From assembly GCF_048403405.1 (NCBI RefSeq), contig NZ_CP183129.1: a stretch of DNA of 64,000 bases; one strand, 5' to 3'. This stretch comes from Escherichia coli. GTDB taxonomy: Bacteria; Pseudomonadota; Gammaproteobacteria; Enterobacterales; Enterobacteriaceae. The notes below the pieces were generated by a model. It had not been told where the DNA came from and ran no database searches. It saw nothing but the letters and a program-made list of their open reading frames with translations. Position 1 is the first letter of the stretch, and the number at the start of each line of letters is the position of its first letter. Of the stretch, positions 1 to 64,000 are shown one piece after another. The translations under genes were made by a program, and so were the position numbers.

Positions 1-960
1 GTAATTAAGATTCAGCCCGAGGTTATTTTGATTTTCGCCACTTTCACCCTGTTTATGCTGGGCCGTCACAGTGACTAATGGCACTGGGGTGTAATTTAAT
101 CCCAGACTCAACGCGACGGGATTGTGATAACCCGTACCAGAGTTAAACAAATCAACACGATCACCAAAATACTGTTCTACGCTGACACTGGTATTGAGGT
201 GTTGATAGAACGGCATGCGCATCCGGGCTGTCAGGTCGTACCCGCGCGCCATCCGTTGTTCCTGCGTGGCTGTCTGTTCGTGCCATGCAGCAAACGGCTG
301 GTAAAAGTTTGCCGATAGTCGCAAATATTCGCCCCACGCTTCGGCACCAAAGCCCGCTCGCTGAAGATTTTCGTCCAGCAAGTAGTCATAAAAAGTGTTA
401 TAACCCACCAGCCAGCTGCCGCGCGCCCAGCGTTGCCCAACGCCCACATTGCTCACCAACCCATCATCCTGCTGAGTAAGCCCCAGCTGGCTCCAGGTGA
501 GATAACGATCATTATCTTGTAACGGCACAAACCAGCTTCCACGACTGCCGGTGAAATGTCCTTCGTTATCCAGTTTGACGTCAACACTGGCATTTCCCCA
601 CGGTGATAGCCAGGACTCTACGTGCTGATTAACCTGTTGACTAAGCGCATCGCGGACTTTTCCCAATGCGAAAGCTTTTGCCTGCTCGCCAGTATCCAGC
701 CCGTTATCATTCATACTGGTTTCGCCGAAATCTTTCACAATTTCAGCAAAGTGTTTTTCCCCATCATGATTTTCAGGTGCCATGCCTAAATCCGGCAGAC
801 CATCATTGTTATTATCAAAGGGATTTGCCGCTTTTTGCTCGAAGGTAGATTGTGCGTTAGCTGTACCGCCTGCCGCCAGCAAGAGTAAATAAAACGGAAT
901 AATGCGAGGAACGAAACGGCTCAAAACGTCGGTAACTTCCGGTAAAAAATGAAAAACCAT
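1..960 (-). CDS. ychO: Invasin/intimin-family outer-membrane protein YchO, 5' part only (gene runs off the left edge)
   Basis: My minus-strand translation from ATG 960 is open in frame to base 1 (...QSTFEQKAANPFDNNNDGLPDLGMAPENHDGEKHF...NLGLNLNY). An in-frame TTG at 924 gives the signal peptide MSRFVPRIIPFYLLLLAAGGTANA. The gene is absent from the ORF track because it is edge-truncated. Recognised as E. coli YchO, next to ychN as in K-12. Confidence 0.8.
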   Translation of the reverse strand, partial: MVFHFLPEVTDVLSRFVPRIIPFYLLLLAAGGTANAQSTFEQKAANPFDNNNDGLPDLGMAPENHDGEKHFAEIVKDFGETSMNDNGLDTGEQAKAFALGKVRDALSQQVNQHVESWLSPWGNASVDVKLDNEGHFTGSRGSWFVPLQDNDRYLTWSQLGLTQQDDGLVSNVGVGQRWARGSWLVGYNTFYDYLLDENLQRAGFGAEAWGEYLRLSANFYQPFAAWHEQTATQEQRMARGYDLTARMRMPFYQHLNTSVSVEQYFGDRVDLFNSGTGYHNPVALSLGLNYTPVPLVTVTAQHKQGESGENQNNLGLNLNY

Positions 961-988
961 AGCCCTAAAGAATAACGATTACTGGCAA

Positions 989-1092
<104 letters not shown>

Positions 1093-1109
1093 GAATACAG
1101 GAGTAAATA

Positions 1110-1463
1110 ATGCAAAAAATCGTGATCGTTGCCAATGGCGCACCTTACGGGAGCGAATCCTTGTTTAACAGCTTGCGGCTGGCCATTGCGTTACGAGAGC
1201 AGGAGAACAATCTGGATCTGCGTCTGTTCCTGATGTCTGATGCGGTCACAGCCGGGTTGCGCGGGCAAAAACCAGGGGAAGGCTACAACATTCAGCAAAT
1301 GCTGGAGATCCTTACCGCTCAGAATGTACCGGTGAAATTGTGCAAAACCTGTACCGACGGGCGCGGGATTAGCACACTTCCTCTGATTGATGGGGTGGAA
1401 ATCGGTACTCTTGTGGAACTGGCGCAATGGACGCTGTCAGCCGATAAAGTGCTCACATTTTAA
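1110..1463 (+). CDS. ychN: DsrE/TusD-like protein YchN
   Basis: 117-aa ORF (MQKIVIVANGAPYGSESLFNSLRLA...) recognised as YchN; K-12 synteny. Confidence 0.9.
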   Translation: MQKIVIVANGAPYGSESLFNSLRLAIALREQENNLDLRLFLMSDAVTAGLRGQKPGEGYNIQQMLEILTAQNVPVKLCKTCTDGRGISTLPLIDGVEIGTLVELAQWTLSADKVLTF

Positions 1464-1506
1464 TGTTTGAGGGGGCGTCTGACGCCCCACTATGAGGGAA
1501 GTTTAC

Positions 1507-2202
1507 TCAGGCGAATCCCGGCCGTAACACACCATCCGGATAATTCTCCGCCAGCAGTTTTTTTACCGATACCAGCAAATCATTCAGCCCATCGTCCTGC
1601 ATTCCCAGTTTGATAAGCTCCTGTTCCAGTGAAAACAGGTATTGTGCGTTGGTTCCCAGTGGACCGCTCGCCGCTGCAATCAACGGCGCGATGACCTGAG
1701 CGCGAGTGTCAGATTCATATTCTGGATGTCGCGGGTCCATAATAAACACAATGGCGTTTACTGTGCGTCCATCATCAAGATCAAGCTGACACCAGGTTGG
1801 CAGATAACAGCCGGTAATCATCTCGCGCTTCCACAACAGGGTTAGTTCCTGCTCCAGCGTCTCTTCTGGCAGTCGATAGGCGACGCCTGTGGTGCGTCCG
1901 CCCTCTTTCAGTGCAAGCATCCGTCCCGGCTGGTGCGCAGTCCCACGCCCGGCGGTCAGGCGCAGGCAAAACGCGCGATGCCATCCAACCAGTGTACCGG
2001 TGCACGACTCGGTAAACTCCAGTGCCGGATTCCACATCAACGATCCATAACCGAAGATCCACACCGGTCCCTCATCAGGTCGACAAGCCAGCGTCGCCGC
2101 CAGCGAAGCCGCCCGTTGCTCTGCTGACCATAAGAGTGATTCTTCAATGGCACCAAATGCCGTTTTACAATCGGCATTCATCAAGAAATCACGCGTTATC
2201 AC
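1507..2202 (-). CDS. chaC: Glutathione-specific gamma-glutamylcyclotransferase ChaC
   Basis: The ORF track lists 1507..2238. I trimmed it to the GTG at 2202 (VITRDFLMNADCKTAFG...), which gives the 231-aa K-12 form. Confidence 0.88.
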   Translation of the reverse strand: MITRDFLMNADCKTAFGAIEESLLWSAEQRAASLAATLACRPDEGPVWIFGYGSLMWNPALEFTESCTGTLVGWHRAFCLRLTAGRGTAHQPGRMLALKEGGRTTGVAYRLPEETLEQELTLLWKREMITGCYLPTWCQLDLDDGRTVNAIVFIMDPRHPEYESDTRAQVIAPLIAAASGPLGTNAQYLFSLEQELIKLGMQDDGLNDLLVSVKKLLAENYPDGVLRPGFA

Positions 2203-2359
2203 CTTACACCTCCGCCACTGCATACTTCCCTGCGACAACTTTTTGGTGTCTTCCGGACATTTTTACTGCTCATTTTGAAACCACTAACGGGACAATATGC
2301 AATCCACGGACCACTTGCAAGGCAACACCGCACGAATAGCTTTAACTAAGCTACCGGTT

Positions 2360-2590
2360 TTACGATTTTTTATGCCATTTATCATCATCCCCTTTGGCAT
2401 ATTCATGCTTCACAGCAGCCCAGGCCACTTTATGCGAGGTTTCTTCGCGACTGGCGTCATCACGCCGATCTTCTTTATCTTTATATTGCTCCCATGCGCT
2501 GTTAAACGCTTCTTTATAGATATCCTGAGCATGAGACGGTAGCACGTGCTTTACGCTTTCCGGCAGATCGCTTTTCGTTTTATACGGCAT
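2360..2590 (-). CDS. chaB: Cation transport regulator ChaB
   Basis: 76-aa ORF MPYKTKSDLPESVKHVLPSHAQDIYKEAFNSAWEQY... recognised as ChaB. Confidence 0.9.
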   Translation of the reverse strand: MPYKTKSDLPESVKHVLPSHAQDIYKEAFNSAWEQYKDKEDRRDDASREETSHKVAWAAVKHEYAKGDDDKWHKKS

Positions 2591-2859
2591 CGTTGACTCC
2601 TTTTACAAAGTTGAACATTAAGTGTGGTCAACAATATCCACTCTTGCCAAAACATAAGAATTTTCATGTCAGACTCTTCTTAAGAAACGCTAAAACAAAC
2701 ATTGTCTAAACGCATTGCTTATTTTTATGGCCCGATGAGTAAAAAATCGACAGCGGGGTAAAAATTCGTAAAATGTTACCGATATCCAGACACTTTCTGT
2801 TATTTTTCCTACCTATTTTTTACATTTTCGATAAATTCATCTGCAAAGGGATAACCATA

Positions 2860-3960
2860 ATGTCAAATGCTCAAGAGGCGGTAAAAACCCGCCACAAGGA
2901 GACTTCGCTTATTTTCCCGGTTCTGGCGCTGGTAGTGCTGTTCCTGTGGGGAAGCAGCCAGACACTACCAGTGGTCATTGGCATCAATCTTCTTGCTCTT
3001 ATTGGTATTTTAAGTAGCGCCTTTAGTGTTGTCCGTCATGCGGACGTATTAGCCCATCGCCTGGGAGAACCTTACGGTTCGCTTATTCTTAGCCTTTCAG
3101 TGGTTATTCTTGAAGTCAGTTTGATTTCAGCTTTAATGGCAACCGGCGACGCCGCGCCAACGCTAATGCGTGATACGCTCTATTCAATCATTATGATTGT
3201 TACCGGTGGGCTGGTTGGCTTTTCATTATTGTTGGGCGGACGCAAGTTTGCCACCCAATATATGAATCTGTTTGGTATCAAGCAGTATTTAATTGCGTTG
3301 TTCCCCCTGGCGATAATCGTACTGGTATTTCCAATGGCTCTGCCTGCGGCGAATTTTTCAACCGGTCAGGCGTTACTGGTAGCATTAATTTCTGCGGCAA
3401 TGTATGGCGTATTTTTGCTGATCCAGACCAAAACGCATCAAAGTTTATTTGTCTACGAGCACGAAGATGACAGTGATGATGACGACCCGCACCACGGTAA
3501 ACCGTCTGCCCATAGCAGCCTTTGGCATGCTATCTGGTTGATTGTCCATCTGATTGCCGTTATTGCAGTCACCAAAATGAACGCCAGCCCGCTGGAGACA
3601 TTGCTCGACAGCATGAATGCCCCTGTCGCCTTTACTGGCTTCCTGGTGGCTCTGTTGATTCTGTCGCCGGAAGGTTTAGGTGCGTTAAAAGCAGTGTTGA
3701 ACAACCAGGTCCAGCGCGCGATGAATCTGTTCTTTGGTTCAGTGTTAGCAACCATTTCGCTTACCGTACCTGTCGTCACGCTAATTGCCTTTATGACGGG
3801 TAACGAATTGCAGTTTGCACTTGGTGCGCCAGAAATGGTAGTGATGGTGGCCTCTTTAGTGCTGTGCCATATCTCCTTCTCCACCGGACGTACTAACGTG
3901 CTCAATGGCGCAGCGCATCTGGCACTGTTTGCCGCCTATTTGATGACGATATTTGCCTGA
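2860..3960 (+). CDS. chaA: Ca2+/Na+:H+ antiporter ChaA
   Basis: The ORF track lists 2773..3960. I trimmed it to the ATG at 2860 (MSNAQEAVKTRHKETSLIF...), giving 366 aa. Multi-pass membrane protein; K-12 synteny. Confidence 0.9.
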   Translation: MSNAQEAVKTRHKETSLIFPVLALVVLFLWGSSQTLPVVIGINLLALIGILSSAFSVVRHADVLAHRLGEPYGSLILSLSVVILEVSLISALMATGDAAPTLMRDTLYSIIMIVTGGLVGFSLLLGGRKFATQYMNLFGIKQYLIALFPLAIIVLVFPMALPAANFSTGQALLVALISAAMYGVFLLIQTKTHQSLFVYEHEDDSDDDDPHHGKPSAHSSLWHAIWLIVHLIAVIAVTKMNASPLETLLDSMNAPVAFTGFLVALLILSPEGLGALKAVLNNQVQRAMNLFFGSVLATISLTVPVVTLIAFMTGNELQFALGAPEMVVMVASLVLCHISFSTGRTNVLNGAAHLALFAAYLMTIFA

Positions 3961-4249
3961 CAGTTATATCTCCTCCGATGACAGAAATCGGGGGAGATAA
4001 TATAAATTCCTGCTTATTGTATTTCTTCATACTACCTGAACAGGTTGTTAATCAGAATTGCGAGCCTGTACCAGAACCTGCACGAAACCACTGCAACAGC
4101 TGTTGAAAAGCCGGAATGTACTCTTTATTGCAAACATTTCAGGGATGAAGTGAAGATGAATTGAGACGTAGTATCCACACCAAGCCGGCGTTATCCGGTG
4201 AGGCGCAATGTTGCGGGGGCTTTATCCCTGGTGGCATTGGTTGCTGGAA

Positions 4250-4314
4250 AGAGAAAACCCCCGCACGTTGAGAGGTAAAACCTGACAACAGAACGGGGGC
4301 TAATCTTGAACCAT
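4250..4314 (-). ncRNA. rdl: Rdl antisense RNA (antitoxin of Ldr), copy 1; ends approximate
   Basis: The reverse complement reads ggttcaagattagcccccgttctgttgtcaggttttacctctcaacgtgcgggggttttctct. This matches the Rdl pattern I remember (UCAAGAUUAGCCCCCG...GUUGUCAGG...CAACGUG.GGGGGUUUUCUCU). It lies antisense in the ldr 5' leader. Confidence 0.6.
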
Positions 4315-4365
4315 CAACAATTCAAGAATAGCCGCAAAATGTTGTCATTACAACAAGGCGGCTAT

Positions 4366-4473
4366 ATGACGCTCGCGCAGTTTGCCATGATTTTCTGGCA
4401 CGACCTGGCAGCACCGATCCTGGCGGGAATTATTACCGCAGCGATTGTCAGCTGGTGGCGTAACCGGAAGTAA
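4366..4473 (+). CDS. ldr: Ldr type I toxin, 35 aa (MTLAQFAMIFWHDLAAPILAGIITAAIVSWWRNRK)
   Basis: Manually translated; too short for the ORF track. Identical in pattern to K-12 LdrA-C peptides. Confidence 0.85.
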   Translation: MTLAQFAMIFWHDLAAPILAGIITAAIVSWWRNRK

Positions 4474-4522
4474 GGTGAAAACGGGCGTCAGGCTGCCGTG
4501 ATGGCAATATGCGCCCGAAACC

Positions 4523-4554
4523 GGCCGCAGGTGTAACAGCCTGCGGCCTTTTTT
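4523..4554 (+). terminator. Intrinsic terminator of ldr copy 1
   Basis: GGCCGCAGG-tgtaacag-CCTGCGGCC followed by TTTTTT. Confidence 0.8.
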
Positions 4555-4785
4555 GTCTTTATCTCTTCCACAAGTAAATATTGGCAACCCGAGCTGGAAG
4601 CATCATCCAGAGCACTCATGAAACGACTGTAACAGCTGTTGAAAAACCGGAATGCACTCTTCATTGCATACATTTCAGGGATGAAGTGAAGATGAATTGA
4701 GTCGTAGTATCCACACCAAGCCGGCGTTATCCGGTGAGGCGCAATGTTGCGGGGGCTCTATCCCTGGTGGCATTGGTTGCTGGAA

Positions 4786-4849
4786 AGAGAAAACCCCCGC
4801 ACGTTGAGAGGTATAACCTGACAACAGAACGGGGGCTAATCTTGAACCA
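4786..4849 (-). ncRNA. rdl: Rdl antisense RNA, copy 2; ends approximate
   Basis: Same sequence block as copy 1, one repeat unit later. Confidence 0.6.
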
Positions 4850-4900
4850 GAACAATTCAAGAATAGCCGCAAAATGTTGTCATTACAACAAGGCGGCTAT

Positions 4901-5008
4901 ATGACGCTCACGCAGTTTGCCATGACTTTCTGGCACGACCTGGCAGCACCGATCCTGGCGGGAATTATTACCGCAGCGATTGTCAGCTGGTGGCGTAACC
5001 GGAAGTAA
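4901..5008 (+). CDS. ldr: Ldr type I toxin, 35 aa (MTLTQFAMTFWHDLAAPILAGIITAAIVSWWRNRK)
   Basis: Manually translated; differs from copy 1 at 2 residues. Confidence 0.85.
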   Translation: MTLTQFAMTFWHDLAAPILAGIITAAIVSWWRNRK

Positions 5009-5057
5009 GGTGAAAACGGGCGTCAGGCTGCCGTGATGGCAATATGCGCCCGAAACC

Positions 5058-5089
5058 GGCCGCAGGAGTAACAGCCTGCGGCCTTTTTT
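5058..5089 (+). terminator. Intrinsic terminator of ldr copy 2
   Basis: GGCCGCAGG-agtaacag-CCTGCGGCC followed by TTTTTT. Confidence 0.8.
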
Positions 5090-5099
5090 GTATCCGGCC

Positions 5100-5815
5100 C
5101 CATGAATAAATATCCTCCGGCATAGCCGGAGGTTTTTCAAATGCGCCTATAAGGCTCTCTTACCAGCCGCGCCCTAACAGGCGCACACGATCTGACATTT
5201 GCATCCAACTTCGTTACTTACGGCCCGTAAACGGGCTGCCCGGATAGGGAATCGATAACTGCTCTCCCATTTTATCCTCTTCAAGCTGGTGCTTTATGTA
5301 ATCCTGTATCTTCGCCGTGTTCTTACCCACCGTATCGACGTAGTACCCTCTGCACCAGAACTCCCTGTTCCTGTATTTGAATTTCAAATCACCAAACTGC
5401 TCGTAAAGCATCAGACTGCTTTTCCCTTTCAGATATCCCATAAAGCCGGATACGCTCATTTTGGGCGGGATCTCCACAAGCATATGGATATGATCTGCAC
5501 AGCATTCAGCTTCCAGAATCCGTACACTTTTCCACTCACACAGCTTTCTCAAAATACTGCCTATTGCTCTACGCTTCTCTCTGTAGAACACCTGTCTTCG
5601 GTATTTTGGCGCAAAAACTATGTGATATTTACAGTTCCATCGGGTGTGCGCTAAGCTCTTTTCGTTCCCCATTGGGACCCCCTTTTGATTTCTTGTTTGA
5701 CACTTGCAGTTGCCAGACCGCAAGGTGTTTTAACAAATCAAAAGGGGTTTTAATAACTGGCTTAAAGCTGAAAGCTTTCCGGAACCCCCAGCCTAGCTGG
5801 GGGTTTTCTGTGCAC
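5100..5815 (-). mobile_element. IS200 (IS200/IS605 family); ends approximate
   Basis: Contains a 152-aa Y1 transposase. Subterminal hairpins sit near both ends (CCTCCGG-catag-CCGGAGG at 5114-5132; CCCCCAGC-cta-GCTGGGGG at 5785-5803). The size of about 0.7 kb is as expected for IS200. Similarity to the preceding LDR unit stops at about 5090. Confidence 0.75.
5214..5672 (-). CDS. tnpA: IS200 transposase TnpA (Y1 HUH)
   Basis: MGNEKSLAHTRWNCKYHIVFAPKYRRQVFY...HIHMLVEIPPK...YIKHQLEEDKMGEQLSIPYPGSPFTGRK is near-identical to the Salmonella IS200 TnpA as I remember it. The track ORF was trimmed to the ATG at 5672. Confidence 0.9.
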   Translation of the reverse strand: MGNEKSLAHTRWNCKYHIVFAPKYRRQVFYREKRRAIGSILRKLCEWKSVRILEAECCADHIHMLVEIPPKMSVSGFMGYLKGKSSLMLYEQFGDLKFKYRNREFWCRGYYVDTVGKNTAKIQDYIKHQLEEDKMGEQLSIPYPGSPFTGRK

Positions 5816-5845
5816 AAAAAAGCCTTAACGCAGAACGCTAAGGCT
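5814..5845 (-). terminator. kdsA intrinsic terminator
   Basis: The minus strand reads AGCCTTAGCG-ttctg-CGTTAAGGCT followed by TTTTTT, just after the kdsA stop. Confidence 0.7.
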
Positions 5846-5866
5846 TTAGTTTTCAAGCAAAAAAGT

Positions 5867-6730
<864 letters not shown>

Positions 6731-6756
6731 TTAATCTTGAGTAAAATGTCGATTAA

Positions 6757-7566
6757 TTAATGCAGCACAATATGTTTATGCGCGATGTTATTTATTTGCG
6801 CACGGATCATTTCGCTGATCGGGTCTTCCGGACACTGTTCAACGAAATAACTTAAATCGTTCAACGCAACGTGTTCGCAATCCAGTTGCGCATAAATCAA
6901 CCCGCGATCGCGAATTTCATAGGGATCTTCCGGGTTGAATTGTAATAAAGCTTCGCTGGTGCGTAACGCCAGCTCCATCTGATTTTCTTCCATCAACGAA
7001 GCTTTGAGTGTATCCAGCAATTTGCGGATTACCTCAATGTTATCAGCTTCATCAAGGTCTTCATAAAACAGTTCCGCCGACGGGCTGATATTTCCCTTTA
7101 ACCATACATCCAGCATATGTTCGCTTAACGATTCACCGTTAAAAGGATTAATCAGCCAAATTTCGCCATCCGGACATTCAATGCGCAATATCAGCTGCGT
7201 CGGGAAAATCACCGGCAATAGCGGCAAATCGAGACGATTCGCGACCCATAATAAAACGGCACCTAATGATACCGCACTGCCCTGTCGATTCTTTAACACC
7301 TGGTCCAGCCATAATGCATCGGAAAGGCGATAAACGCCGCGTGAGGCTTTAAATCCCCAGTCGCCGTAAAACAGCGCGATCAGTTTTTCCAACTGCTCTT
7401 CTAAAGGCAGAAGCTGGCTGATTTCTTCCTTCGCCAGACTAACGAGACGCTCCAGTTCGTCGTAAACATCTTGCGAGGGAAAATCGCGGCGGATTGCTTC
7501 GCAAGCCAGGATCATGCCTTCGCACAATGGCGCTTTATTAAATTCGAAATCAGCTAACGATCTCAT
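6757..7566 (-). CDS. sirB1: SirB1 (YchA), transglutaminase-like/TPR protein
   Basis: 269-aa ORF; synteny kdsA-sirB1-sirB2-prmC. Confidence 0.85.
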   Translation of the reverse strand: MRSLADFEFNKAPLCEGMILACEAIRRDFPSQDVYDELERLVSLAKEEISQLLPLEEQLEKLIALFYGDWGFKASRGVYRLSDALWLDQVLKNRQGSAVSLGAVLLWVANRLDLPLLPVIFPTQLILRIECPDGEIWLINPFNGESLSEHMLDVWLKGNISPSAELFYEDLDEADNIEVIRKLLDTLKASLMEENQMELALRTSEALLQFNPEDPYEIRDRGLIYAQLDCEHVALNDLSYFVEQCPEDPISEMIRAQINNIAHKHIVLH

Positions 7567-7569
7567 GAC

Positions 7570-7962
7570 TTACCCCAGTAACGGTACTTTTGTGGTGGCG
7601 AGTTTAATGATGATGTACAGCACCACCAACGCCAGCGGGAAGGCAATAATGCGCGCCTGCTGACTGTGCATACGACGATAATCGAATGCAATAAAACCCA
7701 AAACGATATAAATGATAACTCCAAACAGCTTTTCAGTCAGCCACTGTGCCTGCCCGGAAAATGGCAGGATGTGCGCTTTAGCCATCAACGCAATGCCGCT
7801 TAACAATAACACCGTATCGACAACCGGCGGCACAATGCGCGTCCAACGAGCAAATGCCTGTGGATGCTTCTGATAACGTAGCCAGAAACGTAAGGTTAAT
7901 AGCCCTACAGAAAGCGCAATGCTAATGAGATGAACGCTAAGCAGTGTAGAAAAACTTGTCAT
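7570..7962 (-). CDS. sirB2: SirB2 (YchQ) inner-membrane protein
   Basis: 130-aa hydrophobic ORF; 4-nt overlap with prmC; synteny. Confidence 0.85.
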   Translation of the reverse strand: MTSFSTLLSVHLISIALSVGLLTLRFWLRYQKHPQAFARWTRIVPPVVDTVLLLSGIALMAKAHILPFSGQAQWLTEKLFGVIIYIVLGFIAFDYRRMHSQQARIIAFPLALVVLYIIIKLATTKVPLLG

Positions 7963-8792
7963 TGATAATAGCGGCCGAGCGTTACGCGCTCGTTATCACC
8001 ATAGTCCCGACAGGTTTCGACGTCATGATATCCCGCGTGGATAAATGCCTGTCGCACCGCTTCGCCCTGCTGCCAACCATGTTCCAGAAGCAGAAAGCCG
8101 CCGGATACCAGCGCGTTACGCGACTGTTCGATGATATGCACAATGTCTGCCATTCCACTGTCTGCCGCAACCAGCGCAGTGAGCGGCTCAAAGCGAACAT
8201 CGCCTTGTTGAAGATGTGGGTCCTGCTCGTCAATATACGGCGGATTACTGACAATCATCGCAAACTGCTGCCCGGCTAGCGCGCTAAACCAGTCGCTTTG
8301 CAGAATATGGATGTTTTTGATCGCCAGATTCTGGGCATTACGTTGCGCCAGGGCGACAGCATCGGGCATACGATCTACAGCGGTAATTTCGCAGTCCGGG
8401 CGCTCGCTAGCCAGCGCCAGCGCAATCGCCCCGGTACCCGTCCCGAGATCGAGAATACGGCAAGGTTGTTCAGGCAACCGCGCCAGTGCCTGCTCCACCA
8501 GACACTCCGTATCCGGGCGCGGAATTAAGGTCGCTGGCGAAACAAATAACGGCAACGACCAGAATTCTCGCACCCCGGTTAAATGAGCAATGGGTTCACC
8601 ATCGCGACGACGTGTCAGTAGCGCATCAAGTTGCTGACATTGTTCGTCAGTCAGCTGCGTTTCACCAAAGGCGAGAATAAAAGTACGCCCTCTGCCGGTA
8701 ACATGCTCCAGCAGGATTTCAGCATCACGCCGCGGGCTTTCGCTCGCCTGAAGTTGGCTTATTGCTTCACGTAACCAGTGTTGATATTCCAT
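7959..8792 (-). CDS. prmC: Release-factor glutamine N5-methyltransferase
   Basis: 277 aa, with SAM motif ILDLGTGTGAIAL and NPPY motif (VSNPPYI). The start overlaps the prfA stop. Confidence 0.95.
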   Translation of the reverse strand: MEYQHWLREAISQLQASESPRRDAEILLEHVTGRGRTFILAFGETQLTDEQCQQLDALLTRRRDGEPIAHLTGVREFWSLPLFVSPATLIPRPDTECLVEQALARLPEQPCRILDLGTGTGAIALALASERPDCEITAVDRMPDAVALAQRNAQNLAIKNIHILQSDWFSALAGQQFAMIVSNPPYIDEQDPHLQQGDVRFEPLTALVAADSGMADIVHIIEQSRNALVSGGFLLLEHGWQQGEAVRQAFIHAGYHDVETCRDYGDNERVTLGRYYQ

Positions 8793-9874
8793 TATTCCTG
8801 CTCGGACAACGCCGCCAGTTGGTCGGCCTGATGTTCCTGGATAATCGGTTCAATCAGCATATCCAGCTTACCTTCCATCACTTCATCCAGGCGGTAGAGC
8901 GTCAGGTTGATGCGGTGATCGGTAACGCGCCCCTGCGGGAAGTTGTAAGTACGGTTACGGTCGCTGCGATCGCCACTCCCCAGCAGGTTACGACGGGTAG
9001 ACGCTTCGGCCTGTTGCCGTTTTGCCATTTCTGCAGCGTGGATGCGAGCACCGAGTACAGAAAGTGCTTTAGCTTTGTTTTTATGTTGTGAACGTTCGTC
9101 CTGACATTCAACAACAATCCCAGTCGGCAAGTGAGTAATACGAATTGCCGAATCGGTGGTGTTAACGTGCTGACCACCCGCCCCTGACGAGCGGAAAGTA
9201 TCAATGCGTAAATCTGCCGGGTTGATGTCCGGCAGTTCTGCGTCAGGCAGTTCTGGCATTACCGCAACGGTACAAGCAGAAGTATGAATACGCCCCTGCG
9301 ATTCCGTAGCAGGAACACGTTGCACGCGATGACCGCCAGATTCGAATTTCAAACGACCATATACACCATCACCGCTAATTTTGGCGATGATCTCTTTATA
9401 GCCACCATGTTCACCCTCGCTGGCGCTCATGATTTCTACACGCCAGCGGCGGGCTTCGGCGTAACGGCTGTACATACGGAACAGATCGCCAGCGAAGAGC
9501 GCCGCTTCGTCGCCGCCGGTTCCGGCACGGACTTCGAGGAAGGCGTTACGTTCGTCATCAGGATCTTTTGGTAGTAACAGAACCTGTAATTGCTGTTCCA
9601 GTTGCTCGCTTTTTTCTTTAGCTTCGCGCAGTTCATCCTGCGCCATCTCACGCATTTCAGGATCGTCGAGCATCATCTGTGCGGTTTCGATATCTTCCTG
9701 AACCTGTTGCCAGTCGGTAAAACAGCGCGAAACATCACTTAACTGCGCATATTCGCGTGATAATGCGCGAAAACGTTCCTGGTCGGCGATAGTTTGCGCG
9801 TCACCCAGCAACGCCTGAACTTCTTCATGGCGTTCATGCAGGGCTTCCAGTTTGGCAACGATAGAAGGCTTCAT
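8792..9874 (-). CDS. prfA: Peptide chain release factor 1
   Basis: 360 aa, with GGQ motif ([15 protein letters not shown]) and PAT tripeptide ([10 protein letters not shown]). Confidence 0.97.
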
Positions 9875-9915
9875 AGGCGTAAATGCACCCTGTAAAAAAA
9901 GAAAATGATGTACTG

Positions 9916-11172
9916 CTACTCCAGCCCGAGGCCGTCGCGCAGAATATTCAGGCGTTCGTTATCCCCGTCACGGGCGGCCTGTTGAAGTGATTTCGTTGGC
10001 GCATGGATCAGGCGGTTAGTCAGTTTCCATGCCAGATCCTGCATAATGGCTTGCGCGTCGCCGCCCTGCTCAAGGGCCGCTAACGCTTTGGCGGTTAACT
10101 CATCGCGAACTTGCTCTGCCTGGCTGCGATACTCGCGAATGGTTTCGCTGGCGCTTTGTGCACGCAGCCACGCCATAAATTCGCTGGTTTCCTGGGCGAC
10201 AATAGTTTCCGCCTCAACTGCTGCGGCTTTACGCTGCGCCAGGTTATGCGAAATGATGCTTTGCAGATCGTCAACGCTATAAAGATAAGCATTCGCCAGT
10301 TTACCTACTTCCGGCTCAACATCGCGCGGAACTGCAATATCCACCAACAGCATCGGTTGGTTACGACGACTTTTTAATGCGCGCTCCACCATGCCTTTCC
10401 CGATAATCGGTAACGGGCTGGCGGTGGAACTAATGATGATATCGGCTTCGCGCAGACGCTCGTCGATATCGCTCAGGGCAATAACTTCCGCGCCGACTTC
10501 ATCTGCCAGAATTTGGGCACGTTCGCGAGTGCGGTTGGCGATAATCATCTTCTGTACTTTGTGTTCGCGCAGATGACGCGCCACCAGCTCGATGGTTTCG
10601 CCCGCACCCACCAGCAGTACCGTCACCGTAGAGAGCGATTCAAAGATCTGCCGCGCCAGCGTACAAGCCGCAAAAGCGACAGACACAGCACTGGCACCGA
10701 TATCTGTTTCAGTGCGAACGCGTTTCGCTACAGAGAAAGATTTCTGGAACATGCGTTCCAGTTCGCTGGCCTTCATATGACCTTTTTGCGAATCAGCAAA
10801 GGCTTTTTTTACCTGACCGAGGATCTGCGGCTCCCCCAGAACCAGTGAATCCAGGCCGCTGGCAACACGCATCAGATGGCTAACCGCGTCGTTATCCTGA
10901 TGCCAGTAGAGGCTTTTACGCAGGTCTTCTTCATTAAGATTGTGATAATCGCAAAGCCAGCGGATTAACGCCTCTTGCAGGTTATCCTGCTCTTCAACGC
11001 TAAGATAAAGTTCCGTGCGATTGCACGTCGACAGCACCACGCCGCCCTGCACCATCGGCTGCGCAAGCAGGCTGTCAAGCGCCTGATCGAGCTTATCCGG
11101 CGAAAACGATACACGTTCTCGCAGCGATACAGGTGCCGTTTTATGGTTAATACCGAGCGCTAAAAGGGTCAT
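9916..11172 (-). CDS. hemA: Glutamyl-tRNA reductase
   Basis: The track ORF was trimmed to the ATG at 11172 ([21 protein letters not shown]...), giving 418 aa. Confidence 0.95.
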
Positions 11173-11316
11173 GTCTGCGGGAAATAATACCAACGTTGAT
11201 AGGGTTAGTCTGCTTGCATCATACAGGATGCGTAAGATCAATAAAAGAGAGCGCCCCCTTTTGGAGTAATTGCCGAAAGCCGTTAGATTCTGGCAATTAA
11301 GACAACTTGAACATAG

Positions 11317-12008
<692 letters not shown>

Positions 12009-12009
<1 letters not shown>

Positions 12010-12860
12010 TGCGGACACAGTGGCCCTCTCCGGCAAAACTTAATCTGTTTTTATACATTACCGGTCAGCGTGCGGATGGTTACCACACGCTGCAAACGCT
12101 GTTTCAGTTTCTTGATTACGGCGACACCATCAGCATTGAGCTTCGTGACGATGGGGATATTCGTCTGTTAACGCCCGTTGAAGGCGTGGAACATGAAGAT
12201 AACCTGATCGTTCGCGCAGCACGGTTGTTGATGAAAACTGCGGCAGACAGCGGGCGTCTTCCGACGGGAAGCGGTGCGGATATCAGCATTGACAAGCGTT
12301 TGCCGATGGGCGGCGGTCTCGGCGGTGGTTCTTCCAATGCCGCGACGGTTCTGGTGGCGTTAAATTATCTCTGGCAATGCGGACTAAGCATGGATGAGCT
12401 GGCGGAAATGGGGCTGACGCTGGGCGCAGATGTTCCTGTCTTTGTTCGGGGGCATGCCGCGTTTGCCGAAGGCGTTGGTGAAATACTAACGCCGGTGGAT
12501 CCGCCAGAGAAGTGGTATCTGGTGGCGCACCCTGGTGTAAGTATTCCGACACCGGTGATTTTTAAAGATCCTGAACTCCCGCGCAATACGCCAAAAAGGT
12601 CAATAGAAACGTTGCTAAAATGTGAATTCAGCAATGATTGCGAGGTTATCGCAAGAAAACGTTTTCGCGAGGTTGATGCGGTGCTTTCCTGGCTGTTAGA
12701 ATACGCCCCGTCGCGCCTGACTGGGACAGGGGCCTGTGTCTTTGCTGAATTTGATACAGAGTCTGAAGCCCGCCAGGTGCTAGAGCAAGCCCCGGAATGG
12801 CTCAATGGCTTTGTGGCGAAAGGCGTTAATCTTTCCCCATTGCACAGAGCCATGCTTTAA
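12009..12860 (+). CDS. ispE: 4-diphosphocytidyl-2-C-methyl-D-erythritol kinase
   Basis: 283 aa, GHMP kinase motif [14 protein letters not shown]. Confidence 0.95.
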
Positions 12861-12884
12861 GCCGGGCAAGCTGAGTTTCGGTGA

Positions 12885-13958
<1,074 letters not shown>

Positions 13959-13974
13959 TCGAACCCGGCTCAAA

Positions 13975-13998
13975 GACCCGCTGCGGCGGGTTTTTTTG
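13975..13998 (+). terminator. prs intrinsic terminator
   Basis: ACCCGC-tgcg-GCGGGT followed by TTTTTTT. Confidence 0.8.
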
Positions 13999-14082
13999 TC
14001 TGTAATATCCATTTGTATGACCTATGCCTCCTTCACCTGCCATTTAGTTGACAGATGATGCGCTCACGGATGAAACATTATT

Positions 14083-15762
14083 GTGAACAAAATATTTTCC
14101 TCACATGTGATGCCTTTCCGCGCTCTGATCGACGCTTGCTGGAAAGAAAAATATACTGCCGCACGGTTTACCCGTGACCTGATTGCCGGGATAACCGTCG
14201 GGATTATTGCTATCCCGCTGGCAATGGCGTTGGCTATTGGTAGTGGTGTGGCACCCCAGTACGGTTTATATACCGCAGCTGTTGCGGGGATTGTCATTGC
14301 TCTGACGGGTGGGTCACGCTTTAGCGTTTCCGGTCCGACTGCGGCATTTGTGGTAATTCTCTATCCCGTTTCGCAACAGTTTGGACTGGCAGGACTGCTG
14401 GTCGCGACACTCATGTCAGGTGTCTTTTTGATCCTGATGGGGCTGGCACGTTTTGGACGCTTGATTGAATATATTCCGGTTTCCGTGACCTTAGGTTTCA
14501 CCTCGGGTATCGGGATCACCATCGGTACCATGCAGATTAAAGATTTTCTCGGTCTGCAAATGGCCCATGTCCCGGAGCATTATCTACAAAAAGTCGGCGC
14601 ATTATTTATGGCGTTGCCGACCATTAATGTGGGTGATGCTGCCATTGGCATTGTGACGCTTGGCATTCTGGTTTTCTGGCCGCGTCTGGGCATTCGTTTG
14701 CCTGGTCACCTTCCGGCCTTGCTGGCTGGTTGCGCGGTGATGGGGATTGTTAACCTGCTCGGCGGGCATGTTGCTACCATCGGATCGCAATTCCACTACG
14801 TTCTGGCAGATGGTTCTCAGGGTAACGGTATTCCGCAACTGCTGCCGCAACTGGTACTACCGTGGGACCTGCCCAATTCAGAATTTACCCTCACCTGGGA
14901 TTCTATTCGCACACTGCTGCCTGCGGCATTCTCAATGGCAATGCTCGGCGCAATCGAATCTCTGCTCTGCGCCGTGGTACTGGATGGTATGACCGGAACG
15001 AAACACAAAGCGAACAGCGAACTGGTTGGACAGGGACTGGGGAATATCATCGCCCCGTTCTTTGGTGGTATTACCGCTACAGCTGCCATCGCGCGTTCTG
15101 CCGCTAACGTCCGTGCCGGGGCAACTTCCCCTATCTCGGCGGTGATCCACTCTATTCTGGTTATTCTTGCCCTGCTGGTACTGGCACCGCTGCTCTCCTG
15201 GCTGCCGCTTTCCGCCATGGCTGCCCTGCTGTTGATGGTGGCGTGGAACATGAGTGAAGCGCACAAAGTGGTCGACTTGCTGCGTCATGCGCCGAAAGAT
15301 GACATCATCGTCATGCTGCTGTGCATGTCGCTGACTGTGCTGTTTGATATGGTTATTGCCATCAGCGTGGGGATCGTGCTGGCATCGCTACTGTTTATGC
15401 GTCGTATCGCACGTATGACTCGCCTGGCACCGGTAGTCGTAGACGTTCCAGACGATGTTCTGGTTCTGCGCGTTATTGGTCCGCTGTTTTTTGCTGCCGC
15501 TGAAGGCTTGTTCACGGACCTGGAGTCACGTCTTGAAGGCAAACGGATTGTGATTCTGAAGTGGGATGCCGTTCCGGTACTTGATGCTGGTGGTCTTGAT
15601 GCGTTCCAGCGTTTTGTGAAGCGTCTGCCCGAAGGATGTGAACTGCGCGTGTGCAACCTGGAATTCCAGCCACTGCGCACTATGGCTCGCGCAGGCATTC
15701 AACCGATCCCGGGCCGCCTTGCTTTCTTCCCGAATCGTCGCGCGGCGATGGCGGATTTATAA
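14083..15762 (+). CDS. dauA: SulP-family C4-dicarboxylate transporter DauA (YchM), with C-terminal STAS domain
   Basis: 559 aa with a GTG start, [29 protein letters not shown]... Confidence 0.93.
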
Positions 15763-15771
15763 GTACGAGAT

Positions 15772-15799
15772 TGACCAGTCAGCGCAAACTGACTGGTCA
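15772..15799. terminator. Stem-loop between the convergent genes dauA and ychH
   Basis: TGACCAGTCAG-cgcaaa-CTGACTGGTCA forms an 11-bp perfect stem. There is no clear U-tract on either strand. Confidence 0.4.
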
Positions 15800-15816
15800 G
15801 CAAACTGCATTATTTG

Positions 15817-16095
15817 TTAGCTATGACGGCGATTATCGCTACGGCGGCAACGTTTGTCATAGTGGCGAACCCACCAGTAACGGTCGCACACCTGTTCATG
15901 CCCGCCAACACGGGCACCCGCCAGCCAGAGAATGGCACCGACGAAAATACTTAGCACTGCACCATGTGCGAAATACTGGGGCATATTAAACTGTGGTAAC
16001 TGGTTGAGGATTGAATACCCCACGCCGACCACCATTACCACCAGACCCAACCCCATGAGCACGTTACCGAGTAACGAAGCGTTTTTGCGTTTCAT
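15817..16095 (-). CDS. ychH: Stress-induced small membrane protein YchH
   Basis: 92 aa, MKRKNASLLGNVLMGLGLVVMVVGVGYS... Confidence 0.88.
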   Translation of the reverse strand: MKRKNASLLGNVLMGLGLVVMVVGVGYSILNQLPQFNMPQYFAHGAVLSIFVGAILWLAGARVGGHEQVCDRYWWVRHYDKRCRRSDNRRHS

Positions 16096-16372
16096 ATGTC
16101 ACCTCCGGAACTTTCTGGGTTGTAACAGGGAATACCCCTCTTCCTTATGTGTAAAGTATAGACAACACCCTGTGGGTTATGTGCGGGCGTGATCACAATT
16201 ACAACCCTTATTTCAACAAAACTTTACAAATAAACGCCTGAACACCTTGACTTTCTAATAGTCCACTCAGGCAATTATTGCGTTATCTGCATTTGATACG
16301 CAGTTTTTTGTCAAGCGGGGCCGCAACCAGTAAACTACGCGCCAGTTATGTACACACTCAGGACAAAAAAAC

Positions 16373-16957
16373 GTGACGATTAAATTGATTGTCGGCCTGG
16401 CGAACCCCGGCGCTGAATACGCCGCAACGCGACATAATGCTGGTGCCTGGTTCGTTGACTTACTGGCAGAGCGATTGCGCGCTCCGCTGCGCGAAGAGGC
16501 TAAATTCTTTGGTTATACTTCGCGAGTCACCCTTGGAGGCGAAGATGTCCGCCTGTTAGTCCCGACTACATTTATGAATCTCAGCGGCAAAGCCGTTGCG
16601 GCGATGGCCAGTTTTTTCCGCATTAATCCGGACGAAATTCTGGTGGCCCACGACGAACTGGATCTGCCTCCTGGCGTCGCCAAATTTAAGTTGGGCGGTG
16701 GCCATGGTGGTCACAATGGACTGAAAGACATCATCAGTAAATTGGGTAATAACCCTAACTTTCACCGTTTACGCATCGGAATCGGTCATCCGGGCGATAA
16801 AAATAAAGTTGTTGGTTTTGTATTAGGCAAACCGCCTGTTAGTGAACAGAAGTTAATTGATGAAGCCATCGACGAAGCGGCGCGTTGTACTGAAATGTGG
16901 TTTACAGATGGCTTGACCAAAGCAACGAACCGATTGCACGCCTTTAAAGCGCAATAA
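16373..16957 (+). CDS. pth: Peptidyl-tRNA hydrolase
   Basis: 194 aa with a GTG start, (M)[26 protein letters not shown]... Confidence 0.95.
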
Positions 16958-17073
16958 GTCGTTGTCTGCGGCATTTTTGCCGAGTGCCGTGTATAATAGG
17001 CAAAGTTATTTCCATTTCTGCAATCTGTTAGCAATAACAGGTTGATTATTAAGATATTAAGGTGATTTAAATC

Positions 17074-18165
17074 ATGGGATTCAAATGCGGTATCGTCGGT
17101 TTGCCCAACGTCGGGAAATCTACCCTGTTCAACGCGCTGACCAAAGCCGGTATTGAAGCGGCCAACTTTCCATTCTGCACCATCGAGCCGAACACAGGCG
17201 TCGTACCAATGCCTGACCCTCGCCTGGATCAACTGGCTGAAATCGTAAAACCGCAGCGTACGCTTCCCACGACCATGGAATTTGTCGATATCGCCGGTCT
17301 GGTAAAAGGCGCATCGAAAGGCGAAGGTCTGGGTAACCAGTTCCTGACCAACATCCGTGAAACCGAAGCGATCGGTCACGTTGTTCGCTGCTTTGAAAAT
17401 GACAACATCATTCACGTTTCCGGCAAAGTTAACCCGGCTGATGATATTGAAGTTATCAACACCGAACTGGCGCTGGCGGACCTCGACACCTGCGAACGTG
17501 CGATTCATCGCGTACAGAAGAAAGCCAAAGGTGGCGATAAAGACGCGAAAGCTGAGCTGGCGGTCCTGGAAAAATGCCTGCCCCAGCTGGAAAACGCAGG
17601 TATGCTGCGCGCGCTGGATTTAAGCGCTGAAGAGAAAGCGGCTATTCGTTACCTGAGCTTCCTGACGCTGAAACCAACAATGTACATCGCCAACGTCAAC
17701 GAAGACGGTTTTGAAAACAACCCGTATCTTGACCAGGTGCGTGAAATCGCGGCGAAAGAAGGTTCTGTTGTGGTTCCGGTTTGTGCTGCTGTTGAAGCAG
17801 ACATTGCCGAACTGGACGACGAAGAACGTGACGAGTTTATGCAGGAGCTTGGGCTGGAAGAGCCGGGCCTGAACCGTGTGATCCGTGCCGGTTATAAGCT
17901 GCTGAACCTGCAAACTTACTTCACCGCTGGGGTGAAAGAAGTACGTGCATGGACCATTCCGGTTGGTGCAACCGCGCCGCAGGCCGCTGGCAAAATCCAT
18001 ACTGATTTTGAAAAAGGCTTTATCCGTGCACAAACTATTTCGTTCGAAGATTTCATCACTTACAAAGGTGAACAAGGCGCGAAAGAAGCAGGCAAAATGC
18101 GTGCAGAAGGCAAAGATTACATCGTTAAAGATGGCGATGTAATGAACTTCCTGTTCAATGTCTAA
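17074..18165 (+). CDS. ychF: Ribosome-binding ATPase YchF (Obg-like)
   Basis: 363 aa, with P-loop GLPNVGKST. Confidence 0.95.
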
Positions 18166-18410
18166 TTAATTTGTTGTCTCATGAGGTTTCGCTAAATCTC
18201 ATGAAGAGCGCAAAAGTATATAAAATCCACGCAATTGCGTGGATTTTTCATTTTACCGAGTCCTAACCATTCTTATAACATCCTACACTTTTGTGCTTAT
18301 TGCCTATAGTGAACCACCAGAATAATTAAAGACATAAGTGTTCAGATGAGGGATATCTCATTAGCAATGAGATAACGTAAGTTTGTGTTCCACTGCACAT
18401 CAGACACCTT

Positions 18411-18668
18411 TTACAGCTGATCAATATTGATCACGCTCCAATATGCTGGCGAGAAAAGGACTTGCCTGAAGGGCAATATCCAGCAGATAAAGCCCCCGAA
18501 TAACGTGATTACGTGCGATCCTGGCAAGATGAAAATGATAACCAGTAGCACGATAATAACGATAAGCCAGAAAATCCATTGATCAAAAATGAATATCGAT
18601 GTTTTTTGCTTTTTCTTATTAGTAATGCAAAAATGGCTCATATTGTTTTTGTTATGCAGATACATCAA
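18411..18668 (-). CDS. Hypothetical small membrane protein (doubtful)
   Basis: 85-aa ORF in a very AT-rich spacer with one long hydrophobic stretch (WIFWLIVIIVLLVIIFILPG). No convincing RBS and no homolog recognised. Confidence 0.2.
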   Translation of the reverse strand: MMYLHNKNNMSHFCITNKKKQKTSIFIFDQWIFWLIVIIVLLVIIFILPGSHVITLFGGFICWILPFRQVLFSPAYWSVINIDQL

Positions 18669-19009
18669 GCGAAAATCCCATAACTAATTAGGATTATTAC
18701 CAAAAATATTCACCAAATTATTTAACCGCTGTTTGTTGTAATGTTTTTGTCATATTCATAGTAACGAATTGGAATAAGTAACGACAACTTAGGGAATAAC
18801 TCGATCTAAACTCACCTTTGTAAGGAGGATGTTAAATATATATTAATTCCTGTGTTCCTGATTTTGCCCGGTAATAGAGAATTATTCTCAGAGCAGCTCA
18901 TCATGATTGCACCATACAAATATCATGATGATAAGAGGATATTATTCATTGACTTAAACAAAATGACAAAATCCATAGACCCATAGCCTGGGTACTATAT
19001 AGGAGTGGT

Positions 19010-21895
19010 ATGGGCATCAAACAACACAATGGGAATACCAAAGCCGATCGTCTCGCTGAATTAAAAATCCGTTCGCCCTCCATTCAACTGATAAAATATG
19101 GCGCTATTGGTTTGAATGCAATTATCTTTTCCCCCCTGCTGATAGCTGCTGATTTAGGAAGTCAAAATGGCACCACTATTACTATTAGTGATGGTGACAG
19201 AATTACAGGAGATACCGCCGATCCATCAGGAAACCTCTATGGTGTAATGACCCCAGCAGGAAACACGCCTGGCAATATCAACCTGGGTAATGATGTCACC
19301 GTCAATGTCAACGACGCCTCTGGATATGCAAAGGGAATCGTTATTCAGGGCAAGAACAGCTCCCTGACAGCTAACCGACTTACAGTAGATGTTGTTAGTC
19401 AAACCTCTGCCATCGGCATTAATTTAATTGGTGACTATACCCATGCTGACTTAGGCACAGGCAGCACCATTAAGAGTAACGATGACGGCATCATTATTGG
19501 ACATAGCTCAACACTAACAGCCACTCAATTCACCATTGAAAACTCGAACGGTATAGGCCTAACCATCAATGACTATGGCACCAGTGTCGATCTTGGAAGC
19601 GGAAGTAAAATCAAGACCGATGGAAGTACAGGTGTTTATATCGGTGGTCTCAACGGCAATAACGCCAATGGTGCTGCGCGTTTTACGGCGACAGACCTGA
19701 CAATCGATGTTCAGGGCTACAGCGCCATGGGAATAAACGTACAGAAAAACTCTGTTGTCGATCTCGGAACAAACAGTACCATTAAAACCAATGGCGATAA
19801 TGCGCACGGCCTCTGGAGCTTTGGCCAGGTGAGCGCGAATGCACTCACTGTTGATGTAACTGGATCCGCGGCCAATGGCGTCGAAGTTCGTGGTGGTACA
19901 ACCACTATCGGTGCTGATAGCCATATTTCTTCCGCGCAGGGCGGTGGCCTCGTAACCAGTGGTTCAGACGCGACAATCAATTTTTCTGGCACGGCAGCGC
20001 AACGAAACAGCATCTTTTCCAGCGGTTCTTATGGTGCCTCAGCCCAGACGGCAACGGCTGTTGTCAACATGCAAAATACCGATATTACGGTTGATCGTAA
20101 TGGCAGTCTGGCGCTGGGTTTGTGGGCGCTCAGCGGCGGTAGAATAACCGGAGACAGTTTGGCTATCACCGGCGCGGCAGGAGCCAGGGGGATTTATGCC
20201 ATGACCAACAGCCAGATCGATCTCACGAGCGATCTGGTCATTGATATGAGTACACCCGACCAGATGGCCATTGCAACGCAACATGACGATGGTTATGCCG
20301 CCAGCCGCATCAACGCCTCGGGTCGTATGCTTATCAACGGTAGCGTTCTTTCCAAAGGTGGGCTAATCAATCTGGATATGCACCCTGGGTCGGTTTGGAC
20401 AGGTTCTTCCCTCAGCGATAATGTCAATGGCGGGAAACTGGACGTTGCAATGAATAACAGCGTCTGGAACGTAACAAGTAATTCTAATCTCGACACGCTG
20501 GCGCTGAGCCATTCAACTGTCGATTTTGCCAGCCACACGTCAACTGCCGGCACATTTACCACATTAAACGTAGAGAACCTGAGCGGTAACAGTACCTTTA
20601 TTATGCGTGCTGATGTTGTTGGCGAGGGTAATGGCGTTAATAATAAAGGGGATTTATTGAATATCAGCGGGAGTAGTGCTGGTAATCACGTATTGGCTAT
20701 CCGTAACCAGGGCAGCGAGGCCACAACGGGAAATGAAGTTCTGACAGTGGTAAAAACCACTGACGGCGCGGCCTCGTTCAGCGCGTCTTCTCAGGTTGAG
20801 TTGGGAGGATATCTGTATGATGTGCGTAAAAATGGCACTAACTGGGAGCTCTACGCTTCCGGGACAATTCCGGAGCCGACTCCAAATCCTGAGCCCACAC
20901 CAGCTCCCGCTCAGCCTCCCATAGTCAACCCCGATCCTACGCCTGAACCCGATCCTACGCCTAACCCCGCTCCCACGCCTAAACCCACCACGACTGCAGA
21001 TGCTGGCGGCAATTATCTCAATGTCGGTTACTTATTGAACTATGTTGAAAACCGTACGCTGATGCAACGGATGGGTGACCTGCGAAATCAGAGTAAAGAC
21101 GGTAATATCTGGTTGCGCAGTTATGGGGGAAGCCTGGACTCCTTTGCCAGTGGCAAACTGAGCGGCTTTGACATGGGTTACAGCGGTATCCAGTTTGGTG
21201 GGGATAAACGTCTCTCTGATGAAATGCCGTTGTATGTCGGTCTGTATATTGGCTCAACACATGCATCGCCGGACTATAGCGGAGGCGACGGTACCGCACG
21301 TTCAGACTACATGGGAATGTACGCCAGTTACATGGCACACAACGGTTTTTACAGCGATCTCGTAGTAAAAGCATCGCGCCAGAAAAATAGTTTCCACGTA
21401 CTGGACAGTCAGAACAACGGCGTTAACGCCAACGGCACTGCGAATGGAATGAGTATCTCCCTGGAAGCCGGGCAGAGGCTCAACCTGTCCCCTACTGGTT
21501 ATGGGTTCTATATAGAGCCGCAAACCCAGCTCACATACAGCCACCAGAATGAGATGGCTATGAAGGCGAGTAATGGCCTCAATATACATCTGAATCACTA
21601 CGAATCGCTGCTGGGGCGTGCCAGCATGATACTGGGGTATGACATCACCGCAGGCAACAGCCAGCTGAATGTCTATGTGAAGACTGGCGCTATCCGCGAG
21701 TTTTCAGGGGATACCGAATATCTGTTGAACAACTCCCGGGAGAAGTACAGTTTCAAAGGTAATGGCTGGAATAATGGCGTGGGAGTCAGTGCACAGTATA
21801 ACAAACAGCACACATTCTATCTCGAAGCGGATTACACGCAGGGTAACCTCTTTGATCAGAAGCAAGTCAACGGAGGATATCGCTTCAGCTTTTAA
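19010..21895 (+). CDS. ycgV: AIDA-I-type autotransporter adhesin YcgV
   Basis: 961 aa. It has a Gly/Thr/Asn-rich beta-helix passenger, a Pro-rich linker, and a C-terminal beta-barrel ending ...VNGGYRFSF. The N-terminus MGIKQHNGNTKADRLAELKIRSPS is as in K-12 YcgV. Confidence 0.9.
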   Translation: MGIKQHNGNTKADRLAELKIRSPSIQLIKYGAIGLNAIIFSPLLIAADLGSQNGTTITISDGDRITGDTADPSGNLYGVMTPAGNTPGNINLGNDVTVNVNDASGYAKGIVIQGKNSSLTANRLTVDVVSQTSAIGINLIGDYTHADLGTGSTIKSNDDGIIIGHSSTLTATQFTIENSNGIGLTINDYGTSVDLGSGSKIKTDGSTGVYIGGLNGNNANGAARFTATDLTIDVQGYSAMGINVQKNSVVDLGTNSTIKTNGDNAHGLWSFGQVSANALTVDVTGSAANGVEVRGGTTTIGADSHISSAQGGGLVTSGSDATINFSGTAAQRNSIFSSGSYGASAQTATAVVNMQNTDITVDRNGSLALGLWALSGGRITGDSLAITGAAGARGIYAMTNSQIDLTSDLVIDMSTPDQMAIATQHDDGYAASRINASGRMLINGSVLSKGGLINLDMHPGSVWTGSSLSDNVNGGKLDVAMNNSVWNVTSNSNLDTLALSHSTVDFASHTSTAGTFTTLNVENLSGNSTFIMRADVVGEGNGVNNKGDLLNISGSSAGNHVLAIRNQGSEATTGNEVLTVVKTTDGAASFSASSQVELGGYLYDVRKNGTNWELYASGTIPEPTPNPEPTPAPAQPPIVNPDPTPEPDPTPNPAPTPKPTTTADAGGNYLNVGYLLNYVENRTLMQRMGDLRNQSKDGNIWLRSYGGSLDSFASGKLSGFDMGYSGIQFGGDKRLSDEMPLYVGLYIGSTHASPDYSGGDGTARSDYMGMYASYMAHNGFYSDLVVKASRQKNSFHVLDSQNNGVNANGTANGMSISLEAGQRLNLSPTGYGFYIEPQTQLTYSHQNEMAMKASNGLNIHLNHYESLLGRASMILGYDITAGNSQLNVYVKTGAIREFSGDTEYLLNNSREKYSFKGNGWNNGVGVSAQYNKQHTFYLEADYTQGNLFDQKQVNGGYRFSF
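20870..20992 (+). repeat. Pro-rich linker (PEPTPNPEPTPAPAQPPIVNPDPTPEPDPTPNPAPTPKPT) encoded by short imperfect tandem repeats
   Basis: The sequence ccgatcctacgcct(g/a)aaccc occurs twice in tandem, with further CCNACNCC-type units. Confidence 0.8.
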
Positions 21896-21994
21896 GTGCG
21901 GGATAGACAAGCCCTTAAACGATGCTGAAAAATGTTAGCGTGCGCCGGAATGAAATACAGATCTCTCTGATGTATCAGAAATCGTTTCTGTCTT

Positions 21995-23914
21995 TCATAC
22001 CCGGCGCTTAAACTGCCCTGCATCAATGCCATGTTGCTTCATTTTCCGCCACAGCGTAGTGCGGCCGATTCCAAGTAAAGCCGACATTTCCTGAATGCGA
22101 CCGCCTGTGACCTGGGCTGCGTTAATAATTGCCTCTTTTTCAACTTCCGCAAATGACAGACTGGTGGAAAGGCGGGTGGCGCTGACATCATCTGTCGCCT
22201 GCTCGGTAAACAGATGTTCAGGTAAATCACTGACGCGAATGCGCCCGTTATCACTACTCAGAGCAAGATTCTCGATGACGCTGTAAAGTTCAAAATCGTT
22301 GCCAGGCCATGCACAGGAAACCAGGCGAGCGAGGGCATCGTCATCAATTTTCAGCCGCGTAGAGAAGCGTTTTTCAAGACTGTGTAATTTGTTATTCACC
22401 AGCGCCGGAATGCTGCCACGCCGCATACGCAGAGGCGGGATGGTAATTTCAAATGCATGCAGCGCGTAATACAGCTGGCGACTAAAGCGATTTTGTTCCA
22501 CCAGCATTGCGAGGTCCGCGGTCGTTGTGGCAATCACTTTGACATCAATGGGTATTAAACGCCGCGCATCCAGTCGCGTGATAACACCCTGCTTGATAAC
22601 CTGAAGCAAAGCAGACTGTAACTCCACCGCCAGATATTCAATCTTTTCAAGAAACAGCGTGCCGCCGTGCGCCAGTTCCAGCCGACTCAGACGGCCATTT
22701 TCATTATCCGTGCGATCGCCACCAATAAATTCTTCCGCCAGCGCCGCATCACCATATAACTCACAATTGACGGCAATATAAGGCCCCGCTGCACGCTCGC
22801 TTTCATTATGAATTGCCTGACTTAGCAGTGCCTTGCCCACGCCCTCCTCTCCACAAAGCAGGACAGGAAAGCTACTGCGCGCCGCCTGGCGACCAAAATG
22901 AATCAAGCGGCGGGTTTGCGGATCCTCTTGTGGCATATGAGCGAAAGTATGGCTGACTTTTCCTAATTGACTGGTCATTAACTGCCGCATCTGTTCCACA
23001 GGATGGAGCAACAAAATAAAGCTGGTTCCCTGCGTTTCTATTATCGGTTTAAGGGTTATCACCGCATCAATAAACTGATGCTGACTTTCAAAGGTTGCTT
23101 CTACGTGTTTGAGCGGATGTGCCTGTTTTATTGCTTGTTGCAATACGGCGGGTAACGTTAAGAGTTCAGTGATTGCCCTTCCCTGACTTGCCGTCGCGTC
23201 AAGGCGCAAGACCCGCGCCGCCTGGGCGTTGATAAATTGCAAATTACCCTGCTCGTCCCAGCTAATCACCCCATCATCCATACTTTCTAACAGGGCATTA
23301 AGTTGATTTAAATGACGGTTAGTTTCAGCGAGCAAACTGTCCGTCAGCAGTAAATTACCGACCTCTCGGGCGATTGCCAACGTCAACGGCAAATCAGCTG
23401 CGGTAGTTTGCTCAACCGGACACGCCAGCGCTATTGTTCCCGTCAATCGGCCCTTGCTGTCAAACAACGGCGTTGCACAAAAGGCCCAGTTCCAGAGTGC
23501 CTGTTTGAAATGTTGATCGGCCATCGTTTTCACGGCCTGACCAGAGATAGCCGCTAACGATAGCGCACAAGTACCAATAATTCCCTCGGCGCAATACGTG
23601 CCGTCATTGAATCCCAGTGCACTTAGCTGCTGCAAGGTTTGCGGATCGCCATTACGGCTGAGAATGCAGGCGGTTTCATCGAGGATAAACAGCGCACACT
23701 CTCGCGGTGCCATATATTCCCAGGCATCTTCCAGCGCAGCCTGCCCGAGCGTCAGCATCGCTTTCTTACGCCGATAAATAGACGCAAATGTCACGCCCTG
23801 GGCCTGGTGTGGTACGTTCCATGTCTCCCGTTTCATCAGCTTAATGCATCGCTCCCAGGAGGTTGCAATTAAGGGAGATATGTCCCGACCATCGTTGTTA
23901 AAAGCGCTACTCAT
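21995..23914 (-). CDS. dhaR: Dihydroxyacetone-kinase operon activator DhaR (GAF-PAS-AAA+-Fis HTH)
   Basis: The track ORF was trimmed to the ATG at 23914 (MSSAFNNDGRDISPLIATSWERC...), giving 639 aa. AAA+ Walker A motif GEEGVGK. Confidence 0.93.
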   Translation of the reverse strand: MSSAFNNDGRDISPLIATSWERCIKLMKRETWNVPHQAQGVTFASIYRRKKAMLTLGQAALEDAWEYMAPRECALFILDETACILSRNGDPQTLQQLSALGFNDGTYCAEGIIGTCALSLAAISGQAVKTMADQHFKQALWNWAFCATPLFDSKGRLTGTIALACPVEQTTAADLPLTLAIAREVGNLLLTDSLLAETNRHLNQLNALLESMDDGVISWDEQGNLQFINAQAARVLRLDATASQGRAITELLTLPAVLQQAIKQAHPLKHVEATFESQHQFIDAVITLKPIIETQGTSFILLLHPVEQMRQLMTSQLGKVSHTFAHMPQEDPQTRRLIHFGRQAARSSFPVLLCGEEGVGKALLSQAIHNESERAAGPYIAVNCELYGDAALAEEFIGGDRTDNENGRLSRLELAHGGTLFLEKIEYLAVELQSALLQVIKQGVITRLDARRLIPIDVKVIATTTADLAMLVEQNRFSRQLYYALHAFEITIPPLRMRRGSIPALVNNKLHSLEKRFSTRLKIDDDALARLVSCAWPGNDFELYSVIENLALSSDNGRIRVSDLPEHLFTEQATDDVSATRLSTSLSFAEVEKEAIINAAQVTGGRIQEMSALLGIGRTTLWRKMKQHGIDAGQFKRRV

Positions 23915-24007
23915 ATCCCGCATCCCTTATGACAAAAGGTGTTCCGGCTCGCAATTTTAAGTATTAATACACGTAAAAGTTTCAATATGGAACATTCATT
24001 AAAGAAT

Positions 24008-24026
24008 ATGTTTCACTATGAAACAT
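24008..24026. promoter_or_regulatory. Inverted repeat in the dhaR/dhaK divergent control region (candidate DhaR operator)
   Basis: ATGTTTCA-cta-TGAAACAT at 24008-24026. A degenerate second copy, GTTTCAatatGGAACAT, lies at 23979-23995. Confidence 0.45.
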
Positions 24027-24141
24027 AATTTGGGCTAATTTTCTTTTCCCTTGCCTGATGCACAATGGATTCATCGGCAGTCAGTGGTCGCCGTGTCGTT
24101 GAACATCATCCATGCCCTACCGTAATTGCTGGAGCAAAATA

Positions 24142-25212
24142 ATGAAAAAATTGATCAATGATGTGCAAGACGTACTGGACGAACAACTGGCAGGACTAGC
24201 GAAAGCGCATCCATCGCTGATACTGCACCAGGATCCGGTGTATGTCACCCGAGCTGATGCCCCCGTTGCAGGTAAAGTCGCCCTGCTGTCGGGTGGCGGC
24301 AGCGGACACGAGCCGATGCATTGTGGTTATATCGGTCAGGGGATGCTTTCGGGGGCCTGTCCGGGCGAAATTTTCACCTCACCGACGCCCGATAAAATCT
24401 TTGAATGCGCCATGCAAATTGATGGCGGCGAAGGTGTACTGTTGATTATCAAAAATTACACCGGCGATATTCTTAACTTCGAAACAGCAACCGAGTTACT
24501 GCACGATAGCGGCGTAAAAGTGACCACTGTGGTCATTGATGACGACGTTGCAGTAAAAGACAGTCTTTATACCGCCGGGCGGCGCGGCGTTGCCATCACC
24601 GTATTAATTGAAAAACTCGTAGGCGCAGCGGCGGAGCGTGGCGACTCACTGGACGCCTGTGCGGAACTGGGGCGTAAGTTGAATAATCAAGGCCACTCAA
24701 TAGGTATTGCTCTCGGTGCCTGTACCGTTCCTGCCGCGGGCAAACCTTCTTTTACCCTGGCGGACAATGAGATGGAGTTTGGCGTCGGCATTCATGGTGA
24801 GCCAGGTATTGACCGCCGTCCCTTCTCTTCCCTTGATCAAACCGTCGATGAAATGTTCGACACCCTGCTGGAAAATGGCTCATACCATCGCACTTTGCGT
24901 TTCTGGGATTATCAACAAGGCAGCTGGCAGGAAGAACCACAAACCAAACAACCGCTCCAGTCTGGCGATCGGGTGATTGCGCTGGTTAACAATCTTGGCG
25001 CAACTCCGCTTTCTGAGCTATACGGCGTCTATAACCGCCTGACCACACGTTGCCAACAAGCGGGATTGACTATCGAGCGTAATTTAATTGGCGCGTACTG
25101 TACCTCACTGGATATGACCGGTTTCTCAATCACCTTACTGAAAGTTGATGACGAAACGCTGGCACTCTGGGACGCCCCGGTCCACACCCCGGCCCTTAAC
25201 TGGGGTAAATAA
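24142..25212 (+). CDS. dhaK: PTS-dependent dihydroxyacetone kinase, DHA-binding subunit
   Basis: Trimmed to the ATG at 24142 (MKKLINDVQDVLDEQLAGLAKAHP...), giving 356 aa. Confidence 0.95.
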   Translation: MKKLINDVQDVLDEQLAGLAKAHPSLILHQDPVYVTRADAPVAGKVALLSGGGSGHEPMHCGYIGQGMLSGACPGEIFTSPTPDKIFECAMQIDGGEGVLLIIKNYTGDILNFETATELLHDSGVKVTTVVIDDDVAVKDSLYTAGRRGVAITVLIEKLVGAAAERGDSLDACAELGRKLNNQGHSIGIALGACTVPAAGKPSFTLADNEMEFGVGIHGEPGIDRRPFSSLDQTVDEMFDTLLENGSYHRTLRFWDYQQGSWQEEPQTKQPLQSGDRVIALVNNLGATPLSELYGVYNRLTTRCQQAGLTIERNLIGAYCTSLDMTGFSITLLKVDDETLALWDAPVHTPALNWGK

Positions 25213-25222
25213 GGAGAAAGCA

Positions 25223-25855
25223 ATGTCACTGAGCAGAACTCAAATTGTTAACTGGCTCACTCGTTGTGGCGATATTTTCAACACCGAGAGCGAGTATCTT
25301 ACCGGACTGGATCGCGAAATTGGCGACGCTGACCACGGGCTAAATATGAACCGAGGCTTTAGCAAAGTGGTGGAAAAACTCCCTGCTATCGCAGATAAAG
25401 ATATCGGTTTCATTCTCAAGAATACCGGTATGACGCTACTTTCCAGCGTCGGTGGTGCCAGTGGTCCGCTTTTCGGTACCTTCTTTATCCGCGCCGCACA
25501 GGCGACCCAGGCACGGCAAAGCCTGACGCTGGAAGAGCTTTATCAGATGTTCCGCGATGGCGCGGACGGCGTAATCAGTCGCGGTAAAGCCGAACCTGGC
25601 GATAAAACCATGTGTGATGTGTGGGTGCCGGTGGTGGAATCGTTACGTCAGTCCAGCGAGCAAAATCTCTCTGTTCCGGCGGCGCTCGAAGCTGCCAGTA
25701 GCATCGCCGAGTCCGCTGCACAAAGTACGATTACGATGCAAGCCCGCAAAGGCCGCGCCAGTTATCTCGGTGAACGCAGTATTGGTCACCAGGACCCCGG
25801 TGCGACCTCGGTGATGTTTATGATGCAAATGTTGGCGTTAGCCGCAAAAGAGTAA
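25223..25855 (+). CDS. dhaL: PTS-dependent dihydroxyacetone kinase, ADP-binding subunit
   Basis: Trimmed to the ATG at 25223 (MSLSRTQIVNWLTRCGDIF...), giving 210 aa. RBS AAGGAG is upstream. Confidence 0.95.
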   Translation: MSLSRTQIVNWLTRCGDIFNTESEYLTGLDREIGDADHGLNMNRGFSKVVEKLPAIADKDIGFILKNTGMTLLSSVGGASGPLFGTFFIRAAQATQARQSLTLEELYQMFRDGADGVISRGKAEPGDKTMCDVWVPVVESLRQSSEQNLSVPAALEAASSIAESAAQSTITMQARKGRASYLGERSIGHQDPGATSVMFMMQMLALAAKE

Positions 25856-25865
25856 GGAATTGGTG

Positions 25866-27284
25866 ATGGTAAACCTGGTCATAGTTTCACATAGCAGCCG
25901 ACTGGGAGAAGGTGTCGGTGAACTAGCCCGTCAGATGTTAATGAGTGATAGTTGTAAAATCGCCATTGCCGCGGGAATTGACGATCCACAAAATCCCATT
26001 GGTACCGATGCCGTCAAAGTGATGGAGGCCATCGAATCTGTTGCCGATACCGACCATGTGCTGGTCATGATGGATATAGGAAGCGCATTATTGAGTGCTG
26101 AAACTGCGCTGGAATTGCTGGCTCCCGAGATCGCCGCAAAAGTACGTTTGTGTGCTGCGCCGTTGGTCGAAGGTACACTGGCAGCAACGGTCAGCGCGGC
26201 CTCGGGGGCGGAGATCGACAAAGTTATCTTTGACGCCATGCATGCGCTGGAAGCCAAACGTGAACAACTGGGTTTACCCTCCTCCAACACTGAAATCTCT
26301 GACACATGTCCTCCGTACGATGAAGAAGCCCGTTCTCTGGCGGTGGTCATAAAAAACCGTAACGGCCTGCATGTACGTCCGGCCTCCCGGCTGGTTTATA
26401 CCTTATCGACATTTAATGCCGATATGTTGCTGGAGAAAAACGGCAAATGCGTCACACCGGAGAGTATTAACCAGATTGCGTTACTACAAGTTCGCTATAA
26501 CGATACGCTGCGCCTGATTGCGAAAGGGCCAGAAGCTGAAGAGGCACTGATCGCTTTCCGTCAGCTGGCTGAAGATAACTTTGGTGAAACGGAGGAAGTT
26601 GCTCCACCTATTCTGCGTCCCGTTCCGCCTGTTTCGGGTAAAGCCTTTTATTATCAACCGGTTTTATGTACGGTACAGGCAAAATCAACCCTGACCGTGG
26701 ATGAAGAACAAGAACGATTACGCCAGGCCATTGACTTCACGTTATTAGATCTGATGACGTTAACAGCGAAAGCAGAAGCCAGCGGGCTTGACGATATTGC
26801 CGCAATCTTTTCTGGTCACCATACACTGTTAGATGATCCGGAACTGCTGGCGGCGGCAAGCGAACTCCTTCAGCATGAACATTGCACGGCAGAATATGCC
26901 TGGCAGCAAGTTCTTAAAGAACTTAGCCAGCAATACCAGCAACTGGATGATGAATATCTACAGGCTCGCTATATTGATGTGGACGATCTTCTGCATCGCA
27001 CCCTGGTCCACCTGACCCAAACGAAAGAAGAACTCCCGCAGTTTAACTCGCCAACTATTCTACTGGCGGAGAACATCTATCCCTCCACAATACTGCAACT
27101 GGATCCGGCGGTTGTAAAAGGTATCTGCCTTAGCGCCGGAAGTCCGCTATCCCACAGCGCCCTGATCGCCCGTGAACTGGGGATTGGCTGGATTTGCCAG
27201 CAGGGTGAGAAACTGTATGCGATACAACCAGAAGAAACGCTAACGCTGGACGTTAAAACGCAACGTTTCAGCCGTCAGGGTTAA
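25866..27284 (+). CDS. dhaM: PTS-dependent dihydroxyacetone kinase, phosphotransferase subunit (EIIA-HPr-EI fusion)
   Basis: Trimmed to the ATG at 25866 (MVNLVIVSHSSRLGEGVGELA...), giving 472 aa. Confidence 0.93.
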   Translation: MVNLVIVSHSSRLGEGVGELARQMLMSDSCKIAIAAGIDDPQNPIGTDAVKVMEAIESVADTDHVLVMMDIGSALLSAETALELLAPEIAAKVRLCAAPLVEGTLAATVSAASGAEIDKVIFDAMHALEAKREQLGLPSSNTEISDTCPPYDEEARSLAVVIKNRNGLHVRPASRLVYTLSTFNADMLLEKNGKCVTPESINQIALLQVRYNDTLRLIAKGPEAEEALIAFRQLAEDNFGETEEVAPPILRPVPPVSGKAFYYQPVLCTVQAKSTLTVDEEQERLRQAIDFTLLDLMTLTAKAEASGLDDIAAIFSGHHTLLDDPELLAAASELLQHEHCTAEYAWQQVLKELSQQYQQLDDEYLQARYIDVDDLLHRTLVHLTQTKEELPQFNSPTILLAENIYPSTILQLDPAVVKGICLSAGSPLSHSALIARELGIGWICQQGEKLYAIQPEETLTLDVKTQRFSRQG

Positions 27285-27293
27285 ACCACCGTT

Positions 27294-27327
27294 CGGATGG
27301 CATCGTTCTGATGCCATCCGGCTATTT
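27294..27327 (+). terminator. dhaM terminator hairpin
   Basis: CGGATGGCATC-gttct-GATGCCATCCG followed by gctattt. Confidence 0.6.
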
Positions 27328-27604
27328 ACTCTGCACGGATGATTTTTAACTACCTGTTATATTTTTCACCAAATCATGATGATTTTTTCTGCGCTAATCG
27401 CGAACCCAACGCCGCTGGCTGGCTAACAAACAGACGTTATTTGATCACTCTATTTCGCCGTTATTTATCCCTTTAATTCCCTTTTCTAAAATGCCTGACC
27501 GTTCGCAGAATGAGATTTCGATCATGCAGCTAGTGCGATCCTGAACTAAGGTTTTCTGATACTTGAATACCGTTTTATTCGGTTTCGCCAAAGGAGAATG
27601 ATTG

Positions 27605-29302
27605 ATGAAATCCCCCGCAGCTTCTCGCCCGCTAAAAATGGCGTTAATTCCAGCCTGCATTTTTTTGTGTTTCGCTGCGCTATCGGTGCAGGCAGAAGAA
27701 ACACCGGTAACGCCACAGCCGCCTGATATTTTATTAGGGCCGCTGTTTAATGATGTGCAAAACGCCAAACTTTTTCCGGACCAAAAAACCTTTGCCGATG
27801 CCGTGCCGAACAGCGATCCGCTGATGATCCTTGCTGATTATCGGATGCAGCAAAACCAGAGCGGATTTGATCTGCGCCATTTCGTTAACGTCAATTTCAC
27901 CCTGCCGAAAGAGGGCGAGAAATATGTTCCGCCAGAGGGGCAATCACTACGCGAACATATTGACGGACTTTGGCCGGTATTAACGCGTTCTACCGAAAAT
28001 ACCGAAAAATGGGATTCTCTGTTACCGCTGCCGGAACCTTATGTCGTGCCGGGCGGACGTTTTCGCGAGGTATATTACTGGGACAGTTACTTCACCATGT
28101 TAGGACTTGCCGAAAGCGGTCACTGGGATAAAGTCGCGGATATGGTGGCCAATTTTGCTCATGAAATAGACACTTACGGTCATATTCCCAACGGCAACCG
28201 CAGTTACTATTTAAGTCGCTCGCAGCCGCCCTTCTTTGCCCTGATGGTAGAGTTACTGGCGCAGCATGAAGGTGATGCCGCGTTGAAGCAATACCTGCCG
28301 CAAATGCAAAAAGAATATGCTTACTGGATGGACGGTGTTGAAAACCTGCAAGCCGGACAACAGGAAAAACGCGTTGTAAAACTTCAGGATGGTACCCTTC
28401 TCAACCGCTACTGGGACGATCGCGATACGCCACGACCAGAGTCATGGGTGGAAGATATTGCCACCGCCAAAAGCAATCCGAATCGACCTGCCACTGAAAT
28501 TTACCGCGACCTGCGCTCTGCCGCTGCGTCTGGCTGGGATTTCAGCTCGCGCTGGATGGACAACCCGCAGCAGTTAAATACCTTACGCACCACCAGCATC
28601 GTACCGGTCGATCTGAACAGCCTGATGTTTAAAATGGAAAAAATCCTCGCCCGCGCCAGCAAAGCTGCCGGAGATAACGCGATGGCAAACCAGTACGAAA
28701 CGCTGGCGAATGCCCGTCAAAAAGGGATCGAAAAATACCTGTGGAACGATCAACAAGGCTGGTATGCCGATTACGACCTGAAAAGTCATAAAGTGCGCAA
28801 TCAGTTAACCGCGGCCGCCCTGTTCCCGCTGTACGTCAATGCGGCAGCGAAAGATCGCGCCAGCAAAATGGCGACGGCGACGAAAACACATCTGCTGCAA
28901 CCAGGCGGCCTGAACACCACGTCGGTGAAAAGTGGGCAACAATGGGATGCGCCAAACGGCTGGGCACCGTTGCAGTGGGTCGCGACAGAAGGGTTACAAA
29001 ACTACGGGCAAAAAGAGGTGGCGATGGACATTAGCTGGCACTTCCTGACCAATGTTCAGCACACCTATGACCGGGAGAAAAAGCTGGTGGAAAAATATGA
29101 TGTCAGCACCACCGGAACAGGGGGCGGCGGTGGCGAATATCCATTACAGGATGGCTTTGGCTGGACCAATGGCGTGACGCTGAAAATGCTGGATTTGATC
29201 TGCCCGAAAGAGCAACCGTGTGACAATGTTCCGGCGACGCGTCCACTCAGTGAATCAACAACACAGCCGCTAAAACAAAAAGAGGCGGAACCTACGCCTT
29301 AA
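27605..29302 (+). CDS. treA: Periplasmic trehalase
   Basis: Trimmed to the ATG at 27605 ([30 protein letters not shown]...), giving 565 aa with a signal peptide. Confidence 0.95.
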
Positions 29303-29316
29303 CTTTACTGTATATC

Positions 29317-29360
29317 GAGCAATGCCATTACGTGCATAAAATTGGCATTGCTCTTTCTTC
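29317..29360 (+). terminator. treA terminator
   Basis: GAGCAATGCCA-(15 nt)-TGGCATTGCTC followed by TTTCTTC. Confidence 0.6.
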
Positions 29361-29442
29361 ATCACGAAATACCAAATACCACTCTTTCTACGGTCTATGC
29401 CTTTATTTTCTTTTATTAGAGAAGATTTTAATTTTATTTTAT

Positions 29443-29461
29443 CAACTTGTTAATCATTACA
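29443..29461. promoter_or_regulatory. Fur-box-like sequence upstream of the ABC/TonB locus (weak)
   Basis: caacttgttaatcattaca matches 12 of 19 positions of the consensus GATAATGATAATCATTATC, with a contiguous core TAATCATTA. It lies about 180 bp upstream of the first gene. Confidence 0.3.
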
Positions 29462-29638
29462 CCTCTATTTATATTTTCCCCCACTCCCCATTCTCCCTGA
29501 CAATTTTCTTGTGGAACAAAGTGTTATTTAAGAAACAAGCAAATCATTCTGTCTCTTTAGACAAATTTTGACATCAAACATGATCTTTTTCGCTATATGT
29601 GTAAGTATATATCGGTTTTAATTATCAGGATATTACTT

Positions 29639-30661
29639 ATGTCACTAACCAGACGGAGGTTTACACAGATTCTTGCGTCGACATTGTTCCTGCATCATCT
29701 GCCGTCCTTTGCACTATCAGTCAAATTCTGGGCCTCACTGACGCTTCCCGAAGCCCAAAACATTACACGCATCGTCAGCGCAGGCGCGCCCGCCGATTTA
29801 CTATTGCTGGCTGTCGCGCCAGAAAAAATGGTCGGTTTTTCCTCTTTTGATTTTGCCCGTCAGGCATTAATTCCATTGCCAAAGCACATTCGCCAGTTCC
29901 CCAGGCTGGGACGACTCGCCGGGCGCGCCAGCACACTCTCGCTGGAAGGGCTTATGGCGTTACATCCCGATTTGGTCGTTGATTGCGGCAATACGGATGA
30001 AACCTGGATCTCCCAGGCACGGCAGGTTAGCGAACAGACACAAATACCCTGGTTATTGCTTAACGGGAAACTGGAACAATCAGCAGAACAGTTAACAACG
30101 CTTGGCAAAACGTTAGGCGAAGAGCACCGCACCGCAGAACAAGCCAATCTCGCCAGCCGCTTCGTTGGTGAAGCTCAGGCATTCGCCACCTCACCCGCCG
30201 CTAACCTCAGCTTTTATGCTGCGCGCGGTCCTCGAGGGCTGGAAACGGGCTTACAGGGTTCGTTGCATACCGAGGCGGCGGAATTATTAGGTTTGCACAA
30301 CGTCGCGCAAATAGCCGATCGCCACGGTCTGACACAGGTTTCCATGGAAAATCTCCTGCGCTGGCAGCCGGATATTATTCTGGTTCAGGAGGCCGTTACT
30401 GCAGATTTTATTCGTCGTGATCCTCTCTGGCAGGGCGTGAAAGCGGTTGCGGAACAACGCATCTTATTTTTAAGTGGCCTGCCCTTTGGCTGGCTGGATG
30501 CCCCGCCGGGAATCAACCGTCTTCTGGGATTACGCAGACTTCACGCCTGGCTGGATCCCGCCATCAATCGCCAGTTTAAAAGTGACATGCAGCATTACGC
30601 CCAACTGTTCTGGCATTGCCTATTAAGTGACGCCGACTATCAAAAATTGGTGGCGAGCTAA
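29639..30661 (+). CDS. Periplasmic substrate-binding protein of a type II (FecB/BtuF-class) ABC importer, with a Tat-like signal
   Basis: Trimmed to the ATG at 29639 (MSLTRRRFTQILASTLFLHHLPSFA), with RBS AGGA 8 nt upstream. It is the first gene of a tightly packed operon with a FecCD permease and an ATPase. Confidence 0.75.
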   Translation: MSLTRRRFTQILASTLFLHHLPSFALSVKFWASLTLPEAQNITRIVSAGAPADLLLLAVAPEKMVGFSSFDFARQALIPLPKHIRQFPRLGRLAGRASTLSLEGLMALHPDLVVDCGNTDETWISQARQVSEQTQIPWLLLNGKLEQSAEQLTTLGKTLGEEHRTAEQANLASRFVGEAQAFATSPAANLSFYAARGPRGLETGLQGSLHTEAAELLGLHNVAQIADRHGLTQVSMENLLRWQPDIILVQEAVTADFIRRDPLWQGVKAVAEQRILFLSGLPFGWLDAPPGINRLLGLRRLHAWLDPAINRQFKSDMQHYAQLFWHCLLSDADYQKLVAS

Positions 30662-31641
30662 TGAGAACCGTAAACGGATGTATTTTGCTGCTGGCAGCTA
30701 TCAGTATCACTTTTGCCGCCGTAAGTGGGGCTTATCATCTCGATATACAGCAACTGCTGGCGCTCATTCTTCGTCAAGAAAATGTTCCTGTGCAGGAACA
30801 AATTGTCTTCTGGCAAATCCGCGTGCCGCGTATTCTTGCTGCGCTGTTTCTGGGCGCGGCGCTGGCAGGGGCCGGAACCACCTATCAGGGAATGTTCCGT
30901 AATCCCTTAGTGTCACCGGATATTTTAGGCGTCTCCGCCGGTGCCGGACTTGGTGCCTGCGCGGCAATCCTGTGGGGATTATCCATTGTTTACATCCAGC
31001 TGTACGCATTTTGCGGCGGGCTGATGGTGGTCGCGGGCGTCTGGTTGATTACGCGTCGGGTGACCCGCCACGATCCGATCTTAACCCTGGTGCTGGTAGG
31101 CATTGCGTTAGGAACGTTGTGCGGAGCGGGGATATCGCTAATAAAAACGCTGGCCGATCCTTACACCCAGTTACCGTCAATTACCTTCTGGTTGCTGGGG
31201 GGGCTGTCCACCGTGACCTTACGCGATCTCTGCTATGCTGCACCGATCATTCTCATAGGCTCCTTGCCCCTGTTTTTTCTCCGCTGGCGTATGAATTTAC
31301 TCACGCTTTCCGACGACGAAGCCCGTTCGCTGGGACTGAACGTGACACGTCTGCGCTTTGGATTAATTGTCTGCGCCACACTAATCACCGCCAGCACGGT
31401 AGCAATAGCGGGCATAATTGGTTGGGTCGGCCTGGTCGTTCCGCACATTGCCCGCTTGTTGACCGGTCATAACCATCAGCAGCTGTTGCCCATGGCAATG
31501 TGTACTGGCGCGATTCTGCTCCTGCTTACCGATACGCTGGCACGCAGCATTGGAACAACAGAAATCCCACTTGGCATTCTGACCGCTTTTGTTGGTGCAC
31601 CGTTTTTCCTGTTTTTGTTGTTACGCGGAGGTCGCCAGTGA
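30661..31641 (+). CDS. FecCD/BtuC-family ABC permease
   Basis: 326-aa polytopic ORF. Its start overlaps the upstream stop. Typical FecCD C-terminal block ...EIPLGILTAFVGAPFFLFLLLRG. Confidence 0.85.
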   Translation: MRTVNGCILLLAAISITFAAVSGAYHLDIQQLLALILRQENVPVQEQIVFWQIRVPRILAALFLGAALAGAGTTYQGMFRNPLVSPDILGVSAGAGLGACAAILWGLSIVYIQLYAFCGGLMVVAGVWLITRRVTRHDPILTLVLVGIALGTLCGAGISLIKTLADPYTQLPSITFWLLGGLSTVTLRDLCYAAPIILIGSLPLFFLRWRMNLLTLSDDEARSLGLNVTRLRFGLIVCATLITASTVAIAGIIGWVGLVVPHIARLLTGHNHQQLLPMAMCTGAILLLLTDTLARSIGTTEIPLGILTAFVGAPFFLFLLLRGGRQ

Positions 31642-32396
31642 CTTTGCTTGCCGTCCGTCATGCGTCTCTGGGTTACTCCCGCCATCCGGTGCTACGCGAC
31701 GTGTCCTTCACCCTGTCGCAAGGAACAATTTGTTGTCTGTTAGGAGCCAATGGTTGCGGCAAAACCACACTCATGCGCTCCATTCTTGGCGTTATACCGT
31801 TATTAAAAGGCGAGATCTTACTGGATAGCCTCCCTGTGCAGACACTCAGCCATCGCCAGCGCGCGCAGGCTATTGCCTGGGTGCCGCAGGCGCACGACGG
31901 CATTTTTGCTTTTAGTGTGCTGGATATGGTGTTGATGGGCCTGGCCCCCACCATAGGCGCTTTTTCCGTTCCCGGTAAGCAAGAACGCCTGAAAGCAACG
32001 GAGCAACTGGAAAAGCTGGGCATTTTGCATCTGGCGACACGACGCTGGAATACACTTAGCGGCGGTGAACGTCAGCTGGCTTTAATCGCCCGTGCACTCG
32101 TCCAGCAACCGCGCTTGTTATTACTGGATGAGCCTGCCTCCAGCCTCGATTTCGGTCATCAGATCCAACTACTGGACACGCTGGCGCAGCTCAAAAATAA
32201 CGGCATGGCAATGCTAATGTCGACTCATCATCCGCTCCATGCCAACGCCATTGCCGACAGCATTATCCAGGTAGAGCCAGATGGACGAGTAACACAAGGC
32301 TTACCGACCGAACAGTTAACAACGAACAAACTGGCTGCCCTGTACCGGGTTTCTGCCGACCAGATTCATCATCACCTCTCTGCAATTAGCCACTAA
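31638..32396 (+). CDS. ABC transporter ATP-binding protein (FepC/BtuD class)
   Basis: The GTG at 31638 overlaps the permease stop (GTGA). Walker A GANGCGKTT, signature LSGGERQ, Walker B LLLLDEP. The upstream part of the track ORF (31500-) was rejected. Confidence 0.85.
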   Translation: MTLLAVRHASLGYSRHPVLRDVSFTLSQGTICCLLGANGCGKTTLMRSILGVIPLLKGEILLDSLPVQTLSHRQRAQAIAWVPQAHDGIFAFSVLDMVLMGLAPTIGAFSVPGKQERLKATEQLEKLGILHLATRRWNTLSGGERQLALIARALVQQPRLLLLDEPASSLDFGHQIQLLDTLAQLKNNGMAMLMSTHHPLHANAIADSIIQVEPDGRVTQGLPTEQLTTNKLAALYRVSADQIHHHLSAISH

Positions 32397-32405
32397 GGAA
32401 CAATC

Positions 32406-33218
32406 ATGCTCATTGATGATATTGATTTTGCGGACCTTTACCTGCAGCAACTCAAACTGGCCCACCGCACAGAAAAAACGCCGGCTCACTGGGATCAACG
32501 GGCGGAAAAAATGGCGGAAAATTGCGCCTCGCCTACGGACAGCTACCTGCAACAACTGACCTCAAAAATTGACCTGCAAGGCGCGCAAACCTTATTCGAT
32601 ATGGGCTGCGGACCGGGTACCGTATCGCTGGCGCTGGCGGCCAAACTCACGACGATTTATGGCGTTGATTACAGTCAGGGGATGCTGAACGTTGCCGCCC
32701 GTCGCGCCGCCGCGCTAAAGGCAGACAATGTCCACTGGATCCAGCGCGCCTGGGAAGAGGACTGGAGTGACCTGCCACGCTGCGATATTGCCGTGGCTTC
32801 CCGCTCCACTCTGGTGGCTGATATGCGCCAGGCAATGAGCAAACTGAATAATCAGGCACGGCTTCGCGTCTATACGACTCATCTGGTCAGCACCTCGTTC
32901 GTCTCTCCAGCCATTCAGCGGGCGGCTGGTCGGGAAGTGATCGAATTACCCAACTATATCTTTGCGCTCAACGTCCTGTATCAGATGGGAATTTATGCTC
33001 ACGTTGATTTTATCCGTGGACAAAATTGCCAACAGGATAACAGCACCTGGGAACGTTTTGAGCAGAACGTCAGCTGGAGTCTGGGCGCGCTTAACGACGA
33101 TGAGCGTGAGCGGTTATATCGCTGGTATCAACAACAAGATGCTCGTGCCCTCGCCCCTGCCAGCCGCGACTGGGCGCTCATCTGGTGGGATAGCGTACCG
33201 CAAGAGGCACTGCGATGA
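32406..33218 (+). CDS. Class I SAM-dependent methyltransferase
   Basis: 270 aa with motif I LFDMGCGPGTVSL and RBS AAGGAA upstream. Confidence 0.7.
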   Translation: MLIDDIDFADLYLQQLKLAHRTEKTPAHWDQRAEKMAENCASPTDSYLQQLTSKIDLQGAQTLFDMGCGPGTVSLALAAKLTTIYGVDYSQGMLNVAARRAAALKADNVHWIQRAWEEDWSDLPRCDIAVASRSTLVADMRQAMSKLNNQARLRVYTTHLVSTSFVSPAIQRAAGREVIELPNYIFALNVLYQMGIYAHVDFIRGQNCQQDNSTWERFEQNVSWSLGALNDDERERLYRWYQQQDARALAPASRDWALIWWDSVPQEALR

Positions 33219-34069
33219 TTTTCCTTTCTCAGGCACAAATCGATGCGTTACTTCTGGAAGATATCCAGGGCGGTGACCTGACCACGCGAGCATTAAATAT
33301 TGGACACCAGCATGGCTATATAGAGTTTTTTCTCCGTCAGGGCGGCTGCGTCAGCGGCATTTCTGTCGCGTGTAAGATGTTAACTACGCTGGGATTAACT
33401 ATTGATGACGCGGTCAGCGACGGTTCACAAGCGAACGCGGGTCAGCGGCTAATCCGTGCGCAAGGTAATGCCGCAGCACTTCATCAGGGATGGAAGGCAG
33501 TCCAGAATGTGCTGGAGTGGAGTTGCGGTGTTTCTGATTATCTCGCTCAAATGCTGGCGTTACTTCGTGAACGTTACCCTGATGGCAATATCGCCTGCAC
33601 CCGAAAAGCAATTCCGGGCACCCGCTTACTGGCCTCGCAGGCAATTCTGGCTGCCGGAGGACTGATTCATCGTGCCGGATGTGCGGAAACCATATTATTG
33701 TTTGCCAACCACCGCCATTTTCTTCATGACAATCAGGACTGGTCAGGCGCAATCAATCAGTTACGTCGCCACGCACCCGAGAAGAAAATAGTTGTTGAAG
33801 CCGACACGCCGAAAGAGGCAATCGCCGCGTTACGCGCGCAACCAGACGTACTTCAGCTCGACAAATTTAGTCCGCAACAGGCAACTGAAATTGCGCAAAT
33901 AGCACCGTCGCTGGATCCTCACTGCACGCTGGCTCTGACCGGTGGAATTAATCTGACAACTCTCAAAAATTACCTCGACTGCGGCATTCGCCTTTTTATT
34001 ACCTCCGCGCCTTATTACGCGACACCAGCTGACATTAAAGTCAGTCTGCAACCCGCAGCCTCTATTTAA
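33215..34069 (+). CDS. ModD-like protein (type II quinolinate/nicotinate phosphoribosyltransferase fold family)
   Basis: 284 aa with a 4-nt overlap with the methyltransferase gene. The N-terminus ...LLLEDIQGGDLTTRAL and C-terminus ...LTGGINLTTLKNYLDCGIRLFITSAPYYA are typical of ModD/NadC-like proteins, from memory. Confidence 0.6.
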   Translation: MIFLSQAQIDALLLEDIQGGDLTTRALNIGHQHGYIEFFLRQGGCVSGISVACKMLTTLGLTIDDAVSDGSQANAGQRLIRAQGNAAALHQGWKAVQNVLEWSCGVSDYLAQMLALLRERYPDGNIACTRKAIPGTRLLASQAILAAGGLIHRAGCAETILLFANHRHFLHDNQDWSGAINQLRRHAPEKKIVVEADTPKEAIAALRAQPDVLQLDKFSPQQATEIAQIAPSLDPHCTLALTGGINLTTLKNYLDCGIRLFITSAPYYATPADIKVSLQPAASI

Positions 34070-34094
34070 TTCTTTGTTAAACGGAATTTATTCT

Positions 34095-53756: not shown

Positions 53757-55883
53757 TTAATCTTCTGCTTCAGGCTGGAACATCAGCACGTAAAAAATAT
53801 GCTGCTTCCCGCCAATCCTGCCGAGCGCCTTTTTCTTGTAACGGCGGTCGCCTCCCGCTTCCAGCATTCCGGCAGCACTCAACGCGCGGGCAAAGTGAGA
53901 CGGATTAAATCCCTGTGCTATCTCACCCTCAAACACATGCGGGAACGTGTAAAAACGGAACTCGTCATCTTCGTTTCTGATACTCCCCTTTCTGTATCCG
54001 GCAAGGTCTTTAATCGGTAAATCACGCTCGTCGCTGTTTGGATAGGGAAGGTATCGACTGAACCCGAACGACGACAAAAACGCCTCAGCCTGTTCAACCA
54101 TCTGTTTAAATTCCCTGTTGCCCGTGCCGAATTCCTTCACCCAGGCATTAAAGTTATGCTGAACTGCATCACGGCACGCCTGAACATCCCAGCCTGTAAC
54201 ATGACCGGAAAGCACAAGCGCGGCCTCCAGTACGGCGAATCTTTCCCCCACACGGTGAACCTGCTCGCCGTAGCTCTCCGGTATCAGGTTGCGCCACCGC
54301 TCGCGACATGCCCTTACCGCGTCCTTTGCCTCCTGCTGGTGACCTGCCAGCCATTTAACCCACTCACGACCTGCCGCCCCGTGATTTTCTGTCCAGGCAT
54401 CTTTTAACGCGTCTGCGTGCGCCTTTCCGGTGCTGTATTCGTGAAACTGCGATGCCTTTTCCATCGGCACGTTAAGCAGACGGACAAGCTGCCCCGCTTT
54501 AATTTTTATCCCTTCCGTTTTGAGGAATGTTTCAACGTCCATTTCTCCGGTGCTGATTGCCACCGTGCGCCAGTGTTTTATCTCCCTGTTGCCGCCGTCC
54601 TTCGCCCCCTGTAATTTCCCGGAACCGTTAAACAGCGTATAGGCTGACGTGGACACCTCCCGCGCGTTTCCGGCCTGGCCTATTTCATCCAGGGGTAACA
54701 GCCCGTCATTATGTGCTTCGGCCTCGTTGGCGATACCTAACGCCGTTCCGTACCAGGTCAGCCGTTGCGCGTCCGGCTCTCCCCATAAACTTGATGCAAT
54801 GTTCTGTGTGGTGGTTTTACCTGCTGATGATTGCTCAAAAAGATGAACCCCGAAGCCGTCAGCACCCACCAGCCCGATTAATGGTGCGGATAGCGATACC
54901 GCCACACCCAGCATCATGGACGGATTACCACCAGCCAGCCGTGCCACGGTATCGCGCCAGCCCTCCGCTGTTCCCGCCACGGAATAGCCATTAACAGCGG
55001 CAGTTTTTCCGGTAAACAGGATGGGTTTCTCTGATTCACCAATGACCGAACCATCCGGCATGATGTACGCACCAAAATGCCACCCCGTTGTTGTGCTTAA
55101 CTGCCATTCCTCATGGTTTCCGCTTAACTGCATCCAGTCAGCCAGGATAGCCCTGTATTTGCCGTTGGTCGTCACGTTAAGGCCGTGGTCTTTCAGCAAC
55201 CGCCAGCCGTCACGGTCACCAATGCCTCCGCACGGGACCGCCATTGTAATGACCTCATGGTTTGCTGGTTTTTTCCAGCGCATCACGCGGTAATGCTCTT
55301 TGCCGATTGTTCCTGTTCCCAGTAGTTCAAGCGGAGAACATAACCACGTCTCAGGCCGGATAATTTCGCCTGACTGCTTGTCCACTTTGGGCGTTACCCA
55401 GAAAACACCATCGACGCGACTTTCAACACGAGGCTTTAATTCGTCATCATAATTTCCGGTGAAATTTGTCTTCGCCGGAAGGTTGATCACCAGACTGTTA
55501 CCGCGTTCCGCATCATCCTTCAGTCCAGCCATGCGCGGTGTCCAGTCCTCCGGCTGCTGATCAACAAAGCTGCGGTAGCAACGCGCCTCCTTCACACCCG
55601 CCACTGCAAGCAGTGTCGCTATCTGTGTAAGGTGCTGCTCTGATATTTCACCAGCACGATAAACGCGCACGTAATAGCGCCCTTTGTCGATGATTTGCGT
55701 GTCTGCCAGACTCGCCAGTTGTTCCGGTCCAAGAATAACTGGATGTGTATCATCTGCCGCAATATGCTTTCCGGCCCATTCGCTCCACTCTTTCGCATGT
55801 GCCCAGGCATCACTACCCGCAAAGATAATCACCTCCGTCATTTTGTCTTTCGGCTGGTGCTTTAAATTCGGTGCGCGTTTCAT
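53757..55883 (-). CDS. Satellite/P4-alpha-like replication protein (primase-helicase with P-loop)
   Basis: 708 aa. Walker A EQSSAGKTT and Walker B LLPLDEIGQ. The size and position (after alpA and the small ORFs, next to the iterons) match PICI pri-rep / P4 alpha-type proteins. Confidence 0.75.
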   Translation of the reverse strand: MKRAPNLKHQPKDKMTEVIIFAGSDAWAHAKEWSEWAGKHIAADDTHPVILGPEQLASLADTQIIDKGRYYVRVYRAGEISEQHLTQIATLLAVAGVKEARCYRSFVDQQPEDWTPRMAGLKDDAERGNSLVINLPAKTNFTGNYDDELKPRVESRVDGVFWVTPKVDKQSGEIIRPETWLCSPLELLGTGTIGKEHYRVMRWKKPANHEVITMAVPCGGIGDRDGWRLLKDHGLNVTTNGKYRAILADWMQLSGNHEEWQLSTTTGWHFGAYIMPDGSVIGESEKPILFTGKTAAVNGYSVAGTAEGWRDTVARLAGGNPSMMLGVAVSLSAPLIGLVGADGFGVHLFEQSSAGKTTTQNIASSLWGEPDAQRLTWYGTALGIANEAEAHNDGLLPLDEIGQAGNAREVSTSAYTLFNGSGKLQGAKDGGNREIKHWRTVAISTGEMDVETFLKTEGIKIKAGQLVRLLNVPMEKASQFHEYSTGKAHADALKDAWTENHGAAGREWVKWLAGHQQEAKDAVRACRERWRNLIPESYGEQVHRVGERFAVLEAALVLSGHVTGWDVQACRDAVQHNFNAWVKEFGTGNREFKQMVEQAEAFLSSFGFSRYLPYPNSDERDLPIKDLAGYRKGSIRNEDDEFRFYTFPHVFEGEIAQGFNPSHFARALSAAGMLEAGGDRRYKKKALGRIGGKQHIFYVLMFQPEAED

Positions 55884-56182
55884 TTCTTGCCCCTGAATGC
55901 GTTAATCATGTTCTTTATTACCTGAATATTTGCCCGTGCTTTCTCTTTACTGGTGGGCTTACTGCGTGGTACTGCACATACCAGTGAAAAATCACGCCGG
56001 AACTGATGAACGGGCATCACACAGTCATAGTCGTACCCTGCGCGGCGGTATGTAATGTGCCGTTCATACACGGAATTAATAACCACGCTGTCACCATATT
56101 TATCCCGGAAAATATCCCCGATCCTGATTTTCGGGTGAGTCTGTCCGCTGGCATTTAAGCCAGTAAATTTAATCTTCTTCAT
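55880..56182 (-). CDS. Hypothetical 100-aa protein
   Basis: ORF track entry. 4-nt overlap with the primase start; in the operon. Confidence 0.5.
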   Translation of the reverse strand: MKKIKFTGLNASGQTHPKIRIGDIFRDKYGDSVVINSVYERHITYRRAGYDYDCVMPVHQFRRDFSLVCAVPRSKPTSKEKARANIQVIKNMINAFRGKK

Positions 56183-56184
56183 GT

Positions 56185-56442
56185 TTATTTCCCGGTGTGA
56201 GGTTCTTCTTTATATTTATGGGCTAACAAATCTGGTAATTGCCTGTATTTATCCTCGGCAATATATTCAGAATAATCGACAGCACTGTTCAGTATATCTA
56301 ACGCCGTTTCATGCTCCAGATTCGAAACTATAAGGAACGTTGCTACTTTTAGCATATTCGCGATATGCAAAAGAGCATCAATTTCATTTTTTGGCGCTTC
56401 ACTGAATTTTTGCTCCAGAAGAATAAATCGTTCATCACGCAT
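56185..56442 (-). CDS. Hypothetical 85-aa acidic protein
   Basis: ORF track entry. Overlaps the stop of the upstream icd-like gene by 8 nt and ends 2 nt before the start of the downstream 100-aa gene; AT-rich. Confidence 0.5.
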   Translation of the reverse strand: MRDERFILLEQKFSEAPKNEIDALLHIANMLKVATFLIVSNLEHETALDILNSAVDYSEYIAEDKYRQLPDLLAHKYKEEPHTGK

Positions 56443-56638
56443 AGTATTCCCCCTGACGGATGCGGGCAGTAAATACCATCACGCAGCCAGCCGGGGATTG
56501 CTGACGGGCTTCCTGTTCGCTGGCGGCCTCGATGTGTATTACGCGTGGTTGTGCGGTGCTCAGGGCGATAAAACGCCAGATGTATTTATTCAGGTTGTGC
56601 GAGTCCCGCCCTTGCGGGTGTGTGGTATGATTTAACAT
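56435..56638 (-). CDS. Icd-like (P4-type host cell-division inhibitor-like) 67-aa protein
   Basis: Only the last 67 codons of the 345-aa track ORF are used, from the ATG at 56638 preceded by GAGG. YIWRFIALSTAQPRVIHIEAASEQEARQQ...VMVFTARI resembles Icd-like proteins of P4-like elements, from memory. Confidence 0.5.
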   Translation of the reverse strand: MLNHTTHPQGRDSHNLNKYIWRFIALSTAQPRVIHIEAASEQEARQQSPAGCVMVFTARIRQGEYYA

Positions 56639-56736
56639 AGCTACCTCGATACGCTTTCTATCGTTGGTGGTTAGACGCCCTGCATGTGTTGCGAGCACTG
56701 CGGGGCGTTGCTTAATTTGAGCAATGCAACCCAAAC

Positions 56737-56816
56737 TGTGCGCACAGATTAAAATCATGTGTGCGCACATGTCAATACTTAACTTCTCACTTTTTTTGCT
56801 GTATTGTGTGCGCCCA
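56737..56816. promoter_or_regulatory. Three copies of the palindrome TGTGCGCACA in the divergent region between the icd-like and RHH genes (candidate operators O1-O3)
   Basis: Perfect copies at 56737-56746 and 56760-56769; a 9/10 copy (TGTGCGCCCA) at 56807-56816. Confidence 0.6.
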
Positions 56817-56843
56817 TCAAATCCATTTAAGTGAGGTGTACCA

Positions 56844-57041
56844 ATGTCTAGCGGAAACACAAACAACAAATCAGCAAAGAAAAATATTCGATTCCCGCAC
56901 GAGCTTATAGATGGGATTGATGCCAGTGTTGAACAAGAAAAATTAACTAATCCTAGTGCTAATTTTTCCGCATGGGTCTTAGATGCCTGTGGACGCAAAT
57001 TAAAATATGAACAGCGCCGGAAGGCCAAAGAGCAGGAGTAA
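56844..57041 (+). CDS. Ribbon-helix-helix-type small DNA-binding protein (candidate element repressor)
   Basis: 65 aa with RBS GAGGTG 5 nt upstream. KKNIRFPHELIDGIDASVEQ... is a typical RHH N-terminal strand and helix. It is one of only two plus-strand genes in the element. Confidence 0.55.
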   Translation: MSSGNTNNKSAKKNIRFPHELIDGIDASVEQEKLTNPSANFSAWVLDACGRKLKYEQRRKAKEQE

Positions 57042-57098
57042 CCATCACCAGCGCCGTGGTGCGGTGAACTGTGGCGCACAGGGTTACAGGTATCTACG

Positions 57099-57296
57099 AT
57101 GACTGACAAATCATTAAAGAAATTATCCTCATCCAGGAAAAAACAACGCAAAAATGCGGTAAGCGAACAAGAACAGGAAAGATTTGCGCCATGTGCGTTT
57201 GTCCTTGAGAAGTTCTTAAAAGAGTACAGGCGCACAAAAATGGGATCGCATACCTGGAAAACATCGCAGTATGGCGATGCTAAAGAGCAGGAATAG
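57099..57296 (+). CDS. Hypothetical 65-aa basic protein
   Basis: ORF track entry with a weak RBS. It shares its last 17-19 nt (AAAGAGCAGGAxTAxCC, peptide ...AKEQE) with the preceding gene. Confidence 0.35.
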   Translation: MTDKSLKKLSSSRKKQRKNAVSEQEQERFAPCAFVLEKFLKEYRRTKMGSHTWKTSQYGDAKEQE

Positions 57297-57386
57297 CCCA
57301 CCAGCAAGCCAGCACACTGATCACATTGCCCACCAGCCGCAAATCTGGCATTGTTGGCGATGCGTTTGATTTCCTTTGTTCCCACT

Positions 57387-57415
57387 GGCGACCTATCCCG
57401 GTCGCCTTTGTTTTG
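57387..57415 (+). terminator. Terminator of the plus-strand RHH transcription unit
   Basis: GGCGACC-tatccc-GGTCGCC followed by TTTGTTTTG. Confidence 0.75.
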
Positions 57416-57464
57416 CCTGTTATCCAGCAACGGGGCGCTTTTTCTTTCTGTAACGTTCGGATCG

Positions 57465-58208
57465 TTACGCATGGCTGCTCACCTCCATGCGGCGGGCTAA
57501 CCAGCGTTGCGAAAGACGAATTAATTCAGCTTTCCGCTGGTGGTAGTCCTGGCCTAACTCAATCAGCGTGATATTGCTCTGCTCAAGGTAAGAAAGGTGC
57601 TCAAGCTGCAGCGTGCTCATGTGGTCGCGTGGTTCGCCTGTGATGCCGTTCGCCTGCGCCCACTGTTTTGCAGTCATGCCACCCAGCACGATACGCGCCA
57701 GCATATTGGCTTCCGTGGTGTAGTGGTGCTGGAGCGTGTTTTTACCCAGTTCAGCGCGGTACGCCTCCAGCGCGGCACACATCGGCTTAAAGTAGCTGGC
57801 AACGGTGATACGGGCTTTCAGTTCACGGCGTAACGCTGCGGAACGCACTGGCGCTACTTTGTGTAGCTCCTCCTCGCATTTGATGAAGTACTGACGAATA
57901 GCGCGGCCCTGTTCGGTACGCTCGACCATCGCAAGTTCTTTCGCCATGTTGATGGTACTCAGGTAGTCGTGCTCTACACGTTGGCGAGATTTTGCGCTCA
58001 CCGGATTGGGGGAGGTCAAATTTTCTACAAACTCAAAATCCACGCCATTTTTAAATCCGTACTGATCAATACGCCCTTTAATCCATGTAGTGAAATCACG
58101 CTTCACACCAAGCGCCTTATGTAACGCTCTGGCGCTGACAATGGCTGTTTCATGTCCGCCAATAATGCCAGGTGATACCGGAATAAGTGCGGCGAAATCC
58201 TTAAGCAT
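57465..58208 (-). CDS. AntA/AntB-type phage antirepressor-domain protein
   Basis: 247 aa. ...VSARALHKALGVKRDFTTWIKGRIDQYGFKNGVDFEF...INMAKELAMVERTEQGRAIRQYFI... matches the AntA N-terminal domain pattern, from memory. Confidence 0.6.
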   Translation of the reverse strand: MLKDFAALIPVSPGIIGGHETAIVSARALHKALGVKRDFTTWIKGRIDQYGFKNGVDFEFVENLTSPNPVSAKSRQRVEHDYLSTINMAKELAMVERTEQGRAIRQYFIKCEEELHKVAPVRSAALRRELKARITVASYFKPMCAALEAYRAELGKNTLQHHYTTEANMLARIVLGGMTAKQWAQANGITGEPRDHMSTLQLEHLSYLEQSNITLIELGQDYHQRKAELIRLSQRWLARRMEVSSHA

Positions 58209-58899
58209 GATTTACCCCCAGATACGGCTCAGATGTCATCAGGCTGGCGAATGTCTCCATGCGTCGGGCAACCTCCCGCACTGCTTCGGTAGGTGTCATG
58301 CCGTTCTGTATCGCCTCCTCAAATGCGGCCTGTTCGATTTTCTGCATGACAATCAGCAAGCCTAACTGCTGCTCGCTGGCTGTGCCTCGTTCGCCAGTTA
58401 CCAGACCTGTAACACGGTTCTCTGCGCGTGCCAGATTGATGTAATGGTGACGTTCTGCGCCCAGTGCTTTAAGCCCGTCACGGCTTTCGTGATAGCCTGG
58501 CAGATATTCACGGCGTACAGGCTCGGTAGCGCGATGTTTTGCGAATGCCTTCGTAACATCCAGCTTGAAGCGGTTCATGCGTTCATCATCACGACCGCGC
58601 ACAATGCGACACATGTAATCAAACTGATCGCTATTCAGGAGGGCAAACTTATGTTCACGCTCCCCGTTTTGACGGGTTTTTAATCGCTCCGTTTGAAACG
58701 GAAGGATGCCCAGTTCACGCAATCCGGTTTTGTGCTTCTGAATGAGCGAATAAAGGTTTTTGTGCTTTATGCCAATACGCTCAGCAAATAAGCGGGAATC
58801 AATGCGCGACTCCGCTTTGTGGCGAACCAGAATATCGCTCATGCTGGTTTCAGGCCGAACGAAGCCCTGCCCCTGTACGGGCGTTTTTCGCAGTTTCAT
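58201..58899 (-). CDS. Rha-family phage regulatory protein
   Basis: 232 aa. ...SRIDSRLFAERIGIKHKNLYSLIQKH...FALLNSDQFDYMCRIV... is Rha-like, from memory. RBS AGGTG. Confidence 0.6.
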   Translation of the reverse strand: MKLRKTPVQGQGFVRPETSMSDILVRHKAESRIDSRLFAERIGIKHKNLYSLIQKHKTGLRELGILPFQTERLKTRQNGEREHKFALLNSDQFDYMCRIVRGRDDERMNRFKLDVTKAFAKHRATEPVRREYLPGYHESRDGLKALGAERHHYINLARAENRVTGLVTGERGTASEQQLGLLIVMQKIEQAAFEEAIQNGMTPTEAVREVARRMETFASLMTSEPYLGVNHA

Positions 58900-58973
58900 A
58901 AAAACACCTGCTATTAAATTAAGTTACTTTTGTTTGCTGGTGGGGTTGAACGTCATCCCCCGTAGTCATTTAA

Positions 58974-59192
58974 TCAGGCTGATGTGTTTCGGCGTTCTGC
59001 CAGCCAGTTATTAATTTCCACCGCATCAAACGCAGTCACGTTATCTGTTAGCTTCACTGGGCGTGGAAGAGTGCCATTTTTAACCCATCTATCAATAGTA
59101 GGCAGTGAAACACCTAGCAATTCCGGCATGCGAAAGCGACGGATGTATCCAGTTGTTGGGATAGCTGATGATGCTGGCTTGTGTGCTGTCAT
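58974..59192 (-). CDS. alpA: AlpA-family (MerR-like winged-helix) transcriptional regulator/excisionase-type protein
   Basis: 72 aa. ...RRFRMPELLGVSLPTIDRWVKNGTLPRPVKLTDNVTAFDAVEINNWL is a typical AlpA signature. Confidence 0.8.
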   Translation of the reverse strand: MTAHKPASSAIPTTGYIRRFRMPELLGVSLPTIDRWVKNGTLPRPVKLTDNVTAFDAVEINNWLAERRNTSA

Positions 59193-59272
59193 ATCTCTAG
59201 TAACCTCTCTGATAGCTCATGAAGTTACTTAAAGTTTAGTGGTTGCCCATACAGTATTTCTATTAAGACTAG

Positions 59273-59324
59273 AATCTATTGAAAGAAATTATAAATCTAT
59301 TGAAAAAATACCGATCCACTGAAA
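59273..59324. promoter_or_regulatory. Three phased 12-bp boxes upstream of alpA
   Basis: AATCTATTGAAA at 59273 and 59294 (exact copies, 21 bp apart) and GATCCACTGAAA at 59313 (9 of 12 positions). Confidence 0.45.
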
Positions 59325-59484
59325 GATTGCAAATGCAAGTGGGATAATTATTTTCTTTATTTTCAATTAGTTACCAGTTTAAAAAATCATTGTTTTATCA
59401 AAGAGTTATATCTTTCATCGTCATTCATCATGTTTTTACATTTCCTTTTATCTTTTATTATTCAATTGGTTGAGTCGGTTTATA

Positions 59485-59520
59485 ATGGCTCATGATGGCT
59501 TAAAATGGCTAATGATAGCT
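59485..59520. repeat. Four tandem 10-bp units ATGGCTNNNN (the last is ATAGCT), overlapping a perfect TATAAT
   Basis: ATGGCT at 59485, 59495 and 59505; ATAGCT at 59515; TATAAT at 59481-59486. Confidence 0.5.
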
Positions 59521-59663
59521 GGCGTATCTTTTAGAGATGGGGTGATTACAGATGAACTAAGCCGAACAGATATAGCAATGGCTAGGCATAGAATTATCTA
59601 TGCTGGTGGAGATGGGTAAACAGGTAATGCCCCGCCATTGCTTTGGAGGGGCGTGAAAAGTGA

Positions 59664-60314
59664 TTAGTCGAGATCGTGGACAGCTAATAAAGCCCGTGAG
59701 ATTTTTTCTAGGAATGTGGCTTTTGCTATTCCTTTATGGGATATCCCTTCATCCTTGATTAAGGTTTCTATGTCACGGTATATAGCTGTGCGATTAGGTT
59801 TCCCATTTTGGATGTAGGAAGATGAGCCTGATTTTTTTATCAGCAGATGTACTATCAACCCCATCATTTTCATTGTCCCGTTTTCCTCATCCTGCTTTCT
59901 ATGCTGCCCACGTCCGCTGCGGTTGGTTTCTTTGATGTAGTTTACTAACTGGAGTCCTCCAAGGTTTCGGGCTTTTTCTTCCCAGCCCTTGGTGCCACGC
60001 AAATCATCAATCGCTTCTGATATTTTCTGAACAATTATTTCTGGTGTATTTGTGTCAATAAATGGGTAAGAAGCTAAGAAAATATCAAGGGCATGGCAAG
60101 GCTCGTCTTTACTAGTTTTTTCACCTCTGTACACCTTGATAGCTCTGGCAAGATGAGTTCTGACAAAATCGACATATTCGAAATTTTCCTCAGGCACATC
60201 GCTAATGCGCATAGATGGGTTTAGGCCAGCCAAGGCCACAGCCATTTCATGAGGGGTAATCGATACAGATGAACAAAGCCGTTCGATTGGCGATTTTCTC
60301 AAGATGTTGTTCAC
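59664..60314 (-). CDS. Hypothetical 216-aa protein, translationally coupled to the integrase
   Basis: The GTG start overlaps the int stop (atGTGA). More AT-rich than int. No motif recognised, though a helix-turn-helix near the C-terminus is possible. Confidence 0.55.
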   Translation of the reverse strand: MNNILRKSPIERLCSSVSITPHEMAVALAGLNPSMRISDVPEENFEYVDFVRTHLARAIKVYRGEKTSKDEPCHALDIFLASYPFIDTNTPEIIVQKISEAIDDLRGTKGWEEKARNLGGLQLVNYIKETNRSGRGQHRKQDEENGTMKMMGLIVHLLIKKSGSSSYIQNGKPNRTAIYRDIETLIKDEGISHKGIAKATFLEKISRALLAVHDLD

Positions 60315-61579
60315 ATTTGCCTCCGGGCTTTATCGAATGGCGTTACGTTGTAGTCTTTCCCGCTTTCCAGTGCCACCAGCAGATCAGCCCACTGTGCCAG
60401 CGCAGCTTTACGCTCATCAAAATACTGATGGCGGTTATAAATCCCCTCCACACCCTTAATGCGATGATTGAGGCATCGTTCCGCTACGACAGGATCAACA
60501 CCCAATGCTGCTAAATGAGTACGTGCGGTACGCCGGAAGTCGTGAATCGTGAAATTAGGCACATCCGGCATTTCGGCGCGAACCTTAGCCAGTGCTACGG
60601 GTAAAGTGCTTTCCTGAATATGTGGGATCATTCTGTTTTGCATCTTCCTGGCTGGAAGCACCCATGCGCTATTACATGAAAAGGTGTGTAGCTCTCTCAA
60701 CCATTCAACGGCAGGAGAAGGTAGAGGTATATCAATAGGGTCTCCGTTTTTGCTGCGTTCTTCCGGCAAATGCCATACCGCACCATCTAAATCAAACTCT
60801 TCCCATCGTGCGGCGCATAACTCCATCTTACGAACGCATAGTGCCAGCAATAGCTTAAATGTCAGTTCGTTCTGGCGGCTGAATCCTTTTGCGGTGCGCA
60901 TAGCCTCGAATAGCCTGATAAGCTCATCGCGAGTTAGCCAACGGTCGCGGGAAACCTCTTTACCACCAGCATCAGATACTTCAAACGCTGAACAAGGGTT
61001 TATCTCCAGAGCGTGGCGTTTTATCCCATAGTCAAAGATACGGCGTGTCCAGCGTAATACATCTGTTGCTATCGTTGGTGCTCCTCGGTCAACGATACCT
61101 TTCAACATGTCGTCAATGTGGCGTGGCTTAACGTCCTCTACCTTCATATGCCCAATGCAGGGGTTAATATCCTTATCAATTCTCCGGCGAAGGATATCGG
61201 GATGTTTCCATCTCGGAAGTATCTGTCGCTCGAAGTATTCGGCGGCCAGATCTGAAACGCGCATGGCGTTTTTCTCAGCCTCCATTTTTGCCAGTGCTTC
61301 AGCTTTTCGTTCCTGTTTTTCTGCTGCTACGTCATAGCCAAGAGCAACTCTGGCTGACAGCTCTTTTGCTATTTCTCTGGCTTTTGATAGTGACAGTTCG
61401 GAGTAAGAGCCGATAACCATAGCCCGCTGTTTTCCTGCGAGCTTATATCGGAATCGCCAGAACGGGACTGTGTAGTTTTTGGGGTAGCAAATATAAAGGC
61501 CGTTGCCGTCTGCCTTGCCATCAAATCTGTCTCCCGCCTTTATCCATGCGCGGATCTGCATATCTGTGAGTTTTGGCAT
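60311..61579 (-). CDS. int: P4-type tyrosine integrase
   Basis: Trimmed to the ATG at 61579 (MPKLTDMQIRAWIKAGDRFDGKADGNGLYICYP...FWRFRYKLAGKQR...), giving 422 aa. The C-terminal catalytic region includes ...HDFRRTARTHLAALG...ERCLNH...GIYNRHQY. Confidence 0.9.
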   Translation of the reverse strand: MPKLTDMQIRAWIKAGDRFDGKADGNGLYICYPKNYTVPFWRFRYKLAGKQRAMVIGSYSELSLSKAREIAKELSARVALGYDVAAEKQERKAEALAKMEAEKNAMRVSDLAAEYFERQILPRWKHPDILRRRIDKDINPCIGHMKVEDVKPRHIDDMLKGIVDRGAPTIATDVLRWTRRIFDYGIKRHALEINPCSAFEVSDAGGKEVSRDRWLTRDELIRLFEAMRTAKGFSRQNELTFKLLLALCVRKMELCAARWEEFDLDGAVWHLPEERSKNGDPIDIPLPSPAVEWLRELHTFSCNSAWVLPARKMQNRMIPHIQESTLPVALAKVRAEMPDVPNFTIHDFRRTARTHLAALGVDPVVAERCLNHRIKGVEGIYNRHQYFDERKAALAQWADLLVALESGKDYNVTPFDKARRQM

Positions 61580-61636
61580 TGCGAATACCTGAATATCGAA
61601 TATGGGTGTGTACATAAAGCAATGTACATGAAAGTC

Positions 61637-61660
61637 ATTATGTACACCTCTATGTACACG
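61637..61660 (+). repeat. attR-like direct repeat, within a cluster of four TGTACA motifs (61606-61660)
   Basis: ATTATGTACACCTCTATGTACACG matches 22 of 24 positions of 42824-42847. It is preceded by gtgTGTACAtaaagcaaTGTACAtg. Confidence 0.75.
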
Positions 61661-61701
61661 CATATTGTGCGCTTTGTTGCGTCGTTATGATAGCTCATGA
61701 T

Positions 61702-61730
61702 AACAAAAAAGCCCGACATTTCGCGGGCTT
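61702..61730 (-). terminator. Intrinsic terminator (minus strand)
   Basis: The minus strand reads AAGCCCG-cgaaatgt-CGGGCTT followed by TTTTTTGT. Confidence 0.7.

Positions 61731-64000: not shown

What the first reader, a model, noticed from the sequence alone, without database searches (positions are those of the whole stretch)
56639..57464. Candidate immunity switch: three TGTGCGCACA palindromes between a divergent RHH gene and the icd-primase operon, with convergent transcription against alpA-rha-antA
Seen in the sequence:
- All element genes are on the minus strand except two 65-aa ORFs (56844-57041, 57099-57296).
- These two ORFs form a plus-strand unit ending at a good terminator (57387-57415), about 50 bp before the antA stop, so it converges on the alpA-rha-antA operon.
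- The 205-bp divergent region between the icd-like start (56638) and the first plus-strand gene holds the 10-bp perfect palindrome TGTGCGCACA twice (56737, 56760) and a 9/10 copy at 56807.
- The first plus-strand protein has a good RBS and an RHH-like N-terminus (NIRFPHELIDGIDASV).
- The two plus-strand ORFs end with the same 17-19-nt block (AAAGAGCAGGAxTAxCC at 57027 and 57282), and CCCACCAGC recurs at about 57296 and 57329.

Inference: this is a repressor/operator switch controlling the replication operon, functionally analogous to the P4 immunity region or SaPI Stl but built differently. The 345-aa minus-strand ORF in the track covering this region is probably an artefact.
Basis: partly seen in the sequence, partly recalled or inferred. 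Interest (0 to 1): 0.5.

Follow-up and report, generated by a model that had tools for sequence, protein, structure and literature searches.

The report
Satellite immunity switch inside antisense ORF
A phage-parasitising island in E. coli carries a small repressor gene with three matching DNA sites that most likely keep the island's replication genes off. This cassette lies backwards inside a long reading frame that evolution keeps open, probably so that the induced transcript can be translated straight through it.

Summary
TGTGCGCACA occurs exactly twice in the 64-kb window and once more at 9/10, all within 80 bp between divergent genes.

The element is an EcCIMP1-like Gram-negative PICI. The first plus-strand ORF belongs to the uncharacterised YlcI/YnfO (DUF3950) family, and its model resembles ribbon-helix-helix (RHH) proteins.

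In 38 related loci from many genera the same layout recurs. O2 lies in the spacer of the leftward promoter. O1 lies at its -10/+1. O3 lies on the -10/+1 of the repressor's own promoter. The 6-bp operator core differs between elements and changes together with YlcI residues 11-14 (Spearman 0.68; 0 of 2000 permutations), not with the rest of the protein, Icd or the primase. A repressor/operator immunity cassette is therefore strongly supported in silico.

That frame stays open across the whole cassette in 23 of 33 loci, starts at the upstream gene's stop behind a Shine-Dalgarno sequence, and ends in the Icd/Kil-like domain. This is the architecture of P4 eta/kil. P4 and EcCIMP1 carry CI(C4)/isrK RNAs at this position; this element carries the RHH cassette instead.

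Verdict: new variant of a known kind. Nothing here is tested experimentally.

The parts
56736..56747 (.). Operator O1, CTGTGCGCACAG (perfect 12-bp palindrome). It overlaps the end of the -10 and the predicted +1 of the leftward promoter.
   Evidence: The same position is held by the locus-specific operator in 30+ related loci.
56759..56770 (.). Operator O2, GTGTGCGCACAT. It fills the -35/-10 spacer of the leftward promoter, 23 bp centre-to-centre from O1.
   Evidence: It directly abuts the conserved GTCAA motif.
56806..56817 (.). Operator O3, GTGTGCGCCCAT (9/10 core). It overlaps the -10/+1 of the repressor's own promoter, suggesting autoregulation.
   Evidence: The same 9/10 variant is kept in E. 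coli locus L037. Perfect copies occur at this position in Klebsiella and Rahnella.
56746..56775 (-). Predicted leftward promoter P_icd (counterpart of P4 PLE): -35 TTGACA (56775-56770), 18-nt spacer, -10 TAATCT (56751-56746); alternatively 16 nt then TTTAAT.
   Evidence: Read from the sequence. The TTGAC hexamer is the most conserved motif of the intergenic region across loci. The tool's consensus scan did not list it. Inference only.
56779..56807 (+). Predicted rightward promoter P_ylcI: -35 TTAACT (56779-56784), 17 nt, -10 TATTGT (56802-56807). It stands back-to-back with P_icd.
   Evidence: Read from the sequence. A TAT(A/G/T)GT hexamer abuts O3 in most loci. Inference only.
56844..57041 (+). 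ylcI-like gene: 65-aa YlcI/YnfO (DUF3950) protein, predicted ribbon-helix-helix repressor. Residues 11-14 (AKKN) are the proposed recognition residues.
57099..57296 (+). ORF2: 65-aa basic protein of unknown function. It is co-transcribed with ylcI and found only in Escherichia.
   Evidence: phrog_21027. 44 homologue clusters, all E. coli or E. albertii. Omega 0.25-0.33 and frame-preserving indels. No hit in the 35 loci from other species.
57387..57415 (+). Intrinsic terminator of the ylcI-ORF2 unit. It is one-directional: on the minus strand the same hairpin has no U tract.
   Evidence: Homologous or analogous strong plus-strand terminators lie downstream of ylcI in more than 20 related loci.
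56435..56638 (-). Icd-like gene (67 aa), counterpart of P4 kil. It is the first gene of the replication operon.
   Evidence: NF033153 E 3.5e-19. The C-terminus of the P4 eta/kil ORF hits the same model at E 7.8e-21. A 67-aa form is annotated in L037 and L040.
56435..57472 (-). Eta-like long ORF (345 aa). It runs antisense through terminator, ORF2, ylcI, promoters, operators and leader, and ends as the Icd-like protein. The ATG at 57472 overlaps the antA stop (57465-57467).
   Evidence: No Pfam domain in the N-terminal 278 aa.
57479..57486 (-). Shine-Dalgarno GGAGGTGA, 6 nt upstream of the ATG of the long ORF.
   Evidence: upstream 18 nt GCATGGAGGTGAGCAGCC. GGAGG/GAGG-type motifs stand before the corresponding ATG in most related loci.
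56647..56708 (-). Structured 5' leader of the icd operon. Hairpin 1 is 56675-56708. A conserved single-stranded CUAACCA follows. Hairpin 2 is 56647-56663, just before the SD and ATG.
   Evidence: 85.8% of cells paired against 30-41% in slid controls; 11 pairs with compensatory changes; 0 of 500 shuffles reach the observed score.
57024..57043 (+). 3' end of ylcI (AAAGAGCAGGAGTAA). It is repeated at the 3' end of ORF2 (57279-57298) and is conserved where the RHH body is swapped, so it is a likely module junction.

Best explanation
The region is the immunity switch of an EcCIMP1-like Gram-negative phage-inducible chromosomal island. It is built on the P4 eta/kil plan but uses a protein repressor where P4 uses an RNA.

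1. **Resting state.** The 65-aa YlcI/YnfO-family protein is a ribbon-helix-helix repressor made from its own weak promoter. Dimers bind three 12-bp sites of the form G-TG-N6-CA-C. O2 lies in the spacer and O1 at the -10/+1 of the leftward promoter P_icd. Together they shut off the toxic Icd/Kil-like gene and the primase/replication operon. O3, on the -10/+1 of P_ylcI, gives autoregulation. The ylcI-ORF2 transcript stops at a one-directional terminator about 50 bp before antA.

2. **Specificity.** The 6-bp operator core is read by the N-terminal strand (residues 11-14). Cassettes of 'operators plus RHH body' are exchanged between islands, giving many immunity types.

3. **Induced state.** The helper phage turns on the AlpA-dependent upstream promoter. 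That transcript runs alpA-rha-antA and continues, antisense, through the cassette into icd-primase. It is protected from Rho-dependent termination because a long eta-like ORF, translationally coupled to antA, is translated across the whole gap. Convergent transcription and the antisense RNA also lower YlcI synthesis, which derepresses P_icd.

**Shown by sequence and comparison:** the parts, their conservation, the operator/residue covariation, the cassette exchange, the conserved open frame and its coupling signals, and the family link of Icd-like to P4 Kil.

**Inferred:** DNA binding, the promoter assignments, Rho dependence and the order of events.
For: **The operator cluster is non-random.**

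**Same layout in relatives.** O1, then 23 bp, then O2-GTCAA, a T-run, a -10 and O3 recur in loci L002-L042 from Serratia, Klebsiella, Rahnella, Pectobacterium, Xenorhabdus, Morganella, Proteus, Brenneria, a Pasteurellaceae isolate and Gilliamella. The operator sequences are locus-specific.

**Covariation.**
- Operator distance against YlcI residues 11-14 gives Spearman 0.68, with 0 of 2000 Mantel permutations as high.
- Against the rest of the protein the correlation is -0.06.
- Pairs with the same tetrapeptide differ by 0.1-0.85 operator positions in every divergence bin. Pairs with different tetrapeptides differ by 3.4-4.0.

**Natural swaps.**
- L037 and L040 share 97.6% identity over 1155 bp of primase end, DUF4222, a hypothetical gene and icd, yet have different operators and different RHH bodies.
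- L037 and the window share operators and ylcI at 94-98% but have unrelated primase flanks.

**The long ORF is not chance.**
- There are 0 stops in frame 0 in 23 of 33 loci, against 6-25 in the other frames.
- The first ATG lies within -9 to +11 nt of the upstream gene's stop in most of the loci where the frame is open, behind GGAGG-like motifs.
- The null probability P(0 stops) is 3e-4 overall and 6.5e-4 for the non-coding parts alone.

**P4 parallel.**
- The P4 ORF at 8168-8812 combines Phage_ASH with the Icd-like model NF033153.
- C4 and isrK RNAs lie inside it in P4 and at the same place in the experimentally verified PICI EcCIMP1.
- Neither RNA is present in the window.
- Translation of eta prevents termination of the late transcript (Forti et al. 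1999, as summarised in PMC10111431).

**AlpA.** It is the helper-induced activator of Gram-negative PICIs (PMC6092414; PMC11773190).

**Transcription signals.** The terminator acts on the plus strand only, and no convincing minus-strand terminator lies between alpA and icd.
Against: - No experimental datum exists for binding, transcript ends or translation.
- The tool's sigma-70 scan did not call either promoter. Both -10 hexamers are weak, and the best leftward one needs an 18-nt spacer or a T at position 2.
- Operator and ylcI are adjacent, so some correlation would arise from linkage alone. The control against the rest of the same small gene answers this only in part.
- In 8 of 33 loci no minus-strand frame is open, among them the Rahnella and Klebsiella loci with the same operator type. 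In two more, L011 and L012, a different frame is open.
- The N-terminal 278 aa of the long ORF has no domain and looks like antisense junk, so a product with a function of its own is unlikely.
- The family namesakes ylcI/ynfO and the lambda copy lie next to cos/terminase without this layout. Repression of a replication operon therefore cannot be the function of the family everywhere.
Confidence: 0.68

Rival explanations
1. ylcI-ORF2 is a type II toxin-antitoxin pair (RHH antitoxin plus small toxin). It stabilises the island and autoregulates through the palindromes. Control of the replication operon would be incidental.
Against: ORF2 matches nothing in Pfam, NCBIfam, PADLOC or PDB sequences. 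It is confined to Escherichia, whereas ylcI and the operators are conserved across orders. In other genera the second ORF is absent or unrelated. Two of the three operators sit on the divergent promoter, not on ylcI's own. A 57-nt gap separates the two genes.
Confidence: 0.07
2. The palindromes are sites for another island protein: AlpA, Rha/AntA, the Icd-like protein, or the primase as origin iterons. On this view YlcI does not bind them.
For: P4 ori and crr carry short repeats bound by the alpha primase (annotation). AlpA is the known activator of Gram-negative PICI genes. PHROGs labels the Icd-like family 'transcriptional repressor'; this label probably comes from the old P4 'cI' ORF annotation, an ORF that overlaps kil.
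Against: Operator type follows YlcI residues 11-14 and nothing else. Identical icd and primase flanks carry different operators (L037 vs L040). Unrelated primases carry identical operators (L037 vs the window). Loci without a tblastn-detectable Icd homologue, or without AntA or Rha, keep the same layout. No further operator copy lies anywhere in the island.
Confidence: 0.06
3. Only the 345-aa minus-strand ORF is a real gene, and the two plus-strand ORFs are gene-caller artefacts. This is how record LR881103 is annotated for a related element.
For: The long ORF is conserved as an open frame with an SD and coupling signals. In LR881103 a 324-aa minus-strand CDS is annotated and ylcI is not.
Against: ylcI shows strong purifying selection in its own frame. 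Its family also occurs outside this context, in lambda and Stx phages. Its model resembles RHH proteins. The long ORF has no domain and no conserved sequence beyond what ylcI imposes. Its antisense frame over the coding parts is stop-free almost for free (P = 0.46).
Confidence: 0.04
4. The RHH repressor/operator switch is real, but the long open frame has no function of its own. It would be a relic of an ancestral eta gene or a side effect of composition.
For: 8 of 33 loci have no open minus-strand frame. The coding parts need no selection to stay open. In EcCIMP1 the long ORF is not in frame with Icd-like.
Against: The non-coding segments are unalignable between cassette types yet stay stop-free. 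The distance from the leftward ATG to the ylcI ATG varies from 178 to 217 nt but is congruent to 1 mod 3 in nearly all loci. The start codons sit on the upstream stop, behind SD motifs.
Confidence: 0.15

Closest known systems
Bacteriophage P4 immunity region (vis - eta/kil - cI RNA - PLE/PLL)
   Same: - Same position in the element: after the AlpA/Vis homologue and Bro-type genes, before the primase operon.
- The first gene after the internal promoter is a ~65-aa Kil/Icd-like protein of the same NCBIfam family.
- That gene is the tail of a longer ORF which starts upstream of the promoter and is coupled to the upstream gene.
- In P4, translation of that ORF lets the late transcript escape termination (Forti et al. 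1999).
   Different: - P4 immunity is an RNA (CI/C4 plus seqA/isrK) that causes premature termination. Those RNAs are absent here.
- Here the determinant is a protein repressor with operators acting on initiation. [quoted passage not shown]
- The Ash domain of Eta is missing.
EcCIMP1 and other Gram-negative PICIs (Fillol-Salom 2018; Pick 2025)
   Same: Same gene plan: int, AlpA, AntA-type gene, Icd-like, DUF4222, DUF927/TOPRIM primase, ejection-protein and SLT genes, PerC. AlpA is the helper-induced activator.
   Different: EcCIMP1 has the Ash/C4/isrK immunity type and no ylcI. [quoted passage not shown] No searchable paper assigns a role to YlcI/YnfO.
P22 immI (Arc and Mnt ribbon-helix-helix repressors, ant, sar antisense RNA)
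   Same: Small RHH repressors bind operators over closely spaced divergent promoters next to an antirepressor gene, and antisense transcription is part of the control (own knowledge).
   Different: Arc and Mnt control ant, not a replication operon. They show no detectable sequence relation to YlcI. There is no nested long ORF.
SaPI Stl / Rpr master repressors of Gram-positive PICIs
   Same: Functional analogy: an island-encoded repressor holds the replication module silent until a helper phage is active, and it exists in many specificity types.
   Different: Rpr (Stl in the SaPIs) lies next to int, is transcribed in the same direction as int, and is relieved by direct binding of a helper protein. 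Stl is a larger helix-turn-helix protein (own knowledge). Here the gene is a 65-aa RHH lying between the Bro zone and the replication zone, and relief is proposed to come from read-through transcription.
Immunity-region mosaics of lambdoid phages (imm434, imm21 and others)
   Same: Repressor and cognate operators are exchanged as one cassette between otherwise near-identical genomes, which gives heteroimmune types (own knowledge; compare).
   Different: The repressor has a different fold (RHH rather than HTH) and the cassette is much smaller, about 300 bp. The junctions fall in an RNA leader and in the last 10 codons of the repressor gene.

Membership tests
YlcI/YnfO family (NCBIfam NF041551; Pfam DUF3950 PF13132) | Score above the curated cut-off of the family models | tested here: met
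   NF041551: 59 bits against a cut-off of 30. PF13132: 28.3 bits against 25. PGAP gives the same name in NZ_CP148435.
Ribbon-helix-helix (Arc/MetJ/CopG) DNA-binding proteins | Strand-helix-helix fold | tested here: inconclusive
Ribbon-helix-helix (Arc/MetJ/CopG) DNA-binding proteins | Dimer whose paired N-terminal strands read the major groove of repeated operators | not testable with these tools
   Indirect support only: the operator core covaries with residues 11-14 in the predicted strand.
P4-type eta/kil immunity architecture | A Kil/Icd-like small gene is the first gene after the internal promoter | tested here: met
   The window protein and the C-terminus of the P4 ORF both match NF033153, at E 3.5e-19 and 7.8e-21. 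Direct BLASTP between them is not significant (E 0.17).
P4-type eta/kil immunity architecture | That gene is the terminal part of a longer ORF beginning upstream of the promoter and coupled to the upstream gene | tested here: met
   The ORF spans 56435-57472. Its ATG overlaps the antA stop and follows the SD GGAGGTGA. The arrangement is conserved in 23 of 33 loci.
P4-type eta/kil immunity architecture | CI (Rfam C4) immunity RNA and seqA (isrK) target inside eta | tested here: not met
   No C4 or isrK hit in the window at the gathering threshold or at E up to 10. Both are found in P4 and EcCIMP1 with the same search.
P4-type eta/kil immunity architecture | Ash-family domain in the N-terminal part of Eta | tested here: not met
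   P4 Eta matches PF10554 at E 4.5e-23. The window's 345-aa ORF matches no Pfam family.
P4-type eta/kil immunity architecture | Translation of the long ORF suppresses Rho-dependent termination of the late transcript | not testable with these tools
   Inferred from conservation of the open frame and from the P4 precedent.
Gram-negative PICI | int - alpA - (Bro zone) - primase/replication - late zone, about 10-20 kb, without a full set of phage structural and lysis genes | tested here: met
   The gene plan is close to that of the verified PICI EcCIMP1.
Gram-negative PICI | Excision, replication and packaging induced by a helper phage | not testable with these tools
   Shown for EcCIMP1 and EcCICFT073 in the literature, not for this element.
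Type II toxin-antitoxin module | A conserved partner toxin of a known toxin family directly downstream of the antitoxin | tested here: not met
   ORF2 has no family or PDB match and is absent outside Escherichia.

The most novel reading that the evidence does not exclude
YlcI/YnfO proteins are the missing master repressors of a large class of Gram-negative PICIs. They come in a dozen or more immunity types set by three or four residues.

The repressor cassette is encoded backwards inside a 'spacer' ORF. The only selected property of that ORF is to be translated, so that the helper-induced, AlpA-driven transcript escapes Rho and overrides immunity while silencing the repressor by convergent transcription.

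This would be a case where natural selection maintains a roughly 280-codon reading frame for the act of translation rather than for its product, on the strand opposite to a functional gene.
Probability: 0.4. Interest if true: 0.8.

Novelty: new variant of a known kind. Interest (0 to 1): 0.66.

Why it matters
1. **A concrete repressor candidate for Gram-negative PICIs.** Whether these islands have a global repressor was left open when they were described (PMC6092414). Here there is a candidate protein, its three sites and a residue-to-base code that can be tested by swapping four residues.

2. **A function for an uncharacterised family.** YlcI/YnfO (DUF3950) includes two E. coli K-12 y-genes and an unannotated ORF of phage lambda. 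This work gives the family a first testable function.

3. **Exchangeable immunity modules.** The P4-type RNA immunity module and a protein immunity module occupy the same slot of the eta/kil scaffold.

4. **Independent support for the P4 model.** The long frame survives replacement of its Ash domain by antisense genes. This is natural evidence for the old P4 result that translation, not the Eta protein, is what matters for read-through.

5. **Annotation.** Pipelines currently call an over-long Icd-like protein, or a 324-345-aa hypothetical protein, or miss ylcI altogether.

Tried and rejected
- **Foldseek against PDB** with the YlcI model gave no usable hit. **phmmer against PDB sequences** gave nothing significant.
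- **Rfam** at the gathering threshold and at E up to 10 gave no C4 or isrK match. The only weak hit in the leader was the R1162 antisense RNA at E 6.8, taken as chance.
- **ORF2** found nothing in PADLOC, Pfam, NCBIfam or PDB.
- **tblastn of the Icd-like protein** against the phage collection found only vB_KppS-Ant, not P4. The link to P4 Kil came only through the shared HMM.
- **De novo k-mer search for operators** was noisy. It was replaced by positional extraction anchored on GTCAA.
- **An O1-like 11-mer** with a 1-nt insertion at 57070-57080 was considered as a fourth operator. It was rejected because L037, which has the same operator type, lacks it.
- **The PGAP 111-aa Icd-like start at 56770** was rejected. 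It lies inside O2 and the promoter, and relatives are annotated at 67 aa.
- **Forti et al. 1999 (PMC94026)** could not be retrieved. Its content is cited through PMC10111431 and from memory.
- **Cross-talk with the lambda YlcI homologue** was looked at briefly. No comparable operator layout was seen upstream of the lambda ORF, and this was not pursued.
Full report
**1. The observation**

TGTGCGCACA is exact at 56737 and 56760 and 9/10 at 56807. These are the only exact copies in the window. The window-wide count of near-matches is ordinary. The clustering is not. In 300 Markov simulations of the window a 10-bp palindrome recurred within 205 bp in 2.3% of windows, and a pair plus a third near-copy never occurred. 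The two 65-aa plus-strand ORFs, the terminator at 57387-57415 and the repeated 3' blocks are all present.

**2. What the element is**

- int, a hypothetical gene, an HTH (AlpA) gene, Rha and AntA;
- then YlcI/YnfO and a hypothetical gene on the other strand;
- then Icd-like, a hypothetical gene, DUF4222, a DUF927 primase, SSB, ProQ/FinO and PerC;
- then an SLT transglycosylase and three large or unknown proteins.

Pfam, PHROGs and NCBIfam agree with this annotation. The plan is that of EcCIMP1, an experimentally verified PICI mobilised by phage Kapi1 (PMC11773190; its annotation).

**3. The first plus-strand gene**

It is a YlcI/YnfO (DUF3950) family member. No paper in the searchable library gives this family a function.

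It is a real gene. Homologues from many Enterobacterales are 60-80% identical. Against them the non-synonymous difference is 0.17-0.25 while synonymous sites are saturated.

**4. The operators**

I fetched 35 loci encoding relatives from other species, five E. coli variants and one induced cf-PICI. Many have the same neighbourhood: an Icd-like gene and a primase divergently upstream, and AntA, Rha or AlpA converging downstream.

The region upstream of ylcI has one architecture throughout:
- a 12-bp site O1;
- 23 bp further on, a second site O2 that directly abuts GTCAA;
- a T-run;
- a TAT(A/G/T)GT hexamer;
- a third site O3.

The sites have the form G-TG-N6-CA-C. The 6-bp core is the same within a locus and differs between loci: TGCGCA here, and CA(C/T)A(A/T)A, (T/C)TTAAA, T(G/A)CACC, CACCCC and TGTAGA elsewhere.

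Read on the minus strand, GTCAA is the -35 TTGAC(A/G) of a leftward promoter. O2 fills its spacer and O1 covers the end of the -10 and the start site. O3 covers the -10/+1 of a rightward promoter (TTAACT, 17 nt, TATTGT) that stands back-to-back with the first. These promoter assignments are my reading of the sequence. The consensus scan listed neither.

**5. Who binds them**

The operator core changes together with residues 11-14 of YlcI, just before the invariant I-R-F-P, where an RHH strand would lie:
- AKKN goes with TGCGCA in Escherichia, Klebsiella and Rahnella.
- TTKG goes with CA(C/T)A(A/T)A in Serratia, Brenneria, Pectobacterium, Xenorhabdus, Arsenophonus and a Pasteurellaceae isolate.
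- xYKG goes with (T/C)TTAAA in Pectobacterium, Xenorhabdus and Morganella.

Over 561 locus pairs, operator distance correlates with tetrapeptide distance (Spearman 0.68; 0 of 2000 permutations as high). It does not correlate with divergence of the rest of the protein (-0.06). The contrast holds in every divergence bin.

Natural recombinants point the same way:
- L037 and L040 are 97.6% identical over 1155 bp of primase end, DUF4222, a hypothetical gene and icd, but have unalignable operators and RHH bodies.
- L037 and the window share operators and ylcI at 94-98% but have unrelated primase flanks.

The operators therefore travel with ylcI, not with Icd, the primase or AntA. The exchanged cassette is bounded by the RNA leader on one side and by the last ~10 codons of ylcI (RRKAKEQE) on the other.

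**6. ORF2**

ORF2 is probably a real gene. It matches phrog_21027 and has 44 homologue clusters. Omega is 0.25-0.33, its indels preserve the frame, and the core RFAPCAFxLEKFLKE is conserved. It occurs only in Escherichia and matches no known family or structure.

Other genera have no second gene, or an unrelated one, before a strong plus-strand terminator. ORF2 is an accessory gene of the unit, not a conserved part of the switch.

**7. The 345-aa minus-strand ORF**

- *The frame is open in most relatives.* In frame with the first leftward gene, it runs open for 245-467 codons, back to the end of the upstream leftward gene, in 23 of 33 loci. The other two minus-strand frames carry 6-25 stops in the same ~500 bp. 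Two further loci have an open frame in another register.
- *The spacing is constrained.* The distance between the leftward ATG and the ylcI ATG varies from 178 to 217 nt but is congruent to 1 mod 3 in nearly all loci.
- *The start looks coupled.* The first ATG lies within about 10 nt of the upstream gene's stop in most of the loci where the frame is open, behind GGAGG-like motifs. In the window this is GGAGGTGA, 6 nt, then an ATG that overlaps the antA stop.
- *Chance does not explain it.* Keeping the YlcI and ORF2 amino-acid sequences, the antisense frame over the coding parts is stop-free 46% of the time. The non-coding 435 nt would be stop-free only 6.5e-4 of the time.
- *The product looks meaningless.* The N-terminal 278 aa has no domain and is not alignable between cassette types.

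What is conserved is openness, not sequence.

**8. The P4 precedent**

P4 kil (65 aa, the first gene after the constitutive promoter PLE) is the terminal part of a longer ORF, eta. Eta begins upstream of PLE, is coupled to the alpA homologue vis, and is translated only from the late promoter. Its translation prevents termination, so the late transcript reads through. This is from Forti et al. 1999 as summarised in PMC10111431. The original paper could not be retrieved.

I confirmed the following:
- The P4 ORF at 8168-8812 is Ash-family plus Icd-like. It hits the same NCBIfam model as the window protein.
- C4 (CI) and isrK (seqA) RNAs lie inside it in P4 and at the equivalent place in EcCIMP1.
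- The window has neither RNA.

The RHH cassette thus occupies the slot that holds the RNA immunity module in P4 and EcCIMP1, and the reading frame has been kept open through it.

**9. Other parts**

The leader of the icd operon (56647-56708, minus strand) forms two hairpins separated by a conserved CUAACCA. Covariation supports them: 85.8% of cells are paired against 30-41% in slid controls, 11 pairs show compensatory changes, and 0 of 500 shuffles reach the observed score. Its role is unknown.

The terminator of the plus-strand unit works in one direction only. On the minus strand the hairpin is followed by AGUGGGAAC. No convincing minus-strand terminator lies between alpA and icd.

**10. Mechanism proposed**

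- *At rest:* YlcI dimers on O1 and O2 block P_icd, and O3 gives autoregulation. The toxic Icd/Kil-like gene and the replication genes stay silent.
- *On helper induction:* AlpA-dependent transcription runs alpA-rha-antA and on through the cassette. Translation of the eta-like ORF protects it from Rho. This expresses icd-primase regardless of the repressor and opposes ylcI expression by convergent transcription and antisense RNA.
- *Status:* the first half rests on strong comparative evidence. The second half is inference from the conserved frame and the P4 precedent.

**11. Novelty**

RHH repressor/operator switches and the eta/kil device are each known. I found no description of three things:
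- their combination, with the repressor gene nested antisense in the translated ORF;
- a role for YlcI/YnfO;
- a candidate master repressor for a class of Gram-negative PICIs.

The founding PICI paper left the repressor question open. Later papers list YlcI/YnfO only as an accessory 'prophage-associated protein'. Subscription-journal literature could not be searched, so prior description cannot be excluded.

Noticed in passing
L041 (phage lambda J02459) 48112-48303, minus strand: Lambda carries an unannotated 64-aa YlcI/YnfO-family ORF (MSTKNRTRRTTTRNIRFPNQMIEQ...), 43% identical to the window protein, about 200 bp from the right cos end. 153 lambdoid and Stx phage records have a homologue. 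No operator layout like the PICI one was seen upstream. Helpers of these PICIs therefore carry a paralogue of the proposed PICI repressor.
   Followed up: partly
window 56647-56708 (minus strand): The 5' leader of the icd-primase operon is a conserved two-hairpin RNA with compensatory changes across genera and an invariant CUAACCA linker. It matches no Rfam family. The island also encodes a ProQ/FinO-family RNA-binding protein (52590-53087). A link between the two is pure speculation.
   Followed up: partly
window 44091-51523 (minus strand): The late zone of the island encodes an 873-aa SLT-domain protein plus 565-, 850- and 186-aa proteins with no Pfam hit. They are arranged like the 'DNA ejection protein / lytic transglycosylase' genes of EcCIMP1, which resemble genes of its helper phage Kapi1.
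   Followed up: partly
L001 (NZ_CP148435) and L042 (LR881103): Public annotations of this region disagree. PGAP calls a 111-aa Icd-like protein that starts inside operator O2. LR881103 calls a 324-aa minus-strand hypothetical protein and misses ylcI. Other genomes call the 67-aa Icd-like protein plus ylcI.
   Followed up: yes
window 60311-63109 versus L001: In the window the island lies next to dadX, with an unidentified 578-aa gene (39026-40762) beyond the LRR-containing and 162-aa ORFs on the other side. The 99.9% identical regulatory module in NZ_CP148435 sits in an island between dinD and yicC. The same cassette is thus carried by islands at different chromosomal sites. The integrases were not compared.
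   Followed up: no
L044 (EcCIMP1) 16141-17208, minus strand: In EcCIMP1 a 355-aa ORF also starts on the stop of the upstream DUF4222 gene and spans the Ash/C4/isrK region. It is not in frame with the Icd-like gene, and PGAP calls the Ash part a pseudogene.
   Followed up: partly
related loci L002-L042, downstream of ylcI: The second plus-strand ORF is variable: absent, or 65-113 aa and unrelated to ORF2. Two recurring terminator types close the unit: GGCGGCC...GCCGC + TTTGTTTT and AAGGGTAGCATTCGCCGTGCTATCCTT + TTCTTTTT.
   Followed up: partly
window 57070-57080: CTGTGGCGCACAG, a copy of O1 with a one-base insertion, lies in the ylcI-ORF2 spacer. It is not conserved in L037, which has the same operator type, so it is probably not functional.
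   Followed up: yes
window 41412-43260 (plus strand): A 448-aa ORF with leucine-rich repeats and an adjacent 162-aa ORF with no family lie just beyond the last island gene. They may be cargo or a separate islet.
   Followed up: no
window 4252-5805 (minus strand): Two rdlD antitoxin RNAs and the STnc490 sRNA lie in the chromosomal part of the window.
   Followed up: no

What the first reader, a model, noticed from the sequence alone, without database searches (positions are those of the whole stretch)
59664..60314. Unknown 216-aa gene wedged between int and alpA and translationally coupled to the integrase
Seen in the sequence: the GTG start overlaps the int stop (atGTGA). The gene is more AT-rich than int and is followed by a 470-bp AT-rich control region.

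Established knowledge: in Gram-negative PICIs, alpA normally follows int directly. Int-proximal positions of satellites and islands are recurrent landing pads for accessory genes, including anti-phage genes.

Inference: the gene is one of two things.
- A cargo or defence gene expressed with int.
- A regulator of the element, a functional Stl analogue. The C-terminal third (PNRTAIYRDIETLIKDEGISHKGIAKATFLEKI) could be a helix-turn-helix, and phased boxes lie just downstream in front of alpA.

I recognise no family.
Basis: inference. Interest (0 to 1): 0.55.

Follow-up and report, generated by a model that had tools for sequence, protein, structure and literature searches.

The report
Integrase-coupled orphan gene of phage satellites
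The 216-aa gene is real and belongs to a small uncharacterised family with no recognisable fold that always sits directly behind the integrase of Enterobacterales phage satellites, so it looks like a life-cycle gene (most likely a regulator) rather than swappable cargo, though its function is unproven.

Summary
ORF 59664-60314(-) starts at a GTG inside ATGTGA, 5 nt after a GGAGG. It is 42.5% GC against 49.3% for int, and is followed by 471 bp at 34% GC, then alpA.

The family is small: 35 representatives among 1.84 billion proteins, all named ones from Enterobacterales. It matches no Pfam, NCBIfam or PADLOC model, only phrog_30524 (function unknown). The AlphaFold model is confident (pLDDT 90.6), all-alpha, and has no neighbour in PDB or BFVD.

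In about 20 distinct elements (PICI, cf-PICI, P4-like) the gene always abuts a P4-type int, even at 23-36% identity. Where defence cargo is present (PD-T7-5, PDC-S47), it lies between this gene and alpA. So the gene is not hotspot cargo.

It does not co-vary with Int. One E. coli element whose Int is 94% identical carries an unrelated 316-aa gene in the slot, with an AlpA-like HTH at weak significance. In E. coli 202 genomes carry the 216-aa type and 118 the 316-aa type.

Best reading, at about 0.35: an immunity-like regulatory cassette made together with Int. The phased boxes in front of alpA are more probably AlpA/Vis sites. Separate 10-bp arrays still lack a binder.

The parts
61605..61660 (-). 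Four (T/G)ATGTACA repeats upstream of int. They are candidate Int arm-type sites, and two further copies lie at the other end of the element (42826-42848).
   Evidence: Read from the sequence. The assignment is inferred by analogy with the annotated attP arm repeats of P4.
60311..61579 (-). int, a P4-type tyrosine integrase of 422 aa.
   Evidence: Pfam Arm-DNA-bind_3 1.4e-19, Phage_int_M 2.4e-16, Phage_integrase 8.5e-17. RefSeq annotates the 1269-nt form.
60320..60324 (-). GGAGG Shine-Dalgarno for the 216-aa gene, embedded in the last codons of int, 5 nt before the GTG.
   Evidence: Purine-rich stretches that I read as SD-like sit before the start in 10 other loci.
59664..60314 (-). The 216-aa gene. 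Its GTG start overlaps the int stop. The product is an orphan all-alpha protein of family phrog_30524.
59574..59642 (-). Structured RNA or DNA element just after the stop codon: a 16-bp long-range stem with no U-tract. It may be a 3' end or stability element.
   Evidence: Inverted repeat I3. MFE -28.4 kcal/mol, z = -3.2, 2 of 200 shuffles fold as well. GC-rich hairpins follow the stop in other loci.
59477..59520 (-). Array of four tandem 10-bp repeats (coding strand ATCATTAGCC ATTTTAAGCC ATCATGAGCC ATTATAAACC).
   Evidence: A 10-bp array of element-specific sequence lies in this spacer in 19 of 21 non-redundant loci that had enough downstream sequence. The motif differs from the pri-linked iterons and from the Int arm sites.
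59327..59476 (.). AT-rich spacer (about 31% GC) between the arrays and the boxes.
59274..59326 (-). Three boxes TTTCAaTaGAtT phased at 21 and 19 nt, directly upstream of alpA. They are probably AlpA/Vis-type autoregulatory sites.
   Evidence: Box sets are conserved across the family and stay with alpA in L013 and L038. AlpA activates its own promoter in Gram-negative PICIs (PMC10111431, PMC11773190).
58974..59192 (-). alpA (72 aa), the master activator/excisionase-family gene. It marks the end of the mosaic 'integration zone' block.
   Evidence: Pfam Phage_AlpA 6e-06. Identity to sister element L042 breaks at the 3' end of alpA.

Best explanation
The gene is a conserved component of the 'integration zone' (attP arm, int, this gene, spacer, alpA) of an about 19-kb phage satellite of the Gram-negative PICI type.

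**Shown**
- It is translated from the int message by coupling: the start overlaps the int stop and a GGAGG lies 5 nt upstream.
- It is under purifying selection.
- It encodes a confidently modelled all-alpha protein with no known fold neighbour.
- It always lies immediately after a P4-type int.
- It is swapped as a cassette independently of int.

**Inferred**
- It is a DNA-binding regulator made together with Int in the integrated or establishing state.
- It sets the state of the alpA-driven induction programme, in effect an immunity or maintenance function. This is comparable in logic to the repressor-plus-integrase lysogenic operons of P2 and 186 and to Stl of SaPIs.
- It probably acts on the spacer downstream of it. 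The element-specific 10-bp arrays there are the best candidate sites, not the alpA-proximal boxes.
- The unrelated 316-aa gene that replaces it in sister elements would be an alternative regulator of the same slot.
For: **1. Operon and coupling with int are conserved across the family**.

**2. Context is exclusive**
- All of about 20 distinct loci place the gene directly after a P4-type int.
- These include PICI-like elements, the cf-PICI record vB_KppS-Ant and Ogr/Delta-bearing P4-like satellites.
- Protein identity falls to 23-36%, and Int identity between elements falls to 27-30%.

**3. Immunity-like mosaicism**
- Window versus L008: Int 88%, this protein 36%. The nucleotide identity drop falls at the int/ORF junction.
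- Window versus L004: Int 65%, this protein 71%, AlpA 86%.
- Pearson r is 0.73-0.81 between this protein and AlpA, against 0.53-0.56 between this protein and Int. Spearman values are less distinct.
- In L042 the block from attP arm through int, this gene and the spacer to alpA is 97-100% identical, and everything after the 3' end of alpA differs.

**4. Either/or occupancy in E. coli**
- 202 genomes carry the 216-aa family and 118 carry the unrelated 316-aa family, out of 353 genomes with a related alpA.
- The two sister elements examined sit at the same yicC site, and L043 has an Int 94% identical to the window's.
- The N-terminus of the 316-aa family aligns to the AlpA wHTH with pairwise hhalign E 0.002 but probability only 14%. 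This hints that the slot encodes DNA-binding proteins.

**5. Weak DNA-binding signs in the 216-aa family**
- The C-terminal motif IS.KG..KSTF(Y).KI resembles an HTH recognition helix.
- Sub-threshold hits to HTH_Tnp_Mu_2, SpoIIID and HTH_20.
- pI is about 8.3-9.2, with the positive charge in the C-terminal half.

**6. Orphan binding sites**
- 10-bp tandem arrays occur almost only in this spacer.
- They are neither the pri-linked ori iterons nor the Int arm repeats.
- The array-and-box region is absent in L043, which carries the 316-aa gene instead, even though its AlpA is 74% identical to the window's.
Against: - Elements with identical C-terminal halves of this protein (same 72%-identity group) carry different sets of arrays (L017, L022, L024). 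L013 and L038 have homologues but no arrays.
- P4 has similar 10-bp 'ori type 2' repeats upstream of vis and no homologue of this gene.
- The gene points the same way as alpA and has no clear intrinsic terminator after it, so read-through from Pint would have to be handled.
- Classical Gram-negative PICIs are described with alpA next to int and no such gene (PMC10111431; PMC11773190 describes a different small gene in that position).
- There is no expression, binding or phenotype data.
Confidence: 0.35

Rival explanations
1. An accessory 'moron' expressed with int in the integrated state. It would be an anti-phage, helper-interference or host-modulating protein that forms the conserved first gene of an int-proximal defence locus.
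For: - The DNA between this gene and alpA does hold defence genes in some elements: PD-T7-5 in L038, and PDC-S47/Abi_alpha plus an Mrr-like gene in L013.
- In P4 the genes just downstream of int (cII, beta, gop) form a defence hotspot (PMC9122126).
- GC is lower than in the rest of the element.
- Fast divergence and replacement by an unrelated gene fit an arms race.
- The 316-aa family has a marginal PADLOC candidate hit, PDC-S31 at E 0.002.
- Many unannotated genes in P4 hotspots proved to be defensive (PMC13586616).
Against: - No PADLOC match.
- It is retained when real cargo is inserted next to it.
- Only two alternative families account for most related E. coli elements, rather than the hundreds of arrangements seen in P4 hotspots (PMC9122126).
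Confidence: 0.25
2. A recombination accessory factor for the integrase: a directionality factor, an architectural protein, or a regulator of Int activity or stability.
For: - Strict adjacency and translational coupling to int imply co-production with Int.
- The position is kept even when the int family is exchanged (Int identity 27-30%).
Against: - The protein does not co-vary with Int. Int at 84-94% identity is paired with this protein at 33-36% identity or with an unrelated protein.
- At 216 aa and all-alpha, it is unlike the small winged-helix Xis, AlpA or Cox factors.
- An AlpA-family gene, whose relatives are known as excisionases or directionality factors, is already present (PMC10111431).
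- The candidate arm sites (ATGTACA) are about 1.3 kb or more from this gene and unlike the arrays.
Confidence: 0.1
3. A centromere- or iteron-binding protein for the plasmid or replicating state of the satellite. It would bind the 10-bp tandem arrays as a partition, handcuffing or secondary replication site.
For: - Tandem 10-bp arrays lie next to the gene in most elements, up to 11 exact copies in L028.
- P4 has 10-bp 'type 2' repeats within its annotated origin upstream of vis.
Against: - The true ori-type iterons lie downstream of pri and have other motifs.
- There is no partner NTPase.
- Arrays differ between elements whose proteins have identical C-terminal halves, and are absent in L013 and L038.
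- P4 has such repeats without this gene.
Confidence: 0.05

Closest known systems
Lysogenic operons of P2 (C-int) and 186 (cI-int); from my own knowledge of these phages
   Same: - A maintenance regulator and the integrase are made from one transcript.
- The regulator acts on an adjacent control region for the lytic or induction genes.
   Different: - The order here is int first, then the gene.
- The gene points towards alpA rather than away from it.
- There is no sequence or fold similarity to C or CI, and repressor activity has not been shown.
Stl master repressors of SaPIs/PICIs (e.g. PDB 6H4C)
   Same: - All-alpha proteins specific to satellites.
- Very divergent between elements that share integrases.
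- Encoded in the int-proximal regulatory module.
   Different: - Stl is transcribed divergently from the induction operon and has a recognisable N-terminal HTH.
- The Foldseek match to 6h4c_H is noise (E 6.5, TM 0.13).
P4 cII (sce7726 family), part of the gop-beta-cII defence locus
   Same: Exact positional equivalent: the first gene after a P4-type int on the same strand.
   Different: - No homology (hhalign probability 0.2%; tblastn finds no match in P4).
- cII sits in a hypervariable hotspot (PMC9122126), whereas this gene is conserved.
The 316-aa family (WP_151140350 / WP_072644820) in sister satellites at yicC
   Same: - Same slot between int and alpA, on the int strand; in L043 the Int is 94% identical to the window's.
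- Uncharacterised and restricted to Enterobacterales.
- Little room for overlap in E. coli: 202 plus 118 genomes out of 353 with a related alpA.
   Different: - Not detectably homologous (hhalign probability 0.3%).
- Has an AlpA-like N-terminal wHTH signal, a variable middle and a highly conserved C-terminal 75 aa.
- In L043 it is followed by a hairpin with a T-run (my reading of the sequence) and a spacer of only 106 nt, without arrays.
EcCIMP1_002 of PICI EcCIMP1 (PMC11773190)
   Same: A gene of unknown function between int (_001) and alpA (_003) in an about 20-kb E. coli PICI that carries PerC, a primase and ejection-protein-like late genes.
   Different: That protein is described as only about 10% of the size of UvrB and was mis-annotated as UvrB-like. 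The paper reports only that it did not rescue a uvrB mutant from UV. It does not appear to be the same family.

Membership tests
phrog_30524 (PHROGs, unknown function) | Significant full-length match to the family profile | tested here: met
   E 3e-34, residues 11-209 against profile positions 14-213 of 220. The only phage-collection record with a match is the cf-PICI-like vB_KppS-Ant.
Gram-negative PICI 'integration zone' (Int + AlpA; PMC10111431) | Lies in, and is inherited with, the int-alpA block at the int end of the element, co-oriented with int, alpA and pri | tested here: met
   The gene order int, this gene, alpA, Rha/AntA (Bro zone), DUF927 primase, late zone matches the published zones. 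The attP arm-to-alpA block is 97-100% identical to L042, with the break at the 3' end of alpA.
Satellite master repressor (Stl-like) | Recognisable sequence-specific DNA-binding domain | tested here: inconclusive
Satellite master repressor (Stl-like) | Divergently transcribed from the induction operon it represses | tested here: not met
   The gene is on the same strand as alpA, downstream of int.
Satellite master repressor (Stl-like) | Highly divergent or replaceable between elements with conserved integrases | tested here: met
   Int 84-94% identical against this protein at 33-36% identity or an unrelated 316-aa protein.
Satellite master repressor (Stl-like) | Binds operators and is released by a helper-phage protein | not testable with these tools
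   Needs EMSA or ChIP and helper-induction genetics.
Anti-phage defence cargo of a satellite hotspot | Match to a known or candidate defence model | tested here: not met
   PADLOC returns 0 families at E up to 1.
Anti-phage defence cargo of a satellite hotspot | High turnover at the slot, and homologues in other genomic contexts | tested here: not met
   The gene is always directly after a P4-type int in about 20 distinct loci and is kept when PD-T7-5 or PDC-S47 cargo is inserted downstream. Caveat: one alternative family occupies the slot in sister elements.
Recombination directionality factor (Xis/AlpA/Cox type) | Small winged-helix protein that co-varies with its integrase and att arms | tested here: not met
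   216 aa, all-alpha. hhalign to AlpA gives probability 0.5%. The protein is decoupled from Int identity.
P4 cII / sce7726 family | Sequence homology | tested here: not met
   hhalign probability 0.2%. tblastn of the phage collection, which includes P4, finds only vB_KppS-Ant.

The most novel reading that the evidence does not exclude
The 216-aa family, and its alternative the 316-aa family, would be the missing maintenance and induction-sensing regulators of Gram-negative phage satellites.

- Each would be an orphan-fold protein made with Int.
- It would bind the element-specific 10-bp arrays upstream of alpA and hold the satellite silent.
- It would be displaced or inactivated by a helper-phage product.
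- The cassette type would then define satellite 'immunity groups' and helper specificity.
Probability: 0.2. Interest if true: 0.8.

Novelty: new variant of a known kind. Interest (0 to 1): 0.55.

Why it matters
**The open question.** How Gram-negative PICI-type satellites stay silent, and how a helper phage switches on alpA, is not understood. The papers I could read state only that alpA is activated by the helper and activates itself (PMC10111431, PMC11773190, the cf-PICI preprint).

**What this adds.**
- A conserved int-coupled gene that behaves like an exchangeable cassette next to the alpA control region is a concrete, easily testable candidate for that missing layer.
- So are the 10-bp arrays, which lack a binder.
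- The family occurs in PICI, cf-PICI and P4-like satellites. It is in about 4% of complete E. coli genomes for the two alleles detectable by DNA similarity, and a third diverged subfamily is represented by 1438 member sequences.
- Satellite annotation schemes that list only Int and AlpA in the integration zone therefore miss a recurrent component.

**If it turns out to be a defence or interference gene instead,** it would be a single-gene system with a new fold, linked to the integrase.

Tried and rejected
**Searches on the protein that found nothing useful**
- Pfam, NCBIfam and PADLOC on the protein, and Pfam on 24 family members: nothing significant.
- PDB profile search at E up to 10: 0 hits.

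**Homology tests, all rejected**
- To P4 cII, to AlpA and to the 316-aa family. My by-eye alignment of the C-terminal halves of the 216-aa and 316-aa families was not supported by hhalign.

**RNA**
- Rfam over the whole element found no C4/CI-type immunity RNA or any other family.

**Ideas about the spacer, considered and rejected**
- That the spacer is the satellite origin bound by the primase: the pri-linked iterons are different and lie downstream of pri.
- That the arrays are Int arm sites: the arm candidates are ATGTACA repeats at the element ends.
- That array sequence tracks the protein: this fails for L017, L022 and L024.

**Collection scans**
- Genome contigs gave only 2 loci.

**Literature**
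- Searches for the protein accessions or the PHROG id found no papers.
- A search for P4 ori1/crr papers found none in the library.

Full report
**1. What is there**

The window is E. coli DNA. The int-to-spacer region of the window (59200-60400) matches other E. coli chromosomes at 99.8-100% identity. An about 19-kb element occupies roughly 42757-61807. On the minus strand it reads:
- int (60311-61579),
- the 216-aa ORF (59664-60314),
- a 471-bp spacer,
- alpA (58974-59192),
- Rha and AntA/B genes, an Icd-like gene and DUF4222,
- a DUF927 primase, SSB, ProQ/FinO and PerC,
- four large late genes.

This matches the four-zone layout published for Gram-negative PICIs: integration, Bro, replication, late (PMC10111431).

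- The GTG lies inside ATGTGA, and a GGAGG sits 5 nt upstream within int.
- GC is 0.425 for the ORF, 0.493 for int and 0.340 for the spacer.
- Three phased boxes lie at 59274-59326.

**2. The gene is real and belongs to a small orphan family**

- Pfam, NCBIfam and PADLOC give nothing. PHROGs gives phrog_30524, function unknown, at E 3e-34.
- A word-indexed search found 19 close relatives.
- An exhaustive profile search of 1.84 billion representatives found only 35, almost all 206-241 aa.
- A profile search of the 5.8-billion set found 67. Nearly all named hits are 'hypothetical protein'. The named organisms are Escherichia, Salmonella, Klebsiella, Buttiauxella, Serratia and Yersinia.
- Conserved motifs are an N-terminal ER...IT..E.ALAL.GLNP, then TPE, LGG, SGRGxH/YRKxDE..GT.K..GLL..LL, KPN...IY.DI and IS.KG..KSTF..K.
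- dN against relatives is 0.12-0.24 while synonymous sites are saturated.
- With the 24-sequence alignment, AlphaFold2 gives pLDDT 90.6 and pTM 0.60 for an all-alpha protein with nine helices.

**3. Context: always directly behind a P4-type integrase**

Every homologue context I could read has int (Arm-DNA-bind_3 + Phage_int_M + Phage_integrase) immediately upstream. Starts overlap the int stop by 4 or 1 nt, or lie 1-2 nt after it. One locus has a 98-nt gap. The contexts are:
- the E. coli 68% allele at yicC, including O157:H7;
- Buttiauxella at der;
- other yicC elements;
- metagenomic contigs at 26-31% identity;
- P4-like satellites with Ogr/Delta and an alpha-type primase, including Yersinia;
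- the 16.5-kb cf-PICI-like 'phage' vB_KppS-Ant, with capsid, portal and terminase genes;
- a very diverged E. coli subfamily at the smpB/ssrA site.

alpA usually follows after 300-590 bp.

In two lineages cargo lies between the homologue and alpA:
- PD-T7-5 (E 2e-137) plus two unknown genes in L038;
- PDC-S47/Abi_alpha plus an Mrr-like gene in L013.

So a landing pad exists downstream of this gene, but the gene itself is retained.

**4. The gene is not tied to Int; it behaves as a cassette with the spacer and alpA**

- Window versus L008: Int 88%, this protein 36%, AlpA 56-66%. The nucleotide identity falls from about 0.8 to about 0.5 at the int/ORF junction.
- Window versus L004: Int 65%, this protein 71%, AlpA 86%.
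- L028 versus the others: Int 30%, this protein 43-48%.
- Over 105 pairs, Pearson r is 0.73 for this protein against AlpA and 0.56 for this protein against Int. Spearman values are 0.63 and 0.40, with Int against AlpA at 0.64, so the correlation argument is only moderate. The discordant pairs are the solid part.
- A separately assembled, circularly permuted 19,226-bp record (NZ_LT599831.1) carries the identical protein. In it the block from attP arm through int, this gene and the spacer to alpA is 97-100% identical to the window. Everything after the last codons of alpA differs, including the primase type and P22-like ejection genes.

**5. An alternative occupant**

- 353 E. coli genomes have a related alpA, but only 202 have this gene by DNA similarity.
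- Two sister elements at yicC carry, in the same slot and on the same strand, an unrelated protein of 316-321 aa. In L043 the Int is 94% identical to the window's and the AlpA 74%.
- In L043 that gene is followed by a hairpin with a T-run (my reading of the sequence) and a spacer of only 106 nt, without arrays or the triple box.
- This second family is also uncharacterised and restricted to Enterobacterales. It has a variable middle and a highly conserved C-terminal 75 aa. It occurs in 118 E. coli genomes.
- It is not detectably homologous to the 216-aa family (hhalign probability 0.3%).
- Its N-terminus aligns to the AlpA wHTH at pairwise E 0.002, but the hhalign probability is only 14%.
- Together, 202 plus 118 genomes account for most of the 353. 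The slot therefore seems to be filled by one or the other and is rarely empty. That is the pattern of alternative alleles of a needed function, not of a free hotspot. P4 hotspots show more than 300 arrangements (PMC9122126).

**6. The spacer**

Its architecture recurs across the family:
- a GC-rich hairpin after the stop. In the window it is a 16-bp long-range stem with z = -3.2;
- one or more arrays of tandem 10-bp repeats. Period 10 was the best-scoring period (among 9-11 tested) in all 23 loci scored, though in L013 the score was too low to call an array. Sequence and number differ between elements. There are four copies in the window at 59477-59520 and 11 exact copies in L028;
- an AT-rich stretch;
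- three or four boxes phased at about 21 bp next to alpA.

The boxes are conserved even where this protein is 26-36% identical. A different box type (ATCCGGAC) stays with alpA in L013 and L038, and CCGGAC-type motifs also lie upstream of P4 vis. Because AlpA activates its own promoter in Gram-negative PICIs (PMC10111431, PMC11773190), I assign the boxes to AlpA. This is an inference.

The arrays are not primase iterons. Each element has its own 8-9-bp inverted iterons downstream of pri. In the window these are TGCGGGTTA/TAACCCGCA at about 53575-53735, with a second cluster at 43231-43258. The arrays are also not the Int arm candidates, which are ATGTACA repeats at both element ends. The arrays therefore lack an assigned binder, and the 216-aa protein is a candidate.

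Three observations weaken that link:
- elements whose proteins have identical C-terminal halves differ in array sets (L017, L022, L024);
- L013 and L038 lack arrays;
- P4 has three similar 10-bp 'ori type 2' repeats upstream of vis and no homologue of this gene.

**7. Mechanism**

*Shown:* co-translation with Int; purifying selection; orphan all-alpha fold; exclusive int-adjacent context; cassette behaviour independent of Int; either/or occupancy with an unrelated family that has a weak wHTH signal.

*Inferred:* the protein is a regulator made with Int in the integrated or establishing state. It would control the alpA programme, in the way P2 and 186 place repressor and integrase in one lysogenic operon and in the way Stl does for SaPIs (my own knowledge of those systems).

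*Confidence:* about 0.35. No DNA-binding domain reaches significance, and the gene points towards alpA without a clear terminator.

*Rivals:*
- a conserved defence or interference gene (0.25);
- an Int accessory factor (0.10), disfavoured by the lack of co-variation with Int;
- an array-binding maintenance protein (0.05).

The remainder is unassigned.

**8. Comparison with the literature**

None of the papers I could search or read names this gene or family. EcCIMP1 has a different small gene between int and alpA. The paper reports only that it failed to rescue a uvrB mutant from UV (PMC11773190).

**9. Verdict**

The hotspot-cargo reading is not supported for this gene, although a hotspot exists just downstream of it in related elements. 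The gene is a recurrent, undescribed component of the satellite integration zone with a new fold, and it is of moderate interest.

Noticed in passing
window 44091-51523 (-): The late zone holds four genes that resemble podovirus internal-virion or ejection proteins: phrog_11983, phrog_684 (virion structural protein), phrog_3003, and phrog_1044 (873 aa; RefSeq annotates a transglycosylase SLT domain). The satellite appears to carry captured helper ejection genes. Sister element NZ_LT599831.1 instead has genes RefSeq annotates as a DUF2824 family protein, a phage DNA ejection protein and an injection protein.
   Followed up: partly
window about 53575-53735 and 43231-43258: Ori-type iterons TGCGGGTTA/TAACCCGCA flank an AT-rich stretch downstream of the DUF927 primase. 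A second small cluster lies at the far end of the element, reminiscent of the P4 ori1/crr pair. Each related element has its own iteron sequence downstream of pri.
   Followed up: partly
window 61605-61660 and 42826-42848: (T/G)ATGTACA repeats occur at both ends of the element. They are candidate arm-type sites for the integrase.
   Followed up: no
window 42745-42757 and 61768-61807: In this genome the element sits in a secondary site, at the 3' end of a gene (leucine-rich-repeat domain or 'hypothetical protein' in RefSeq annotations) between cvrA and dadX. The empty site is NZ_CP103479.1 2993341-2993352, where TTAATCAACATT compares with the element's TTATTCGATATT. Nearly all relatives examined sit at the 3' end of yicC.
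   Followed up: partly
L042 (NZ_LT599831.1, 19,226 bp): A sister element was assembled as a separate, circularly permuted record ('phage_14408_2'), with the injection-protein gene split across the record ends. This suggests an excised or replicating form in that culture. It carries the identical 216-aa protein (WP_001059729.1) but different Bro, replication and late zones.
   Followed up: partly
L043 4795-5745 and L044 4803-5768 (E. coli, yicC site): An uncharacterised family of 316-321 aa replaces the 216-aa gene between int and alpA. It has a weak AlpA-like N-terminal wHTH signal, a variable middle and a highly conserved C-terminal 75 aa (ERHA.NREKL.KSAIYLLSKYPDECRG...). It occurs in 118 of 5426 E. 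coli genomes.
   Followed up: partly
L038 9995-11167 (E. coli, smpB/ssrA site) and L013 1963-4895: Defence genes lie between a homologue of the 216-aa gene and alpA: PD-T7-5, and PDC-S47/Abi_alpha plus an Mrr-like gene. This marks an int-proximal defence landing pad in these satellites that differs from the psu-int hotspot described for P4.
   Followed up: partly
L028 (IMG/VR contig), 133-336 nt after the homologue's stop; also L015, L022, L024, L025, L027: There are long, sometimes perfect, arrays of 10-bp tandem repeats, for example AGCTACAGCA x11. Several different arrays can lie in series. Elements whose proteins have identical C-terminal halves differ by gain or loss of whole arrays. Their binder and role are unknown.
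   Followed up: partly
window 59470-59619 (+): A 49-aa TTG ORF on the opposite strand overlaps the 10-bp array. It is probably spurious.
   Followed up: no
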